DNA of 64,000 nt from a virus. Taxonomy: Duplodnaviria > Heunggongvirae > Uroviricota > Caudoviricetes. Numbering within the stretch: the first letter of the stretch is position 1; each line of letters starts with the position of its first letter. Positions 1 to 64,000 of this stretch are shown piece after piece. A program made the position numbers and the translations under genes. Below the pieces are notes generated by a model. That model was not told where the DNA came from. It saw only the letters and a program-made list of their open reading frames with translations, and did not search any database. The stretch lies in IMG/VR virus record IMGVR_UViG_2974578326_000001, positions 26,711-90,710 of that record; one strand, written 5' to 3'.

Positions 1-131
1 TTATCCTCTTTACAGTGGAATCTTGCATTAGATAACTTAGTTTCATGTAGATTTTTCTCTAGCATTGAATCATATGGTGTACCTTTTAAAATATTTTCTT
101 TCTTTTTAAAATACCTCTTCTTAAAAGCCAC
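1..131 (-). CDS. partial ORF running off the window start (basic protein), GTG start
   Basis: AAGGAG Shine-Dalgarno 7 nt upstream of GTG at 131; open to position 1 without stop. Confidence 0.25.
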   Translation of the reverse strand, partial: MAFKKRYFKKKENILKGTPYDSMLEKNLHETKLSNARFHCKED

Positions 132-149
132 TTTGTTCTCCTTATAAAC

Positions 150-173
150 TAAAAAACCCCGCACTAGGCGAGG
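150..173 (-). terminator. rho-independent terminator (minus strand)
   Basis: hairpin CCTCGC/GCGGGG at 157-173 followed on minus strand by T6 (rc of a151-156). Confidence 0.4.
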
Positions 174-182
174 TTAATCTTG

Positions 183-383
183 TTATTCTTTCAATCCACA
201 CCAAGGGTTGTTTTTGAAATTGAATTGTTTATTTTTAATTTTCCTTTCTTTATTAGACTCTGACTTACGGAACCATTTAGACTCTGTGTCATATTCGTCA
301 TACTCTGAGAAAAGTGTATTTTCAACTTCATCTAAATCATATTGTAAAGCATCATCAAAAATTGGATAATCTTTAGTATTCAT
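183..383 (-). CDS. hypothetical small acidic protein
   Basis: 66-aa ORF, acidic, no recognisable motif. Confidence 0.35.
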   Translation of the reverse strand: MNTKDYPIFDDALQYDLDEVENTLFSEYDEYDTESKWFRKSESNKERKIKNKQFNFKNNPWCGLKE

Positions 384-515
384 AAATCTTTTCCTTTAAA
401 AATAGGATAAATAACAGGGTATCTACATATATTAGTATTTATAATTTATTTTACTTACAGTGTAGAATTAAATAGAAAAAGTGTAAGGTTTTACAAAAGT
501 AAGAGTATTATTACC

Positions 516-548
516 CTTATATTATGTGCAATAATTATTTGTAGTTTT
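516..548 (-). promoter_or_regulatory. copy 1 of conserved ~33-bp promoter/operator-like motif containing palindrome ATTATGTGCAATAAT
   Basis: near-identical to 10714-10748, 52212-52234 and reverse-complement at 61237-61273. Confidence 0.45.
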
Positions 549-566
549 TTCATACAAATTGTATAA

Positions 567-1112
567 TTATTCATCATTTCCTAAGTTCATCATAACATTT
601 CTATCAATTGTTGTGAACTTTGTTGGTTCTTCATTATGAGAAAATATAAGAAACATACTACCTTTATTATTACCATTAACAGGAACCTGAGTGTCTGCTC
701 TAACAAATGATATCCTTCCTCCGGTAACAAACATAACTTCAGAGACGTTTAATTCCAAAGCTCTATTAAACCAACCCACTGAGGTGTCGGCAGGAACTAG
801 CATCACAGTAGTTACACCTTTAGTAGATTCCGCATGGGCTTTCTCAATCCAAGGTCTTATGTCAGAGTATGGAGGGTTTAACCATACAGATTCTTCATTA
901 ACGTTTATCTCAGAAGACCAATCTTGCTCTAAAGAGTTATCGTTTACAGTGAAATATCGTGAACATAGGTGATTTAAGTTACTTGCTGCTGCATCTAGTG
1001 TAAAATTATAACCTAATTCATATTTCATGTAATTAAAAATTGATCTTGGTGTCTGCCATAAATCTCTTATGTTTACAGGTGTTGTACTTTCATATAAATA
1101 ATCTTGTGACAT
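567..1112 (-). CDS. phage-type DNA N6-adenine methyltransferase (Dam-like)
   Basis: 181 aa with catalytic NPPY motif (WLNPPYS), size typical of short phage Dam family. Confidence 0.6.
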   Translation of the reverse strand: MSQDYLYESTTPVNIRDLWQTPRSIFNYMKYELGYNFTLDAAASNLNHLCSRYFTVNDNSLEQDWSSEINVNEESVWLNPPYSDIRPWIEKAHAESTKGVTTVMLVPADTSVGWFNRALELNVSEVMFVTGGRISFVRADTQVPVNGNNKGSMFLIFSHNEEPTKFTTIDRNVMMNLGNDE

Positions 1113-1120
1113 AAATATCC

Positions 1121-1291
1121 TTAGAACGGTAAGTCTTTAATTTCTTTATCAATTTCTGGTTTATACTTCTTAATTAAAGCATCACCACAATCTTTACAGA
1201 AGTTAAAACCCTCAGTCAGAGGGTCTTTTATTAAGAAAATTTTTTCACATACTTTACATTGACATTCATAGCCATCTTTAACCTTTTTCAC
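1121..1291 (-). CDS. putative small zinc-ribbon protein (GTG start, 56 aa), not in ORF track
   Basis: CQCKVC ... CKDC spacing typical of Zn ribbon; AAGGGG SD 7 nt upstream of GTG; fills gap between dam and next gene. Confidence 0.3.
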   Translation of the reverse strand: MKKVKDGYECQCKVCEKIFLIKDPLTEGFNFCKDCGDALIKKYKPEIDKEIKDLPF

Positions 1292-1559
1292 CGAATAACC
1301 CCTTAATCATTTGTTCAAATTCTTCACCTTTTTCGTACACCTGTTCAGCTTCAATCATTGCATAGTGTACAACTTTAAGTAGATCTTGAAGTCCATTTTT
1401 AGTTTTGTGCCTAAAGGAATATTTTATCATATTCATCTGGTTCCAGTCAAGTTGTGGGTTCTTATGAAAAAATTCAATTGGTTGAATACCATCAACTTTG
1501 TAATGACTTCCACCAACCATAGTATTTAGTGCTGTTCTTTTCTCACCTGACATAATCAT
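1278..1559 (-). CDS. hypothetical protein with GGSHY motif (reminiscent of phage DUF3310-type proteins)
   Basis: 93 aa; motif MVGGSHYKV. Confidence 0.35.
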   Translation of the reverse strand: MIMSGEKRTALNTMVGGSHYKVDGIQPIEFFHKNPQLDWNQMNMIKYSFRHKTKNGLQDLLKVVHYAMIEAEQVYEKGEEFEQMIKGLFGEKG

Positions 1560-1614
1560 CTCCTGCTTGCTGCATAAAATAAATAAAGTATTAAGAATAA
1601 TAAGATTAAGGATA

Positions 1615-2016
1615 TCATATTTTTACCCTCTTATAAACCATTTCATAATTAAAAGGTTTTGTTTCCCTGGTTATGCAAATAAAAGGTATTTTCAATTCTT
1701 TAGCCACTTGGTATAGCCATTTATAGCCACCAAACAGCCTAGAATCACCTGTAGACAGTGCTACAAGGACAGATAGACAATCACCCACGTGCATATCAAA
1801 CTCTCTATGAAATGCCATAGAAGCTGTTATTTTCCCATCCTCTGTTACAACATACTCCCACCTGTCTGTGTAAACAATTGTTCCACATAAATTAAAGAAA
1901 TACTCGTCAAAGTTTCTATGTTGGAATATTTTACAGGAGTCATATACAACTTTTGCAAAATCTTTGTCAAATCCATGAGTTGGTTCACCTTTTCTGCATA
2001 AATATTTTCTAATCAT
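1615..2016 (-). CDS. hypothetical protein
   Basis: 133-aa ORF tightly packed in operon. Confidence 0.4.
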   Translation of the reverse strand: MIRKYLCRKGEPTHGFDKDFAKVVYDSCKIFQHRNFDEYFFNLCGTIVYTDRWEYVVTEDGKITASMAFHREFDMHVGDCLSVLVALSTGDSRLFGGYKWLYQVAKELKIPFICITRETKPFNYEMVYKRVKI

Positions 2017-2261
2017 AGAGGTAATATGCCTCCATAAGTGTATGAAGGTACAACTGTAATACAGTCAGTGAATTTCTTTTCAAACAAACTTCTATTCATT
2101 GCCCATTTTGTACCAACAGGGTGTCCATCGTAAGACACCTCTAGGTTTATATAAATAATTAAGTCAATGGTACAATCATTACCCATCTTAGCAAAATCAA
2201 TAACTTGGACTAATGTCTTTCTATTTATTGACCTAAACTTACTGTTTATTGAGATTTCCAT
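2013..2261 (-). CDS. hypothetical protein
   Basis: 82-aa ORF, start overlaps nrdD end. Confidence 0.35.
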   Translation of the reverse strand: MEISINSKFRSINRKTLVQVIDFAKMGNDCTIDLIIYINLEVSYDGHPVGTKWAMNRSLFEKKFTDCITVVPSYTYGGILPL

Positions 2262-4083
2262 GTTTAACTCTTCCCATTACTTCATTCTGTTTACCTGGAT
2301 TGAAAGGTCTAGTTCCTGGGTTTCCTAGATATCCACAAACCCTTCTAGTAACCTCTAAGGAGTTTGGATCTGTGTTACCACAATGAGGACATTTAAAACC
2401 ATCTTCTGTTGCCAGAGACTCTCCCATGTAACCACATGCACTACATGTATCAATAGGTGTGTTTATACCAAAATAATGAACTTTAGAGTGTGCGTAATCA
2501 ATTACATATTCTAAGGCTTTTGGAAACTTCTTCATATCTGGCAGTTCTACGTATGAAATACAACCACCACTGGCAATTGGAGTAAAATTACTCTCATAGT
2601 CGAACTTAACATCTGGTGATACTTTACGATCCACACTTAGATGATGACTGTTTGTATAATAACCCTTCTCAAACAACCAACCAAATTTCTCTCCGAACTT
2701 TTCCTTATCTATTCTGTTAAATCTATCACAAAGTGATTCTGAAGGTGTTGCATAGAGACTAAAACCAATCCCAGTTTCTGATTTCTTCTTGTCTATTTCA
2801 TTTTTCATGAAGTTCAATACATCTTTTACGAAATCAATACAAACTTTATCCATTGTATCAACATCTTTACCAAACCAAGCTTGTAGCATTTCATGACAAC
2901 CAATATAACCCACTGATATTGAAGATCTGTTAATAAAATGATCAAATACATATTCTTCAGGTTTTAATCTTAGACCAAAAGCACCATGCATATATAAGAT
3001 TGGTGCTGATTTTGCTTGCACTTGTTTTAAGTGCTCTATACGCCAATCTAAAGCCTTGAATGAAATATCAATACGTTCCTTCAATATATTAAAGAATTCA
3101 TCTCTACTGTTAGCTTCCATAGCTATTCTTGGGAGATTAATACTAACAACACCTAAATTGTTTCTACCAGAAGTTTCACCACTGTCAATTGCTGATAAGA
3201 ATGATCTACAACCCATAGACACCTTATAATCACCAGTGACCTTAACAACCTCTTCATACGATATATAATCTGGATAAATTCTCTCAGATGTACATTTCAT
3301 AGCTAATTGTTTTATGTCATAATTAGGATCATCTGGTTTCAGGTTTAAACCTTCTTTTAATACAAATACAAGTTTTGGGAAAATAGCTGTTCTCCGACTT
3401 GCACCTAGACCTTTCATTCTAACTTCTAATATTGATTTCTGTACTAATCTAGACTCCCAAGAATCGCCAAGACCAAAACCAAAAGTAACAAAAGGAGATT
3501 GACCATTTGAATTAAAAAGTGTATTAACCTCGTACTCAAGACTTTGCATCGCATCATAGACCGCCTTTTCCGTCAACTGTGTGGCAACTACAGCAGCTTT
3601 AGCTTCATTGTTATCTAGCACACGCTTTAATAGAGAAAACCATTTGTCGTACGTTTTACGAACATATGGAGCAAGTACTTCATCTAATCTATCAATAGAT
3701 GTACCACCATATTGATGACTAGATACTTGTGCTATAATTTGGGCAGTTACAGCAACTGCTGTACTTACTGATTTTGGTGTCTCAATCTCTGCATTACCGA
3801 TAACTGTTCCATTATCTAACATACCTTTTAAATCAACTAGGCAACAATTAGTAAAACCTTGAGCGGAATAATCCGTGTCATGGAAATGAATAGCACCACT
3901 ATTATGTGCTTCCCATATATCTTTTGGTAATAAATCTTTTAAAAGAAGTTTTGAAACTTCTCCAGCCATCATATCCCTTTGTGTTGGAAACCTTTCTGAT
4001 GGTTTATTGGCATTATTATGTAATAATGTTTTATCTGCACTTCCATTTAAAATCCCTTTAATTTTATTTAAGAATTCTTCCAT
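2239..4083 (-). CDS. nrdD: anaerobic ribonucleoside-triphosphate reductase (class III RNR), T4-like, no ATP-cone
   Basis: 614 aa; N-terminus collinear with T4 NrdD (NANK..RFPTQRDMMAG); C-terminal CxxC..CxxC zinc site and glycyl-radical motif RVCGYLG. Confidence 0.9.
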   Translation of the reverse strand: MEEFLNKIKGILNGSADKTLLHNNANKPSERFPTQRDMMAGEVSKLLLKDLLPKDIWEAHNSGAIHFHDTDYSAQGFTNCCLVDLKGMLDNGTVIGNAEIETPKSVSTAVAVTAQIIAQVSSHQYGGTSIDRLDEVLAPYVRKTYDKWFSLLKRVLDNNEAKAAVVATQLTEKAVYDAMQSLEYEVNTLFNSNGQSPFVTFGFGLGDSWESRLVQKSILEVRMKGLGASRRTAIFPKLVFVLKEGLNLKPDDPNYDIKQLAMKCTSERIYPDYISYEEVVKVTGDYKVSMGCRSFLSAIDSGETSGRNNLGVVSINLPRIAMEANSRDEFFNILKERIDISFKALDWRIEHLKQVQAKSAPILYMHGAFGLRLKPEEYVFDHFINRSSISVGYIGCHEMLQAWFGKDVDTMDKVCIDFVKDVLNFMKNEIDKKKSETGIGFSLYATPSESLCDRFNRIDKEKFGEKFGWLFEKGYYTNSHHLSVDRKVSPDVKFDYESNFTPIASGGCISYVELPDMKKFPKALEYVIDYAHSKVHYFGINTPIDTCSACGYMGESLATEDGFKCPHCGNTDPNSLEVTRRVCGYLGNPGTRPFNPGKQNEVMGRVKHGNLNKQ

Positions 4084-4097
4084 GATTTCCTCTTTAA

Positions 4098-4502
4098 TTA
4101 AAGATAAGTTGAGTCAATATCAATATTTGTTTTTGTAGAATCTTCTTTTATGGTCACTAAGATTACGGGGATCTCATTCCTGACTAGGTAATTATACATA
4201 TGAAGACTTCCTTTAGAAACACCATCCCATAGTATTACACCCATATCAGCGTATTTACCCATCTCTGCATTCCTAATATAACCAGCACTTTTACCATATT
4301 GATCCCAGTCTGGTTTAAATACAGTTAATTTGATTTCATTCTCTTCTGCTAAAAGTTCTCCAAATCTATCTGCACCCCTAGCATTTCCTGATACAATTTC
4401 TGTTGTATTTTTAAGTATATTGTGATCTTTGTTTACAAGATTAAACATTTTACTAAGTTGTGAGAATTTTAAATCTCTGCTTCCTGCAATGATAACTTTC
4501 AT
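4098..4502 (-). CDS. SLOG-superfamily (DUF2493/YpsA-like) nucleotide-binding protein
   Basis: IIAGSRD ... SGNARGAD Rossmann-like motifs as in DprA/LOG/DUF2493. Confidence 0.4.
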   Translation of the reverse strand: MKVIIAGSRDLKFSQLSKMFNLVNKDHNILKNTTEIVSGNARGADRFGELLAEENEIKLTVFKPDWDQYGKSAGYIRNAEMGKYADMGVILWDGVSKGSLHMYNYLVRNEIPVILVTIKEDSTKTNIDIDSTYL

Positions 4503-5125
4503 TATTTATTTCTCCATTCAAACCAACCAATAAAACTATTGACTAAGAATACAACACGCATAACTGCTATAGCTAATACTTCAGGAACTAGTGATGCAGC
4601 TGTAAACCACATAATAACTTCTATAGTATTGCATGGTATCCAGTAGTACCACTGTTTCTTTGTATCAGACATTAATAACAGAGTTGATGTTATTATTAAT
4701 GCACCACTAAGAACATCATGAACAGGCATTGTAGATCCAGTATAAAGCATTATATTTGTATATATTATAGCTAAAGTCGAGAATATTACTAAATGATATT
4801 TGTTTATGTTATTAGTTATTGTTTTCCCAATTAGATCCTTACCCTTCCATTGAAAATAAGCTATAATTTGCAATGGTGCGAGTATAAAAGTATTCACTAT
4901 CATATTTATTATGAAACCAGCTTCATAAGACATATACCCTAGTAGAACACACAGTATAAAACCTAATAGGTTACAAGCTGGAATCCTAAAAGCAACACCA
5001 ATAACAAATAGTACTCCAACTAATGAGGTTATTGTTGTTAATAGACTCGCACCTGAGACAACGCATGCCCCTAATATAAGAGAAGGGGCAACAAAGCCCC
5101 AAACTGATTTTAAATGTTTTACCAT
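4502..5125 (-). CDS. PnuC-like nicotinamide riboside transporter (membrane protein)
   Basis: 7 predicted TM segments; conserved Trp/Asn motifs (AYFQWKG, KQWYYWIPCNTIEV, IGWFEW) resembling PnuC; start moved to MVKHLK to avoid overlap. Confidence 0.45.
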   Translation of the reverse strand: MVKHLKSVWGFVAPSLILGACVVSGASLLTTITSLVGVLFVIGVAFRIPACNLLGFILCVLLGYMSYEAGFIINMIVNTFILAPLQIIAYFQWKGKDLIGKTITNNINKYHLVIFSTLAIIYTNIMLYTGSTMPVHDVLSGALIITSTLLLMSDTKKQWYYWIPCNTIEVIMWFTAASLVPEVLAIAVMRVVFLVNSFIGWFEWRNK

Positions 5126-5138
5126 ATAACTCCTTGGA

Positions 5139-5699
5139 TTAGAAAGGTTCTGCCGTACCAATAGCTTCACGTAAGTCTTCTTGTTCAGTGAAACCTTTTC
5201 CATTAGTTAATTGTAAAACAGTTCCATATACATACTGATTAATACCTAATGAGCGCCTATCTTCTGACTCTGTGATGCCTTTAACACGTCGAATGTCACC
5301 GTAGTGTGCGATCACTTCTTTATCTAGTATTTTATCTGTCAATTTCTTAATAATTCTTAACTTATGGTCACTATCAATGTCATCATCTTTTAAAACTACA
5401 TCAATTAATAATGACAAATCTTTCATACCTTTAATCTGCCCAAGCTCAACATGTGTACCAAGAGCTTCTGGTAATGGTTCAATAAGAATTGTATCAGCCC
5501 ACATAATTGCATCAGTGTCATGTTTAACAATACGTTCCGCTAAACCCTCCTGTACCGCATTCTTTTTATCATTAATCTCTTTATTATCCATAGGGTTGTA
5601 TAATTCATGTCCAAGTTGGTGAATCATTTCTTTTTCTTGATTTCTCTGTAATTGTGACCCAACTGTTAAACAATGTCCTGCAATGTAAACTTTTTTCAT
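5139..5699 (-). CDS. nucleoside 2-deoxyribosyltransferase-like (SLOG/Rossmann) protein
   Basis: N-terminal KVYIAGH glycine-rich strand and downstream acidic residues as in NDT/Rcl family. Confidence 0.4.
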   Translation of the reverse strand: MKKVYIAGHCLTVGSQLQRNQEKEMIHQLGHELYNPMDNKEINDKKNAVQEGLAERIVKHDTDAIMWADTILIEPLPEALGTHVELGQIKGMKDLSLLIDVVLKDDDIDSDHKLRIIKKLTDKILDKEVIAHYGDIRRVKGITESEDRRSLGINQYVYGTVLQLTNGKGFTEQEDLREAIGTAEPF

Positions 5700-5983
5700 T
5701 ATTTATTCCTTAAACTATCCAGTGAAAAGGTTGTATTATCGATAATAATATCACTAATATCGAGTGGAGAATGTTTAGTATACTTAGTATCACCTCTTCC
5801 ATAATATTTTGCTCCTGGGCACACATGAAGCCCTTTTATACCACAAACAGGACAAGATCCTTCTTGGATTTTATTCATCCTAATTAAGTGTTTTAGTCTA
5901 GAAATAACAAAATCAGGAACAACATCTCGATCCATGTTTTCTGATGTTTTGACTATTCGATCTAACTCTTCGTAGATACCCAT
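5699..5983 (-). CDS. hypothetical Cys-containing protein
   Basis: 94 aa; CPVCG ... CPG. Confidence 0.35.
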   Translation of the reverse strand: MGIYEELDRIVKTSENMDRDVVPDFVISRLKHLIRMNKIQEGSCPVCGIKGLHVCPGAKYYGRGDTKYTKHSPLDISDIIIDNTTFSLDSLRNK

Positions 5984-6183
5984 TATTTCCCCTTAAAAAT
6001 CTTTTTAATTCTTTTATAAATAACAAAAGACCAGAATAAAGGCCAAGATAAACTAATAATAGCAGAACCAAGAACAATTTCGTTCCATGGGTATTTTTTA
6101 AATGTTTTCTCATTTCTCTCAATATAAAATGCAATAGAGAGCATAAATGCTGTAAGTAAACAAAAACTAAAATAAATAATCAT
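5983..6183 (-). CDS. small membrane protein
   Basis: 66 aa with two hydrophobic helices. Confidence 0.35.
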   Translation of the reverse strand: MIIYFSFCLLTAFMLSIAFYIERNEKTFKKYPWNEIVLGSAIISLSWPLFWSFVIYKRIKKIFKGK

Positions 6184-7337
6184 TCTGTTGGTTCTCCATT
6201 TTTATCACAAGTACGAACATACAATCCTACAGGAAACTGAGGCAACCCTTCTTCGGTTAATGTTTGATATGAATATGTAATCCATTTACCAATCAATTCT
6301 TTTTGATTATCAACTAACCTCTCTTCATGGGTTCCTTTCATCTTACATTTAAAAATCTTCTTAGAATCAGGCATTTCACATGATAATACACCTTCTCCAT
6401 TCTTATCTTCAGAGACACTTAAAACTAACGCTTCAGCATCTTTCATTAGTTTCCATTTCTGTAAGTCTGGTGATCTGTTGTTAAAAGTATATAAACCATC
6501 TATATTTCTGAGTATAAGTCCTTCATATCCCTTTTTAATAAAAGTATCTAATAAGAATGAAGCACTTTCTTTATCATTCACAAGAATATTGTCAACAACT
6601 TGAATTGATCCAAGTCTTTTACAACTATCCTGTACTTTCTTTAACATGTTACTAAATCTTTGTTCCCATTTAACACCTTCCACTGGTATATCAAATATAT
6701 GGAATTCTAATGAAATAGTATCTTGATTATGTTTTTTAACACATGATATGATATTTTGTAAAGGCATACCATGAATGTACAATTCACCATCAAATTTATC
6801 AATGTTTGTTTTAATATACAACTCAACTAAATCTCTTTTTATATGGTCTGGGCATTCATAATCCTTACCACCACGACTAGTTAGTTTTACTGTATACTCT
6901 TTATCAACCAAGTGAATACTTGCAATACAACGAACACCATCAAGCTTAGTGCTAACATAACATGGAAATTTAATCCTATGTTCGTTTTGTAGAAAGTTTT
7001 GAGCAAGCATAGGTAGTAATTGACCGACTTCCTTTGCTTCTTCTTTAGTCCAACGATAGCATTTATCGATTTGTTTATTGATCTTACTCTCTGCCTCAAG
7101 CAAAGCCTGCTCTTCTGGGGTTGTTTCATTAGATTTACCTATATTTTTAGGCTTACATATGGTATCCTTGTAAACCATTTTACCACCTAATCTACCATGC
7201 CCTACAGTAATAGTATCACCATTTACAGAAATTGTCCAGTGTTTAAAATTACCATTCTTATCGAGTGAGAAAAGTTCTTTGAACATTAAGATATCCTTAT
7301 ATCTATTTAAGGTAAAATAAAAGGCGTAGAAATCCAC
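6180..7337 (-). CDS. ATP-dependent DNA ligase
   Basis: 385 aa; adenylation motif I KLDG (YVSTKLDGVRC); size and layout like T7 gp1.3. Confidence 0.85.
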   Translation of the reverse strand: MDFYAFYFTLNRYKDILMFKELFSLDKNGNFKHWTISVNGDTITVGHGRLGGKMVYKDTICKPKNIGKSNETTPEEQALLEAESKINKQIDKCYRWTKEEAKEVGQLLPMLAQNFLQNEHRIKFPCYVSTKLDGVRCIASIHLVDKEYTVKLTSRGGKDYECPDHIKRDLVELYIKTNIDKFDGELYIHGMPLQNIISCVKKHNQDTISLEFHIFDIPVEGVKWEQRFSNMLKKVQDSCKRLGSIQVVDNILVNDKESASFLLDTFIKKGYEGLILRNIDGLYTFNNRSPDLQKWKLMKDAEALVLSVSEDKNGEGVLSCEMPDSKKIFKCKMKGTHEERLVDNQKELIGKWITYSYQTLTEEGLPQFPVGLYVRTCDKNGEPTE

Positions 7338-7351
7338 GCCCTTTTAGATAA

Positions 7352-7783
7352 TTAGTTAAATGCTTTATTCTTCATCATATATGCAATAACATTTGCAATT
7401 TGTTCAACAGACGGTTCATCTTTATCTTCACCAACTTGATAATCTGTCATTGGTTCGTCAATGTCACTTTCTGGGACGATTTCTTTTTCCATATCCAAGT
7501 CTGTGATATCTTCAATGTCACTTTCATCAATTTCATTAAAAGTGTCAGGTTGAACAATTGTTTGGATCTCAGATCCAGATGCTTTGATAGCACTGTTGAA
7601 ATCAATTAAAGGAACCAGTTCTACATCACCCGAAGCAAGGAATAGGTGTACAGATTCCGGTGTTTGGTTCCGAGCAACTTCCACTTTGGTAATCTGGTTT
7701 AGATTCATTAGGAAGGATTCGTTTGTTCCCGTACGTGTCATTTCGAATAGTTTGATCATTGTTTGATTCCTTATTAACTTCAT
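7352..7783 (-). CDS. hypothetical highly acidic protein
   Basis: 143 aa, D/E-rich C-terminal half; overlaps FEN ORF by 158 nt. Confidence 0.35.
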   Translation of the reverse strand: MKLIRNQTMIKLFEMTRTGTNESFLMNLNQITKVEVARNQTPESVHLFLASGDVELVPLIDFNSAIKASGSEIQTIVQPDTFNEIDESDIEDITDLDMEKEIVPESDIDEPMTDYQVGEDKDEPSVEQIANVIAYMMKNKAFN

Positions 7784-8582
7784 AATTTATCCAATCCCAA
7801 GAAAATAAATCATCTTCATACTGTCCAATATAAAGAAGCCTAGCATTTTCCAGCATTATATCTTCATAGGATTCATTGTCTTCATTAAATCTCTTTTTAT
7901 ATTCTTCTTCAACTACGTTGAACATGTCTTTGACTGTTTCACAGCTCTCTAAAAGTTTTATGGCAGTCTTCTCGCCAATTCCTTTTCTTCGTAGTTGTAA
8001 CTTACCACCCCACATGACTTCTTCTCTTTTACCACAACCTAGTATATTATCAGTATTATCACCTGTTAACATTTGTTGGAAGAAGAATCTACGAGCCTCA
8101 TACTCGCTTATCCAGTGTGGCATCTGTTTGGGTTGTCTTTCACCACAAGCAAATCTATAGTGCCAACCCATAACAGTTTTTAAATCTTTATCTCTAGAAC
8201 AGATTACGGTGTTTTCCATATCCGCTCTTTGTTCTATACCCATCCAATCATCAGCTTCAGCACCAACTACAACAATACTTGGGTATTTTCTCATTATATA
8301 ATCACCAACCGTATTGTAATGGTATGGTTTTTCAACAGAATCCCTGTTCCCTTTATAAGGAGCTTGTTTAGCTATATTGAATCGGAAATTACCATTACCA
8401 GTGAAACCACACACAAATTCATCTGATTTAGTATCCCTGAGAATTTCATCTATAAGATCATCAACCAATATGTGTATTTCTTCAACTGGAGCTGGTATAA
8501 ATTCCTTTTCCAAAAAGGGATGTCTTATTTGAACTGATCCAATCTGATAACGTAGAATATCTGCGTCAATAAGAGCTTTCAT
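7626..8582 (-). CDS. 5'-3' exonuclease / flap endonuclease (T7 gp6 / T4 RNase H class)
   Basis: N-terminal acidic PIN-like site (LIDADIL), helix-3-turn-helix GIGEKTAIKLL. Confidence 0.8.
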   Translation of the reverse strand: MKALIDADILRYQIGSVQIRHPFLEKEFIPAPVEEIHILVDDLIDEILRDTKSDEFVCGFTGNGNFRFNIAKQAPYKGNRDSVEKPYHYNTVGDYIMRKYPSIVVVGAEADDWMGIEQRADMENTVICSRDKDLKTVMGWHYRFACGERQPKQMPHWISEYEARRFFFQQMLTGDNTDNILGCGKREEVMWGGKLQLRRKGIGEKTAIKLLESCETVKDMFNVVEEEYKKRFNEDNESYEDIMLENARLLYIGQYEDDLFSWDWINYEVNKESNNDQTIRNDTYGNKRILPNESKPDYQSGSCSEPNTGICTPIPCFG

Positions 8583-8584
8583 TA

Positions 8585-8809
8585 TTAATCCTTTTTGAAC
8601 AATCCATCTTCTTCCATTTTACTTACAATACTTTCAAAGGCCTCAAAACTAGTTACTGCCTCTGATAGTCGAGAAGTTCGATGTTCAACAAAATCCCTTT
8701 CTTTATTTATTACTAAATACTCTTGTGAATATTTAGGTAATACAACTTTATATAGTTTACCATCTGTAATAATTTCCATATCATTACTCCGCATCAAAAG
8801 ATATATCAT
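8585..8809 (-). CDS. hypothetical protein
   Basis: 74-aa ORF. Confidence 0.35.
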   Translation of the reverse strand: MIYLLMRSNDMEIITDGKLYKVVLPKYSQEYLVINKERDFVEHRTSRLSEAVTSFEAFESIVSKMEEDGLFKKD

Positions 8810-9350
8810 AACGCTCTAAAGTAGAAACAAGAGAGTTTCTAATACGATGCAGTCTGACATACACAAAGTTCAAAGTTATACCGTGCTTCTTAGCCACTTC
8901 TTTAGTATCTGTATTCCTAAGATATATATCTGTAAATAATTCTTTATCATCATCTTTTAGTCTATTAAATGCCATTTGAATAAACTCAGATGATTCATTA
9001 TTTAAAATATCTCTAATTGGATCTGATATACCATCATCATGACTTTCAAAATCTAGTATATTATCATATAATTCTTTATCAGGTCTATCAAACTCTTTTC
9101 TAACATATCCATAACGGACATTATTAGCTATAGTACCGATAGCACCTGTTAGCTTATCCCACTGAATTCTGTCCCAATACAACCAAATCCTAAGTAAAGT
9201 TTCTTGGGCTAAATCTTCAGCTAAATGAAAATCTCTTTCAGTGAAATAAAATTGATCCCTAAGTGGTTTCCAATACTCTAAATATAGTTCATCAAAAGAG
9301 TATCTACCTTTTTTCTTTGGTTCTGGAGCTATAACCCTCTTCGCCATCAT
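8784..9350 (-). CDS. ECF-type sigma factor-like protein
   Basis: region-2-like AEDLAQETLLRIWLYW and region-4-like HTH GITLNFVYVRLHRIRNSL. Confidence 0.55.
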   Translation of the reverse strand: MMAKRVIAPEPKKKGRYSFDELYLEYWKPLRDQFYFTERDFHLAEDLAQETLLRIWLYWDRIQWDKLTGAIGTIANNVRYGYVRKEFDRPDKELYDNILDFESHDDGISDPIRDILNNESSEFIQMAFNRLKDDDKELFTDIYLRNTDTKEVAKKHGITLNFVYVRLHRIRNSLVSTLERYDISFDAE

Positions 9351-9368
9351 AAATTCCTTTTATTTGAT

Positions 9369-9396
9369 GTGAGATAAAAGCCCCTATAAAAGGGGC
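9369..9396 (-). terminator. rho-independent terminator after SSB gene
   Basis: perfect hairpin GCCCCT-ATAAA-AGGGGC (9380-9396), T-run on minus strand. Confidence 0.55.
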
Positions 9397-9413
9397 ACCA
9401 AGGTTATAAACTA

Positions 9414-10169
9414 TTAGAAAGGTACATCATCATCAAAATCTACAGATGGCTCATCGTCAGCTGATGGTTTTGACATAGATGATTTATTGTTATTATCACC
9501 AGTTGGTTTCTGGTCATCATCACTAATAGGTTCTTTACCAGCAAAAGGAATGTTCTCTGAGTCGAATGCCTCTGCTAATAAATCTCGTTGGAATTTATAA
9601 ACCTTAGAATAAGCTTGCATCATTTCCGGAGTATCAACATATGGGTTGAATGCAACCATCTCACAACGTGCTTCACCAACTTGACTACGGAACATGTTTG
9701 GAATAGAAGATACAGAAACAACTTTATTGCGTTTTTCACCACGTTTATTGATATAATGACCTACACGAACATTAACAATTTCACCAAGTTTATCCATAAA
9801 CCACTCTAAAGTGCGAGGTACTTCTTGGATTGAAGGGTCGATACATCGGCATAAATCGTAAACATTCCCACGTTTTGCTCCTGGGAATAAAAATACATCT
9901 TGGAACTGACATGACGGACGTGGTTCAATGTCTTTTCCTACACGATCTTTATCATCCTTATATTCTTTACCTGTTGCATCAACACCAATTAATTCGTAAG
10001 CTAAAGAGCATTTGAATGCAGGGGACTTTTCTTCACCTTTGTATGGTTGTTGTTTCTGAACACCTAGTCCAATGAAACGAACGATACGTGCTGGGTAATC
10101 ACCATCAGGAATAGTATCATATACAGTGAAAGATTTAGGTTTAGAATTTGAAGGGATTTCTGTACTCAT
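9414..10169 (-). CDS. single-stranded DNA-binding protein with acidic C-terminal tail
   Basis: 251 aa ending DDEPSVDFDDDVPF (SSB-Ct DDDIPF-type tail). Confidence 0.5.
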   Translation of the reverse strand: MSTEIPSNSKPKSFTVYDTIPDGDYPARIVRFIGLGVQKQQPYKGEEKSPAFKCSLAYELIGVDATGKEYKDDKDRVGKDIEPRPSCQFQDVFLFPGAKRGNVYDLCRCIDPSIQEVPRTLEWFMDKLGEIVNVRVGHYINKRGEKRNKVVSVSSIPNMFRSQVGEARCEMVAFNPYVDTPEMMQAYSKVYKFQRDLLAEAFDSENIPFAGKEPISDDDQKPTGDNNNKSSMSKPSADDEPSVDFDDDVPF

Positions 10170-10244
10170 ATTATATTACCTCATTAAATTAAGCTCGTAA
10201 GGAAACATATCTCAAAGTGAGGGTTTCCTCGTTTACATTATATA

Positions 10245-10706
10245 TTAGCTAACTTTTTCGTGAATACTTACACCTTTATTAGTAAATATTTCACCTAAAG
10301 TCATGCCATCAAAATATCTGAAATTTTTATCATTATCGTCAAATACATTTCTATGATCTGATAAACATCCACCAAACATTTTCCAATAGTGATAATCTAT
10401 ACTACTTCTACATGATAATACTCTGTTCATAAAAGCATATACATGTCTATCACTATAAACTCTACCATGTATAACTTCTGATTTGTTATTAACAAACCTC
10501 TGTATTGAATTAAAATTAATTCTAGGGAGTGTAAATAAACAATAGAAAATAGCAGTAAATGAAGAAGGTTTACTATATCCTATTCTAGAAGAGGATTCTA
10601 TACAATTTCTTATCCATTTAGGACAATCATAATACTCTTCTATTCCCATAAGATTAAAAAGATTTATGATATCAGAGTTATCAATATCTGTAGATTTTCT
10701 TGCCAT
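10245..10706 (-). CDS. hypothetical protein
   Basis: 153 aa; start codon immediately preceded by conserved motif copy 2. Confidence 0.4.
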   Translation of the reverse strand: MARKSTDIDNSDIINLFNLMGIEEYYDCPKWIRNCIESSSRIGYSKPSSFTAIFYCLFTLPRINFNSIQRFVNNKSEVIHGRVYSDRHVYAFMNRVLSCRSSIDYHYWKMFGGCLSDHRNVFDDNDKNFRYFDGMTLGEIFTNKGVSIHEKVS

Positions 10707-10713
10707 ATAATAC

Positions 10714-10748
10714 CTTATATATTATGTGCAATAATTATTTGTAGTTTT
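10714..10748 (-). promoter_or_regulatory. copy 2 of conserved promoter/operator-like motif
   Basis: ccttatatattatgtgcaataattatttgtagtttt; includes RBS and ATG of downstream ORF. Confidence 0.5.
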
Positions 10749-10962
10749 ATGGATTTTTTATAGTAGAATCTTTTATGATATAGACTTCTTCGTCTTCATC
10801 AAAACTATATAAATACCCATTTTCCATACACACTGCATTCATTTCACATTTCATATTTGAAAAGGGTGAAGGTTTTACTTTTGAGAAAATAAAACCATCT
10901 ATATTATAAAAACAATTTGAATGCGGTATATTTTTAAATTTTGTCAAATCATCCTTGAACAT
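10747..10962 (-). CDS. hypothetical protein
   Basis: 71-aa ORF. Confidence 0.35.
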   Translation of the reverse strand: MFKDDLTKFKNIPHSNCFYNIDGFIFSKVKPSPFSNMKCEMNAVCMENGYLYSFDEDEEVYIIKDSTIKNP

Positions 10963-10967
10963 ATATT

Positions 10968-11004
10968 ATTCCCAAATAAAAAGCCCCTATAAAAGAGGCT
11001 TTAT
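10968..11004 (-). terminator. rho-independent terminator after endolysin gene
   Basis: hairpin AAAGCCCCTATAAAAGAGGCTTT flanked by T-runs on both strands; shares 20 nt with the 9380 terminator. Confidence 0.5.
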
Positions 11005-11006
11005 TT

Positions 11007-11399
11007 TTAGATAAGTTCAAAATGTGGCATATCAAGTTTTTTGTTATAAATCCAACCATCTACTTTATTTGACCATGTACCACCCCATCGAATTGGAATA
11101 TTTAATTCCTCAGAAGCTTTAAACATAGCGATAGCCATTTTTTCAAACCTTGCTCTGTCTTTCCAGTCTATTGGATAGGGAACCATATCAATAGCATTAC
11201 CAGTTATGTGTTTAGAGTTCATTGTCCATGAAACCCCTTTATTAACATATTCCTTTTGCTTTTCAATAGTCCTGATACCTTCTGTTATAGTAACATCAAA
11301 TGGCATATATTCAAATGACTTTAATACAACTTTCTGTAATTTCTCATTAACAGAAGACAACCTTTCCTTTCCAGTGTTACTTAGTTTTACATTAGACAT
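11007..11399 (-). CDS. endolysin, peptidase M15 L-alanyl-D-glutamate peptidase (T5 Lys-like)
   Basis: 130 aa; collinear with T5 lysin; zinc-site motif SKHITGNAIDM. Confidence 0.8.
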   Translation of the reverse strand: MSNVKLSNTGKERLSSVNEKLQKVVLKSFEYMPFDVTITEGIRTIEKQKEYVNKGVSWTMNSKHITGNAIDMVPYPIDWKDRARFEKMAIAMFKASEELNIPIRWGGTWSNKVDGWIYNKKLDMPHFELI

Positions 11400-11449
11400 A
11401 ATACCTCCTATAAGTTATAAGATATTATAGTGGTAACTAATGTCTTTAC

Positions 11450-11701
11450 TTACCGTTTACGTTCTCTTAGAATTTTAAATGTATCACCGTCCTCTTCTAT
11501 AAGAGTAACTTTATACATATAAACACTTTCAAAGATTGTATTTCTTTTCAAGACACCCATAGCAAGTCTAGCTTCTTTACGAGTTGGACGTCTTATTACT
11601 GAAGCTGTTGAAAATGGATCAATTTTTAGATTAGGAATATTTTTTAGTCTAGATTCTACTTCCCACCAAGTTTTCATATTACTCTCCAAAGAATAAATCA
11701 A
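11450..11701 (-). CDS. hypothetical protein
   Basis: 83-aa ORF. Confidence 0.35.
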   Translation of the reverse strand: MIYSLESNMKTWWEVESRLKNIPNLKIDPFSTASVIRRPTRKEARLAMGVLKRNTIFESVYMYKVTLIEEDGDTFKILRERKR

Positions 11702-11771
11702 AAAGAAAAAAGATTACTGTAGCACCAGCTCCTATTAGGAACCATATATTGGGATCACCCATAATTAATCC

Positions 11772-12170
11772 TTAATATTTACCGCTAACTTTAAAATCCT
11801 CATAGTATTTGTATTTTCCTGTTTTATCAGAAAACTCTGAATCTTCATTGTTAGCTTCACACCCTAATTTGAAACCACACAAATCTCTATAAGATACAAT
11901 GGTTTCTGGGCTATCATCCATCCACACATCAGGAACCCATCCAATTGCTTCTGCAATGTGTGCTTTCTGTTTTCCTGAGCAATATATTACCTCTATACCT
12001 AATTCTTTTAAATCGGGTTCTAGGTCGTGTTCATTACCCTCTGGAAATCTATAAGTAAAAATCCTAACATCCCATTCAAATGATTTCATCAGGAATATGA
12101 TTTCTTTCCACTTATCACGATCAAGAGTGTACGTGTTATCATAATCTACTGCTATCTTTACAGTTTTCAT
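11772..12170 (-). CDS. HAD-superfamily phosphatase-like protein (possible 3'-phosphatase/5'-nucleotidase)
   Basis: motif I DxDxT (AVDYDNTYT) and DD motif (VWMDDS), resembling the T4 Pnkp phosphatase domain. Confidence 0.4.
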   Translation of the reverse strand: MKTVKIAVDYDNTYTLDRDKWKEIIFLMKSFEWDVRIFTYRFPEGNEHDLEPDLKELGIEVIYCSGKQKAHIAEAIGWVPDVWMDDSPETIVSYRDLCGFKLGCEANNEDSEFSDKTGKYKYYEDFKVSGKY

Positions 12171-12592
12171 TTTACAACCTCAAAAGGTATCTCCGTTGTA
12201 ATATAGATATTTTCAGGTAGGACTGATTGGATATTCCCAATAATCCTATGAAAACCTTTATCAGAGAAAGATTCTTTATTATTTTGTATGATATCTAATA
12301 AAATGTCATAGTCTGGGTTTTTACTTCCAACACTTCTTTTAATATTAATAGATAACTCTTCAAGACCATATGAATCACTCCATAACCCATTTATATAGAA
12401 AGTAAGTCCAACTATTTTGTCAAATAGATCTTGATTATCCTCAAAATATTCCTTATCATTTTCTTTGAAAGTATAATATGTGTAATAATAAAAAGTACTA
12501 TACTTCCTATGTTCTTTTTCTTCATTATCTATACCAAGCTCTAGAACAATATCTTTAATAAACTCAATATCTTTATCAGTGAATTTAATCAT
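12167..12592 (-). CDS. hypothetical protein
   Basis: 141-aa ORF. Confidence 0.4.
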   Translation of the reverse strand: MIKFTDKDIEFIKDIVLELGIDNEEKEHRKYSTFYYYTYYTFKENDKEYFEDNQDLFDKIVGLTFYINGLWSDSYGLEELSINIKRSVGSKNPDYDILLDIIQNNKESFSDKGFHRIIGNIQSVLPENIYITTEIPFEVVK

Positions 12593-12618
12593 TACTTAAT
12601 TATATCCTATTAGATTTA

Positions 12619-12906
12619 TTATTTTAAACTAAAAGATAACATTAAAATACCTACTGGAAGTATATCAAACATTAATTCATCATCTTTTGCTCTATATCTT
12701 AAAGATTCAATAACCACTTTTCTTTCAAATGGATCTTCAGGTAATCTATCTTTAATACTAAGGGTTGAATGTGTTTTACATTTCTTAGAATTTTCTTCTA
12801 ATTTAGTTACTAATTCATCATATAATGAACTTGATAATTCAACTAATTCTTTTTTCTTTATTAAATAATTATTTTTATAATTCTCTCTTAATCTATCAAT
12901 CAGCAT
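12619..12906 (-). CDS. hypothetical protein
   Basis: 95-aa ORF. Confidence 0.35.
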   Translation of the reverse strand: MLIDRLRENYKNNYLIKKKELVELSSSLYDELVTKLEENSKKCKTHSTLSIKDRLPEDPFERKVVIESLRYRAKDDELMFDILPVGILMLSFSLK

Positions 12907-12909
12907 TAG

Positions 12910-13422
12910 TTATTTCCTATAAATATTAACATCATAAGAGTCTTCAAAAATCGTTTTAATATTCTTTTCAACTTCTTTCCAATTACCACCAGCTAAACCG
13001 CAACCGATTAATGGAAAACCAATCTTATAACCAATATTAGCTAAACCTCTGTCATCCAGTTCGTTTGCCATTCTAACAAGTCCTACAGTCAAGTATGATA
13101 ACTGGGTTCCATAATCTTCATGCCAATATCTATAATCTAGTTGACCGTAAATATTGAATACAAACTTATTCTTTTCTTTTTCAAAGAAAGAACAATGTCC
13201 AAGTCGATCTTTACCTTTTTCTTTTGAATATTCAGAATCAGATTTAAAAGCCTCTGGAATATCCCTCTTTAGTTGTTTAGCAAAACCAGAACCCATCACA
13301 TTATAGCAATTCGCTTGGTGTGCAATACAATCTACCTCACCGTCTATAAAGGCTTTTATTAGATCACCTTTTATATATTTAATCATACTACACCACCAAA
13401 TGATCTTCCTATGTTTCCGCAC
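12910..13422 (-). CDS. macro domain (ADP-ribose binding/processing) protein
   Basis: IKGDLIKA..VDCIAHQANCYNVMGSGFAKQ and GFPLIGCGLAGG match macro-domain signature. Confidence 0.7.
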   Translation of the reverse strand: MRKHRKIIWWCSMIKYIKGDLIKAFIDGEVDCIAHQANCYNVMGSGFAKQLKRDIPEAFKSDSEYSKEKGKDRLGHCSFFEKEKNKFVFNIYGQLDYRYWHEDYGTQLSYLTVGLVRMANELDDRGLANIGYKIGFPLIGCGLAGGNWKEVEKNIKTIFEDSYDVNIYRK

Positions 13423-13688
13423 AGATTGAACTCTCTAACTTCATACATATATTTACACTCGTCTTTAATCATTTCATCTATGAACGATAATGCAGTGTAT
13501 ACTGTTGGAAACAATTCCACAGTACCACTTTTATTAAAACTACAAAGTGTAAGTGGATCTTCACTCTTTACAACGATGTACCTAATCACACGAACCTCCA
13601 CTGTCACTTGACCCGCTATCATAACTAGAGTAATTATCATCAGTACTAGTTGAGTCAGAGTGATGCCTTGTGAAAGGTTCGTCATCAA
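13383..13688 (-). CDS. hypothetical protein
   Basis: 101-aa ORF. Confidence 0.3.
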   Translation of the reverse strand: MMTNLSQGITLTQLVLMIITLVMIAGQVTVEVRVIRYIVVKSEDPLTLCSFNKSGTVELFPTVYTALSFIDEMIKDECKYMYEVREFNLCGNIGRSFGGVV

Positions 13689-13839
13689 TCAAACCAGTTG
13701 ATAACATCTTATTTATCTGTCCACCAAATCCAGAATGATACTCTGAGAGGGCGTCTCTTCGACGCCTCCTTAACTGTTCTTCATTAGTTATATTTCTTTT
13801 CATTTCAAATAACCTATAAACTAGTGGGTATCCAACCAA
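13582..13839 (-). CDS. hypothetical Ser/Asp-rich protein
   Basis: 85 aa, low-complexity tail. Confidence 0.3.
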   Translation of the reverse strand: MVGYPLVYRLFEMKRNITNEEQLRRRRRDALSEYHSGFGGQINKMLSTGLIDDEPFTRHHSDSTSTDDNYSSYDSGSSDSGGSCD

Positions 13840-15659
13840 CTTCCACCTAACATAGAATCAGATGCTAGTGGGCATTCCATATTTAAATAAACCCCAGCTC
13901 TCGCCACACAAGAGTCGATGTTCTTCCTTAACTGATCAACATCTTCCCATTTAACTGTGAACTGGAATTCGTCGTGCATCATGATGACCTGATTAGCATC
14001 TAGATTATCACGATCATTCCAACCATGTAAGAAGCACATAGCCACTTTCATTGTAATAGAACCAGCCGCCTGTAGTAAAGTATTAAGAGCTTTGTGAGCC
14101 ATTACGTTTCCGTTAGAATCACGTCTCATAATTAACTTTCTACCATCAATTGCAGGAACATAACCATTAGCTTTAGCAAAATCTTGAACCCAATCAATAA
14201 GAACAGGGATACAAGGACACTCTCTTAGGAAAGTTTCTCTTAGTTTTGCACCTTCCTCTTTACCGCCTCCTAATTGACCACCTAGATTTGCATCACCTGC
14301 TCCATATAGGAATGCGTAGATAAACGTTTTAGCTGATTTCCGTGTAGGCAGACCTGCAAGACGCTGATTGTGGCTATGGATGTCACCTGTAAGTAATACT
14401 TCTCTGTACTCAAGTGCCGAATCAAGTGCTTTTTGATAGTAAATAATCTTATCTTTGTTACCTGATTTAGTGGCTTCCTCTAATAGCATCTTAGATACAG
14501 CAATTAAGTAATGTGTTAACATCCTTAATTCTAAACCAGCACCATCACCACCAACGAATGCATCATGGTTTTTTCTAACTAATACAGAACATCTATGTAA
14601 TTCATCATCCCATTTGTTCTTTTTACTGTCAAATTCAACATAATAGTTTGTATATCCTACACGTTTGAACTTACCAGTTTTAACCATTTCATCAGTTAAT
14701 TTCTTAACTACATGGGCAGATGCACCTTCTCTTCTGTTACCAATAAACAGACTACGACATTCTTCACCAAAAGGAGCACCAGCTGCTGGAATATTGACAA
14801 TTATCTTATGTCTCATCCTGGCTGTTGGTGTTGCACATGGGTTAGCCTCTCCAGATAATTTACCATCAGGTCTAACGTTCTCTATCAAACCAATAATAAG
14901 AGATCTTCTATGTGCCCAAACCATACGTTCTTTCAGTAATGTTAAAGCCCTTGAATCCTCTTCATCCAGAGAATCAAAAGAATCTTCTGTTATCTTAGGA
15001 GAAGTAGGCCAATCAGTTGTTAACAGTAGTTTTTTCTTTATTTGATCAAAAGTAGGTGTACGTCTCATATCAAAACCAAGAGCATATAAAATAGCTCTCA
15101 TATAATTTTTTGACTTACCTCTAAAATTTGAATCAATAAATGACATAACTTCTTCATCATAATACTTAGCTTCTTCATAAGTACAATGATCTCTAAGAAA
15201 TGTCCTATAAGAACAACTATTTAGTTTGTTTTTATATTTCCATGGATTAAAATCTTTTCTTTTGGTATTCCATTCAGTTGGAATCCAACCAAGATCTAAC
15301 ATTACAGATTTAACCCTTGCAGATTTAGACGGATCAAAAGGAGTAAACCATACACCAGAGAAAGGCCCACCAATGACATCCTCTGATAAATTGTGATTGT
15401 CCATATACCTTTGAACAAAAGCTTTCGGTTTCCCATTCATTTTGAAAGGTGCGTTATAAGTACTACCTTTATGCAACATAACGGGTAACATTGGAATTAA
15501 TTCAATATCTATTTTTAATATTTTTTCTGTTAGAACATGAACGAACCATTTTGCCTTTCTTTCATCAAAATTACAACCATGTTTTGCTTGATTACTAATA
15601 ATATATGAAACTTTTTGTTCCAAGAGAAATGGTTCTTTCCAATCACATGTAATATTCAT
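13821..15659 (-). CDS. DNA polymerase, family A polymerase domain only (T7 gp5-like, exo domain absent)
   Basis: motif B RKSAKTFIYAFLYGAG, motif C MMHDEFQF; collinear with T7 gp5 residues ~190-704. Confidence 0.85.
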   Translation of the reverse strand: MNITCDWKEPFLLEQKVSYIISNQAKHGCNFDERKAKWFVHVLTEKILKIDIELIPMLPVMLHKGSTYNAPFKMNGKPKAFVQRYMDNHNLSEDVIGGPFSGVWFTPFDPSKSARVKSVMLDLGWIPTEWNTKRKDFNPWKYKNKLNSCSYRTFLRDHCTYEEAKYYDEEVMSFIDSNFRGKSKNYMRAILYALGFDMRRTPTFDQIKKKLLLTTDWPTSPKITEDSFDSLDEEDSRALTLLKERMVWAHRRSLIIGLIENVRPDGKLSGEANPCATPTARMRHKIIVNIPAAGAPFGEECRSLFIGNRREGASAHVVKKLTDEMVKTGKFKRVGYTNYYVEFDSKKNKWDDELHRCSVLVRKNHDAFVGGDGAGLELRMLTHYLIAVSKMLLEEATKSGNKDKIIYYQKALDSALEYREVLLTGDIHSHNQRLAGLPTRKSAKTFIYAFLYGAGDANLGGQLGGGKEEGAKLRETFLRECPCIPVLIDWVQDFAKANGYVPAIDGRKLIMRRDSNGNVMAHKALNTLLQAAGSITMKVAMCFLHGWNDRDNLDANQVIMMHDEFQFTVKWEDVDQLRKNIDSCVARAGVYLNMECPLASDSMLGGSWLDTH

Positions 15660-15744
15660 TATCTTCTCCTAAGTCGTACACCTGAATTAACAGTTTAGGC
15701 ATCCAGCCACATTAAGTCGTACTTGTATGTAGTATTTAAACATA

Positions 15745-15930
15745 TTAACTTCTATAGTATTTGCATTTTTGTATTTGATCAGAGTTTAATCTATTTACGC
15801 ATTTATCACAATATGGGAAATATCCATCTGGGGAGTTCCCACTAGTTTTAAAACTTGTAGATTTTAACTTCATCTCATTACAATTTTTACATCTTTTAAA
15901 TCTAAAACTGTTTAACATAAATGACCCCAT
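15745..15930 (-). CDS. small zinc-finger protein
   Basis: CKNC ... CDKC. Confidence 0.4.
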   Translation of the reverse strand: MGSFMLNSFRFKRCKNCNEMKLKSTSFKTSGNSPDGYFPYCDKCVNRLNSDQIQKCKYYRS

Positions 15931-16178
15931 TTAATCAGTTTATTACTTACATAATCACGAACCATAATATTAGTTTTACGGGTCATTTGTAATGTTTGTG
16001 TTAAACCTAAAACTTTAGAAAGTCGATAACCAATAGTGCCATATTTTTGATTATCTCCTGATAAAATTGCCTCTAAATAATCTGGCAATTCAGTATCCAG
16101 AACAGTAATTATTTGAGTATCTACATAATCACCATCTGTTGTATAATCTCTACTATAAATTGTAACTAATTTAGACAT
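15912..16178 (-). CDS. hypothetical protein
   Basis: 88-aa ORF. Confidence 0.35.
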   Translation of the reverse strand: MSKLVTIYSRDYTTDGDYVDTQIITVLDTELPDYLEAILSGDNQKYGTIGYRLSKVLGLTQTLQMTRKTNIMVRDYVSNKLIKWGHLC

Positions 16179-16193
16179 ATTATATTCCCTTAT

Positions 16194-16415
16194 TTAAAAT
16201 GGTTCTGATACTGTTACATCTTCGTAATAGAACTCCCGATCATCACGAGTTATGTCATTTTCTCCACTGAATCTCCACCTTATTGCTTCTTCTATTGCTT
16301 TTTCTTTTGAATCTGATTTTACTGATAAAGTTGTCGTCCCTCTAACATATCCAGAGAAAGGGATTCTTACCATAAAGTTTTTCATATTAAAAATCATCCA
16401 TAACATAAATTTCAA
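16194..16415 (-). CDS. hypothetical protein
   Basis: 73-aa ORF. Confidence 0.35.
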   Translation of the reverse strand: MKFMLWMIFNMKNFMVRIPFSGYVRGTTTLSVKSDSKEKAIEEAIRWRFSGENDITRDDREFYYEDVTVSEPF

Positions 16416-16632
16416 CAGCTTCTGGATTGTCAGAGAATAATTTATTCATAACTAAATCCAATTTATCTCCATATTTCTGATCATTATAGATAATACAATA
16501 TCCTGTCCCATCTTCTCCGTGGATTCCATGATTTGATAGAAGATCACATGTTTCATTCCAACCAACACCAATCTCTTCACCAATCTTCGATAAATCAGAG
16601 TTTAACATTACATACTCTTTCTTAATAATCAT
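16387..16632 (-). CDS. hypothetical protein
   Basis: 81-aa ORF. Confidence 0.35.
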   Translation of the reverse strand: MIIKKEYVMLNSDLSKIGEEIGVGWNETCDLLSNHGIHGEDGTGYCIIYNDQKYGDKLDLVMNKLFSDNPEAVEIYVMDDF

Positions 16633-16859
16633 TAAGATCTTACCTCTCGTGTCATCATCATGTGATCTAATGTTGCAAATGCGTTTTCAACATCTTTTTT
16701 AAATACTTGATCTTTTGATAAAGCTATGATACCTTTACCATCAAATCGGATTATAAGCTTATCATACTCAATGTAATATGATCCAACAGTATTTAAATCA
16801 ATACTAACGAAAGCTCCAAGTTTTACACGATTTACAATATTATTTGACATAATTTTCAA
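16632..16859 (-). CDS. hypothetical protein
   Basis: 75-aa ORF. Confidence 0.35.
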   Translation of the reverse strand: MKIMSNNIVNRVKLGAFVSIDLNTVGSYYIEYDKLIIRFDGKGIIALSKDQVFKKDVENAFATLDHMMMTREVRS

Positions 16860-17055
16860 CCATCATCTTTTTTAGTTTATTAAAATCATTTTCATCAAAA
16901 ACACTTTCATTTTCAATAGTTTCTGATAAAGCTGGATAGAAGTGCCTGAACATTAAGTACAAAGCATCTCCATTATTTAGAAATTTATAAGTCTTAACTT
17001 CTTTTCTAGCTTCTTTTATCAAGAAGTTAATTTCCCTTTTACTTAAAGTACCCAC
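16840..17055 (-). CDS. hypothetical protein
   Basis: 71-aa ORF. Confidence 0.35.
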   Translation of the reverse strand: MGTLSKREINFLIKEARKEVKTYKFLNNGDALYLMFRHFYPALSETIENESVFDENDFNKLKKMMVENYVK

Positions 17056-17536
17056 TGTTACCTCTGATAAATTCTAACAAATCTTTACGAGACATTTCAT
17101 CCAAATCAACAGGGCTTACAAGTTCAAACCCATTAAATTTCTTTGATTCCTTTTTACCTTGGACATCATTATCTCCAATCAAGAAGTATTTTACATTATC
17201 CTTATTCGGCAATAAGTCTTTAACATGTTTTGGGAGGTTTACACCAAGTGCAGCAATAGCTACAAAACCAATATTATGGAGTGCTACTGCTTTAAACACA
17301 GACTCTGCTATGAAGCATATACCATTATATCCAACAGGAACTGTCTCCCATCCCCAAAAAGCATAAGATGTGGAGTGTGTAATGTATTTTCTTTTACTTG
17401 TTGGTTTATAAGATTGCTCACCTAGAAATCTGCCAGTGTTAGGGCAATATAAGGGCACAGTAAGTGTGTCATCAGACATCCAGCAATGGTATTCATCTGG
17501 ATTAAATCCACGAGAAATTAGGTGCTCTTTAAACAT
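17039..17536 (-). CDS. TOPRIM-domain protein (primase-related)
   Basis: conserved Glu (ICFIAESVF) and DxD (LIGDNDVQG) of TOPRIM fold, like the T7 gp4 RNA-polymerase domain. Confidence 0.4.
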   Translation of the reverse strand: MFKEHLISRGFNPDEYHCWMSDDTLTVPLYCPNTGRFLGEQSYKPTSKRKYITHSTSYAFWGWETVPVGYNGICFIAESVFKAVALHNIGFVAIAALGVNLPKHVKDLLPNKDNVKYFLIGDNDVQGKKESKKFNGFELVSPVDLDEMSRKDLLEFIRGNSGYFK

Positions 17537-17841
17537 AATTTATACCTTTTATTAGAAATAGAAGATTGTATAATATTTCTTATACTCTGATTATTAACCC
17601 TTTTGATATAAAACTCCAAAGATTGTAGCTTTATCTCTCTATCTTCGAAGAATAGTATAATATTTAATACATCTTTTACCTCTGGATATAACACCTTTAC
17701 ATTTCTAAACCTATCGAGAACCTTTATAGATCTATTGTGATTTTCAAATATCATATCAAATATTGATCTTAATAGTTCTTGTTCTTGTAGAGACAGTTTT
17801 CTATTATACATCATAATCAATCTTACATCCACAATATCCAC
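17518..17841 (-). CDS. hypothetical protein
   Basis: 107-aa ORF. Confidence 0.35.
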   Translation of the reverse strand: MDIVDVRLIMMYNRKLSLQEQELLRSIFDMIFENHNRSIKVLDRFRNVKVLYPEVKDVLNIILFFEDREIKLQSLEFYIKRVNNQSIRNIIQSSISNKRYKLCLKST

Positions 17842-18208
17842 TGTTAATTATATCATTAACAAATCTAGTAGGGAGTACTTTAAAGTTATTAAAGATCTTT
17901 GATTTATCTTTATTATTTTTAAAATTATTCAAATCAACGTAGAAATCACTAAGATTATCTTTAAAGATATACTCTTCTCCGCAAAAAACTCCCTCAAAAT
18001 TCGGTAGATATTTTTTATCATAACAAAATACATCATTATCAAGATCAAGAACGTCCTCAGAGTGTGTCATAAAGAAGCACCACCTATAAAACAAAGGTAA
18101 GCTTTCGTCAGAGATGATATCATCAAAGGATTTTCTAATCGTTTCTCGAATAGTCAATAATTCTTTCTCTTTATTCTTTAATAATTCTATCAACAAATCT
18201 AGTTTCAA
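17804..18208 (-). CDS. hypothetical protein
   Basis: 134-aa ORF. Confidence 0.35.
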   Translation of the reverse strand: MKLDLLIELLKNKEKELLTIRETIRKSFDDIISDESLPLFYRWCFFMTHSEDVLDLDNDVFCYDKKYLPNFEGVFCGEEYIFKDNLSDFYVDLNNFKNNKDKSKIFNNFKVLPTRFVNDIINSGYCGCKIDYDV

Positions 18209-18250
18209 AGTATGTTCCTTAGATATAAGAAAGGGAAGCCGAAGCCTCCC

Positions 18251-18619
18251 TTATTTTTTCTTAGGTTTAGAAGTTGGTAATCTCTCACGTTTTTTCTTAT
18301 TAGCTTTACGAGCTCCAGAAGCTTTTCCTTTTGAAGATCCTATTTTACCACCATGAGACATGTTTTTACTGGCATCAATAGTTCTTAAATTAGAAAGTTT
18401 ATTCTGAGACTCACTAATAGAAGTTTTCAATGGTTTTTTGTGGTCAACATGAACTGATGTTGGAAGTTTACGACCTATAGACTTCTCTACTGCTCTTCGG
18501 GCTCGATGTCTCATAGCATCTTTAGATTTCTTACCAACTGAAGTCTCACCACGTTTAATAGCGGTTAAACGCTCTTGTTGATAGTTTCTAACCTAAACAT
18601 AGCCTGGTGAACTCGGCAT
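18251..18619 (-). pseudogene. HNH endonuclease-like ORF with in-frame TAG after codon 8 (MPSSPGYV-stop-120 aa)
   Basis: ATG at 18619 encodes the same octapeptide as the neighbouring HNH gene; TAG at 18593-18595 in frame; downstream frame has HVDHKKP..N..N HNH motif. Confidence 0.4.
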
Positions 18620-18628
18620 ATGACCTCC

Positions 18629-19207
18629 TTAGCCTTTTAGGCAGTTAACGATTGATCTACACCATTCATACAGTTCACTCATAGTCAGTGTTGTTTTCAT
18701 CACGTTAGTGACGGCACAGACTAGCTGTATGTTACCTTCTTCATACGGTTTAGATGAATCAATCCTGTCAATTGATAAATTAGTATGTACTTTATCGCTT
18801 TTTGGTATTTTGATGAAAGTCATCTCTTTACCACTTAAAGCACATAGACCTTTTTGAGAGTCATATAGACTGAGTATGTACTCTAATGTTAAGTTCTCTC
18901 TTTCTTTCTTTTTTAATAGTAAAGAAATGTAAGCCTCTTTATTACCATTAAGATATTTATATGATCTCTCAACTTGAGCTAAAGAGTGGCAATGTTGATC
19001 ACCGCACATCCTCTGAGTATTTGATTGTTTCGGAACTGTTTTATTACAATAAGGACAAGTCACTGTATCTTTTCTATTTGCCCTGACGAATTTAGCACCA
19101 CAGCTTCTACTACAAAATCTTGTAACCTTCTTTTTGGATTGGAAATCAGATCCACAGTACTCACAGGTTTTGTTATGTAATCTGACATAACCTGGACTAC
19201 TAGGCAT
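18629..19207 (-). CDS. HNH homing endonuclease
   Basis: 192 aa; N-terminal Cys pairs, C-terminal GLCALSG..SIDRIDSSKPYEEGNIQLVC..N His-Me finger motif. Confidence 0.6.
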   Translation of the reverse strand: MPSSPGYVRLHNKTCEYCGSDFQSKKKVTRFCSRSCGAKFVRANRKDTVTCPYCNKTVPKQSNTQRMCGDQHCHSLAQVERSYKYLNGNKEAYISLLLKKKERENLTLEYILSLYDSQKGLCALSGKEMTFIKIPKSDKVHTNLSIDRIDSSKPYEEGNIQLVCAVTNVMKTTLTMSELYEWCRSIVNCLKG

Positions 19208-19535
19208 CTTTACCTCCTAACCCTCTTAGGGTGTCCCTGTGAGACCTATAAGCTATATACTCTCTAGCTACTGGAAAAAGATTATTCTCCATCAGAGTAT
19301 ATTCTACAACTTCATGCATTTCAGGAATTGTTATTGATTCATCATGAATAACTTTATCCTGAACTTGTAAAGATACTTGCAGTGCTTGGTCAAAATCAGA
19401 CTTTCCTATTTTCTCTTGTGCAGATAGAATAGCATTTACTATTTTGTTGATATCAAAAGGTTGATTACTTCCATCTCTTTTAATTACTACAACCATCTTG
19501 ATCTCCTTAGATACTAGATCTAACAAAATATGCAT
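19200..19535 (-). CDS. stand-alone ATP-cone domain protein (NrdD N-terminus-like)
   Basis: VIKRDGSNQPFDINKI and AREYIAYRSHRD match the ATP-cone of E. coli NrdD; 111 aa, no catalytic domain. Confidence 0.65.
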   Translation of the reverse strand: MHILLDLVSKEIKMVVVIKRDGSNQPFDINKIVNAILSAQEKIGKSDFDQALQVSLQVQDKVIHDESITIPEMHEVVEYTLMENNLFPVAREYIAYRSHRDTLRGLGGKDA

Positions 19536-19971
19536 ATTTACTTAGTTCAGCACAACAGTTTTCTAACAAACTTTTTGTTATAGGATCTGTTTCATCTGAA
19601 TTCAAATAGGCAATAGTTCTTTCACAAATTGCCTCAAGAGAGTTTAACAAATCTTGTTTCATCTCACCAGCAGATGAATCATGTTTACCCTCTGCAAACC
19701 AAGAATCTTCAATGTATTTGCTTGCCCTTCCGTCAACACACATTTGTAAAGCTCGCATACGTTCAGCGATTTCATCGGAACATCGAATTGCTTGTTTCTG
19801 CAAATCATCAAACATTTCATGTAAACCAGGGAATTCAGGCCCAGTTACATTCCAGTGATAATTTTTAGATTTGACATGCAGTAGTGTACAATTACCAACA
19901 AACTCTTGAAGGAAGTTTGAATTGGATTCACGTCTTAGTGATGGTCTTGAACGAATCATATCTCTAGCCAT
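19507..19971 (-). CDS. Dps-family ferritin-like protein
   Basis: 154 aa; ferroxidase-centre signature HWNVTGPEFPGLHEMFDD..AERMRALQ. Confidence 0.7.
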   Translation of the reverse strand: MARDMIRSRPSLRRESNSNFLQEFVGNCTLLHVKSKNYHWNVTGPEFPGLHEMFDDLQKQAIRCSDEIAERMRALQMCVDGRASKYIEDSWFAEGKHDSSAGEMKQDLLNSLEAICERTIAYLNSDETDPITKSLLENCCAELSKYAYFVRSSI

Positions 19972-20255
19972 TATTTAATCTCCTTATTTCTAGTTGCCTC
20001 TAAATCCATGTTAACACCAACATTTCCCTCAATGTTAGCCCTAATCTGATCTGTAATAACAATCATATTAGTGGGTTTTGCTAGTGTTGTTCGATTTTCA
20101 TCAATAACATTAATTCTGACTTTCATAGGAGTTGAGTCAATGACAGATCCAATCTTCATTTTCTGATTATACTTACCATTACTCCAAACTACATAATCAC
20201 CATATTTTAGGACACGATTTAACATGTCCCTGTGTAAATAACCTAAAAGTGCCAT
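19971..20255 (-). CDS. hypothetical protein
   Basis: 94-aa ORF. Confidence 0.35.
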   Translation of the reverse strand: MALLGYLHRDMLNRVLKYGDYVVWSNGKYNQKMKIGSVIDSTPMKVRINVIDENRTTLAKPTNMIVITDQIRANIEGNVGVNMDLEATRNKEIK

Positions 20256-20271
20256 CCTTGGCCTCCTTATC

Positions 20272-20529
20272 TTACAAACCTACAAATTTGGATAATTCAT
20301 CCCTTGTCATAACACCAGATTTCATACCCTTAGCTAGTCCATCAACTGTAAAGATAAATGTTGGTACTGCCCTGATACCTAACTCACTAGCTTTCTTTAA
20401 CCCTTCATCAGAGTCAATTGCTACCTCTTCTAATTTGATATCTGTACCCTCAAGTACATCTTCAACAACAGGAGCCATAGCTTTGCAAGGAGAACAATTG
20501 GTGCTGTAAAATTTAATAAGTTTTTTCAA
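20272..20529 (-). CDS. thioredoxin
   Basis: 85 aa; active site CSPC, cis-Pro motif AVPTFIF. Confidence 0.8.
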   Translation of the reverse strand: MKKLIKFYSTNCSPCKAMAPVVEDVLEGTDIKLEEVAIDSDEGLKKASELGIRAVPTFIFTVDGLAKGMKSGVMTRDELSKFVGL

Positions 20530-20540
20530 AATTATACCCT

Positions 20541-20575
20541 CAATAAAACCCCCGAAGGGGTAATTTTTAAATTAA
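20541..20575 (-). terminator. hairpin with UUCG-type tetraloop between dcd and thioredoxin (terminator/attenuator)
   Basis: ACCCC-CGAA-GGGGT stem-loop (20548-20561) with T-runs on both sides. Confidence 0.45.
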
Positions 20576-21181
20576 TTCAGTAGTGTGACCAGTGCCTGTG
20601 AAAGCTTTAGTAGCACCTTTTTGCCCATTGTAGTTACCCTTAACTGCATAACTATCTTTATCATCTACAGGCTCATGCTCAAAGAATACCATTTGTCCAA
20701 TTCTCATATTTGGTTTTAATAGTAAACGATGGTATTTTAATTCATTTTTAAATTCCATGGTAAGTTGTGCTCCGTGCCAACCAGCATCACACCAACCTGC
20801 CAGCATATGTTGTAAACCACAACGAGCCACAGAAGATCGTAACTTAAACTCACATGAAATATTATTTGGTAAATTGAAAGTCTCAATAGTGTGTGCTAAG
20901 AAGAAATCACCTGGGTGAATAATTAAACCCTCTTCTGGAATCTCAACTTCTTTGAATTCTGGGGATTTTTTATTATCCATATCAATTGGATCTAATCGAA
21001 TTGAATCTTTGTATAGAGTCATACCAGTAGTGGTAACAGCTTCAATAACTTCTGGTGATTCAATTAAAATCTTATTACCAATTCTGATATCTAAAGATGA
21101 ACTATTTACGTTTTCGTGTAAACCATCAATTACACCATCATCAATTAGTTTATGTATTTGTTTTGAAGATAATAATGACAT
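20567..21181 (-). CDS. dcd: dCTP deaminase / dUTPase-fold enzyme
   Basis: 204 aa; AGWCDAGWHGAQLTMEFKN matches Dcd catalytic motif. Confidence 0.7.
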   Translation of the reverse strand: MSLLSSKQIHKLIDDGVIDGLHENVNSSSLDIRIGNKILIESPEVIEAVTTTGMTLYKDSIRLDPIDMDNKKSPEFKEVEIPEEGLIIHPGDFFLAHTIETFNLPNNISCEFKLRSSVARCGLQHMLAGWCDAGWHGAQLTMEFKNELKYHRLLLKPNMRIGQMVFFEHEPVDDKDSYAVKGNYNGQKGATKAFTGTGHTTELI

Positions 21182-21250
21182 TAAAAATTCCTTTATAGTA
21201 ATGTTGACATAATATATTAGTGTTAATAATAGGATACCCTTACAGATATC

Positions 21251-21769
21251 CTACTTAAACATATCTTCGATCATCTGATAATCGAAAATACTTCTAGGTG
21301 GATCTTTTGGATCGAAACCTGCTAATTCACAAAGATGTAAATATAACCTCTCAGTTACCTCAACATCTCGTTCACAATAAACAAACATTTCTTCGTCAAA
21401 CACTTCCCATTGCTCTGGGTTATCTTTGCCGTACTCCATTTTATTAATACCCAGAACCTTCCCCCAAGAATCGAGGGAGTGTCCTTGGATTCTATCAGGC
21501 TCTAACATCCTAGATAGAACTAGGGTATCAAAAATTGGAGGTGGATTAAAACTTGGATTCAGTTTCTTTATTGCAGAGAAGTCATAATCGATACCATTAT
21601 GTAAAACTGCCAAATCATAATTTGACAAATCGTCACAGTAGTCAGAGAATTGGTCAGGTCTATAACCTTTCCTCTCCCCTGAAAGTGGATCAATAATCCA
21701 AGCGCAATGAAACTTATCAACCGTATTGAACAATCCGTTTGCTTCAATATCAGTCACAGCAATTCTCAT
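21251..21769 (-). CDS. 3'-5' proofreading exonuclease (DnaQ/DEDD), equivalent to the N-terminal domain of T7 gp5
   Basis: IAVTDIEANGLFNTVDKFHC nearly identical in pattern to the T7 gp5 N-terminus; Exo II/III motifs LHNGIDYD, YCERDVEV. Confidence 0.8.
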   Translation of the reverse strand: MRIAVTDIEANGLFNTVDKFHCAWIIDPLSGERKGYRPDQFSDYCDDLSNYDLAVLHNGIDYDFSAIKKLNPSFNPPPIFDTLVLSRMLEPDRIQGHSLDSWGKVLGINKMEYGKDNPEQWEVFDEEMFVYCERDVEVTERLYLHLCELAGFDPKDPPRSIFDYQMIEDMFK

Positions 21770-21778
21770 ACATACTCC

Positions 21779-23590
21779 TTAGAAAGGTTTTGATGAAGGA
21801 TCACCATCAGGTGAGTAACCACTATCACTCTCTGATTCATATCCAGGTAGTTCAAATGGATGCTCTGGGTCGTACTCATCGTCAGTTCGTTGTCTTAATC
21901 TTCCAGTAACAGGGTTATATATAGTTGGTATAACACCTGTTTGACCAAAGTTACGCTCTTTCAATAGCCTGATTTGTGATAAGTTTTTACAATCACCTTC
22001 ACCTTGCTTATTTCTCTCAAAACCAAGAATAACTTGAGAGAATCTCATAAGAGCACGAGATCCAGTAAATTGAACCTCTTGAACCTGACCGCCTTCTTCA
22101 TGTGGAGCACCACCTTTTGGTGGATTTAAATGACTGAAAACATAAGCTGTGAAGTTTAATTCATTACACATTCCAGATAATTCAACACCAATTCTAGCGA
22201 CCTCTGTATTAATCTCAGTGGCTGTTAGATGAGAGACTAATGCTGTGATATTATCTAAGAAAATAAATTTAACACCGTGCTCTACAACCCAGAACCTGAT
22301 ACATCTCTTAATATCTTCCCAGTCGTTTTGACCATAATTTCGATATAAGAAAAGATTTCCATCATATTTCAAGATTTCAGATTTTAATAAATCAGGATCA
22401 AATTCAACGTCTGGTCTATGGAAAGGCACATTAGCAGATTTACCAGCAATATTTTTTAATGTATTGCCAGTAGTTTCTTCTAACATAAACACACCAACTT
22501 TCTGGTGATATTTATTAATCAACCAAGCAGTTAATTCATGTGCTAATAGTGTCTTACCACCACCCACTCCACCACCAACTGCAATCATCTCTCCATATCT
22601 AATACCATAGGTGAGCTCTGTTAACCCCTTCCAAGGGTAATCCATACCCCATTCAGGCTTCTTCAGAGCATCCTCTAGACATTCAGAGACTGTAGCAGAA
22701 CCAGCTGGAGATTCTTTGGCTGCATTGAATCTTAAGAGATTATTAAGTTCAACACCACGACCCTCCATTAACATATCGTTTGCATCTTTCATAGGACTGC
22801 CATCTTTCTTTTTACCTTTCGGTATTCTAGCAATCTTAATTCCTGGATACATTGCACGAGCTGCTGTTACTGCCTCTTCTCCTGCTTCATCATTATCCAT
22901 ACAGATAACAATTTCATCAAAAGAGTCTAAATATTTCCTACGTCTTGAAAAAGTTGTAGCAATAGATTTTGAACCATTAGGAAGAGCTACACAAGCTGGT
23001 TTGTATGTTGTTTTACCACTACTAACCAATACTTGAAAACCAGACATAGCAGATAACTCATCTTCAAAGATGAATAATTTACGACTGTATACATCACCTA
23101 ATATTGATTGGCTTTCGCCAAAGAAATCACACTCTCTACCATTTCCTATAGAGTAGAAATCTTTTGGATCTAAGTTCCTAATCTTGTATGCAGTGATTAC
23201 ACCGTCTTTTTCTTTAGGGTAAAAATGAGAGATTACCTCTCTGTTTGTTGCTGATAAGCCAACTCTAACCCCATATCGTTCCGCTACAGATTTATTAATA
23301 CCCCTAGAGGTCAGTTCCATTATCGGAAGCTCCTCTACCTCTGAAAGAACCTCTTTGAGTTCTTCAGGGGATAATTCAACCTGGACTTTTCTAATTTTCT
23401 CGAACTCTTCTTTATTTGATTCGGTGATCTCTTCATAGTGACCACATCTGTTACATGTTGCCCACTCCTCACCATTATCTTCATTTCTCATATGAATCAA
23501 ATGGTTGCCTGTCTTATCGTGACCCCTAGAACGGCAAGTAGGACAGGCACTATCACCTAAAATTATTTTATTTCCGTATGGTTTTGACAT
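21779..23590 (-). CDS. bifunctional primase-helicase (T7 gp4-like)
   Basis: N-terminal zinc ribbon CPTC..CNRC, TOPRIM, DnaB-like helicase with Walker A GGGVGGGKT, acidic C-terminal tail ending F. Confidence 0.85.
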   Translation of the reverse strand: MSKPYGNKIILGDSACPTCRSRGHDKTGNHLIHMRNEDNGEEWATCNRCGHYEEITESNKEEFEKIRKVQVELSPEELKEVLSEVEELPIMELTSRGINKSVAERYGVRVGLSATNREVISHFYPKEKDGVITAYKIRNLDPKDFYSIGNGRECDFFGESQSILGDVYSRKLFIFEDELSAMSGFQVLVSSGKTTYKPACVALPNGSKSIATTFSRRRKYLDSFDEIVICMDNDEAGEEAVTAARAMYPGIKIARIPKGKKKDGSPMKDANDMLMEGRGVELNNLLRFNAAKESPAGSATVSECLEDALKKPEWGMDYPWKGLTELTYGIRYGEMIAVGGGVGGGKTLLAHELTAWLINKYHQKVGVFMLEETTGNTLKNIAGKSANVPFHRPDVEFDPDLLKSEILKYDGNLFLYRNYGQNDWEDIKRCIRFWVVEHGVKFIFLDNITALVSHLTATEINTEVARIGVELSGMCNELNFTAYVFSHLNPPKGGAPHEEGGQVQEVQFTGSRALMRFSQVILGFERNKQGEGDCKNLSQIRLLKERNFGQTGVIPTIYNPVTGRLRQRTDDEYDPEHPFELPGYESESDSGYSPDGDPSSKPF

Positions 23591-23611
23591 TATTTCTTCC
23601 CTGAGATTTAA

Positions 23612-23977
23612 TTAGAGGGTGAAAGGCACCCCGCCACCTGTATAAACTTCTTCTTCTTCGATATCAAAATCCAAGTCTAATCCTAAGTCTTTGGTATATT
23701 GGTATCTATTGATTATTTCTTGAGCTTCTTCTTTAGTGTCGAAGAGTCCAGATTTTGATCTAACTCCGCCTAAAATAAATACTGGAGAATATTTGATTAA
23801 AAGTTCTATTTTTGATAGATTGTCTTCCTTGATCCGAAGTGGTGGAGCTCCGTCCAGCCATGACACTAAAACTAAACCTTTCTTGTCAAGTGTTTTTAAT
23901 ACAACACCCCTCGTACAATAACTTAGTAGATTATTATTTGAAACAACTACTGAATCACCAGTTTTAAATAAAGACAT
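23612..23977 (-). CDS. hypothetical protein
   Basis: 121-aa ORF. Confidence 0.4.
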   Translation of the reverse strand: MSLFKTGDSVVVSNNNLLSYCTRGVVLKTLDKKGLVLVSWLDGAPPLRIKEDNLSKIELLIKYSPVFILGGVRSKSGLFDTKEEAQEIINRYQYTKDLGLDLDFDIEEEEVYTGGGVPFTL

Positions 23978-24007
23978 TTCTCACCCTCTGTATTATATTC
24001 TCAGTTA

Positions 24008-24454
24008 TTACTTACGTTTGTACTCAACCCAATCACCAGACTCTACAAGAGTAGGTTGCTCTTCATCAATATGGTAGATCCAAGCATCTAATATATCACC
24101 ATTATCTAATTTAATTTCAACAATTGATCGATTGTAGAAATTCTGTGGACTATCTTTCTCATAGAAGCCTTCCAATGCATCATAAGCACCTTCCATTCCA
24201 CTTATAGGTGCTTCAAATACATCAACAACAACTTGTTTATCATTGTCATTATGAACTAAAGACACGCTAGGAAAATAAGAGCTTGCATAAGCATATAAAT
24301 TAAAATTATCTACTGTTCGACCAGTTCCAATATGAACTCCTTCACCTCTTGCATTTACTCGGAAATTTTCCATTCCTAATCGAAGAGATCCATAAGTTGC
24401 GATAAAAGTGTTACCTTCTTTTGGAGCTAGTTTTTTAATATCTTTAGACATCAT
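24008..24454 (-). CDS. gamma-glutamyl cyclotransferase-like (AIG2/GGCT fold) protein
   Basis: FIATYGSLRLGMENF matches the YGSL..G..N signature of the AIG2/GGCT family. Confidence 0.45.
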   Translation of the reverse strand: MMSKDIKKLAPKEGNTFIATYGSLRLGMENFRVNARGEGVHIGTGRTVDNFNLYAYASSYFPSVSLVHNDNDKQVVVDVFEAPISGMEGAYDALEGFYEKDSPQNFYNRSIVEIKLDNGDILDAWIYHIDEEQPTLVESGDWVEYKRK

Positions 24455-24466
24455 TATACCTTATTT

Positions 24467-25039
24467 TTAAAAATCGTAATTGAAAAAACTGTGTTTATCT
24501 TTTAGTTTTGTTAATAATTTATTAAAACTATCTTCATTCAAAACTAATCTGTTTGAGTCTGGTGGAGAATATGAGCAATCTAATATTCCTTCACTTGGAG
24601 GAGAAATAACTCTGTCACCTATCACTCTTCTATCTTGTGTATATAAACCAGAGTCATATACCCTAATAGGTCTTCTATGGTGACTATTTACAAACTCCAT
24701 ATGATCTTCCATATATCTCCTAATATGATGACCATGTGATCCAACAAAATCAGCTTTTACTGAGTAATAGGTTCCATCATCCTTTATATTAGAACCAAAT
24801 ATATGTGTCACATCAGTTTTTGATTTATTATCAAATATAGTCACACATGGTTTTAATGATTGTAAAATCAATTCTTTAGAAACTGGGTATATATCCACCA
24901 TCTCTTTATAACAAGATATGAAAGAAAGTTGACTACCTAGAGCACTTATCACAAGATCATAATATAATGTTTCAAGCCTTTGCATATCCAAGTTATCCAC
25001 CCAAACATGCTTACCATCTATACTTCTTATTTGGTACAT
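24467..25039 (-). CDS. hypothetical protein (His-rich motif GSHGHH)
   Basis: 190-aa ORF. Confidence 0.35.
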   Translation of the reverse strand: MYQIRSIDGKHVWVDNLDMQRLETLYYDLVISALGSQLSFISCYKEMVDIYPVSKELILQSLKPCVTIFDNKSKTDVTHIFGSNIKDDGTYYSVKADFVGSHGHHIRRYMEDHMEFVNSHHRRPIRVYDSGLYTQDRRVIGDRVISPPSEGILDCSYSPPDSNRLVLNEDSFNKLLTKLKDKHSFFNYDF

Positions 25040-25072
25040 TCAAACTCCTGATGATATATAAGATTCTTATTT

Positions 25073-25609
25073 TCAACGTATAAAGTTAAAATCAGATAAT
25101 CTTTTATCATTATATATCATATCTAATATTTTATTTAACAGATCCTCTGATACTAGTCCGACTCTTGTGTTTATACTGAAACCAGCATTTCGGTATTCTA
25201 CAACACCTCTACCTTCAGCATATAATTTTTTATAAAAATCTTCATATGTTTTATCTTTTTTAAAACTAACGATTGTATCAGCTAGGAATTCTGTCCCTTC
25301 TTCATCTGTTACATATACATTCTCACATGTACAATGTTCTAGTGTTACTGAGTTTATATGATTACTAGATAATTTAACACTTTTACCATCCACAATCTCA
25401 CAAATTTCTCTGAATTTTATTACGGAATCCAGGCAGAGAAGGGTTAGGTATCTTTTTGATATTTCTAGTTCCTTCATACCCATGAACATTTGTTTTATCG
25501 TAAGAGACATATTTTCTACTGTCTCTTTAACTATGAAATCTATAGCTTTTTCTAAACTATCTGTTTCATACTTTATCAATCCCATAGTAGAGTGTTTAAC
25601 CAAGAACAT
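25073..25609 (-). CDS. hypothetical protein, paralog family member A
   Basis: N- and C-terminal similarity to 25626-26189 and 26191-26748. Confidence 0.45.
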   Translation of the reverse strand: MFLVKHSTMGLIKYETDSLEKAIDFIVKETVENMSLTIKQMFMGMKELEISKRYLTLLCLDSVIKFREICEIVDGKSVKLSSNHINSVTLEHCTCENVYVTDEEGTEFLADTIVSFKKDKTYEDFYKKLYAEGRGVVEYRNAGFSINTRVGLVSEDLLNKILDMIYNDKRLSDFNFIR

Positions 25610-25625
25610 ATTATCTCCAAATTAC

Positions 25626-26189
25626 TTAGTTGTTTTCAGGGGTATTGAAATCTCTTCCTTCTATAATCATACCTTTTGTTCTCTTATGATTATAAATTCC
25701 ATCAAGTATTTTTTTGAACTGATCTTCGCTATATAGAACCATAACGCCTCCAGTTCCTCCAGATCTTTGTGAAATTTCCTCATATTCAATACTTTCAACT
25801 TCAAAATCAACCTGTCTTTTGAATAAAGATTCTTGAGTAGGGTTTATATAATATGATGGAATTCTTCCAAAATCAACCCTTTCTCCTGATTTTTTAATCA
25901 TATATATACTTTTGTATAAGTGAGATTGAAAATACAGAACATTTATAATATTTTTTGTTATATCAACATCATTAAAATATATTTTTCTAAATTTAGTTTT
26001 TGCATCCATAAGAACCCGAACTATATACTTCTTGCAAATATGGATATCTAATTTATTTACAGAGAAAGCAGAGCTTAGAGCAGATGTGACACACTCTATA
26101 GCTTCATTTATTATAAAATTTTCTATTTCTTCTAATGATTCAGATTTATATTTCTCTGTTCCGAATAAGGAATGAGTTATTCTATACAT
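25626..26189 (-). CDS. hypothetical protein, paralog family member B
   Basis: KYKSESLEEIENFIINE / EDQFKKILDGIYNHKR aligned with neighbours. Confidence 0.45.
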   Translation of the reverse strand: MYRITHSLFGTEKYKSESLEEIENFIINEAIECVTSALSSAFSVNKLDIHICKKYIVRVLMDAKTKFRKIYFNDVDITKNIINVLYFQSHLYKSIYMIKKSGERVDFGRIPSYYINPTQESLFKRQVDFEVESIEYEEISQRSGGTGGVMVLYSEDQFKKILDGIYNHKRTKGMIIEGRDFNTPENN

Positions 26190-26190
26190 A

Positions 26191-26748
26191 TCATCCTCTA
26201 TTATTTATATTTTCATAAATTTCACTACTTTTAATAAATCCAAGTAGTTTATTTAGAGTCTTTTGATTTGGTATGCTTACTCTCAAGTCTGCGTTTCCAT
26301 TTACACCTGACACTGAAACATCTTCCACTCCTTTGAAAGAAGGAAACCTTTCTTCATGTATAGCTTTTACTCTCTCTATGAAGTTTGAATCTATAAAGCA
26401 CTCATGCCAGTTACCATAATCCATAACAGATCCATCTTTAAAGATAACACTCACTTTTCTATATGGCATATTTTTCATAGTAATGTTTTTAGAATAATCA
26501 TCTGTTAGATCTATTAAAACACCTTTGTCATCTTTTTCTATGATAAACCTATTACACATTTTAGATCTGATTATTAATTTTAATAAATGTTCATCTGTTA
26601 CTTTTAATTTAAGAAACCTATAGGCGTATGTTAGGCTTTCTAATACACCTGTACAAATATCCTTTATAAATTCTTCTTCAACTTTTTCTAAATTCTCATC
26701 ACTAAAAATATGTGTAATTGAGCTCTTATTATACATCAACATGTACAT
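26191..26748 (-). CDS. hypothetical protein, paralog family member C
   Basis: similar termini to the two downstream ORFs. Confidence 0.4.
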   Translation of the reverse strand: MYMLMYNKSSITHIFSDENLEKVEEEFIKDICTGVLESLTYAYRFLKLKVTDEHLLKLIIRSKMCNRFIIEKDDKGVLIDLTDDYSKNITMKNMPYRKVSVIFKDGSVMDYGNWHECFIDSNFIERVKAIHEERFPSFKGVEDVSVSGVNGNADLRVSIPNQKTLNKLLGFIKSSEIYENINNRG

Positions 26749-26811
26749 TTAATATTCCTCTATTTGATATGTTTATAATATAAAATAGCCCCCGTTAGGA
26801 GGCTCGGAAAA

Positions 26812-27951
26812 TTATAATTCAAAATCTAGTAATGTAGAAGTGTCAACTTTAGAATCAATTTGACCTACTAAATAAGAACTTACTTCAACTTCTTGTGGGG
26901 CAACTTGTACATTATCAGACACTAACCAAGAGTTAATCCATGGGATAGGGTTTGATTTAGATTCGAACAGGACTGGTAATCCAACAGCTCTCATTCGAAT
27001 GTTTGTGATATACTCTACATACGAAGATAAGATGTCATAATTCAAACCAATCATAGATCCTTTAGAGAATAAATACTTAGCCCATTCTTTTTCCTGATTA
27101 GCAGAGTCTAAGAACATCTTGATACACTCCTCTTGACATTCAGAGGCAATAGATGCCATATCCTCATCATCTTTACCTGATGCCAATATATTTAAAGTGT
27201 GTTGTGTTCCTGTTAAATGCAAAGCTTCGTCACGAGCAATTAATTTAATAATCTTAGCATTTCCTTCCATTAGTTCACGTTCTGCAAACGCAAAGGAACA
27301 TGCAAAACTGACATAGAATCGAATTGCTTCTAGAATATTAATGCTCATTAAGCAAAGATAAATTAATTTCTTATGTTCACGAAAAGATAAGGTTTTGACA
27401 ACACCCTCTTTATCTTTGTAATTACCATAACCATAAATACTTACTAAGTTGTTGTAATTGATTAGATTATCATAATACTTAGAAACACTAGTAGCTCTCT
27501 TTTTAATCTCTTCATTCTCGACAATATCATCAAACACAATAGATGGATCGTTTACAATATTACGAATAATATGTGTATAAGAACGAGAGTGGATTGTTTC
27601 AGAGAATGACCAAGTTTCAATCCATGTCTCTAACTCTGGAATTGATACAATAGGTAGTAATGCAACATTAGGAGATCTGCCTTGAACAGAGTCTAAAAGT
27701 GTTTGATACTTTAAGTTACTAATAAAGATATGTTTTTCATGCTCTGGAAGTTTCATGTAATCAATTCTATCTTGACTTACATCTACCTCTTCTGGTCGCC
27801 AAAAGAATGATAATTGCTTCTCTATTAACTTCTCAAAGATTGGGTATTTCTGTTGATCATACCGAGAAACGTTAACATTCTGACCTAAAAACATTGGTTC
27901 TTCAAGTTGGTTGTTTTTCACTTGTGAGAATGTTGTATATTTTTTAGACAT
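26812..27951 (-). CDS. nrdB: ribonucleotide reductase class Ia small subunit (beta)
   Basis: 379 aa; diiron ligand motifs incl. [20 protein letters not shown]. Confidence 0.9.
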
Positions 27952-27957
27952 TATTAC

Positions 27958-27988
27958 CTCATAATAAAAGAGGGGAATAAACCCCTCT
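27958..27988 (-). terminator. strong hairpin between nrdA and nrdB (attenuator/terminator)
   Basis: AGAGGGG-AATAAA-CCCCTCT perfect 7-bp stem followed by U-rich tract on minus strand. Confidence 0.45.
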
Positions 27989-27993
27989 ATAAA

Positions 27994-30267
27994 TTAAATT
28001 TTACAAGCCCCACTTTCACAATCTGAATCTAAATCTTCCTGAGAATCTTCAGCTCCATCTCTTGTGTTTTGATAGTATAGAGTCTTGAGTCCAAACTTAT
28101 AAGCCATCAATAAATCTTTCAACAACTGATTCATTGGAACTTTATCATCTTGGAATCGTTTAGGATCATAATTAGTATTAGCTGAAATTGCTTGGTCAAC
28201 AAACTTCTGCATAATACCAACAAGTTGTAAATAGCCACTATTATTTGGGATACTCCATAATAATTCATAGTTATCTTTAAGTTTGTCAAACTCTGGAACA
28301 ACTTGTTTTAAGATTCCGTCTTTAGAAGTTTTAACACTAACAAAACCTCTAGGAGGCTCAATACCATTAGTGGCATTTGAAATCTGAGAAGATGTTTCTG
28401 ATGGCATCAACGCTGTTAATGTGGAGTTTCTTAATCCATTCTCAACAATATCTTTTCTTAAGGTTTCCCAGTCCATGTGAAGTTTTTCAGTCACAATGGA
28501 ATCAATATCTTTTTTATAAGTATCAATTGGAAGAATACCTTTTGAATAGGTTGTCTCGTTGAATAATTCACAAGCACCAAACTCTTTTGCTAATTTATTA
28601 GAAGCCTTCAATAAATAATACTGTATTGCTTCAAATGTTCGGTGAGTCAAGTTATTTGCACTACCATCAGAGTACTTAACTCCATTCTTAGCCAAATAAT
28701 ACGCAAAGTTAATAACACCTACACCTAAAGTTCTTCGTCTCTTAGAAGATAACTCAGCTGCAATGATTGGATAGTTTTGATAATCTAATAGAGAATCAAG
28801 ACCACGGACAATCAACTCAGACAAGTATTCTAATTCTTCGAGATTTTCGATTTTACCAAGATTGAAAGCAGACAAAGTACACAATGCAATCTCACCATCT
28901 TCATCTTTTAAATCTTTCATTGGCTTAGTTGGAAGTGCAATCTCTAAACATAAGTTTGACTGCTTAATAGGAGCTACTTCTGAATCAAATGGACTATGTG
29001 TATTACAGTGGTCAACATTCTGAATGTAGATACGGCCTGTTGAAGCCCTTTCTTGCATCAGGGTTGAGAATAAATCTACAGCTCTAACAACTTTCTTCCT
29101 AATACTATCATCATTTTCATATTGATGGTATAAGGCTTCGAATTGTTTCTGATTACTGAAGAATGATTCATAGAGTCCAGGTACATCAGAAGGACTGAAC
29201 AATGTGATATTACCATTTTGGATTAAACGATTATAAAGTGTTTTATTAATTTGAACACCATAATCTAAATGTCTAACCCTGTTCTCCTCTACACCTCTGT
29301 TATTTCGTAACACGAGTAAGCTTTCGGCTTCTAAATGCCAGAGAGGATAGAATAATGTAGCAGCACCACCACGTACTCCACCTTGTGAACAAGATTTTAC
29401 TGCTGTTTGGAAATGTTTGTAGAAAGGTATAACACCTGTATGGAAAGCTTCCCCTCCTCTGATACGACTTCCAAGAGCACGAATTGCTCCAGCATTAATA
29501 CCTATTCCAGCTCGCTGTGATACATATTTGATAATAGCATTAGATGCAGAGTTAATCTCATCTAAACTATCACCAGCTTCAATCAATACACAAGAGCTAA
29601 ACTGACGTGTTGGAGTCCTTACACCAGCCATGATAGGTGTTGGTAATGATAGTTTAAAAGTGGAAGTTGCATCATAGAAATCTCGAATAAGTTTCATTCT
29701 CTTTTCTCCACTATATTTGGAGAATAGACAAGCTGCAACTAGCATATACAAGAATTGAGCACTCTCATAAATATCACCACTAACACGATCCTGTACAAGA
29801 TATTTACCTTCCAACTGTTTAACAGCTGCGTAAGCAAAGTCTAAATCTCGGTCATGATCAATGAAATCATCCATCATGTTAATCTCATTCTCAGAGTAAT
29901 CCTCAAGAATGTGAGCATCATATTTACCCATTCCTACTAATTTTTTAATATGATCATAAAGTTTAGGTGGTTTATAGCCTCCATAAGCTTTCTTTCTCAG
30001 ATTAAAAATAGATAAACGAGCTGCAAGATATTGGTAATCAGGAGACTCTTCACTAATTAAATCTGCTGCACTCTTTATAAGTGTTTCATGGATATCTGAG
30101 GTCTTCATGTTTGGTGCAAACTGAATCTGTGCCCTTAATTCTACCTGAGACACAGATACATTATTTAAACCCTCTGAAGCCCATGTTACTACTTTGTGAA
30201 TCTTTTCCAGATCCAGAGGCTCTTGACTTCCATCACGTTTAGTAACTAACATTCCTTGTTGTTCCAT
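27994..30267 (-). CDS. nrdA: ribonucleotide reductase class Ia large subunit (alpha) with N-terminal ATP-cone
   Basis: 757 aa; ATP-cone VTKRDGSQEPLDLEKI, catalytic NLCLEIALPT, C-terminal CESGAC redox tail. Confidence 0.95.
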   Translation of the reverse strand: MEQQGMLVTKRDGSQEPLDLEKIHKVVTWASEGLNNVSVSQVELRAQIQFAPNMKTSDIHETLIKSAADLISEESPDYQYLAARLSIFNLRKKAYGGYKPPKLYDHIKKLVGMGKYDAHILEDYSENEINMMDDFIDHDRDLDFAYAAVKQLEGKYLVQDRVSGDIYESAQFLYMLVAACLFSKYSGEKRMKLIRDFYDATSTFKLSLPTPIMAGVRTPTRQFSSCVLIEAGDSLDEINSASNAIIKYVSQRAGIGINAGAIRALGSRIRGGEAFHTGVIPFYKHFQTAVKSCSQGGVRGGAATLFYPLWHLEAESLLVLRNNRGVEENRVRHLDYGVQINKTLYNRLIQNGNITLFSPSDVPGLYESFFSNQKQFEALYHQYENDDSIRKKVVRAVDLFSTLMQERASTGRIYIQNVDHCNTHSPFDSEVAPIKQSNLCLEIALPTKPMKDLKDEDGEIALCTLSAFNLGKIENLEELEYLSELIVRGLDSLLDYQNYPIIAAELSSKRRRTLGVGVINFAYYLAKNGVKYSDGSANNLTHRTFEAIQYYLLKASNKLAKEFGACELFNETTYSKGILPIDTYKKDIDSIVTEKLHMDWETLRKDIVENGLRNSTLTALMPSETSSQISNATNGIEPPRGFVSVKTSKDGILKQVVPEFDKLKDNYELLWSIPNNSGYLQLVGIMQKFVDQAISANTNYDPKRFQDDKVPMNQLLKDLLMAYKFGLKTLYYQNTRDGAEDSQEDLDSDCESGACKI

Positions 30268-30289
30268 TAATAATCTCCCTGATCAATTC

Positions 30290-30472
30290 TTATTTATCTA
30301 ATTTTTCAATCATCATGACTGCAGCTTTTGTAATGAATGCCTTTTTATGGCTTATTCCTTCTTCATCTTTTACATAGAACACAAATCCGCTACCCTCTTC
30401 CGCATAGAAACTCGCTTCAATTTCTATTGGATCTGCATTATTATAGAAACGTGTTATAACATATTTATTCAT
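30290..30472 (-). CDS. hypothetical protein
   Basis: 60-aa ORF. Confidence 0.3.
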   Translation of the reverse strand: MNKYVITRFYNNADPIEIEASFYAEEGSGFVFYVKDEEGISHKKAFITKAAVMMIEKLDK

Positions 30473-30474
30473 TT

Positions 30475-30915
30475 TTATTTAATCTCTTTAGTAATGTATA
30501 AGATTTCAGATGAACGAAAAACTGCAACGAAGTTCTTTTCGTCGTGCCTGTTATCTCCATTATAAAAATGAGTCCAAGTATCATCAGAGATAGATCTCTC
30601 TGCTTTTACTGACACTAGATCACCATTCTTTAAACCTACTTTGTATTTATATGTAATTGGCATATCTTCTCCTAATGGAATATTTATAATATCATTAATT
30701 GCGAAGTCCCTAGTTTTATTTTTATCTAAATCTAGAGCTGTTACAAAATACTGTTCACCTTTGTGATACTCTGTTTCACCTTTCCATATAGATCTTACCT
30801 CTATGTTTCTTAGTGAAGTAATACCTTTCCAGTTTTTATATAATATCTTTAATTTTTTATTAATGAAAGAGTTTAATATTTCTATTTTAACTCTATTATT
30901 CAAAGTGATACTCAT
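30475..30915 (-). CDS. hypothetical protein
   Basis: 146-aa ORF. Confidence 0.4.
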   Translation of the reverse strand: MSITLNNRVKIEILNSFINKKLKILYKNWKGITSLRNIEVRSIWKGETEYHKGEQYFVTALDLDKNKTRDFAINDIINIPLGEDMPITYKYKVGLKNGDLVSVKAERSISDDTWTHFYNGDNRHDEKNFVAVFRSSEILYITKEIK

Positions 30916-31457
30916 AATTCTAAATCCTTTGATAAGTGCTTTACAGCATAAGCTAATGAGGATTCAATTAAGATTTTTGAATTTTGACAACATGTTTCTA
31001 GATTAGAAAGTGTTTTACCCAGAGTAGTAATACTTGATAAATCATTACCTTCTAAGTGGACAATAAATACATACGTTATAGTGGGTACTAAATCTGTATT
31101 TATGACTAACTTTCCAATCAGTTCAGTGTTTCCATTGATCTGTAAAGATTTCATAAGATCTTCTGCTACTTCATAAGGATCTTTTTTGTCTTTTGTTTTT
31201 GAGTGGGAAGAAAGGATAGGGATATCTAATAGTGCATTCTTCCCCTCTTTTATTACAACAAAATTATTTTTTGGATTATCTTGTTGCATTACAGGTATGA
31301 TAGCCACTTGATCTTTTATTAATGCAATATCCTGATCTTTATCAGATGTTCTCACATTTACAAGTTCAATATTTTCTGTTTTTTCAATAACGCTGTATGA
31401 TATCATCTTTTCCTCAAAATGGAATGTCGTCATTAATCCATGCATTACCAAAAGCAT
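30912..31457 (-). CDS. hypothetical protein
   Basis: 181-aa ORF. Confidence 0.4.
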   Translation of the reverse strand: MLLVMHGLMTTFHFEEKMISYSVIEKTENIELVNVRTSDKDQDIALIKDQVAIIPVMQQDNPKNNFVVIKEGKNALLDIPILSSHSKTKDKKDPYEVAEDLMKSLQINGNTELIGKLVINTDLVPTITYVFIVHLEGNDLSSITTLGKTLSNLETCCQNSKILIESSLAYAVKHLSKDLEL

Positions 31458-31695
31458 CTTCTTGCTCTCGTAAATACATCTCTAATAAACGCTTGTTTTG
31501 TTCAGACTCCTGTTTATTTTTATATAAACGTTTCTGAACCTTAATAATGTGTTCAACTGCAGGAGTTACAGTGATTCTTGGAACTTGTCCGTCAAAGGAA
31601 AGCCCCTTAAAAGGGGCAATCAAGTAACAAAATATCGCTGCTTCGCTATTAGTTCTCAGTTGTACATCTTCACCGTTAGTCAGTTTGTAATTCAC
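31414..31695 (-). CDS. hypothetical protein ending in SSB-like tail NDDIPF
   Basis: 93 aa; C-terminus ...AWINDDIPF mimics the bacterial SSB C-terminal peptide. Confidence 0.35.
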   Translation of the reverse strand: MNYKLTNGEDVQLRTNSEAAIFCYLIAPFKGLSFDGQVPRITVTPAVEHIIKVQKRLYKNKQESEQNKRLLEMYLREQEDAFGNAWINDDIPF

Positions 31696-33535
31696 CTAAA
31701 AGATCTCCAACTGTACAATCAGTTAAATCAACAGGGATTTCCCAAGCTACGATTTCAAAGTGTCTTAACTCTGATTTGTAAACACCTACTGAGTTTTCAC
31801 CATTAACAGATAATAAGTAAATTCCGTTGTTAGTTAATCCCGCTGATACTCTTTCTGCTTCTTCTAACTGTCTAGCTATTTCAGCTTCAGCTTCTAATCG
31901 GATACGCTCTTCTTCAGCTTGTTGCCTTTCATACTCAGCTCTAGCCTCTTCAGCGAAGGTTTCAATATTACTCTCAGTAATTCCTACCACTACATCTGAT
32001 ACATAAGCGTAAGTATCAAATACATCTAATAGATGATATACACCACCTCCGTTTATAGAACTAACCTTCATAATAGTTCCAGAATTAGCTAATCTCCTCA
32101 TAGCATTAGTTAATCCTAAACGGATTTGTCTTTCATTTTGACCAAGCGTATGTGGATTAACAAAAACATTGCTACCCACAATTGGTACAGATAAGTCCAA
32201 TACTCCAGAGTCACACACATTTGTCACACTGACTCTGTTCAGATCATGCTCAACACCAGATGTGTGCCAACCTGTTGCTGGTAGTCTAGTAGATGAAATT
32301 CTATGGTTTCTAAGAGGTTTAATAACAATAAACTTATCTCCATTTACTTCATAAACAGAACCAATTCTTAATCCATAGGTATTAATTTGATCTTGTGTAA
32401 ATGTTCTTGGAGTTACAAAGGATTCGACATCATCTCTAGAAACGAAGATTCTATTTAGACTATGTACAGAATCACGTCGGTGGTTATAAACACAAAGAAT
32501 TAATCTTCCGTCTTCATGTACACTCATCACTAAACCAATATTTTGACAAAGTGGTCTTGCATCCATTTCAACAGATACATTTGGTTTTAATCGAACAAAT
32601 CGTCCAGTCCAGTTCTCGTTTGTAAGTGGTAAATCTTCAGGGTTCTCATTACCATTGATCTCATCAACAAGATCTTGCATATCAACAGATATACCCTCTG
32701 GTTCCTCACCATTCTTTACACGAATGATATTGTTACAGAATGTTTCCAGATTTGTTCCTGTCATTCCTGGAGCTGTATTAACTTCTAAGACCCAGCAATT
32801 ATCCATACGTGTAATAACATCAACAGCACCATAATCTAGTCCTAATGCATTTACGGACTGTACTGCTGCGACTTTGGCACTATCAATTACATCAGCGTTT
32901 TGGGTAGCATAAATCCAACCTGTGTGATAGTTTCGTACAACATTGCTGTACTCTTCCATTTCACGATATCCATCACGACGACGTTTTTGTTGTACATAGG
33001 TAACAACACCATTCATCACATGGATTCGGAATTCACGACGTTGTTCTGTCAACCCCTTCGTGTATAAGTTGGCATTAACCAAAGATGTACTTGTTTCAAC
33101 GGAAGATCCGATATCTGATAGTTGTGATAATAAATTTTCATTAGCACATACTACAATACCAGCACCAGAATGTCCTTGCAGTTGTGTTCGTGCATATACA
33201 ACTGAGCCATTATCCATCCATTGTTGTGCTTCCTCACGATCAGTTGTACTTTCAACAATTGGAATATTATTTTCACGAAGAATATTCATTGCTGTCCGTT
33301 TGTTTGAAGCGTTAGAAATAGCTTGTGGATGGTTTAATACTCTTGCACTACCAATTACACTTTCTGGTAAAGAAGAAGAACCATAGTTAACAATCAGATC
33401 TCCTCTGCGTCCTCGGAAAGTCGAACCAGTGGATCGTAATTTAATAATTCGTTGACCATCCATTCCGTTAATTTGTTCACGGATGAGGTTTACTGTATCT
33501 GATGGTGCATGAGAGAAAATTGCTAATCTTGACAT
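31676..33535 (-). CDS. ATP-grasp ligase (RimK/GshB-like) with ~350-aa C-terminal extension incl. Glu/Ala-rich coiled coil
   Basis: ATP-grasp signature DYGAVDVITRMDNCWVLEVNTAPGMTG; extension contains EEARAEYERQQAEEERIRLEAEAEIARQLEEAER. Confidence 0.65.
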   Translation of the reverse strand: MSRLAIFSHAPSDTVNLIREQINGMDGQRIIKLRSTGSTFRGRRGDLIVNYGSSSLPESVIGSARVLNHPQAISNASNKRTAMNILRENNIPIVESTTDREEAQQWMDNGSVVYARTQLQGHSGAGIVVCANENLLSQLSDIGSSVETSTSLVNANLYTKGLTEQRREFRIHVMNGVVTYVQQKRRRDGYREMEEYSNVVRNYHTGWIYATQNADVIDSAKVAAVQSVNALGLDYGAVDVITRMDNCWVLEVNTAPGMTGTNLETFCNNIIRVKNGEEPEGISVDMQDLVDEINGNENPEDLPLTNENWTGRFVRLKPNVSVEMDARPLCQNIGLVMSVHEDGRLILCVYNHRRDSVHSLNRIFVSRDDVESFVTPRTFTQDQINTYGLRIGSVYEVNGDKFIVIKPLRNHRISSTRLPATGWHTSGVEHDLNRVSVTNVCDSGVLDLSVPIVGSNVFVNPHTLGQNERQIRLGLTNAMRRLANSGTIMKVSSINGGGVYHLLDVFDTYAYVSDVVVGITESNIETFAEEARAEYERQQAEEERIRLEAEAEIARQLEEAERVSAGLTNNGIYLLSVNGENSVGVYKSELRHFEIVAWEIPVDLTDCTVGDLLGELQTD

Positions 33536-33536
33536 T

Positions 33537-33770
33537 TTATTTACCTTTAGTTTGAAGTTTTAGTTCGTTTTCTTTTCTTGTTAACCGCATTGTTAACTTG
33601 TTAATACTTTCCTCTAAATTTACATACCTATTCATTGCAGCTTTAAATTCAAGAGGTGTTTTTGCATTTATAATTTCTTTATATACATAGAACTGGGAGA
33701 ATAATCTCCCTTCTAATAAACGTCTTAAAGTATTAACATCTCGTTTCAACAGCTTTTTTTGAGAAACCAT
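33537..33770 (-). CDS. hypothetical coiled-coil protein
   Basis: 77-aa ORF. Confidence 0.35.
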   Translation of the reverse strand: MVSQKKLLKRDVNTLRRLLEGRLFSQFYVYKEIINAKTPLEFKAAMNRYVNLEESINKLTMRLTRKENELKLQTKGK

Positions 33771-33991
33771 TATGGTTTAATACCTTTCATATGACAATAT
33801 TCATTAAGCATCATATAGATACTGACAGGGAATGGAATTATTACATCCTCTCCTTTCTTTTCTTTGTACACCTTAACTTGGTAATCACGTACAGCTCTAA
33901 GAAGATCACTTCCATGATCTGTCATTGGCATCTTACGGACTACAACTGGCTTGTCAAGACGCAACACTTTTGCTTCTTTCATTTCTTCCAT
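33770..33991 (-). CDS. hypothetical protein
   Basis: 73-aa ORF. Confidence 0.35.
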   Translation of the reverse strand: MEEMKEAKVLRLDKPVVVRKMPMTDHGSDLLRAVRDYQVKVYKEKKGEDVIIPFPVSIYMMLNEYCHMKGIKP

Positions 33992-33992
33992 T

Positions 33993-35756
33993 TTAAACTA
34001 CTCCTTGACAATTTGGGCAAATTGGTTTCTGTCCCTGAAATGCTGTTAGTGGTGCTTCACTCCAAGGGATTCGATGGAAACAAGAACTACATTCGTTCAT
34101 CTTTTCCCAATTACTTTTAGAAACTTTGAAACCATTTCTAAGGGTTTTACGAAAAGCTGTGTCACCACCTGTTTGGCTTGACTTGAAGACTTTTTCACAT
34201 TCTTTACAGCATGAGGCATCTGTTGTTGACATTTCTGATGGATCGAATTCTTTTGCGCAAAATCGACATACTTCTTTTTCGACCACCTTACTATCAATAT
34301 GAGTACCCATCACTTCAGTGTAGCATTCTTCACAACAAAAAGCAACATCGTGAACAATAACAACATCTGGTATGTCTTCAAAATCAATTGGTGAACTACA
34401 GTTAGCACAAGTTTGCATATCACCCTTACGAATCCATTGCTGTTCTGTGAAGGTTTCACCCGTCACAGTAGTAAGCTCTTGTGTAGGAGTATCATCCATT
34501 GGATCACTAATGATTTCTTCAACAGTATCGTCAACATATTCCGGAATTTTTTTTATTTTTTTATTAAAATCAAAAAGAACCGCCGCTGTATCCATACGGA
34601 TTACATCATTAGGATTTTTTAAATCTTTAACCAATAAATGAACACAGTAATTCATGTAATATGCTGAAGTAATTTCTGCCGAGTATGATTTCTCTTTCTC
34701 GACTTCTTCTGGTCGAATACCGTGGCACTGAACTTCGATGTATTCTTCTCCATCATTAATCCAACCAATAAGCTGTGCTCTGTCAGAATTTCTTCCATAT
34801 GGTCGAATATCTAATGCTTCAAAGATAATACGATCACCTATCTTCTTATTTGGAAGAACTGATTTGATGATCCCATTAACACCGGAATGTGGGTCTTTTG
34901 AATCTACTTTGTTCGGAAAAGATTTTTTACTATAGTTGCCATAGTTATAAAGGTTGTCATCATCGTAATTACGGTTCCAGTACGAGTATTTGGGAAAGGT
35001 AGGAAGCGTATGCTTCTTTTCCTCCTTTAATGTCATGTTAGTGGCATCAAAGATATACTGAACACCTACTTCACATTCAAAGTGGCGTTTTACTGTTGGA
35101 GAATACTTCTTACGATTTAGAATCCACATCAACATTTCTTCTTCAGAAGCACCATACCATTCACCAGTGTTAGTTTCTGCTAAATGAAAAGGTCGTTCTT
35201 CATTTCGTAAAATGTTTAATGTTTTTTCATTATCATCAAACCAAACTAGAGTGAAGGCACCATCTAGTTTCTGAACTGTTTCATCAATTCCAATTTTTGC
35301 AATAGAATGACAGATGTTTTCACTATCAACCTCAAAGTCTTTACTATCAGGTAATAGTCCTTGATCAATTAAAGTACCATTATGTACCAATGTGATATGT
35401 CCATGTGTGAACGGATGGGCATTCTTAGCATTAATTGCACCTTGAGTTGCATAACGGTTATGGCCAACCATAATACTTGGTCTTACTGTTGATTTAGTAT
35501 AGGCTTTACCTGTTGAAATAGGTGTATACTCCTCTCTCTCACTTACTTCTTTGAATAGTGGAGATCTAGAGAACTGATCACCAGGAATTGCTTCCTTAGC
35601 CCATATTAAATCTAAATCTTTTCCATCTTTAAAGACAGAGTAAACTCCTGTTGAGTGCTCCCCTCGGAATGTATCACAGAATAGTAACTTCTGGAAAATT
35701 CCAACTTCATTAACAGTTAAGGTAGTTTTTGTTCCAGCTAGCACAATACCACACAT
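33993..35756 (-). CDS. class-II (Ntn) glutamine amidotransferase-like protein with C-terminal multi-zinc-ribbon region
   Basis: MCGIV nucleophile start (GlmS/PurF-like), HNRYATQG..NAHPF..LVHNGTL motifs; last ~170 aa carry >=5 CxxC pairs. Confidence 0.7.
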   Translation of the reverse strand: MCGIVLAGTKTTLTVNEVGIFQKLLFCDTFRGEHSTGVYSVFKDGKDLDLIWAKEAIPGDQFSRSPLFKEVSEREEYTPISTGKAYTKSTVRPSIMVGHNRYATQGAINAKNAHPFTHGHITLVHNGTLIDQGLLPDSKDFEVDSENICHSIAKIGIDETVQKLDGAFTLVWFDDNEKTLNILRNEERPFHLAETNTGEWYGASEEEMLMWILNRKKYSPTVKRHFECEVGVQYIFDATNMTLKEEKKHTLPTFPKYSYWNRNYDDDNLYNYGNYSKKSFPNKVDSKDPHSGVNGIIKSVLPNKKIGDRIIFEALDIRPYGRNSDRAQLIGWINDGEEYIEVQCHGIRPEEVEKEKSYSAEITSAYYMNYCVHLLVKDLKNPNDVIRMDTAAVLFDFNKKIKKIPEYVDDTVEEIISDPMDDTPTQELTTVTGETFTEQQWIRKGDMQTCANCSSPIDFEDIPDVVIVHDVAFCCEECYTEVMGTHIDSKVVEKEVCRFCAKEFDPSEMSTTDASCCKECEKVFKSSQTGGDTAFRKTLRNGFKVSKSNWEKMNECSSCFHRIPWSEAPLTAFQGQKPICPNCQGVV

Positions 35757-35824
35757 ATTTAATAATCCTTGTTTTACATTTAATTTTAAACACAATTTAA
35801 CCCCTATTTCTAGGGGTATCTACT

Positions 35825-37399
35825 TTAAAGAGTACGTCGCCAGTTTAGATATTCTTGTAGAACTTCTGGATCTCTGAAGAACCAACCAGGTTCAAACGTT
35901 GAATCTAATGAATTCATAATGGTCTGAATTTTATTTACCCAAGAGAATGTTGGTAATAAAGGTTTACTATCGGGTAATCGATATTCAGTTCTTGATGAAA
36001 TCGAATTTCTTGTGTGTTCCCAACCTGCTGTATGATAAGAACCTCTGGTCATATTATATGTTCTATCACCCTGAATTTGTGTCTCTTCTGGGATAAGAGT
36101 TGTGATAGTCCTACGTCGGATTTTACTACGAGATAGAATATCATTACATAGTTTATAACCAATACTTAGGTCTTTAGAGAAATCTGGGCACTTTTTAGGT
36201 AAGCCTTTTCTAATTACTTTCTCAATAGGTGTACTATTAAGCATTTCTAAAAACTCTTCATCGGTTCCTTCAAAATTCTTTGCAATTTCTTTTAATGACA
36301 AGAATCTATTTACTAATCGAATTAGTTTCCCTTTACGCCACTTAGCTTCAGAGATTCGAAACTCAATAGATCCAAATGAAGTCATTGGACAAAGATTCAT
36401 TGCTGTGTACTTGTTCCAGTTAACAACTACATGAGATAAAAAGTTTTCTTTATTCCAACTATCTGATAAAACATCAATATATTCCTGAGCGAACCCTAAA
36501 GCTACGCAGAAATTATTACGATATCGATGGAACCCAGAGCAACGGAACAGTGGTCGTTCATAGAATAAATAAGCAAGAATCATTTTCTTGACTTCTTCTT
36601 CTGTCATATCACGGACATCAACATGAACATGTGTTGAGCATCTCCATGTTTCATCTGGTGCATTATTGAAGAGAAATGAATCAATCTCAATTGCTGCATT
36701 ATATAAATCTCGACCTCCCCAAGGAGATGAGCACACATATTCTATACCACCGTTACGAAGTGAACCATCTTCTTTTGAAGACCAATATTGGAATCTTGGA
36801 TGAGATACTTCTCCTAGATTTTCTAGTTCAATCTCTACACCCGCTAAATTAGTACCTACAATCAAAGGATGACTTTCAATTGTTGGATAACTAGCTCTCA
36901 TTCCAAAAGTGCTAGCAACTGTTGGCATTGTTATAACCTCTGTGTTTCCTGAAATTGGTTGATTTGGGATTGTTCTACTTCTTCTTGGTATATTAAAACC
37001 AAAAAGACCACTTTGATAATTTCCTGATTGTGTTGGTTCAGGTTCTTCTATTTCTTGATCTTCAGGTGATCCATACAAATAATCATCATCAATAATCTCA
37101 TCTTGTGGTTCTTCCACTGGAACTTCAATATCGATGGAATCTTCGTCAGACTGAGTACGAATCTCTTCGACAGGTTGTGTTGTCATTCTTCCAACGAATT
37201 CATTCCAGTCTACTAGGCTTGGAGAAGCATAGATCATAGACGAGATATCATTATCAGTTGTTTGTTCATTATGAGTAACATTTCTTTGTCTAGAATCAAC
37301 TTCTCTTCGACTATAAAATGGTGTTGAACTTCTGACTGATCTTGTCTGTGTTGATGAGTTATTGTTAGACCACCTTAATCCTCTATAATTACCTGGCAT
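35825..37399 (-). CDS. glutamine-synthetase/GCS2-like amidoligase (COOH-NH2 ligase) with disordered acidic N-terminal region
   Basis: GVEIELE ... DGSL..GGIEYV ... CSTHVHVDV pattern of carboxylate-amine ligase (YbdK/Amidoligase_2-like). Confidence 0.45.
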   Translation of the reverse strand: MPGNYRGLRWSNNNSSTQTRSVRSSTPFYSRREVDSRQRNVTHNEQTTDNDISSMIYASPSLVDWNEFVGRMTTQPVEEIRTQSDEDSIDIEVPVEEPQDEIIDDDYLYGSPEDQEIEEPEPTQSGNYQSGLFGFNIPRRSRTIPNQPISGNTEVITMPTVASTFGMRASYPTIESHPLIVGTNLAGVEIELENLGEVSHPRFQYWSSKEDGSLRNGGIEYVCSSPWGGRDLYNAAIEIDSFLFNNAPDETWRCSTHVHVDVRDMTEEEVKKMILAYLFYERPLFRCSGFHRYRNNFCVALGFAQEYIDVLSDSWNKENFLSHVVVNWNKYTAMNLCPMTSFGSIEFRISEAKWRKGKLIRLVNRFLSLKEIAKNFEGTDEEFLEMLNSTPIEKVIRKGLPKKCPDFSKDLSIGYKLCNDILSRSKIRRRTITTLIPEETQIQGDRTYNMTRGSYHTAGWEHTRNSISSRTEYRLPDSKPLLPTFSWVNKIQTIMNSLDSTFEPGWFFRDPEVLQEYLNWRRTL

Positions 37400-37974
37400 T
37401 CTGGGAATCCTTCATTTAGATAAGGGATAAGATATTTTGCTTCACTGAAGATTGTAATGGTTTCACCATCTTTTGTACCAATCTTTGCTCCCTTGTAATC
37501 AATATCACCATTATCACGTTTAAAGAACACCTCATTAATGATTCTATCATCTGTCTGAGGTTGATAAAAAGCATACATAAATCGATGACTAAAAGTAGGA
37601 TAACCTCTTAATTTACGATCATTAATACCTTTCTTAGTTGATCGACATGAAGAATAAGTAATCCAGTATGGGTTGTTATTATACACAGTATAATGTGAAT
37701 CAGGTGGATCAAGAACAAGGTTCTCAGAAGTCATTGGTACTTGTGTAGAATGCTGTCTTCCATCTGAAGTGATTCTATATCCAGTGAAAACTAAAGCGTT
37801 CTCAGCTTCCACACTAAACTCCATATCACGTCGTTCAGATCTTGACATGTTATCAAAATCAAGAATGGAATCATCATTATAGACACTTTCAACATAAAAG
37901 GGGACTAGCCCCTCATCTGTTTTTAGTCCGACATATGTTCCACTATAATACATATTGAAATCATCGGCTAACAT
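37375..37974 (-). CDS. hypothetical protein
   Basis: 199-aa ORF inside the ligase cluster. Confidence 0.4.
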   Translation of the reverse strand: MLADDFNMYYSGTYVGLKTDEGLVPFYVESVYNDDSILDFDNMSRSERRDMEFSVEAENALVFTGYRITSDGRQHSTQVPMTSENLVLDPPDSHYTVYNNNPYWITYSSCRSTKKGINDRKLRGYPTFSHRFMYAFYQPQTDDRIINEVFFKRDNGDIDYKGAKIGTKDGETITIFSEAKYLIPYLNEGFPECQVIIED

Positions 37975-37977
37975 ATT

Positions 37978-38784
37978 TTACATTACCTTTAATAATTTAA
38001 TCAATGCTTCTGCTGAACGTTTGTCATTATCATTGATAACACGCTGGATTTCTTTTGGATCAACTTTTGCTACCAGTTCTTTAAAAGAACCTTCTTTCAG
38101 AGCACCAAAAGCCTTATGTGCTTGATCCCAAGCCCATCGACGATTATCTTCCTTAGCAATCCAGAAATTAGACAATGTACGATACTCAATACCATATGTC
38201 TTATAACGACAAGCACCAGCTTTACCATACAACTCACGACGACGATCATCATTATCTAATAATAATGATGGAACACCCAAGAAGAAGTCACACATAACAC
38301 CAAGAATACTTTGATTCATCTGTGTTACATCTAATTCACCCTCAAAGCCAATATGGATATGACCACCAGCTGTTCGAAGACCAGGATCAGCTGCTTTAGG
38401 TTTTGGATTACGTGCCCCTGTTAATGCATTATAATCAGGTTCACATCCAAAGATAAATGCGCTTTTGTGGAAACTCGTTAGTTCTGCTCTAGAGAAAATA
38501 TGAGAGCTTACACCCTCTGCGATTGACATTCCAATCTTATTAGCCTCAGTGTAACATGCAGAAATACCACGAGCCATATTATCATTGAAACCTTCCCACG
38601 TTTCATGTGGGTTGATATCATATTCAATTAGCACGTTATCTTCCTGAATACGCACATCGTCAGACAAATGTTTTTTCTCTTCTTTGCTAGCTCCAAGACG
38701 ACCAGCAAAAGATCCAATTAAACCTGTTTTAATATCAAAACCTAGTAATTCTGGATCTGAACCAATAGTTAATTTAAAGCTCAT
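37978..38784 (-). CDS. second GCS2-like carboxylate-amine ligase (amidoligase)
   Basis: N-terminal TIGSDPEL (G.E.E-like strand) and GGHIHIG (GxHxHxG) as in YbdK-type ligases. Confidence 0.45.
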   Translation of the reverse strand: MSFKLTIGSDPELLGFDIKTGLIGSFAGRLGASKEEKKHLSDDVRIQEDNVLIEYDINPHETWEGFNDNMARGISACYTEANKIGMSIAEGVSSHIFSRAELTSFHKSAFIFGCEPDYNALTGARNPKPKAADPGLRTAGGHIHIGFEGELDVTQMNQSILGVMCDFFLGVPSLLLDNDDRRRELYGKAGACRYKTYGIEYRTLSNFWIAKEDNRRWAWDQAHKAFGALKEGSFKELVAKVDPKEIQRVINDNDKRSAEALIKLLKVM

Positions 38785-38797
38785 TTTATTTTACCTT

Positions 38798-39730
38798 TTA
38801 AGCAAATGGGTTAATATTATTTTCTACAAGAAATGATTCCATTTCAACAACTAATCGAGGTATTTTGAAACCTCTATGATCAACAATTTCTATTTCAACA
38901 GTTCCATCACGTCTATGATCACCCCTTCTAGATGGGTTATCTAAGAAATGTGTGTCCCTTTCAACACTAAGGCAGTCTATTAATTTCCTACCCCTTCCAT
39001 TGAATCTTGATAATGATCCACTAAACCCATCATCTCTTTTGTAATATCCCTGATCTTTCCATTCTTCTTGAACGAATGCATCATCAGTGAAATCACCAGA
39101 TAATAGCCTAATCAAAGATTGTTTACCAAATGATAAGGGACTAATCCAGTTTGTTTCTCCCACCCACTGGACTGAATATGAGTTAGAGAAAGCACCTACA
39201 TTGCTAAACAGTAGATGTGCTACAACAGCTGAGAAAGAGGGTCTATATCCCCAATTAATCATGTCATTGTACATCCTTGACATAGTTCCGCATGTTGTTA
39301 AGTTACGAGCCAAGAATAAACCTGTTATAATTTTATCAGCCTTATTATTTTTGATATGAGCTCGAACTACTTTCAGAATAGGGTGAACTGATATACAACC
39401 TTGATAGATTTTTAAATCATCAAAAATAGCTTTTAGATGTTTAATTAAATTCTTTTCAGCTTTTTCTTTTTTGGATAGGAATGTAATATCATCCGCTGAC
39501 AGGAAATCAAACCCACCTAAGTTGTTTTCCCAATTACTAATATTTGATATATTATCCCCTATTGAGAATTCAATGAAAGAATGTAGGTTTTTATTATCCT
39601 TCCCAATTAAGATTTCTTGATGTCTTCGATCTCTAACTCCACCCCATCCAGAAGATGCCATTTTACCAAAACAAGGTGCATTAGAAACTTTTCCTTTTAC
39701 TCCATTCTTAAGTGCTATGCTATACTCCAT
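38798..39730 (-). CDS. hypothetical protein
   Basis: 310-aa ORF. Confidence 0.4.
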   Translation of the reverse strand: MEYSIALKNGVKGKVSNAPCFGKMASSGWGGVRDRRHQEILIGKDNKNLHSFIEFSIGDNISNISNWENNLGGFDFLSADDITFLSKKEKAEKNLIKHLKAIFDDLKIYQGCISVHPILKVVRAHIKNNKADKIITGLFLARNLTTCGTMSRMYNDMINWGYRPSFSAVVAHLLFSNVGAFSNSYSVQWVGETNWISPLSFGKQSLIRLLSGDFTDDAFVQEEWKDQGYYKRDDGFSGSLSRFNGRGRKLIDCLSVERDTHFLDNPSRRGDHRRDGTVEIEIVDHRGFKIPRLVVEMESFLVENNINPFA

Positions 39731-40659
39731 TTTTTATACTCCTTATAAATGTTTTTAGCTAAATCGAGGAAAATATCAATAGTAATTTGTTTTGATGATA
39801 TTTCATCTGGTATTAATAATTCCCCATTTTTCTCATCACTTAAAAAAGTATGAGTTAAAGTGAAATTTTCCTTGTTACGATCGAACAGGTCAGTATATTC
39901 TCTGTCGTAGTAACCAAACCTTCCGTAACCATTTTCCGTATCACCCCAATTGCCTTGGTAGATTTGTTTAAAATCACCAGTACACATGTTTTTGAAATCT
40001 TCTAATGTGGCTTCATAGTGCGGCAAAATAGTAGAATCATAGTCAACAATATTTACATATGTTTCCCCAGAGTAATCTTTACACATATAAAACATCTGAG
40101 ATAACATAAAAGAGAAATGCCAATCAAAACCTTTATTGATAAGCAGGTTGAATACAAATCCTATATCATAATCATTGAGGATGTTTCGAATCATCATAGC
40201 TGGCAACAATGTTTTCTGCATGTTTAAGCCTTTAGTTTTTATTTTAAAACCATTGACTTCCATCATTACACTTTCATTATCTATGTGACACTCTTCTTCT
40301 TCATATTCTGGTACAATAAAGGTTCCAAACTCTATATGGTCAAACATCCCATTGTTCATTGGATTCTCTAGAACTTCACTGATTAATTTATCTAAGAATT
40401 TCTTTTGATCCATATCACCACGTATCTGTTTTACAATATATAAATCTGATGAAAACCTGTCACTTGGGTAATATATTACATGATCGAGATTATCTGAAAA
40501 TATGTTATCTAATGAAACATCTTCCCAATCTTCATTTTCAACAACACAATCTAATTCAGACAACATACCAAAGCATGGTACATCTTCTCGGAACATCCAC
40601 CCGTTATCACCTACTAATGTTAGATACATCTTAATCCTCTGTCTCTTCACCAATACCAC
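39715..40659 (-). CDS. hypothetical protein
   Basis: 314-aa ORF. Confidence 0.4.
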   Translation of the reverse strand: MVLVKRQRIKMYLTLVGDNGWMFREDVPCFGMLSELDCVVENEDWEDVSLDNIFSDNLDHVIYYPSDRFSSDLYIVKQIRGDMDQKKFLDKLISEVLENPMNNGMFDHIEFGTFIVPEYEEEECHIDNESVMMEVNGFKIKTKGLNMQKTLLPAMMIRNILNDYDIGFVFNLLINKGFDWHFSFMLSQMFYMCKDYSGETYVNIVDYDSTILPHYEATLEDFKNMCTGDFKQIYQGNWGDTENGYGRFGYYDREYTDLFDRNKENFTLTHTFLSDEKNGELLIPDEISSKQITIDIFLDLAKNIYKEYKKWSIA

Positions 40660-40900
40660 GTAGCTGACTTACATACACTTGTTTACCATCTTTTCCAGTA
40701 ACAGTGCATTGCCCAGTTAAAACTCGGAAAGTTGTATCTCGGCTTAGGTCATATTGAGCTAGAACACAATCTTTAAACTGTATTCCTCTGAAGTAACCGA
40801 GAATAATAACAAATACCAAAAAGATAAGAAGCGCTAAATAACGCTTCTTGAAGTATTTATTTGATAATTGATTATATTTGTCTTTAATAATATTAATCAT
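40631..40900 (-). CDS. small single-pass membrane protein
   Basis: 89 aa, one TM helix (LALLIFLVFVIILGYF). Confidence 0.4.
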   Translation of the reverse strand: MINIIKDKYNQLSNKYFKKRYLALLIFLVFVIILGYFRGIQFKDCVLAQYDLSRDTTFRVLTGQCTVTGKDGKQVYVSQLRGIGEETED

Positions 40901-41289
40901 TTTTGTTCAGCCTTTAATTCTTCAAACATTTTATCTAAATTGCGGACATGTTCTTCGGTGTCGTTAATAAAATGTTTAATTTGAGCTTGTCGGAATTTAA
41001 TTTCACCTAAAGCTAATAGCGATTCAGCATAAGAGTCAGCAAACATTCGACGTGAAAATTCTAACGCACGGTTGCAACCCTTTCCTTTGTTGTCAATTTG
41101 GTTTTGTCGAATCTGCTTTTTGATGTCAGTTAATACCGATGAAAGTTGGATTCGAACAATACGAGCTGCTGCCATTTCACGATTAGTATTCTTTAAATCT
41201 TTTCGAGCTTGGTCTAAATTAGCACCAATTGCTTTTAAAGAAAATTCAACAGAAGATAACTTAGTTGTTTTAGCAGTTGCTTTAGTCAT
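40897..41289 (-). CDS. hypothetical coiled-coil protein
   Basis: 130-aa ORF. Confidence 0.4.
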   Translation of the reverse strand: MTKATAKTTKLSSVEFSLKAIGANLDQARKDLKNTNREMAAARIVRIQLSSVLTDIKKQIRQNQIDNKGKGCNRALEFSRRMFADSYAESLLALGEIKFRQAQIKHFINDTEEHVRNLDKMFEELKAEQK

Positions 41290-41350
41290 GATTAAATACC
41301 TTTTAATAAACGATTAATTAAGTGAGTTTCTTTTAAGAAGTTTACAAATA

Positions 41351-41560
41351 TTATTTAGAAGAAATAATCTCTTCACCAGTGATAGCTTTTACTGCTGTAA
41401 GTGCTTTTTCTGCACTTGACTGTTCTTGTTTCATTGTCTTTAATTCTTTTTCAGCAGTTGTGATATTCTCTTTATTTTCAGATAAAAACAAAACAAGATC
41501 ATCACGAACTTTTGTGAATGAAGAAAGGATAGAAGATAGTGATTTTTTAGATGAGAACAT
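41351..41560 (-). CDS. hypothetical coiled-coil protein
   Basis: 69-aa ORF. Confidence 0.35.
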   Translation of the reverse strand: MFSSKKSLSSILSSFTKVRDDLVLFLSENKENITTAEKELKTMKQEQSSAEKALTAVKAITGEEIISSK

Positions 41561-41571
41561 TTTAATACCTC

Positions 41572-41994
41572 TTATTTAATAAAATAGTGATCTTTGTATT
41601 TATGAATATCTTTTCCTTGTGCCCAGTATGGTTTACTATTCCCACTGTAAAAGAATTTATATTCGTACTTTGGTTTATACCCAGGTTTTAGAGTCATTAG
41701 TGCAACTCTTCCTGCCGTTTGGAAGTTTTCTAGCTCACCGTAGTGCTTCAATCTTCCTTTCTCAAGAGTTTTATAATACTCCAAGAATCCTTTCTCATCT
41801 CTGGTCTTTAATACAGTTGACCATGAAAACTGATTCTTTTGAAGTAGTACACCCATTACATTATCTGGGAATCTAGGATCTTCAACCCTATTGTGAACTA
41901 CATCAGCTACTCTGTGCATTCCATCAAACCCTTGATTTCCTGCTTCCATGTAGGTGTTCATTGTTAATGCTAACCAGCATACTAAGAATTTCAA
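41572..41994 (-). CDS. SleB-like cell-wall hydrolase (Hydrolase_2) with signal peptide
   Basis: N-terminal signal sequence; EAGNQGFDGMHRVADVVHNRVEDPRFPDNV..QFSW matches SleB domain. Confidence 0.6.
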   Translation of the reverse strand: MKFLVCWLALTMNTYMEAGNQGFDGMHRVADVVHNRVEDPRFPDNVMGVLLQKNQFSWSTVLKTRDEKGFLEYYKTLEKGRLKHYGELENFQTAGRVALMTLKPGYKPKYEYKFFYSGNSKPYWAQGKDIHKYKDHYFIK

Positions 41995-42054
41995 AACATA
42001 TAACTCCTTTTAATTAATATCACAAGAAGCCTAATAGACTTCTTAGGTTATTAA

Positions 42055-42393
42055 CTAATATCTACGGAGTATTATATCAACACCATATTTATTCTTAAAT
42101 GAATCTTTAGCAGAGTACATATTTGTAACTGCTGAAGAATTATGTGAGTGTATGTAAATTGTTTTAAGTCTGATTAATACATCTCTATGAAGAAGTTCTT
42201 CAATTATGTACAATGCATCCTTTCCCTCAAAACCTTCTATACCTAAATCATTATCTAGTGAAACTGTAACTATTTCTTTAGAATGGTTATGTATGCAATT
42301 GAAAAAAGATTTTCTATCATTCGCCCAGTATGTTTTACCTGTGCATAACACATACTCAGGTGGTTTTCTGATATCATCAAGCCAAAGAAACAT
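42055..42393 (-). CDS. cyclic-phosphate processing receiver (CPR) domain protein
   Basis: MFLWLDDIRKPP ... VSLDNDLG ... IHSHN pattern of CPR family found with RNA-repair genes. Confidence 0.55.
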   Translation of the reverse strand: MFLWLDDIRKPPEYVLCTGKTYWANDRKSFFNCIHNHSKEIVTVSLDNDLGIEGFEGKDALYIIEELLHRDVLIRLKTIYIHSHNSSAVTNMYSAKDSFKNKYGVDIILRRY

Positions 42394-42448
42394 AAATCCT
42401 CCAGTAAATTTAAGATAAGGTACACACTAGGTATACCTTAGATTTAAA

Positions 42449-42664
42449 TCAACTAACAATTTTATACTTAGTGTTTCTTGTTTTAAGTATCAAATCACCA
42501 TCTTCATCAGTTGTTAATGATTCAACTCTTGATGTAAGAACAGGGGTTCCATCCTTGAATGGATGATTCCCGTGTGTTGATGTATCATTCTTAATGAATC
42601 CAGACACAACCCTTTCTTCAATAAAGAATGTTTCGATTTTTAATTCAGCATCATACTTACTCAT
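42449..42664 (-). CDS. hypothetical protein
   Basis: 71-aa ORF. Confidence 0.35.
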   Translation of the reverse strand: MSKYDAELKIETFFIEERVVSGFIKNDTSTHGNHPFKDGTPVLTSRVESLTTDEDGDLILKTRNTKYKIVS

Positions 42665-42674
42665 AAGTACCTAC

Positions 42675-43613
42675 TCAGTTTTTACTTCGCATATCCATGA
42701 TCATTTGACCATCATAAGATGCACCAACAACTGTTTGTGGTACATCACCTTTATATGCTTTAGCACGTAGCATTTCAACATCCAATTGCTTCCATTTAAG
42801 CATCTCAGGTGTGATTGTTTGCTGTAAAGCTTTATTGGCTTCAGCTTCTTTCTGTGCTGCATATAACCGAGCATCCGCATCACGTTCATTAGCTTGGGCA
42901 TCATTGTTACGAGCTTCACGTTCAGCTTCTGCCTGTTTAACTTTCTGTTGTGCGACAGCTTCTGCTTTTTTCAGATTTGCAAGTTCAGCATTAACTTGTT
43001 CTTCACGTACTTTTGTGTTAGTGACCTGAGTCATGATTACTTCAGGAAGAGTAATATCTTGCAAGAAGACCTGCTTAACAGTGTAACCATAAGGTCGTGC
43101 ATATTCTTCAACTTCCTGTTGAATTGCAATCTGCAACTCATTCTGGATTTTGGAGTCAAACAAATCTTGTGCTTTAGGAACAGATTTACCGAATTCTCGG
43201 ATTGTACTTAACAATTTCTCTGTTACATATCGATCAAGTGCTTGATCTTGATTACCTGCGTTGACTTTGTTTACAGGTGCTTTATTACCATCAAACTGCA
43301 ACATAACAGTAATGTCAACAGTGGATTTAAACTTATCTTGAGATGGAACTTGAAGGGCTTCAAACTTCATTGCAATATCTTTAGTGCTAAATGTATCATA
43401 GCTTGCAATTGGGTTTACAAAGTGGAAACCTGGTGTAATAATGTTTGGATTAACCTTACCTAGGAATGTCTGAGTAACAACAGATCCATCCTGAACAACA
43501 ATGTAAGAGTTAAGACCAACAATAAGAACACCCAAGCCAATAGCTAAACCAGCCAAGTATTTCTTTGGTTTTTCCATTACTTTTTCAATAAAATTCATAT
43601 TTTCTTTTTTCAC
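42675..43613 (-). CDS. SPFH/band-7 (prohibitin/HflK-like) membrane-anchored protein
   Basis: N-terminal TM helix, SPFH core, C-terminal Ala/Glu-rich coiled coil. Confidence 0.6.
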   Translation of the reverse strand: MKKENMNFIEKVMEKPKKYLAGLAIGLGVLIVGLNSYIVVQDGSVVTQTFLGKVNPNIITPGFHFVNPIASYDTFSTKDIAMKFEALQVPSQDKFKSTVDITVMLQFDGNKAPVNKVNAGNQDQALDRYVTEKLLSTIREFGKSVPKAQDLFDSKIQNELQIAIQQEVEEYARPYGYTVKQVFLQDITLPEVIMTQVTNTKVREEQVNAELANLKKAEAVAQQKVKQAEAEREARNNDAQANERDADARLYAAQKEAEANKALQQTITPEMLKWKQLDVEMLRAKAYKGDVPQTVVGASYDGQMIMDMRSKN

Positions 43614-43652
43614 AATTAAGCCTTATTAAGGGGGTTATCTCCCCCATTGTAT

Positions 43653-44900
43653 TTAGGAGAAAATTACATCAATCAGATCAATCTCTACAACTTGATCTAA
43701 TCGTGCATAAAGTGGTTGACCAAATAAGTCGAATCGAATTTCTATTGTATCCTTCTTAACCGACACAAAAGATGGGTCATTACTTCTTACATGAAAAGAC
43801 ATTGCGAAGTGTTCTTTTTCTACACCTTCATAATCTTTATATACTCTGTAATCTACACCATTACCTTGAAGACATGGAATATCACTTAAGTATTCTTCTA
43901 TTGATGAAACAACTTCATAATCTTCAACTCCTTCTTCCCCTAAATAAACTAACTCAGGTTTGTTTTGTTTTATGATTTTAAGAAGAGTTTCATTATCAAA
44001 TGTGAAATAAATAGATTGACCCCCTTTTGAAACTATATAAGGGATAAGATTATAGTCTCGATCATAACCTTTGATATTAATTCCACCAAGTGTTATTTCT
44101 GTCATTTTATATTTCTTTTCGACACTATCTAATCGAATTGATAGTCCCATCATTTTAACAGATTCAACAAAAGGTCGATCTGGGAAACGATTAACCTCTG
44201 CTGTTAAGTTTTGCAGAATATCAAAGTTCATGTTTGAGTTTTCAGACATGATTTTAAAGTATTCGGTTTTTGATTTATCATTAAGTTTATCATCCAAATA
44301 ATCTTGAATAATATCCCAACCTAAATGATCATATTTAAATGTGTAGTGAATACGATTAGGACGGTCAATCATATACTCACTTACACTTTTAACATTCGCT
44401 GATAATAAGAACACATTACCAGTGTGAATGCCACCATCCATGATTGTTAGTAAATCATTTTGCTGATCTTTATGTTGATATTTCTTTTCAAATTCATCGA
44501 TAAAGAATACCAAAGGTCGACCAGCTAATTCAATCATGCTTGTGATTGTTGCTGCATCATAAGGTGCATCGAAGTGGATAACAGGGAATCCCATTTTACT
44601 TGCTAATTCATTGTTTAAAATGTTTAGCATCATGGTTTTACCAGAACCTTTCTCACCAACAGCTAATACACCTGTGTTATTTTTCGGAGAACGATCATGG
44701 ATTGTCTTCATAACATCCATAACTTTAGCAGATGGATCACCGTAAATCTTGCTAGGAACACTTGGTTCAGACACCTTTTTAAAATATGGAGGTGTTGTCA
44801 TTGTCGCTGGAGAGTATGTATAATGTCCACCCTCTAGAACTTCAAAGCGTTTATCTGCATTTGAAGCTCTTGATACGATTCCATCTTTTTCTTGTAACAT
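43653..44900 (-). CDS. AAA-type P-loop ATPase
   Basis: Walker A GEKGSGKT, Walker B FFIDEFEK. Confidence 0.5.
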   Translation of the reverse strand: MLQEKDGIVSRASNADKRFEVLEGGHYTYSPATMTTPPYFKKVSEPSVPSKIYGDPSAKVMDVMKTIHDRSPKNNTGVLAVGEKGSGKTMMLNILNNELASKMGFPVIHFDAPYDAATITSMIELAGRPLVFFIDEFEKKYQHKDQQNDLLTIMDGGIHTGNVFLLSANVKSVSEYMIDRPNRIHYTFKYDHLGWDIIQDYLDDKLNDKSKTEYFKIMSENSNMNFDILQNLTAEVNRFPDRPFVESVKMMGLSIRLDSVEKKYKMTEITLGGINIKGYDRDYNLIPYIVSKGGQSIYFTFDNETLLKIIKQNKPELVYLGEEGVEDYEVVSSIEEYLSDIPCLQGNGVDYRVYKDYEGVEKEHFAMSFHVRSNDPSFVSVKKDTIEIRFDLFGQPLYARLDQVVEIDLIDVIFS

Positions 44901-44904
44901 TTTG

Positions 44905-46032
44905 TTATCCTTTTACATTAACAACAGGTTTAATATAGTGTAAAACTTCTACAAGATCTTCTTGAAGTCTCATAACATCAAAAATATCTTTATAGGCAAA
45001 AGGTGATTCATCTATTGTTGATTCACCAACAGTAGCACCTGGGATGTCTTTCATGGACTCTTTAAAGGATTCTAGTGTTACCTCTTTCTTAGCCTTAGAA
45101 CGACTCATAACACGACCAGCACCATGAGAGGAACTGTTCATGCTTTCTGGATTACCTTTACCACGAACAATGAAACAACCATCACGCATGTTTCCAGGAA
45201 TAACACCCATCATTCCATTATCAGCATGTGTTGCACCTTTTCGGTGAACCCATAAATTGTTTTTGAACTCAGCATGGTTATGATTTCTATTAATAATAGA
45301 ATTACCATCCATAGTGAATCCATTAACTGAGCATACACGCTGTGCAATGTATTCACGGTTCGCTAGTGCAAACTGAAGACCATATTCTAAATCTAGAATA
45401 TAATCTCTGCCCTCTTCAGAAGTCTCTGAAAGAGGACAAGCACTTTCAGCTTTTCCCTCATCACCAGAAGCCAATTTCATATACAATGATGCTATACCAT
45501 GTCCAATGGATCGACTACCAGAGTGGATAGTTAACCAAACTTGATCTTCTTCATCATATCCAATTTCAATGAAATGGTTTCCTCCACCAAGAGTTCCAAT
45601 ACAATTTGGAGCATGGCCAAGGATATCATTAATTCTGCTGGAATGTTTTGGTAGTACTTTTTGAGATAACCACTTACTTGCTTCTTGAAGATTTTCATTT
45701 TTAGAGAAACCCACAGGAACCGCTGAAAATATTTTATCTCTGATAGTTTCAGCATTATTGATTAAATCTCCTTTAGTTACACCAAGGAGTTTCACGGAGA
45801 ACATACCACATCCGATATCATATCCAACAAATGATGGGTATATTGTTCCAGCTGTTGAGACAACTGCACCAATTGGAAGTACATATCCAGAGTGGGCATC
45901 AGGCATTAATGCACCTTGAACTACATCAGGTAGTGACATTACATTTACAAATTGATCTATTGCACCTGATTCTAAATACTCTGCATAGATTTTATAAGGT
46001 TTATTTAATTCTTCTAGTTTTTTAAGTTTCAT
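44905..46032 (-). CDS. rtcB: RtcB-family RNA 3'-phosphate ligase
   Basis: metal/GTP-site motifs PDAHSGYVLPIG, NHNHAEF, SSHGAGR. Confidence 0.85.
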   Translation of the reverse strand: MKLKKLEELNKPYKIYAEYLESGAIDQFVNVMSLPDVVQGALMPDAHSGYVLPIGAVVSTAGTIYPSFVGYDIGCGMFSVKLLGVTKGDLINNAETIRDKIFSAVPVGFSKNENLQEASKWLSQKVLPKHSSRINDILGHAPNCIGTLGGGNHFIEIGYDEEDQVWLTIHSGSRSIGHGIASLYMKLASGDEGKAESACPLSETSEEGRDYILDLEYGLQFALANREYIAQRVCSVNGFTMDGNSIINRNHNHAEFKNNLWVHRKGATHADNGMMGVIPGNMRDGCFIVRGKGNPESMNSSSHGAGRVMSRSKAKKEVTLESFKESMKDIPGATVGESTIDESPFAYKDIFDVMRLQEDLVEVLHYIKPVVNVKG

Positions 46033-46244
46033 TATAAATCTTTTATGATTAGTTCTGAAGATTTCAGTTCTACACGATCTTCTGGTTTAAAATAAGCAGG
46101 TTTCATATCTGTCATTGATATGGCATTGATTGTATGGTTTATAATAATTTTCAAATAAACCTTTTCCTTGAATAGGAAGACATCACCATATCTTAATACA
46201 GTGAATTCTTTTAATTGTTTATCTTTGTCAAATTTAATTTTCAT
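46032..46244 (-). CDS. small protein, GD-x-F family member
   Basis: paralog of 46241-46474, 56879-57112, 57114-57362. Confidence 0.4.
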   Translation of the reverse strand: MKIKFDKDKQLKEFTVLRYGDVFLFKEKVYLKIIINHTINAISMTDMKPAYFKPEDRVELKSSELIIKDL

Positions 46245-46474
46245 CTTATCACCTGTACTATTGTCTTCACTTTTTCCACATGTGTATCCGTTGGGTGGAA
46301 CATTGCTAATCTATTTTCAGATAAGTTAACTGAATTGATATTATCTTCTACAACGTCCTTTATTTTTAAATAAATATTACCTTTAAACTGAAAAGTATCA
46401 CCAAAATTTAAATCACAAAACTTTACAAACTTCCGACCTTTCTCAGTTATTTCAATATTCATTTTAGACCTCAT
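46241..46474 (-). CDS. small protein, GD-x-F family member
   Basis: FCDLNFGDTFQFKGNIYLKI pattern shared with paralogs. Confidence 0.4.
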   Translation of the reverse strand: MRSKMNIEITEKGRKFVKFCDLNFGDTFQFKGNIYLKIKDVVEDNINSVNLSENRLAMFHPTDTHVEKVKTIVQVIR

Positions 46475-46748
46475 AAAAAGAGTTTGAGATTATAATTTCA
46501 ACAGATTCTAATCTTTGGAAATAATCATGGCTCCAGAAATTCGATACTGGTTGAATTGAACCATCATCTAATTCAATATTTATTGTCTGATCTCTTCGAC
46601 TTGAATTCACAACAGCGTCGAAAGCTTTCTTAGCTTTGTTGAAATCTGACCATACATATGGAAGAGTATCATTTTCTCTATATGAATTAAAAGAATTACC
46701 ATCTATATAGCACACTTTTACTTCAAATTTTGGTGTTATGTCACTCAT
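46464..46748 (-). CDS. hypothetical protein
   Basis: 94-aa ORF. Confidence 0.35.
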   Translation of the reverse strand: MSDITPKFEVKVCYIDGNSFNSYRENDTLPYVWSDFNKAKKAFDAVVNSSRRDQTINIELDDGSIQPVSNFWSHDYFQRLESVEIIISNSFYEV

Positions 46749-47016
46749 GGCATTCTAACTCTATGATATTATCACTGTTAATCCAACCACCAACAATTTT
46801 TAAATTCATATCATTGTGTGCATACCTATATGTTGTTTTATAAGAGGTTTCTCTAATTTTATCAAATTTAACATAAACATATTTGGGTTTACCAGTATAA
46901 GGGTAGTCATAAACAATGAATTGTCCATCGCAATCAACTTTTCTGGAATTATCTAAGTTTGAAAAAGAATTACATCCACAAAGTGCCATTGTTAATAACA
47001 ACAGTAATTTTTTCAT
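46741..47016 (-). CDS. putative secreted/lipoprotein
   Basis: signal peptide MKKLLLLLTMALCGC. Confidence 0.4.
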   Translation of the reverse strand: MKKLLLLLTMALCGCNSFSNLDNSRKVDCDGQFIVYDYPYTGKPKYVYVKFDKIRETSYKTTYRYAHNDMNLKIVGGWINSDNIIELECHE

Positions 47017-47148
47017 AACTAATAACCTTATTTAATTTGTGGAGAATGATGGATTCCAACCATCCACCCCACCTTGGGTAGCGAACTATCGGATGTTTGA
47101 TAGACATACGCCCAAGGTAGAGTTGCCGCATGCATCCCCATAGAATAT

Positions 47149-47224
47149 TGGTACCCTGTACAGGATTCGAACCTGTGACCTACGATTTAGAAGATCGTTG
47201 CTCTCTCCACTGAGCTAACAGGGT
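47149..47224 (-). tRNA. tRNA-Arg (anticodon UCU)
   Basis: 76-nt cloverleaf read on minus strand, anticodon loop CTTCTAA, T-loop GGTTCGAATCC, CCA encoded. Confidence 0.8.
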
Positions 47225-47228
47225 TAAT

Positions 47229-47305
47229 TGGTGGCCCTTGCTGGACTTGAACCAGCGACCAATCAGTTATGAGCTGATCGCTCTAACCATCTGAGCTAAA
47301 GGGCC
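47229..47305 (-). tRNA. tRNA-Met (anticodon CAU; elongator, or Ile2 if lysidinylated)
   Basis: 77-nt cloverleaf, anticodon loop CTCATAA, CCA encoded; 4 nt from tRNA-Arg. Confidence 0.75.
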
Positions 47306-47314
47306 ATTTTATTA

Positions 47315-47479
47315 ACAGGATTCATCACAAGGTGCATCACCGCATGTTTCACAAACTATTTTTGAATAGAAACACCCCTCTACTGAATCCCCGTCTAAAG
47401 TATCTACACCACAATCAGGGCAAACACCATTAGGTTTACTTCCATCACTTAAAAGGTTCCAACCATCACAACAAGCCAT
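47315..47479 (-). CDS. Cys-rich 54-aa protein (not in ORF track)
   Basis: 12 Cys incl. CPDCG, CETCGDAPC; AAGG SD upstream of ATG at 47479. Confidence 0.3.
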
Positions 47480-47480
47480 A

Positions 47481-47678
47481 TCACATACCTTTTTTCTTAT
47501 TATTTATATAATTAAACATACCCAAATCAGCACCATTTTTAATTGCAGCAGATATTAGTGTATCTGGGGAAATGTAATCTAAAACCTTGTCGATCTTACC
47601 TTCAATAATAAGACAATGTGCAATATCTGATTCATTATGTTCAAATATCAACTTCTGTAATAACTCAACGTTTCTCAT
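47481..47678 (-). CDS. hypothetical protein
   Basis: 65-aa ORF. Confidence 0.3.
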   Translation of the reverse strand: MRNVELLQKLIFEHNESDIAHCLIIEGKIDKVLDYISPDTLISAAIKNGADLGMFNYINNKKKGM

Positions 47679-47895
47679 TTAGATTTCCTTTTTCTTCACA
47701 CTCATCAGATAATATTGTACCACCAGAAATTACAATTAAAACAAATGCTAAGAAACCCCAAATAATACCACCTATTGGGTATACCAAATATAATTGCTCT
47801 CCTCGAAAACCAATATCATACCTTAGTTTTACAAAGAATGTGCAAATAGTAATTGTTAATACCATAGATAAGATAATCCATGTTCCTTTTTTCAT
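47665..47895 (-). CDS. small membrane protein
   Basis: 76 aa, 2 TM helices. Confidence 0.35.
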   Translation of the reverse strand: MKKGTWIILSMVLTITICTFFVKLRYDIGFRGEQLYLVYPIGGIIWGFLAFVLIVISGGTILSDECEEKGNLNEKR

Positions 47896-47909
47896 ATTTA
47901 TACCTTTAT

Positions 47910-47981
47910 CGCTCCGTGCAGGAATCGAACCTGCAACTACCTCTTAGGAGGAGGTTATTATATCCATTTAACTAACAGAGC
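47910..47981 (-). tRNA. tRNA-Arg (anticodon CCU)
   Basis: cloverleaf on minus strand, anticodon loop CTCCTAA, T-loop GGTTCGATTCC, no encoded CCA. Confidence 0.7.
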
Positions 47982-47986
47982 ATTGA

Positions 47987-48193
47987 TTATTTTTTAATAA
48001 ACGGTCGATCAACCGAAACAGTCCATCCAATCGTCACAGTAGTCATGAATATATAAAATAGAATTGCTTCATTGTCTCCAATTTGAGTATATCTACCCAA
48101 GTTGTATGATTGTATTGCTGTAATCAATACAGCTAAGAAAACCTTAAACATATTAATTACCTCAAAGTGGGCAACATTTAATCTGCTACCCAC
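47987..48193 (-). CDS. small membrane protein
   Basis: 68 aa, 2 TM helices. Confidence 0.35.
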   Translation of the reverse strand: MGSRLNVAHFEVINMFKVFLAVLITAIQSYNLGRYTQIGDNEAILFYIFMTTVTIGWTVSVDRPFIKK

Positions 48194-48204
48194 TGTATTA
48201 TTTA

Positions 48205-48861
48205 TTAATAATTACGGAGAACCGTTCGGGTTAAATCAGTTAGTGTTTTATCAGTTGTGTTTTCACCAATAACAGTAACTTCCCAACCAGAACCAGTTCG
48301 ATCAAGGCGGGCAAGAATAGCACATTCTTTTCCTGCGAACTTCTTATCATTTTCCATGTTAAATTCAGCAATCTTCATACCTTTGCCATCTTTAACAAGA
48401 CCATCGTAGATGTTAATTCCAATATATGGGATCTCATCAAACTTCTGATGGGAATAGGAGTTCAGAACTGCATACATGTGCTTAACATTGCTTGGGACTT
48501 TCAGACCCTTAATGGTAATGATTTCATTATCCATTCCATCATCTTCATCATCACCTGAACGATCATCACCAGTGTGTGTTACAGAGCCACACGAGGAACG
48601 CAACTTGCCAAAGTAAACAGTGTCAACTTTCTTTTTATCACCATCAGCCAAGATTAATGATAAATCCAAATCAACATCTTCTAAGATAGCTTTCTCTGCA
48701 CCAACAAAAGATAAAGCTTTACCTAATAAACCAGAAGCTTTGGAATTACCAGCTCGATTGATTTTACCCCAGTTAACACCAAATGAGATATCAATAACTG
48801 GTGTACCTTTCTCATTTAAAAGTCGAGTTGTTTCATTTTTATTTAATACTAAAGTTGACAT
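48205..48861 (-). CDS. TerD-domain protein
   Basis: VDLDLSLILAD..VYFGKL..GSVTHTGDDRSGDDEDD..EIITI match TerD calcium-binding signature. Confidence 0.7.
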   Translation of the reverse strand: MSTLVLNKNETTRLLNEKGTPVIDISFGVNWGKINRAGNSKASGLLGKALSFVGAEKAILEDVDLDLSLILADGDKKKVDTVYFGKLRSSCGSVTHTGDDRSGDDEDDGMDNEIITIKGLKVPSNVKHMYAVLNSYSHQKFDEIPYIGINIYDGLVKDGKGMKIAEFNMENDKKFAGKECAILARLDRTGSGWEVTVIGENTTDKTLTDLTRTVLRNY

Positions 48862-48870
48862 TATTTATCC

Positions 48871-50520
48871 TTAAATATAGAGCTTTAAATTATTTTTAAT
48901 ACGAGATTCAATCTCAGACCAATCAGTTGTCGTTACTTCACCATCCTTAAAAATGGTTAACAGTGAAGTGTTCTCTTCTTCTTCAACTGTTGCCTTGTCC
49001 TTGAATTTCAGGACTCCATCTTCATAGTAATGGTAAATGAGACCAGTTAATGATTTCTTACCAGGATCAGTAATTGGATCTTTCATTACTTCACGTGCTT
49101 CGCCATTAACAACACCATATGTTGCTTTGATTGCAAAACCAAAGGTATCACGGGTGATGTACTGATACGTGAATGCACCTACACCAAATACTACAGCAGA
49201 TGATGCATACCCTTTATCATGTAAACGCTCCATGATTTCATTAGCACGCTGTTTAGTGATTGAATCGCCGTAAAGAACGCCAACATGGGGATCGAGAACC
49301 TTGAAGCCTTTTGAGTTTATAGTGTGACCAAAGATTTCATCAAGTAATTGAACTACTCCTTTCATCTCAGGAGCCAGTTTATCAATTTGAGACCATTTAA
49401 AATCAAAACCAACATCTTTATCTTCTAAATAAGATGCGATATATTTCTTGCCATTAATAGTTTCAATAATGAAATCAGTAATCTCTCGATTATAACGTTG
49501 ACACAAGATATTATGAACATCATCAACGGTGTGATAATCAAGTTTTGTAATGTTACAGCGAATAACTGGTAAGCCACACAGGATATCAGCTGGATCACCT
49601 GAATCAGGTCGTGTTACAACCTTACCATCTCTGGAAAGGATTACATCTTTCAGCTCACGTAAGATTTTATCAACGTGGTTCCATGTATCCCAAGTATCAT
49701 TTACTATTGACACAATACCTGTTGGCGTTGTTTCTGTGATAAGACGACGAACAGTATCAAGTTCACCATCTTTCGTCCCCATGCACATTACAGAGTGTTC
49801 TGTTGCATCTACAGAACCACCACGTTCTGTTTTGTAAACGTGCTCAAATATCTCACGACCAAAAACAGAGTCAGTACCTTGGAACACAGATAAGTGAGCC
49901 ATACCAGCAATTGCTGATGCATAGATTCCATAATCACCACGGCTACTGAAATCATGACCTTGCCAATCAACATGTGAATTATCATCACAATTTCGAATTG
50001 CCCACTGTTCACAGAGTAGACGGAAATGAAATGCTGTTGTCGCAGAAGTAATGATAGGCCACATCTCTGCACTAATTAAGGTTTCAAGGTAGTTCACAAG
50101 CCAGAAAAAATCTGGATGGGTATTTTTAATTGTTAACATTGGGGTTCCAACATCAACAACTTCACCCTCTGGAACAACTTTAATTTCGAGTGGTAAGTAA
50201 CCAAGTTTGTGTAAAGCTCGGATACGGCTAATATCGTAATCTTTTCCGAGGTAACGATCAACAGAACGCTTCATCTCATCACAAATGCTTTCATCTTTTT
50301 GGAAGAATTCAGAATCAAATTCATCTTTAATCCAATTAGTAATGAAAGCTTGAAAACCAAAACTAAGAATCTTTGGATCATCAGTTACTTGTCTATCGGT
50401 AAATCGTTTTGCATTACGTGGTACAAAGTTACCATATATAAGACTTGTACCTTCTGGGTATTGATTTGCATGAGATAGTTTATAACCATCAATTGCAAAA
50501 ATAGGAGATGTTCTTTTCAT
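48871..50520 (-). CDS. NAMPT-family nicotinamide phosphoribosyltransferase (NadV/Namat-like)
   Basis: 549 aa; PIFAIDGYKLSHANQYP and GHDFSSRG match NAMPT N-terminal and catalytic motifs. Confidence 0.85.
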   Translation of the reverse strand: MKRTSPIFAIDGYKLSHANQYPEGTSLIYGNFVPRNAKRFTDRQVTDDPKILSFGFQAFITNWIKDEFDSEFFQKDESICDEMKRSVDRYLGKDYDISRIRALHKLGYLPLEIKVVPEGEVVDVGTPMLTIKNTHPDFFWLVNYLETLISAEMWPIITSATTAFHFRLLCEQWAIRNCDDNSHVDWQGHDFSSRGDYGIYASAIAGMAHLSVFQGTDSVFGREIFEHVYKTERGGSVDATEHSVMCMGTKDGELDTVRRLITETTPTGIVSIVNDTWDTWNHVDKILRELKDVILSRDGKVVTRPDSGDPADILCGLPVIRCNITKLDYHTVDDVHNILCQRYNREITDFIIETINGKKYIASYLEDKDVGFDFKWSQIDKLAPEMKGVVQLLDEIFGHTINSKGFKVLDPHVGVLYGDSITKQRANEIMERLHDKGYASSAVVFGVGAFTYQYITRDTFGFAIKATYGVVNGEAREVMKDPITDPGKKSLTGLIYHYYEDGVLKFKDKATVEEEENTSLLTIFKDGEVTTTDWSEIESRIKNNLKLYI

Positions 50521-50783
50521 TCTGAATCCAACTCAATTTCTAATGTTTTAATTCTACCAATAGCAAGGACAAGGGTGTTATTTTTAACAGATATAAGTGA
50601 TGCATCTTCTAATCTTAGATATGCATCATGCCCTTCATAGTTATTTTGAACCTTTATATAACTTCCATCAACTCTGCCATTAATTTTATAAATCTTACCA
50701 TCGTTAGGTTCTGTCATCCCTGACTGTATATATGGTAATTTTTTATCGACAACAACCTTTTTCAGAAATTTAGGGTTTTTCAA
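50517..50783 (-). CDS. hypothetical protein
   Basis: 88-aa ORF between NAMPT and PRPS-like genes. Confidence 0.35.
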   Translation of the reverse strand: MKNPKFLKKVVVDKKLPYIQSGMTEPNDGKIYKINGRVDGSYIKVQNNYEGHDAYLRLEDASLISVKNNTLVLAIGRIKTLEIELDSE

Positions 50784-50792
50784 TTGTAACCT

Positions 50793-51593
50793 CTACTTTG
50801 TCCAGTCATAAACAGCATAGATATGATCAATAATATTATAGAACACTTCTTTACCTTTTGAGAAGATACCATTCGTAACGAACAGAGAGATTGATTCAGG
50901 ATTACCCTTAGCTCTTAATGCTTTGGCTACTTCAACAAATGTACGACCACCATCACAAATATCATCAACAATAATCAGATTAGCGTCACAGTAGTCAATG
51001 GAAGTATTGACTTCTACACCAGTGATTTCTCCTGTTGATGTATCACGAATTTTACTTGCGTGTATAACAGGTTTGTTGAATAATTTTGATAACTCATGAA
51101 TCTTTTTATCAGCCCCTGCATCTGGTGATACAAATATTGTTTTTCCTTTAAACATCTCACCTATTGGTAAAGCGTGTTTGTGTTGCAGGAACACTTGAGA
51201 TTGTTTAATTACACTGGAATTATTTATCAGTGCTGGTGCAACATCAGAGTGTGGATCAATAAGAATAACTTCATCTGCATTCAAAGAGTTAACTAAGTTC
51301 GCAAACACTTTTAAAGAGAAGCACTCTGTTTTAGATGTTACACGATCTTGTCTTGCGAATGGTAGATATTCAAAGATGATTTTTAAATTACCATCTTTAC
51401 GTTTCATACGACTTACTACATCATGAATAAGAAGCATATCGATTACTTCATCAGAAGAGCGTAGAGAACAGATCATCTCAACATCAATAACAACTACTGG
51501 AGGTTTTGACAAAAGCTTGGCGTGTCTTTCACCTCCGTTAAATGAGAACAAATCAAATTCTTGAGGAATACCATTCATTGTTACATGAATCAT
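50793..51593 (-). CDS. ribose-phosphate pyrophosphokinase-like (PRPS/Adps-like) enzyme
   Basis: 266 aa; PFARQDR and PRPP-binding loop IVDDICDGGRT. Confidence 0.75.
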   Translation of the reverse strand: MIHVTMNGIPQEFDLFSFNGGERHAKLLSKPPVVVIDVEMICSLRSSDEVIDMLLIHDVVSRMKRKDGNLKIIFEYLPFARQDRVTSKTECFSLKVFANLVNSLNADEVILIDPHSDVAPALINNSSVIKQSQVFLQHKHALPIGEMFKGKTIFVSPDAGADKKIHELSKLFNKPVIHASKIRDTSTGEITGVEVNTSIDYCDANLIIVDDICDGGRTFVEVAKALRAKGNPESISLFVTNGIFSKGKEVFYNIIDHIYAVYDWTK

Positions 51594-51907
51594 TCTAAAT
51601 CCTCCACATATTTTTTATACCACTTATCAACCTTTTTACTAATTGAATCTTCCAGTAAAGAGATGAAATTTTCTTTAGTAATGAACCCTTTATTGCGATA
51701 ATAAAGAAAAGCACAATCAACAGAAGAAATAATAATGTCAGCAGTTTCATTAACTACATTCTCCATATGTTCATTATAAAGAATAGCAGACTGAAGTTCA
51801 CCAGACTCTTCTCCTACTTTTAATGCTACATCTTTTGGATCTCTTGCTAGACCAGCAACAAACGATGTATCTAATATTTTATTTAGAGATTCCATACTTA
51901 TCTTCAT
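51590..51907 (-). CDS. MazG-like nucleoside triphosphate pyrophosphohydrolase
   Basis: EESGELQSAIL and ETADIIISSV (EExxE / ExxD helices). Confidence 0.5.
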   Translation of the reverse strand: MKISMESLNKILDTSFVAGLARDPKDVALKVGEESGELQSAILYNEHMENVVNETADIIISSVDCAFLYYRNKGFITKENFISLLEDSISKKVDKWYKKYVEDLE

Positions 51908-52139
51908 CCCCTTTATGGAAACTATTATTCACAGAGTATGTTTTATCAACGTCTGATTGAATCAATGTTTCGACTACAGCATTATCTAATTTCTTAGCCT
52001 CAGAGTTTTTATCTGATTTATTTGCCATATAGATAAATAGAAAAGTAATAACAAAGAATAAGATAACACCACCCATCATCTGACCACTACTACCACTTCC
52101 AGTGATTCTTGGATCACCTAAATCATCGTCATCAATCAT
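51879..52139 (-). CDS. small membrane protein
   Basis: 86 aa; one TM helix. Confidence 0.35.
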   Translation of the reverse strand: MIDDDDLGDPRITGSGSSGQMMGGVILFFVITFLFIYMANKSDKNSEAKKLDNAVVETLIQSDVDKTYSVNNSFHKGDEDKYGISK

Positions 52140-52211
52140 TAACTTTCATACCAGTGTATTATTAAGATGATAAGGTATATAACTAAGAAAAAGTGATACA
52201 TCATATACCTC

Positions 52212-52234
52212 CTTATATTATGTGCAATAATTTA
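52212..52234 (-). promoter_or_regulatory. copy 3 of conserved promoter/operator-like motif
   Basis: cttatattatgtgcaataattta followed by AAGGAGG SD. Confidence 0.45.
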
Positions 52235-52729
52235 TCGACCAATTTTTGTACAATGAGGCATATTTTCTAGTCCTTCCTTTACCTCTGGTAATAAATCAAT
52301 TGCTAGTTTAAGGAAACTTATTGGAACCCTGTCACAAGAAGGCCTTTCTCTATTGATTTTAACAAGCTCTTCAAAAGGTTTCTCAAATAGTTTGTAACAA
52401 AATTGCAGGTCGAGATAATCAGCTAGCATTTTCCAATCAAGAACTGTACCAATATTAAAATTAGTGTTGCATATTATAATTTCTTTTATTTGGCTTCTTT
52501 TTGAAAGCTCGATAACTTGTGCCTTCATCATGTTTTTCATCAAAGACAGTGTTTCTTTATTATTTAGTCTTGAAAAGAATTCTTTTTTATCCATATCTCC
52601 AAATAAGGTTGTTCTCAAGTTATCTAAACTAACAACTGCAATCCTTCCTAAATCTCTTTTGCAACGTCTATTAGTCCAAGTGGTTTTACCCGCACCAGCA
52701 GAACCAATTGTTAATATTAACTTTTTCAT
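52232..52729 (-). CDS. polynucleotide 5'-kinase (T4 Pnk kinase domain only)
   Basis: MKKLILTIGSAGAGKTTW almost identical to T4 Pnkp N-terminus; collinear through the kinase domain; no HAD phosphatase domain. Confidence 0.7.
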   Translation of the reverse strand: MKKLILTIGSAGAGKTTWTNRRCKRDLGRIAVVSLDNLRTTLFGDMDKKEFFSRLNNKETLSLMKNMMKAQVIELSKRSQIKEIIICNTNFNIGTVLDWKMLADYLDLQFCYKLFEKPFEELVKINRERPSCDRVPISFLKLAIDLLPEVKEGLENMPHCTKIGR

Positions 52730-52740
52730 TTAATACCTTT

Positions 52741-53010
52741 CTATTTTACAAGAGTTAGGATTAAGATTAAAGTAACTATTATTACAATAGTTATTGATAA
52801 TACATTGTTTTTATTCACTCTTTTTTGTTTTAGTTTTTCGATAAGTAAATACCGATTCCACCATTTTTGAATAAGATTATTCAATTCATCATCTGAGTAT
52901 CCGCTGAATGAGTATGTTGTGTAAGCCATTAACAAATTATTATCAACTAAAACTGATCCCCTTTTATCATGAAACAATATCCTACCATCACCAAGTTGAT
53001 TTACTTTCAT
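52741..53010 (-). CDS. hypothetical protein with C-terminal TM helix
   Basis: 89-aa ORF. Confidence 0.35.
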   Translation of the reverse strand: MKVNQLGDGRILFHDKRGSVLVDNNLLMAYTTYSFSGYSDDELNNLIQKWWNRYLLIEKLKQKRVNKNNVLSITIVIIVTLILILTLVK

Positions 53011-53012
53011 AG

Positions 53013-53339
53013 TTACCTCAACTGAGAATCCTTAGAGCCTCTTCTATTGTATCCAGAGAATGTCTTGACATCTTTTAATGATTGACACTCTATACAGAAC
53101 TTAACACCTTTTAAAGCCTTTCTACGAGCTTCTGGTATTGGTTCACCACACTCTAAGCAGAACATTTCACTTTCACCTTTTGGTAAGTTTGCCCTTGCCC
53201 TTAAAATGCCATCATCAATAGTGGCTTTAATAGTATCTTGGAAATTGTCTATATTTCCGAAGCCAACTGCCATATTACACCTCAAAATAGGAGGAACATA
53301 ATGTTCCCCCCTTAGATTAAAAATTAACAATTCTTCCAT
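53013..53339 (-). CDS. DksA/TraR-family C4 zinc-finger protein
   Basis: CLECGEPIPEARRKALKGVKFCIECQ. Confidence 0.55.
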   Translation of the reverse strand: MEELLIFNLRGEHYVPPILRCNMAVGFGNIDNFQDTIKATIDDGILRARANLPKGESEMFCLECGEPIPEARRKALKGVKFCIECQSLKDVKTFSGYNRRGSKDSQLR

Positions 53340-53539
53340 TCAGTAATACCTGATAGAATTTCAACCCCATCAAGTTTACGATCTTTGTGGTTTTTAAGCT
53401 CACGAGTGAACACTGGGTTTTTAACATCTGAACCCTCTACCACTTCTTCAGAGTAAACAGCCTTGGTGAAAGCGCCTTTATTTTTAACAATAACAACAGC
53501 ACCAACTTCAGGACGTTTTTCTGAGATATTTAAGAACAT
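53324..53539 (-). CDS. hypothetical protein
   Basis: 71-aa ORF. Confidence 0.35.
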   Translation of the reverse strand: MFLNISEKRPEVGAVVIVKNKGAFTKAVYSEEVVEGSDVKNPVFTRELKNHKDRKLDGVEILSGITEWKNC

Positions 53540-53618
53540 ATTAATTTCACCTTTAATTTAAATTAAGATTAGGAGTCGCTCAAGATCCCTCAAGCGACTT
53601 ATTAATGATTACAGAGGT

Positions 53619-54203
53619 TTATGCTTTACGTGATTCTAAAATGTCAGCCAGACCATTCTTAGAGCTTTCACCAACTGGTTCTGCTAGGTTAGTTACTTGC
53701 CACTCACCGTTAGTATCTTTTTCAATCATGACGAATTCAACAGCAGTAGAGAATGCCGCATTTTCATCAAGTTTAGCTTCAAATAAAACTTTATCGTCAT
53801 CGCCATATAAACGAGCAACTGGATTTGTTGAAGCTGCAAAAGGAACTGGCTCGTTAGCACTGTAAGAAGTCACAGCGATTAATAATTTATTAGCCTGTAC
53901 TTTTGTTAAATCAATTTCAATTGTTTCATCGTCACCATCAGCTGCACCATCACGAGCGTCACCGTAGTGAACAACTCCTGCGACAGGGTTCTCTGCATTC
54001 CCATGCTCGTTACCTGTACAGTTTCCATAATAAGCAATGTTTTCAGAATCAGGTTGTTTAATCTTGCCGTTATCATCTAACGCAACAAGAACAGCATCTA
54101 AATCTGCACTTTCATCCCAAGCCAAACCAAAGCGTAACTTTGTTAGAGATTTTGCTGCTTTTGACATATTGATGGTTTGGTTTTTGCTTAATACGATAGA
54201 CAT
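53619..54203 (-). CDS. TerD-domain protein (second copy)
   Basis: FGLAWDESADLDAVLVALDDNG..HYGDARDGAADGDDETIEIDL. Confidence 0.7.
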   Translation of the reverse strand: MSIVLSKNQTINMSKAAKSLTKLRFGLAWDESADLDAVLVALDDNGKIKQPDSENIAYYGNCTGNEHGNAENPVAGVVHYGDARDGAADGDDETIEIDLTKVQANKLLIAVTSYSANEPVPFAASTNPVARLYGDDDKVLFEAKLDENAAFSTAVEFVMIEKDTNGEWQVTNLAEPVGESSKNGLADILESRKA

Positions 54204-54308
54204 ATATTAACTTCCTTATGAATGTTAAGGCATTATTGCCAGATAGAATGTTTTTACTACACAATAAAATATGTTAGGGGTCTTAAACTAACAACCCCTA
54301 AAGGTATT

Positions 54309-54617
54309 TTATCGGATTTGCATGCTTGTAATATCAATGCTACCAATAACAATCAAACGTGGTTTAGCTTGTGGGTTATGCATTTTATTTGAACGATAAC
54401 CACTGCAACCTGTGCGAAGATTAGATACATATAACCCTAGGCTAGTTTTTCCAGTAACAGCGTATAAATCACCATTGTTACCTTTATAAACATCACCATT
54501 AACTAACATTGAAGCTGATTTGATTTGAGATTTCTTGAACTTCTTAATCTTGTATTTTAAAGTTGCCATCTGTCTATACCTTTTACAGTTGTTTGATTTT
54601 AATGGACGAGTAAACAT
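54309..54617 (-). CDS. hypothetical basic protein
   Basis: 102-aa ORF. Confidence 0.35.
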   Translation of the reverse strand: MFTRPLKSNNCKRYRQMATLKYKIKKFKKSQIKSASMLVNGDVYKGNNGDLYAVTGKTSLGLYVSNLRTGCSGYRSNKMHNPQAKPRLIVIGSIDITSMQIR

Positions 54618-54670
54618 TAATATAAATGCTTAATAATAGAGCTACAGTAAATAGCCCTATGGTTAAGAAT

Positions 54671-55585
54671 TTATCTCTTGTTCAAAGATTTAATAACACC
54701 CATACCAAGTAGGGATAGGACTATAATCAAGGATAAAATTGGATTAATATGAAAACCAATAGTTGATGCAATTAATTTTAAACCTACAAAGATTAAAACA
54801 TAGCCAACATATGTTTCTAATTCCGATAACTTTTTAATCAAAATATCAAGAATAAAGAATAATGCTCTTAATCCAAGAATTGCCATGATAATTGCTGCAT
54901 AAACTAGTGTAGGTTCTTCTGTAATCGAGATGACAGCAGGTACACTATCGAACGAGAACATGATATCACTGAACTCGATAGCCACCATACAAAGGAAAAC
55001 AGGAGTAACATATTTAACACCATTAACGAAATGGAAGAAACGATCACCAGATGAAGTACCCGTGTAAACAGGGTAAAATTTCTTGACCATTTTGATGAAC
55101 CATTTATCGTCATAATTGACAGCTTCTTCTTCTTCATCTCCACCACCTTTTAAGATTGCGTAAGCAGACCATAGAACTATAAGTCCAAATACAACCTGAA
55201 CTAATGGGTGTAAATTAAACAGAGATGTTCCAAGGCTTACAAATATACCACGGAAGACTAAAGCACCAGCAATGCCCCATAACAATATCCGATGTTTTGT
55301 ATGAGTGTCTTTGATACCAAAGTACGAGAAGATTGCAATGAATACAACTAGGTTATCAATTGATAGAACCTTTTCCATTACATATCCACTATAATAGTGA
55401 ACCATACTAGTTGTGCCCATTAATAGCCACACAATAATACCAAAGGCAATACCAATACCTACCCAGAATACAGACCACATACAACTCTCACGGAAAGTCA
55501 TTTCTTTCTTGTTTCCATGACCAATAAAATCAAAGAAAATAGAAACTGAAATGACCATAGCCATTGCAATGTAAATACCAATCAT
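54671..55585 (-). CDS. TerC-family integral membrane protein
   Basis: multi-TM; duplicated signature VLSIDNLVVFIAIF and MFSFDSVPAVISI. Confidence 0.65.
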   Translation of the reverse strand: MIGIYIAMAMVISVSIFFDFIGHGNKKEMTFRESCMWSVFWVGIGIAFGIIVWLLMGTTSMVHYYSGYVMEKVLSIDNLVVFIAIFSYFGIKDTHTKHRILLWGIAGALVFRGIFVSLGTSLFNLHPLVQVVFGLIVLWSAYAILKGGGDEEEEAVNYDDKWFIKMVKKFYPVYTGTSSGDRFFHFVNGVKYVTPVFLCMVAIEFSDIMFSFDSVPAVISITEEPTLVYAAIIMAILGLRALFFILDILIKKLSELETYVGYVLIFVGLKLIASTIGFHINPILSLIIVLSLLGMGVIKSLNKR

Positions 55586-55779
55586 TAGATAACCTTTTTA
55601 ATCATTTTAACTTCTGAGCAAGGGAATTCAGCAACAATTTCATCGCCTACAAGGAACACATATACACCCATCATTCGATGGTTGTGTGGGTTATCTCTCT
55701 TAATTGAAAGATATAAATCTGCTTCAACTTCAACACCTGAATTATCATTGTAACCCATTCTAACTTCATACTTATTCAT
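55585..55779 (-). CDS. hypothetical protein
   Basis: 64-aa ORF. Confidence 0.35.
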   Translation of the reverse strand: MNKYEVRMGYNDNSGVEVEADLYLSIKRDNPHNHRMMGVYVFLVGDEIVAEFPCSEVKMIKKVI

Positions 55780-55840
55780 TTTATAACCTCTAATAAGTAG
55801 TTTCGGTTTTAAAGAGATCCGAAAACTCTATCGATGGGTA

Positions 55841-56425
55841 TTAGAACCCTACCGCAAAGCCAGCACCAATCGCATGGTCTTGTTCTGAGTTATGACTAAA
55901 TGATAACCGAACAGCAGTTGACCGTGTAGGTTTGATTTGAGCACCAACAGCTACTGCATTTTCGCCATTATACCAACCACCACCAACACCAACACTGAAT
56001 GTATCACCATCAACATAAGGGATATTTGACATAGCTGCTACACCAGAAATACCAGCAGACATTTTCTTTTCGCTTGTACGCATCCACTTCTGAACATCAC
56101 CACGCAAAGCACCAACCTGATTATCGGTGTAAGCAATGCTGCTTGATGAAGTAGCGACTAATTGATCACCAAAGTATTGCTCTGTTTGGTGTAACTTATC
56201 GTCAGTGTACTTGTTAGAAACCTTAATGGCTTCACTTTTACGGACATCAGTGTATTCATTAGAGCGTTGTTCTGCATCTAATGTTTCTTGGTGACTTGTT
56301 AGATACAACTCATAAGCATGTGCCTGCTCATAGGAAAGATCAGGGTATTTTTCTTCCAATGTTTGGGCAAATGCAGTAGAGGCAAGTAATAAGCCAGATA
56401 CTAAGGCAACAATTTGTTTTTTCAT
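55841..56425 (-). CDS. secreted outer-membrane protein with YadA-like C-terminal beta-barrel anchor
   Basis: signal peptide MKKQIVALVSGLLLASTAFA; C-terminal Gly/Ala-rich strands ending with aromatic F. Confidence 0.45.
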   Translation of the reverse strand: MKKQIVALVSGLLLASTAFAQTLEEKYPDLSYEQAHAYELYLTSHQETLDAEQRSNEYTDVRKSEAIKVSNKYTDDKLHQTEQYFGDQLVATSSSSIAYTDNQVGALRGDVQKWMRTSEKKMSAGISGVAAMSNIPYVDGDTFSVGVGGGWYNGENAVAVGAQIKPTRSTAVRLSFSHNSEQDHAIGAGFAVGF

Positions 56426-56513
56426 TATTCATCTCTTAGGACAATGTGAATTAAAACGAACGATAGTAAAATAAAAGCTAAATCAGGACTCATAGCCCCT
56501 CCCTAGCACGACG

Positions 56514-56810
56514 TCACAGTAGTAAGTTTGATTTCTCACCACTATGTAACTTGATTTGCATACCTTTTAAGTTTTCAAAAGTATGTCGGATTGCACCATA
56601 CAACTTGTGCATGTTATTGTTTTTGGAATCAAATCGGAAGTTCTCAAGATACTTAACTTCTTTTTGTTTACCATAGAGTTTTACAGTTACTTGAAGGCAA
56701 TTACGTTTTGCTTTACGCTTGACATAAATTTTACCTACTATTTCAGGTAACTTGATAGATGTTTTCTTATCAAAATAAACATTGTTTACATTCAAAACGA
56801 CCATTGACAT
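56514..56810 (-). CDS. hypothetical basic protein
   Basis: 98-aa ORF. Confidence 0.35.
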   Translation of the reverse strand: MSMVVLNVNNVYFDKKTSIKLPEIVGKIYVKRKAKRNCLQVTVKLYGKQKEVKYLENFRFDSKNNNMHKLYGAIRHTFENLKGMQIKLHSGEKSNLLL

Positions 56811-56878
56811 TTTGATAACCTCTTATATGGTTTAATAAATATTAACTAGTCCTCTGCGTGAAGACTAGGTGATATTCA

Positions 56879-57112
56879 CTATCTTTTTATAACTAACTCA
56901 ACATCAATAGGTTTAACATTGTGACTGTTAAAGAAGTTAGTAATTTTGAATCCTGCTAACTCACTGATCCCTGAGTTTAATTGGATAGCTGATCCTTTGT
57001 TTATCTTACGGTAAATAGCACCGTCCTTGTTTTCAAAGCAATCACCTATACCAATACTTCCAAAAAGTATATACAAGTCTTCACAATTATCATCAATTAT
57101 TTTAAAAGACAT
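56879..57112 (-). CDS. small protein, GD-x-F family member
   Basis: FGSIGIGDCFENKDGAIYRKI pattern. Confidence 0.4.
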   Translation of the reverse strand: MSFKIIDDNCEDLYILFGSIGIGDCFENKDGAIYRKINKGSAIQLNSGISELAGFKITNFFNSHNVKPIDVELVIKR

Positions 57113-57113
57113 G

Positions 57114-57362
57114 TTAACCTCTATGATCGGATATTATTAACTCTACAAAAACAGGTCTGACTTTGAGATTTGGTTTTGGTTTTTCAAACTTAGTGTCTCC
57201 AAATCCAACTTTACTATTACTAATACATAAAGCAAGTGATTCAGTGTATTTTCTGTACACTAACCCACACTCTGTCATATAACAGTCATTAGGTGGTATG
57301 TCTTCAAACCTTACGAAAGGGCTTTTTGTTTTTGTTACTTTAAATGTCATTATTAACCTCAA
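57114..57362 (-). CDS. small protein, GD-x-F family member
   Basis: tandem with 56879-57112. Confidence 0.4.
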   Translation of the reverse strand: MRLIMTFKVTKTKSPFVRFEDIPPNDCYMTECGLVYRKYTESLALCISNSKVGFGDTKFEKPKPNLKVRPVFVELIISDHRG

Positions 57363-57540
57363 TACAACTGAAATTCATATCAGGGTTACGCCAGCGTGGC
57401 TCTACATCTTTCATCAATGTCTTACCAATATCTAGACAATCAGATTGTGATTGAGCTTGTACACGGACGGAGTTAGATGTCACTGATACACCGCTTGGGT
57501 CAGATACTGAGATAACCCAAACTAAAATAAAAATTTTCAC
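57340..57540 (-). CDS. small secreted protein
   Basis: signal peptide MKIFILVWVISVS, 2 Cys. Confidence 0.35.
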   Translation of the reverse strand: MKIFILVWVISVSDPSGVSVTSNSVRVQAQSQSDCLDIGKTLMKDVEPRWRNPDMNFSCIEVNNDI

Positions 57541-57563
57541 TATAATAACCTCACATTAGTGAT

Positions 57564-58112
57564 TTATTTTAACCCTCTCATTGCCTTGGTCATTTCAGCT
57601 AATCTTGAAGTTCGAGTTGCATCATTCTCAATTCTTCTTTCTTCTTCAATAGCCTTATCTTTTATTTCCTGTCTTACCATTTTAAGTGAAAGTTTTAAAA
57701 TCCTCTCTTTTGTTTTTAAATCAACTAAATCCGAGTGCATTAATGTATCAACATGGGCTTTGGCACAATTAGCGTTAGCTCTAACTAGACACACATTACC
57801 GCGCACATAACCTTTTAGGGGGTTTATACGTTCAATAGTTATATCAGGAGCATTTTTAAATTCTTCCCCAGAATAGGCGCAAAGACCATTGCCTTTATTA
57901 AAAAGATCATGTACATCTTTTAAGGTCAAATCAAACTCAACACCCTTTGAGCTAGCATTATTAATTTTATCTAGCATTTTTCTTAGAATAATATAAGGGC
58001 TTAGGCTTGTATATTTCATTGAAGATCCTTTAACTTCCTTGATTGTCATAGAATTTACTGAACATTGCAGTGATAGGGTGTATCTTTTCAGATTCTTTTC
58101 TTTTTCTATCAC
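57564..58112 (-). CDS. HNH-like nuclease domain protein with coiled-coil C-terminus
   Basis: GLCAYSGEEF..ITIERINPLKGYVRGNVCLV..N parallels the HNH motif of 18629-19207. Confidence 0.45.
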   Translation of the reverse strand: MIEKEKNLKRYTLSLQCSVNSMTIKEVKGSSMKYTSLSPYIILRKMLDKINNASSKGVEFDLTLKDVHDLFNKGNGLCAYSGEEFKNAPDITIERINPLKGYVRGNVCLVRANANCAKAHVDTLMHSDLVDLKTKERILKLSLKMVRQEIKDKAIEEERRIENDATRTSRLAEMTKAMRGLK

Positions 58113-58193
58113 GTTCCTCTTTCTCTGCTAATATTCTTTCACGTCTGTCTAATGCAGGTTCAGATAGACCGATTGTTACTATTTCTGGCGCAC

Positions 58194-58628
58194 TCATAAC
58201 GTTGTTAACTCACTTACTGAATAACCAATACCAAAATAAACAGCCTGGTTTAAAGAATGATCAGCGCATATTTTATCTACACCACAGCCATTCTCTTTAA
58301 TGAAGAATTCATAAGCTTTCTTAACACTTGGTCTAACACCAAAATTTTCATGATAGTCCATACCTAGTACAAGAGAATCAATATAATCTTCGGATACAGT
58401 GTTGATACAATCAATCATTGTTTGATCAGAAGGCATTGGTTTATTCTTTGCAAAAGCTTTACAGATGTTTGTTGCATCTTTTTCAATAGAATTTAAAGTT
58501 TGTTGTGTTTCTGGTAAATATTTAGATCGATCTAAGTCTAAAAACTTATCAGAAGCCAATACTGGATGGCATGCGGAAAGCGTCACCGTAGTGACAATTG
58601 CAATAGCTACTGCTCTTAAAGGCTTCAT
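58194..58628 (-). CDS. lipoprotein
   Basis: signal peptide with lipobox LSAC. Confidence 0.55.
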   Translation of the reverse strand: MKPLRAVAIAIVTTVTLSACHPVLASDKFLDLDRSKYLPETQQTLNSIEKDATNICKAFAKNKPMPSDQTMIDCINTVSEDYIDSLVLGMDYHENFGVRPSVKKAYEFFIKENGCGVDKICADHSLNQAVYFGIGYSVSELTTL

Positions 58629-58798
58629 CTTTTACCCCATTTATTTTCATTAGCTTTATTCGTTACCAACTTCTTATAAATAGTTGGCTCTCTATCTGGG
58701 TGACGTTTGGTATTTTCATACAAGTAAGATTGTTCAAAAGCTTTCTTTCTCACTTTCATGATAGCTTTTTTCAAAGCTTGTCCTCTCAACCTTTCCAT
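58625..58798 (-). CDS. small basic protein (57 aa, not in ORF track)
   Basis: ATG at 58798; stop overlaps lipoprotein start (ATGA). Confidence 0.25.
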   Translation of the reverse strand: MERLRGQALKKAIMKVRKKAFEQSYLYENTKRHPDREPTIYKKLVTNKANENKWGKR

Positions 58799-59075
58799 TT
58801 TTCACCTTATGATAATACATTAATAAACCATTAGCTTATTAATATACAATCAGGAAAACCCTCACACAATTTTATGCAAGGGTTTTCAGTTCCTCAATTA
58901 TCATATACTCAAATTAATTAGATAATATCTGAAAATATTTCCTATCCGTCTAACCTATTCTAGAATAGTTGTTTGTGTTAAACGCCTAACAAAGATTTAT
59001 TTTTATACTTTGTTTCTAAGGTTTTGATAGTTAGTAAAGCCTTTCAAACTTTACCTACCGCATGGGAATTACTCC

Positions 59076-59459
59076 TTAAAACTCTACCTTATAGCAGATT
59101 AAAGACATATTAACATCTGTTGCAATTTTATTACCATCTTCAAACAAAGTAACAACACTGTCTTTGATGATCGCATCATAGATATGACCGAGTTTTAAAC
59201 CTTTGTAAGACCACATAGGATTAACAGCGGATAGTTTAAAGCTAAATTTTCCATTGGTATTGATACCAGTGTCTTTTAACCATGATAAGACGGATTTCAG
59301 ATCATCATCTAAATCATAAGATTTTCCAAAGCGACACAGTAGTGTGCAAGCTCCGTCAGGGTGAACATGGATATGGTCTACATCTTCAACCATAAAGCAT
59401 GTATTGTTGTCTTTGATTTCTATTTCTTGGTTAGTTAAATCTACGCTGTTTATATTCAC
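59076..59459 (-). CDS. hypothetical protein
   Basis: 127-aa ORF. Confidence 0.4.
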   Translation of the reverse strand: MNINSVDLTNQEIEIKDNNTCFMVEDVDHIHVHPDGACTLLCRFGKSYDLDDDLKSVLSWLKDTGINTNGKFSFKLSAVNPMWSYKGLKLGHIYDAIIKDSVVTLFEDGNKIATDVNMSLICYKVEF

Positions 59460-59631
59460 TGCATATTCCTCATATGGTTTATGAATTATAATGATAGGAT
59501 TCTTATTTGAAAAGTTTTGGCTGTTAAGAAGAGGAATCCTATGGTTATAATCACACTGGAAAGGTTAAGGGTAAACCCGTATGACTATTAAGAGGCACTC
59601 AATGAATGCCCCTATTTTAGTTACACGGCTG

Positions 59632-60231
59632 TTATGCTTCTTGAGTATATTTAGCCTCAAGTGCTTTGATAGCTTCGGCTTTCTCGGCTTCGAGTGCTTC
59701 GGCTCGTGCTACATCTAACACTAGGTTAATTGCATCACGCATTTCTTGAGACAATGAAGCATTTTCTTTCTCTAACTTTTTAGTTAAAGTTGAAGTTAAA
59801 GTATTGTTCAACCATACAGCAGGGATAAATGCTTTCTTCTCTTTCTCTTCTTTTTCTGGAACAAAGTCCATGAATTCAGTTGATAAGCACTCACGCCCTA
59901 AGTCGCTGTCTAAGAAGTTAACATCTGGTTTATTCTTAGCCACTTTTACAGTGAAGTTGATAACCTTACCGACTTTTTCTTGAGAAATTTTTACAGGTGC
60001 AAATTTCTTTAAGAAAGCCAGCATTGCTTTTTGTTCAGTGCCACCATCTTTAGCCATTTTTAAGATTGGCTCGATGAAAGTGCAGTCACCATGTTGATGA
60101 GTGTGAACGATAGCAGACACTAACAGTAAGTTAGTTTGAGCTTGAGCCTCTTTACGTGATGCAGAAAGAGTTGCGATAGCATTTTGAATGTTAGCTTGAC
60201 CAAAGATTAAGTTAGTTACTTGAATAGCCAT
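59632..60231 (-). CDS. hypothetical protein with Ala/Glu-rich C-terminal coiled coil
   Basis: 199-aa ORF, second gene of leftward operon. Confidence 0.4.
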   Translation of the reverse strand: MAIQVTNLIFGQANIQNAIATLSASRKEAQAQTNLLLVSAIVHTHQHGDCTFIEPILKMAKDGGTEQKAMLAFLKKFAPVKISQEKVGKVINFTVKVAKNKPDVNFLDSDLGRECLSTEFMDFVPEKEEKEKKAFIPAVWLNNTLTSTLTKKLEKENASLSQEMRDAINLVLDVARAEALEAEKAEAIKALEAKYTQEA

Positions 60232-60268
60232 GATATTTCACCTTTTATATACATTTAAGAAATTAGAA

Positions 60269-60595
60269 TTAACGTGCTGGATTGAATGACTTGCCTTTCT
60301 TAGACTCACGCCAATCATTCTTGTTCATTGTTGTTGCTCCGCCAGTTGTGGCGAAAGTCCTAGCGTAGATTTTACGCAAGTGGTTTTTAGCTTGGTTAAC
60401 CTGTAAAGTAGTGAATGGCTTTTCCCATTCCCCAGTTAACTCATTTAAGCTAGGTTTATTGTCGATAACCTCGTTTAAGTTTTTAACAACCTCATGACGA
60501 CGTAAAGCAATATCATTCATGAAATCAGGTTGTTCCTTTTGTAGTCTGGCTCTTCTGGCTATCATTTTGTTTAGCCTTTTAAAGTTTCTAGACAT
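60269..60595 (-). CDS. hypothetical basic protein (first gene of leftward operon)
   Basis: 108-aa ORF adjacent to the noncoding control region. Confidence 0.4.
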   Translation of the reverse strand: MSRNFKRLNKMIARRARLQKEQPDFMNDIALRRHEVVKNLNEVIDNKPSLNELTGEWEKPFTTLQVNQAKNHLRKIYARTFATTGGATTMNKNDWRESKKGKSFNPAR

Positions 60596-61236
60596 TACAT
60601 TTACACCTTTGTTAAATGACCTTTGACGGGCTAGGGATTCGATAGTATAAGTTAACTAGTAACCACTCTAACTAAATCCCTAGCTCAAAGCGTCACTTGC
60701 GCAGTGCTTGCAAGTTTAGCTTGATAGCGAGCAATCATGTATACGGATGCTCATACCCTGTTTTTATTGCTATCGTGTTTTTATAACCGCCCTATAATCT
60801 ACGGTTTCAGAACGTTGCATTGTCACCAATGTTATCAACTAAACTGATTTAGGCTTTTTCCCCCGTTTACGGCTGGGGACGCTTTCACCTGATACGCTCG
60901 ATCCGATTTGGCACGCTTTGGATCTCAACCTGCGATATGTTTTTATGGTCATTCATTACTCATTAGTTATAAACCACTTACATTTATAACCACTTTCACG
61001 GTTGCCAGACCCGACAAACGGTGCTTTGTTTGTCATAGCTTTTAACATTCCCGTACTCACCTACTCAAAAACGCTTGCAATCTACTTGAGAAGCATAAAA
61101 CCGATTTACAATGAGAGCTTTCGAGTGCAATCAGGGCGCTATCGAATCCCTTACTACTTGCCGACTATCTTATATTAAGTTAATCAGCTTGTCAACCCCT
61201 TTTATTATCGTCTACTATTTAAGCAGATTGTACAAT

Positions 61237-61273
61237 AAAACTACAAATCATTATTGCACATAATATATAAGGG
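61237..61273 (+). promoter_or_regulatory. copy 4 of conserved promoter/operator-like motif, opposite orientation
   Basis: aaaactacaaatcattattgcacataatatataaggg = reverse complement of copies 1-3. Confidence 0.45.
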
Positions 61274-61353
61274 ATAACTCTAATCACTGTTACCTATGAT
61301 AAACTAACCAATTATGAAAGTCAATACTTATAATTGATTAATCTATCTAGTTA

Positions 61354-61641
61354 CTACACTAACAACTTAATGGATATTCTAAACCCATCTTGTTTAAAGG
61401 GAATCACTATCTTTTTCCCTTGCTTACCAGTATATAACTTTTTAACCTTGCCTGTCAATAGCTGATTTAATCTTGTACCGCCAGCCATTAATGACAAAGG
61501 ATAGTTTATATTGATATACGCTTGTAAATGATTTAAAGATTTAAACTTCTTATTGAGATAATTGCCGTTCTCATTAAGAATTCTTTCATCTAACAAACGA
61601 TATTCAATAACGTCTATTCTTTTCGGCTTGTCTTTTCTCAT
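61354..61641 (-). CDS. possible small basic protein inside noncoding region
   Basis: 95-aa ORF with weak SD. Confidence 0.25.
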   Translation of the reverse strand: MRKDKPKRIDVIEYRLLDERILNENGNYLNKKFKSLNHLQAYININYPLSLMAGGTRLNQLLTGKVKKLYTGKQGKKIVIPFKQDGFRISIKLLV

Positions 61642-62439
61642 GATAGTTTTACCTTTTAATTTACACCTTAACAGTGCTATAAAATGATTAGTTTATCATA
61701 AGCAACAATGATTAGATTTTTAAAGAGCTTTACTACTTGCCCTTAATTATACAGATAACCTTTTAAGCTGTCAACTATTATCTTTCGAGATTCTCATCAA
61801 CTTTCTTACTAAACACCTAACAATCATAAGAGTGCATCAGTGTAAACTCAACGCTTGCCCAGTTGATCTTACTACCTACTTGCTAATAATTAACAAATGG
61901 TTATCCATATTATTAAAGAGCATTACTACTTACTGCTTGCGATACATCATATAACGCTTGTATCACGTTGTAAAGGATTAATTAACGCTACCCTAAACAA
62001 CTATCTACTTGCTTGTTTGCTTTCGACGTAGTGCATTACACACTATTCTAATCTATCTGTCAAACATATTTTTAAACTATTTTATAACTTATTGATTTAT
62101 ATATTAATTTACTTGATCCATTAACTTATCTTATCTATTTTTTCCTTTACTATACATCACACGATTAACATAATTTAATAGTATTGTCTAGTTATTATCA
62201 CGGATATAGTAACTTGTGACAAGTCATTGAAACCGTGTTTTGTTATCCTATCAAATATTATAATATCCTACACACTGAAAGAAAAAGAAAGAAAATACTA
62301 TGTTTATCAATCAATAATTATCAAGGTAATAACTCTCATATAATAGGTGGCGAATTGATAGATTATGAATAAGCATGCAATCTATCAACCAACGATTGAG
62401 TAAGCAAGAATAACGGATACATGGCTTGTCATACATACC

Positions 62440-62970
62440 CTAATGACTACCTACTATGGAACTATTAACACGGTAAACAATGGCTATGGAATGAATGACT
62501 ATGCAAGTTACGTGAATGTTTATGCACTATGAGATAACACTGTATGATATGGCATACGACAATATGACCAGGCTATGAGAACGTGAGAGATAACCTATTG
62601 ATATTATTAACACTATGGGATGGTTACGTGAATGATACACTGGTTTACTATGGGATGTGATTATGATTAATGAGATGGTATGATTATTTATACAGTGTAA
62701 TAAATTAATTAGATTAATCAATGGTTTACTATGGAATAATATATTGTCTACCATTTAGGATAATTCCTATTTACTGGTGGATTGTGAAGTGATACAATGT
62801 TAACCCCTTTCCCCCTTTTACGAAAACGAGAGAGCGTGCTAGACTACCATACCACGAGAAGGAGATATAAGAATGAGGATATCCCTATATTATACATGTG
62901 TGAGTGACAAGGACTATGGAACTATTGACTATGAGATATGACCTGCCATCAACTGCTATGAGGTGGCATC
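62440..62970. repeat. iteron-like array: ~10 copies of CTATGRG / ACTATGGAACTATT(A/G)AC
   Basis: motif copies at 62455, 62484, 62500, 62527, 62573, 62613, 62647, 62718, 62905, 62925, 62956. Confidence 0.55.
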
Positions 62971-63395
62971 AATCTTTATCAGAGTAACTAGAATATGACA
63001 TGGCATTATCCTCATCAACACTATTTATTTTATTTCCAGTGTAAGGCGTAAGATTTTAAGAAAAAGTGTACTAACGTACATGTGACTATAAGAAATAATC
63101 TCTTAGGAATAATACTCTTATAGTCTTTCTCTGAATTAAGAGAGATTAGAGATTTATTAACCTCTTAATTCTTTTTCTATTAACTCTTCCTTACTTTCAT
63201 TGCTTCCTTTATGACCTCCCATCTAGCAGTGTCTATATGACATCCCATCAATCTAACCTTCCTTTCTTCAGAGTAAAATAAAATTATTTTGTAATGATTT
63301 CTTTTATCAGAGACTAGAATAGGTTGAAGAGCTTCCAAGGTTTGTATCAGAGGGAAGTAGCGGAGGTGGAGGGAAATGTTTTAAGGAGTGATGTA

Positions 63396-63764
63396 ATGAC
63401 AGACAATGTAAATGAAAATGGTCGTAACATCCAAACTGGTAAGTTCTTAAAAGGTAACAGTTTTGGTAAAGGTCGTCCTAAAGGTTCTCGGAATAAAATG
63501 ACACAACGTATGCTTGACAGAGTTTGTGAACGAAGTGAAGATGGTTTGTCTATGGAAGAGATTATGATGGATATTGCACAAGATCCTAATATGCCTGCTG
63601 AGTTAAGGTTCAAAGCTGCTGCCAAGGTTGCAGATATTGTTTATCCTAAAGCTTCCTCTGTTGAAGTTAAGATGGATGATAAAGAGCAAATGACTAAAGC
63701 ACAGATTGATGATCGACTGAAGATGTTACTGGCTGAAACAGTTAAACGAGATAAAAAAGAATAA
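63396..63764 (+). CDS. putative DNA-binding protein (GRPKG motif; possibly terminase small subunit-like)
   Basis: AAGGAG SD 8 nt upstream of ATG 63396; motif GNSFGKGRPKGSRNK; track start 63324 is TTG and unlikely. Confidence 0.4.
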   Translation: MTDNVNENGRNIQTGKFLKGNSFGKGRPKGSRNKMTQRMLDRVCERSEDGLSMEEIMMDIAQDPNMPAELRFKAAAKVADIVYPKASSVEVKMDDKEQMTKAQIDDRLKMLLAETVKRDKKE

Positions 63765-63817
63765 CCCCGACAGGGAGAGCGAAGTCCCCGCTCTTAAAAA
63801 TATAGGGACTTTTCTAT

Positions 63818-63891
63818 AGGGGATTAGTATATTGGTATTACAATTGCCTCCAAAGCTAGAGAAGAGGGTTCAATTCCTTCATCCCCTGCCA
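63818..63891 (+). other. tRNA-like element with canonical acceptor stem, T-arm and CCA but non-canonical anticodon arm
   Basis: AGGGGAT...GAGGG-TTCAATT-CCTTC-ATCCCCT-G-CCA; 7-bp acceptor and T-loop TTCAATT fold, anticodon stem cannot be drawn. Confidence 0.3.
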
Positions 63892-63954
63892 ATTAGTCAT
63901 GCTTACTGGGGCGGACGTTAAACTAAGAATCCAGTCTTAATAAAGTAAGGAGAA

Positions 63955-63985
63955 GGCCTCTCAGGAGGCCGTTTCTTTTTGTTTG
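63955..63985 (+). terminator. rho-independent terminator (plus strand)
   Basis: GGCCTC-TCAG-GAGGCC hairpin followed by GTTTCTTTTTGTTTG. Confidence 0.6.
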
Positions 63986-64000
63986 TAAATTTTTTTCGTC

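Follow-up and report, generated by a model that had tools for sequence, protein, structure and literature searches.

A mostly non-coding strand-switch region of Proteus phage Privateer as the probable meeting place of the two ends of a linear genome

The window analysed here, a stretch of 64,000 nucleotides, derives from Proteus phage Privateer (MT028297), with window coordinates equal to genome coordinates minus 26,710. The strand switch claimed in a first-pass annotation of this DNA is borne out, with gp141 on the leftward side ending at 60595 and gp147 on the rightward side starting at 63396, and the mostly non-coding stretch between them is probably the meeting place of the two ends of a linear genome. 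The same annotation described the interval as gene-free, however this is wrong for one gene under purifying selection, which is flanked by an inverted repeat:

61354–61641, minus strand: gp144 (QIN94934), 95 aa, a real gene and an ORFan of the genus Privateervirus
61276–61313 and 61682–61719 (span 61276–61719), minus strand: 38-nt inverted repeat flanking gp144, 84% complementary

The reading frame of gp144 is annotated in 6/6 related genomes, and is recognised as a real gene because codon positions 1/2/3 contain 5/2/28 of its variable sites, with the protein 97–100% identical among relatives at a DNA divergence of ~6%. No matches to gp144 were found in Pfam, PHROG or PDB, and among 5.8 billion proteins searched a single cluster matched, with no relatives beyond the genus. 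The mini-ORFs gp142, gp143, gp145, and gp146 of the Privateer record were rejected as genes, as stops or frameshifts break them in relatives; the GenBank record should drop these four and keep the one gene. The single variable position of the inverted repeat reads as a U-G wobble on the minus strand, and the arms of the repeat could form a long-range RNA duplex within the early transcript. A search of IMG/VR for further relatives returned vB_CsaP_009 only, with a scan of metagenomes yielding five loci.

Leftward transcription would be served by seven sigma-70 early promoters or promoter-like sites, which form a conserved array at 61167–62222, with an AT-rich spacer at its right-hand side:

61167–61195, minus strand: early promoter E1, TTGACA-17-TAAGAT, transcript predicted to start GCAAGTAGTAA (61161–61151)
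61296–61324, minus strand: early promoter-like site E2, TTGACT-17-TATCAT
61429–61458, minus strand: early promoter-like site E3, TTGACA-18-TATACT, inside gp144
61746–61774, minus strand: early promoter E4, TTGACA-17-TATAAT, transcript predicted to start GCAAGTAGTAA (61740–61730)
61946–61974, minus strand: early promoter E5, TTTACA-17-TATGAT, transcript predicted to start GCAAGCAGTAAGTAGTAA
62035–62063, minus strand: early promoter-like site E6, TTGACA-17-TGTAAT, read from the sequence, −35 hexamer conserved
62194–62222, minus strand: early promoter-like site E7, TTGTCA-17-GATAAT, overlapping the 13-bp palindrome ACTTGTGACAAGT (62212–62224)
62064–62324, no strand assigned: AT-rich spacer, GC ~27%, aligning with phage 7-11 (64% identity, 276 nt aligned)

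The −35 hexamers of the early promoters are invariant across six genomes, as is the −10 hexamer of E1, and E4 is the sole 12/12 consensus match across the 90.7-kb genome. Six sigma-70-like sites matching at least 10/12 positions lie within 1.2 kb, each of them on the minus strand, compared with 72 in the whole genome on both strands, and the element GCAAGYAGTAA lies 5 nt past the −10 hexamer at three promoters and nowhere else in the genome. A second motif, previously reported to recur at 61150–61945, is recovered here, with both exact copies of TTACTACTTGC in the window (2/2) and two of its four one-mismatch copies lying at 61151–61940, all on the plus strand. TTACTACTTGC is the reverse complement of GCAAGTAGTAA, the transcript start from the leftward early promoters, and the earlier suggestion of a dense early-promoter field is supported in that the motif represents the +1 region of leftward sigma-70 promoters that are both strong and conserved. 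Homologous early promoters upstream of gene 151 of phage 7-11 have been validated experimentally (PMC8948821), however both the early promoter sequences and the leader are unalignable between genera, and no GCAAGTAGTAA motif was seen at transcript starts in 7-11.

Between the promoter array and gp141 lies a leader, which begins where the nearest early promoter is predicted to start transcription and reaches the gp141 ribosome-binding site:

60596–61161, minus strand: ~566-nt structured RNA, the 5′ leader of the first early operon, recognised by covariation

This leader is a folded RNA with strong covariation, previously undescribed and absent from Rfam. RNAalifold on six genomes yields 164 pairs in the leader, with 99.7% of cells paired and compensatory double changes at 15 pairs in 10 hairpins, a number reached in 0/500 shuffles and compared with 0–2 in slid controls. 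Pairing on the minus strand reaches 99.7% (13% G-U) versus 86.8% on the plus strand, and the structure persists on nine sequences, three of them independent Logan assemblies. Control segments likewise show 0–2 compensatory pairs, with the exception of the minus strand of 61740–62060, where six compensatory pairs stand against 18 broken ones, and codon periodicity is absent from the leader. The leader is unmatched at E ≤ 1 in Rfam 15, whose families include large phage-associated RNAs, and the leaders of 7-11, SE131, and LAh_6 gave no hit either, with Rfam and tRNA scans of 58000–64000 returning only tRNA-Trp and a chance-level match to mir-2060 (59103–59189; E = 0.82, 20.6 bits versus a gathering score of 54.5), which was rejected and lies in a coding region outside the leader. 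Neither blastn nor nhmmer --max found homologues of the leader in other genera, and no homology between genera was found for the first early proteins. The leader of the 7-11 group has moderate covariation support (8 compensatory, 13 one-sided, and 7 broken pairs), and sequence variation in the Lahexavirus group leader is too low for covariation. Placed directly after the strongest promoters that the phage has, the Privateer leader makes a good candidate for an early element of host takeover or of transcription control. It is conceivable, if rather doubtful, that it belongs to a new family of large structured phage RNAs with a function of its own, beyond that of a stabilising untranslated region. 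Such a function might be, for example, processive antitermination across the ~60-kb leftward unit or sequestration of a host factor, and leaders analogous to it, unrelated in sequence and at least 1 kb long, would in that case be expected at the same position in other Grimontviridae genera.

On the rightward side, two late promoter sequences precede the gene for a probable small terminase subunit:

63048–63073, plus strand: late-promoter-like site, GTAAGA-16-ACTA
63291–63316, plus strand: late promoter, GTAATG-16-ACTA, the exact 7-11 late consensus, ~80 nt upstream of gp147
63396–63764, plus strand: gp147, probable small terminase subunit by profile match to small terminases, outside the strand-switch region itself and functionally linked to it

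Both sites match late promoters of the 7-11 type, for which the consensus GTAAtg-16-aCTA has been validated (PMC8948821), and are predicted to be active, with Privateer encoding a homologue of the sigma factor 7-11 gp47 (65.9% identity). The exact consensus occurs twice in the genome, the other copy lying upstream of the major capsid gene, and the looser form GTAAKN-16-ACTA occurs eight times in the window versus 1.77 expected. The promoter at 63291–63316 is invariant across six genomes and has its counterpart in 7-11, where the exact late consensus also lies upstream of the terS homologue. The block at 63024–63082, which contains the other site (63048–63073), is 81% identical to 7-11. A gp147 profile built from five homologues matched only small terminases in PDB (NV1 7JOQ, E = 0.0012; PaP3 6W7T, E = 0.013), and the gene lies directly upstream of tRNA-Trp and terL. 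Its Kuravirus homologues are 47–54% identical, with gp3 of Kuravirus YF01 likewise assigned as a small terminase (PMC9965538), and gp147 is probably the small terminase of Privateer.

Between the AT-rich spacer and the late promoters lie two families of short repeats, both in one orientation:

62453–62740, plus strand: class A array, (A)CTATGR(G/A)A, 8–12 irregularly spaced copies, all in one orientation, within the predicted terminal repeat
62936–63251, plus strand: class B repeats, TATGAC(C/A)T(G/C)(G/C)CATCAA, five copies, overlooked in the first-pass annotation

The heptamer CTATGRG had been reported to recur about ten times at 62440–62970, however in its strict form it occurs six times on the plus strand of the window, all within 62527–62962; its extension to ACTATGGAACTATTRAC, described as frequent, is present at two copies only (62453 and 62913). 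Within 62440–63260, the looser CTATGR numbers 10 copies on the plus strand and 0 on the minus strand (0.52 expected), and TATGR 19 and 1 respectively (2.8 expected), with the TATGR repeats placed in and beside the predicted ~464-bp terminal repeat. The description of these repeats as irregular and unlike CRISPR holds, as they are dispersed, not head-to-tail; identical repeats at regular repeat-spacer intervals were not found, and a CRISPR or tandem array was rejected. Copy number in class A varies through indels among six relatives, and analogous arrays lie at the same place in other genera, with GTATGGATA in 7-11, GCATGGRWA in APT65, and TATGG in phiEco32. The class B repeats lie upstream of terS, just inside the predicted left end, and are candidate TerS-binding sites. 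Their motif is found at the same place in 7-11 and the metagenome relatives, with variants in APT65, LAh_6, and phiEco32. Phage 7-11, also of the Grimontviridae, shares with Privateer a divergent non-coding region of ~2.8 kb, class B repeats, and a C-rich block.

This C-rich block marks the right-hand edge of a putative terminal repeat:

62377–62840, no strand assigned: predicted direct terminal repeat, ~464 bp, placed by homology landmarks
62804–62884, plus strand: the non-coding block conserved most widely, a C-rich core with AATGAGGATATCC after it

A genome terminus or terminal repeat was among the readings offered in the first-pass annotation, and it gains support by comparison, with the two landmarks of the experimentally mapped 193-bp direct terminal repeat (DTR) of phiEco32, SU10, and YF01 conserved in Privateer. 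These landmarks place the predicted physical ends at 62377 (left) and ~62840 (right). The first 193 nt of phiEco32 are identical to its last 193 nt, and a conserved AAATAA(A)CGG motif supplies the left landmark, its C falling at nt 38 of the DTR; the motif is present in Privateer, with the C at 62414. The starts of the linear BUCT695 and APT65 records put the landmark C at nt 38, agreeing exactly with phiEco32, whereas the start of the metagenome contig L020 puts it at nt 39, as does the raw ECO319P1 contig, whose end lies 7 nt inside the repeat so predicted. Record or contig starts in these four independent relatives lie at or a few bases from the homologous left-end position, and could reflect the choice of the authors instead of a measurement. 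At the right landmark, the Privateer sequence CCCCCTTTTACGAAAACGAGAGAGCGTGCT/AG aligns with the phiEco32 DTR end CCCCCTTTTTAGGAAACGCGCGGCGAGCGGCT/AG, the stroke marking the boundary, with window positions 62804–62840 aligning with the right end of the phiEco32 repeat and a C-run/T-run core lying ~21 nt from the boundary. In SU10 a sharp drop in reads is observed ~21 nt past the C/T motif (PMC4281155), and 30 Kuravirus DTRs have this motif as their conserved core (PMC9965538). The right boundary is thereby predicted from Kuravirus phages only, which belong to a different family, and outside the two short landmarks the 193-bp phiEco32 repeat and Privateer are unalignable. The block at 62804–62884 is 69–72% identical to LAh_6 and APT65 by blastn, and was also found in 7-11, in the metagenome contigs L020, L022, and L023, in ECO319P1, and in BUCT695.

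The likeness to Kuravirus extends to the surroundings of the repeat, which in both lies between leftward early genes and rightward terS-terL, with homologous TerS and TerL, and has short G-rich or TATGG repeats in and beside it. In contrast to the 193 bp of the Kuravirus repeat, that of Privateer is predicted to span ~464 bp, with an unalignable interior filled by the TATGR array. The same order of modules is found in six other lineages. Other positions were considered as termini and rejected. Short Logan contigs from two runs end at 62698, and these ends are regarded as assembly breaks because 62699 is an A/G polymorphism and the contigs share other break points. A left boundary at 62699, suggested by resemblance to phiEco32 TACAGTGCT, was superseded by the AACGG landmark. 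The start of the J3S record at 62942 falls inside a repeat and is probably arbitrary, and a gap of Ns with an extra promoter unit in the 3H10_20 record is an assembly issue instead.

We consider, with moderate confidence, that the region is the junction of both ends of a linear, terminally repetitious, phiEco32-like genome, circularised by assembly, together with the control elements of those ends. Leftward from ~62840, the right end would comprise the ~464-bp terminal repeat with its TATGR array, the AT-rich spacer, seven inward sigma-70 promoters (62222 to 61167), gp144, and the 566-nt structured leader ahead of the early operon, with several transcripts predicted to start GCAAGTAGTAA. Rightward from 62377, the left end would comprise the repeat, the conserved block, five class B repeats, two late promoters, and terS, tRNA-Trp, and terL. 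The right end may be the first to enter the cell, where host RNA polymerase would fire the promoter cluster, as at the left end of T7. Late in infection, terS and terL would be driven by the phage ECF-like sigma factor, with the class B repeats that lie just inside the left end serving to bind TerS, and TerL cutting concatemers at the repeat boundaries.

The left end of T7 follows the same order, with a terminal repeat (1–160), heptamers in one orientation (the CCTAAAG array, 175–341), tandem inward sigma-70 promoters (A1–A3, 498–750), a leader of several hundred nt, and a first early gene (0.3, at 925), however in Privateer this order is a mirror image and lies at the right end. In T7 the heptamers recur regularly every 13 nt, for the most part beyond the repeat, unlike those of Privateer, and T7 has three promoters compared with the seven promoter-like sites of Privateer. 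Furthermore, T7 encodes its own RNA polymerase whereas Privateer has a phage sigma factor, the sequences and proteins are unrelated, and Privateer belongs to the Grimontviridae and not to the Autographiviridae with their single-subunit RNA polymerase; the resemblance is one of layout only. The position of the class B repeats is similar to that of lambda cosB, in which the TerS sites R1–R3 lie between the cut site and terS, with several short repeats of the same orientation just inside the left end and directly upstream of terS in both phages. The two share no sequence or protein homology, and lambda has cohesive ends in contrast to the direct repeat predicted for Privateer.

PhageTerm analysis in the Privateer paper called a 'novel ends type' and gave no positions (PMC7881722), whereas the comparison above supplies specific predicted coordinates at which the ends, the promoters, and the candidate sites for packaging would lie. 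The landmark rule (the C of AACGG at nt 38 and a C-rich core at the right edge) could place ends throughout the Grimontviridae/Kuravirus group. Privateer-like phages have been considered against Proteus catheter infections, and known ends and packaging signals aid genome engineering and the judgement of transduction risk.

The first-pass annotation also proposed a replication origin with iterons, and it is unlikely that the TATGR array and AT-rich stretch form an iteron-type or transcription-activated origin, at which a phage initiator would melt the DNA; such an origin could coexist with a terminus. The direct repeats do adjoin an AT-rich region that could unwind (62061–62440, 380 bp, 26.6% GC), which still aligns with 7-11, strong promoters would fire across the region, and the T7 record puts the phiOL promoter, to which secondary origins of T7 are linked, at the equivalent spot. 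However, whilst iterons comprise at least three regular direct repeats of ~17–22 bp, the repeats here are 7–17 nt long (a core of 7 nt, with some copies of 17 nt) at unphased, irregular spacings of 15–81 nt, and TRF found no array. Additionally, no initiator gene is adjacent, the sole local gene being an ORFan without a recognisable domain, DnaA boxes are not enriched (6 versus ~4 expected), and the array lies inside a segment homologous to a mapped terminal repeat. GC skew switches at the point where the genes change strand, and is therefore uninformative on replication.

The TATGR and TATGAC..CATCAA repeats might instead act as operators, enhancers, or decoys for a phage transcription factor or sigma holoenzyme in the early-to-late switch, with no part in packaging, a role that we judge improbable. 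The repeats flank the two late promoters, T-tract and CAG(A/T)GTAA elements resembling the late −35 context recur among them, and the equivalent repeats of 7-11 were earlier proposed as promoters (PMC4331800), however experiments in 7-11 gave a different late consensus (PMC8948821). The full bipartite motif occurs at just two sites in the region, and class A lies inside the predicted terminal repeat, 300–600 nt from the nearest late promoter.

Headful packaging from a pac site in the region, in which the genome would be circularly permuted without fixed ends and the repeats would be TerS boxes as in SPP1 or P1, is very unlikely. The TerL of Privateer is annotated as P22-terminase-like, P22 being a phage that packages by the headful mechanism, and the repeats lie directly upstream of terS. 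Against this, both repeat-boundary landmarks are conserved in Privateer, the record and contig starts of its relatives coincide with the left boundary, and its TerL is ~60% identical to that of Kuravirus (PMC7881722), phages with exact 193-bp repeats and sharp ends. Finally, CTATGRG is not over-represented when counted on both strands of the whole window (19 found versus 13 expected), however the notion that the repeats reflect chance or low sequence complexity in AT-rich non-coding DNA is refuted by their clustering, polarity, and conservation, with all plus-strand CTATGRG copies lying within 440 nt, TATGR showing a 19:1 strand bias, and the motif classes holding their position and orientation across genera whose non-coding DNA otherwise aligns in only a few short blocks.

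In Proteus phage Privateer (MT028297.1, 90,710 bp, Grimontviridae, Privateervirus), the region upstream of gp141, the first early gene, is made up of terminal and control elements in an arrangement of a general kind already known, set apart from that kind by a longer predicted terminal repeat filled with an array and by a structured leader RNA that had not been described. The Privateer record opens at terL and ends where the window ends, window positions being genome positions minus 26,710. The structural genes run rightward (genome 36 to 25,862) and all others leftward up to gp141, whose end lies at window 60595, placing the region between the first early gene and gp147, tRNA-Trp and terL. 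The same region occurs in five more genomes at 88–93% identity (3H10_20, vB_CsaP_009, YP1, P59, and J3S).

Features of the region, in window coordinates
60596-61161, minus strand: leader RNA of 566 nt, from promoter E1 to gp141
61195, minus strand: sigma-70 promoter (E1), TTGACA-17-TAAGAT
61774, minus strand: sigma-70 promoter, TTGACA-17-TATAAT, the sole 12/12 match genome-wide
61974, minus strand: sigma-70 promoter, TTTACA-17-TATGAT
61324, 61458, 62063, and 62222, minus strand: further promoter-like sites
63818-63891: tRNA-Trp, between the probable terS and terL
63955-63970: two-way terminator-like hairpin, after tRNA-Trp

Comparison with phiEco32, a phage whose mapped repeat of 193 bp is present at each end of its record, predicts a terminal repeat of about 464 bp in Privateer, at 62377-62840. 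In SU10 (PMC4281155) and YF01 (PMC9965538), sharp ends have been confirmed, along with a core conserved at positions 130–170 of the repeat. For Privateer itself, the published analysis gives no more than a “novel ends type” (PMC7881722). Two phiEco32-type landmarks are found in Privateer, one for each boundary. At the right boundary, the phiEco32 junction between CCCCCTTTTTAGGAAACGCGCGGCGAGCGGCT and AG is matched by that between CCCCCTTTTACGAAAACGAGAGAGCGTGCT and AG, placing the predicted Privateer edge between 62840 and 62841, with the same block also found in 7-11, LAh_6, APT65, ECO319P1, BUCT695, and three metagenome contigs. At the left boundary, the C of AAATAAACGG is nucleotide 38 of the phiEco32 repeat; the starts of the linear BUCT695 and APT65 records put AACGG C at nucleotide 38, that of metagenome contig L020 puts it at nucleotide 39, and the end of the raw ECO319P1 contig falls 7 nt inside the predicted repeat. 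With AACGG C at 62414 in Privateer, the left end is predicted at 62377, where GCAATCTATCAACCAACG aligns with GGAACCCATCTACCAACG at the start of BUCT695. The GenBank record of ECO319P1 has identical first and last 55 nt, a leftover assembly overlap. To the right of the C-rich core lies an alternating purine/pyrimidine stretch, GAGAGAGCGTGC in Privateer (62820-62836), CGTGTGCGTGTGTG in 7-11 (about 1215-1230 of the L010 record), and ACGCGCGG in phiEco32.

The first-pass annotation had described a gene-free stretch with iteron-like arrays, read as a candidate origin, terminus or regulatory hub; its observation was largely right, and its interpretation partly so. The repeats themselves are real. 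All six plus-strand copies of CTATGRG in the window lie within 62527-62962. For TATGR, 62440-63260 contains 19 plus-strand copies and one minus-strand copy (2.8 expected), and for CTATGR 10 and none, respectively (0.52 expected). TTACTACTTGC has both of its exact copies, and two of its four one-mismatch copies in the window, in 61151-61940. Tandem Repeats Finder detected no head-to-tail array, and copy number differs through indels between close relatives. The one-orientation class A array lies entirely inside the predicted repeat 62377-62840. A second family overlooked by that annotation, class B (TATGAC(C/A)T(G/C)(G/C)CATCAA), is present in five copies within 62936-63251, between the predicted right repeat edge and terS, a position comparable to that of lambda cosB. 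Its motif occupies the same position in 7-11 and metagenome relatives, changing to GCATGA and CCTTTA forms in remoter phages, where TerS is also more divergent. gp147 is a probable small terminase: against the PDB, its five-sequence profile matched only the small terminases of NV1 and PaP3, in agreement with the YF01 paper (PMC9965538). That the repeat array and an AT-rich stretch form a replication origin appears improbable, as the repeats lack both length and phasing, the neighbourhood contains no initiator gene and DnaA boxes show no enrichment, although the AT-rich stretch adjoining the array is conserved with 7-11.

The composite terminal and control region also contains the early promoters. 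GCAAGTAGTAA, the minus-strand reading of TTACTACTTGC, lies 5 nt past the -10 hexamer at three strong sigma-70 promoters (61195, 61774, and 61974), and it marks the predicted beginning of early transcripts. All seven promoter-like sites point leftward, six matching at least 10 of 12 positions (the two strands of the complete genome together have 72 sites of this quality), and the -35 hexamers of the early promoters are unchanged in all six genomes. Primer extension has verified sigma-70 promoters in the corresponding position of the related phage 7-11, ahead of gene 151 (PMC8948821). A perfect 13-bp palindrome, ACTTGTGACAAGT (62212-62224), overlaps the -35 hexamer of E7, the promoter-like site at 62222, and could be an operator. 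Where it aligns with window 61729, the 3H10_20 record contains a stretch of N plus some 95 additional bases resembling a third copy of a roughly 193-bp promoter unit (ATTATTAAAGAGCA TTTACTACTTGCCC), which may reflect strain variation in unit number or an assembly broken by the repeat.

Contrary to the gene-free description, the minus-strand ORF at 61354-61641 (gp144) is a gene: its variable sites split 5/2/28 over codon positions 1/2/3, and no relative carries a broken copy. In close relatives, stops or frameshifts break the GenBank mini-ORFs gp142, gp143, gp145, and gp146 (60839-61048, 62311-62436, 62527-62754); these ORFs lack codon-position bias and are probably not genes. No codon periodicity was seen across the rest of the region. 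A 38-nt inverted repeat flanks gp144 (arms 61276-61313 and 61682-61719, 84% complementary, each with a -10-like TATCAT), and could form a long duplex in the early transcript, such as an RNase III site.

The leader has a GC content of 41% (genome 34.5%). RNAalifold on six genomes predicted 164 pairs, paired in 99.7% of cells; compensatory double changes affect 15 pairs spread over ten hairpins, a count equalled by no shuffle (slid controls 0–2), though leader variants are recombining allele blocks, giving few independent events per hairpin. The structure is kept in three independent Logan assemblies not used for its derivation. On the plus-strand reading only 86.8% of cells pair, which points to the minus strand as the source of the RNA. 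Most neighbouring segments, coding and non-coding alike, gave 0–2 compensatory pairs and many broken ones in the same pipeline, the exception being the ambiguous 61740-62060 (minus; 6 compensatory versus 18 broken). The long-range helices never vary, making covariation uninformative for them. Allele blocks are reshuffled between strains, ERR1301465 joining J3S-type and YP1-type blocks, and at leader alignment columns of about 237-384 roughly a quarter of positions differ with almost every pair kept (two helix 10 cells are unpaired). The leader has no Rfam match, and no alignment between genera was obtained; the 7-11 group has one of about 1.1 kb with moderate covariation, and Lahexaviruses a very conserved one of about 1 kb. 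Within the 7-11 group (L011/L010 versus L026, L019, and L025), the promoter-proximal ~500 nt is swapped for unrelated sequence between strains, with the gene-proximal ~500 nt retained at 86–92% identity. Our best guess is that the leader acts in cis, stabilising or processing early mRNA and controlling gp141 translation; roles in antitermination or as a host-factor sponge are possible.

The predicted right end shows, in mirror image, the element order of the T7 record (TR 1-160, CCTAAAG array 175-341, promoters A1-A3 498-750, first gene 925), a likeness of layout, not ancestry.

The late-promoter consensus of 7-11, GTAAtg-16-aCTA, is recognised by phage sigma factor gp47 (PMC8948821), which shares 65.9% identity with its Privateer counterpart. 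Two exact copies of the consensus occur in Privateer, one some 80 nt before gp147 (63291-63316) and one upstream of the major capsid gene. The window holds eight GTAAKN-16-ACTA sites (1.77 expected; reached in 0 of 100 shuffles), including 63048-63073, whose surrounding block is 81% identical to 7-11. The tRNA-Trp site is occupied by six tRNAs in 7-11 and one tRNA-Thr in BUCT695, and three more Privateer tRNA genes (Arg-TCT, Met-CAT, and Arg-CCT) cluster at 47149-47982 on the minus strand.
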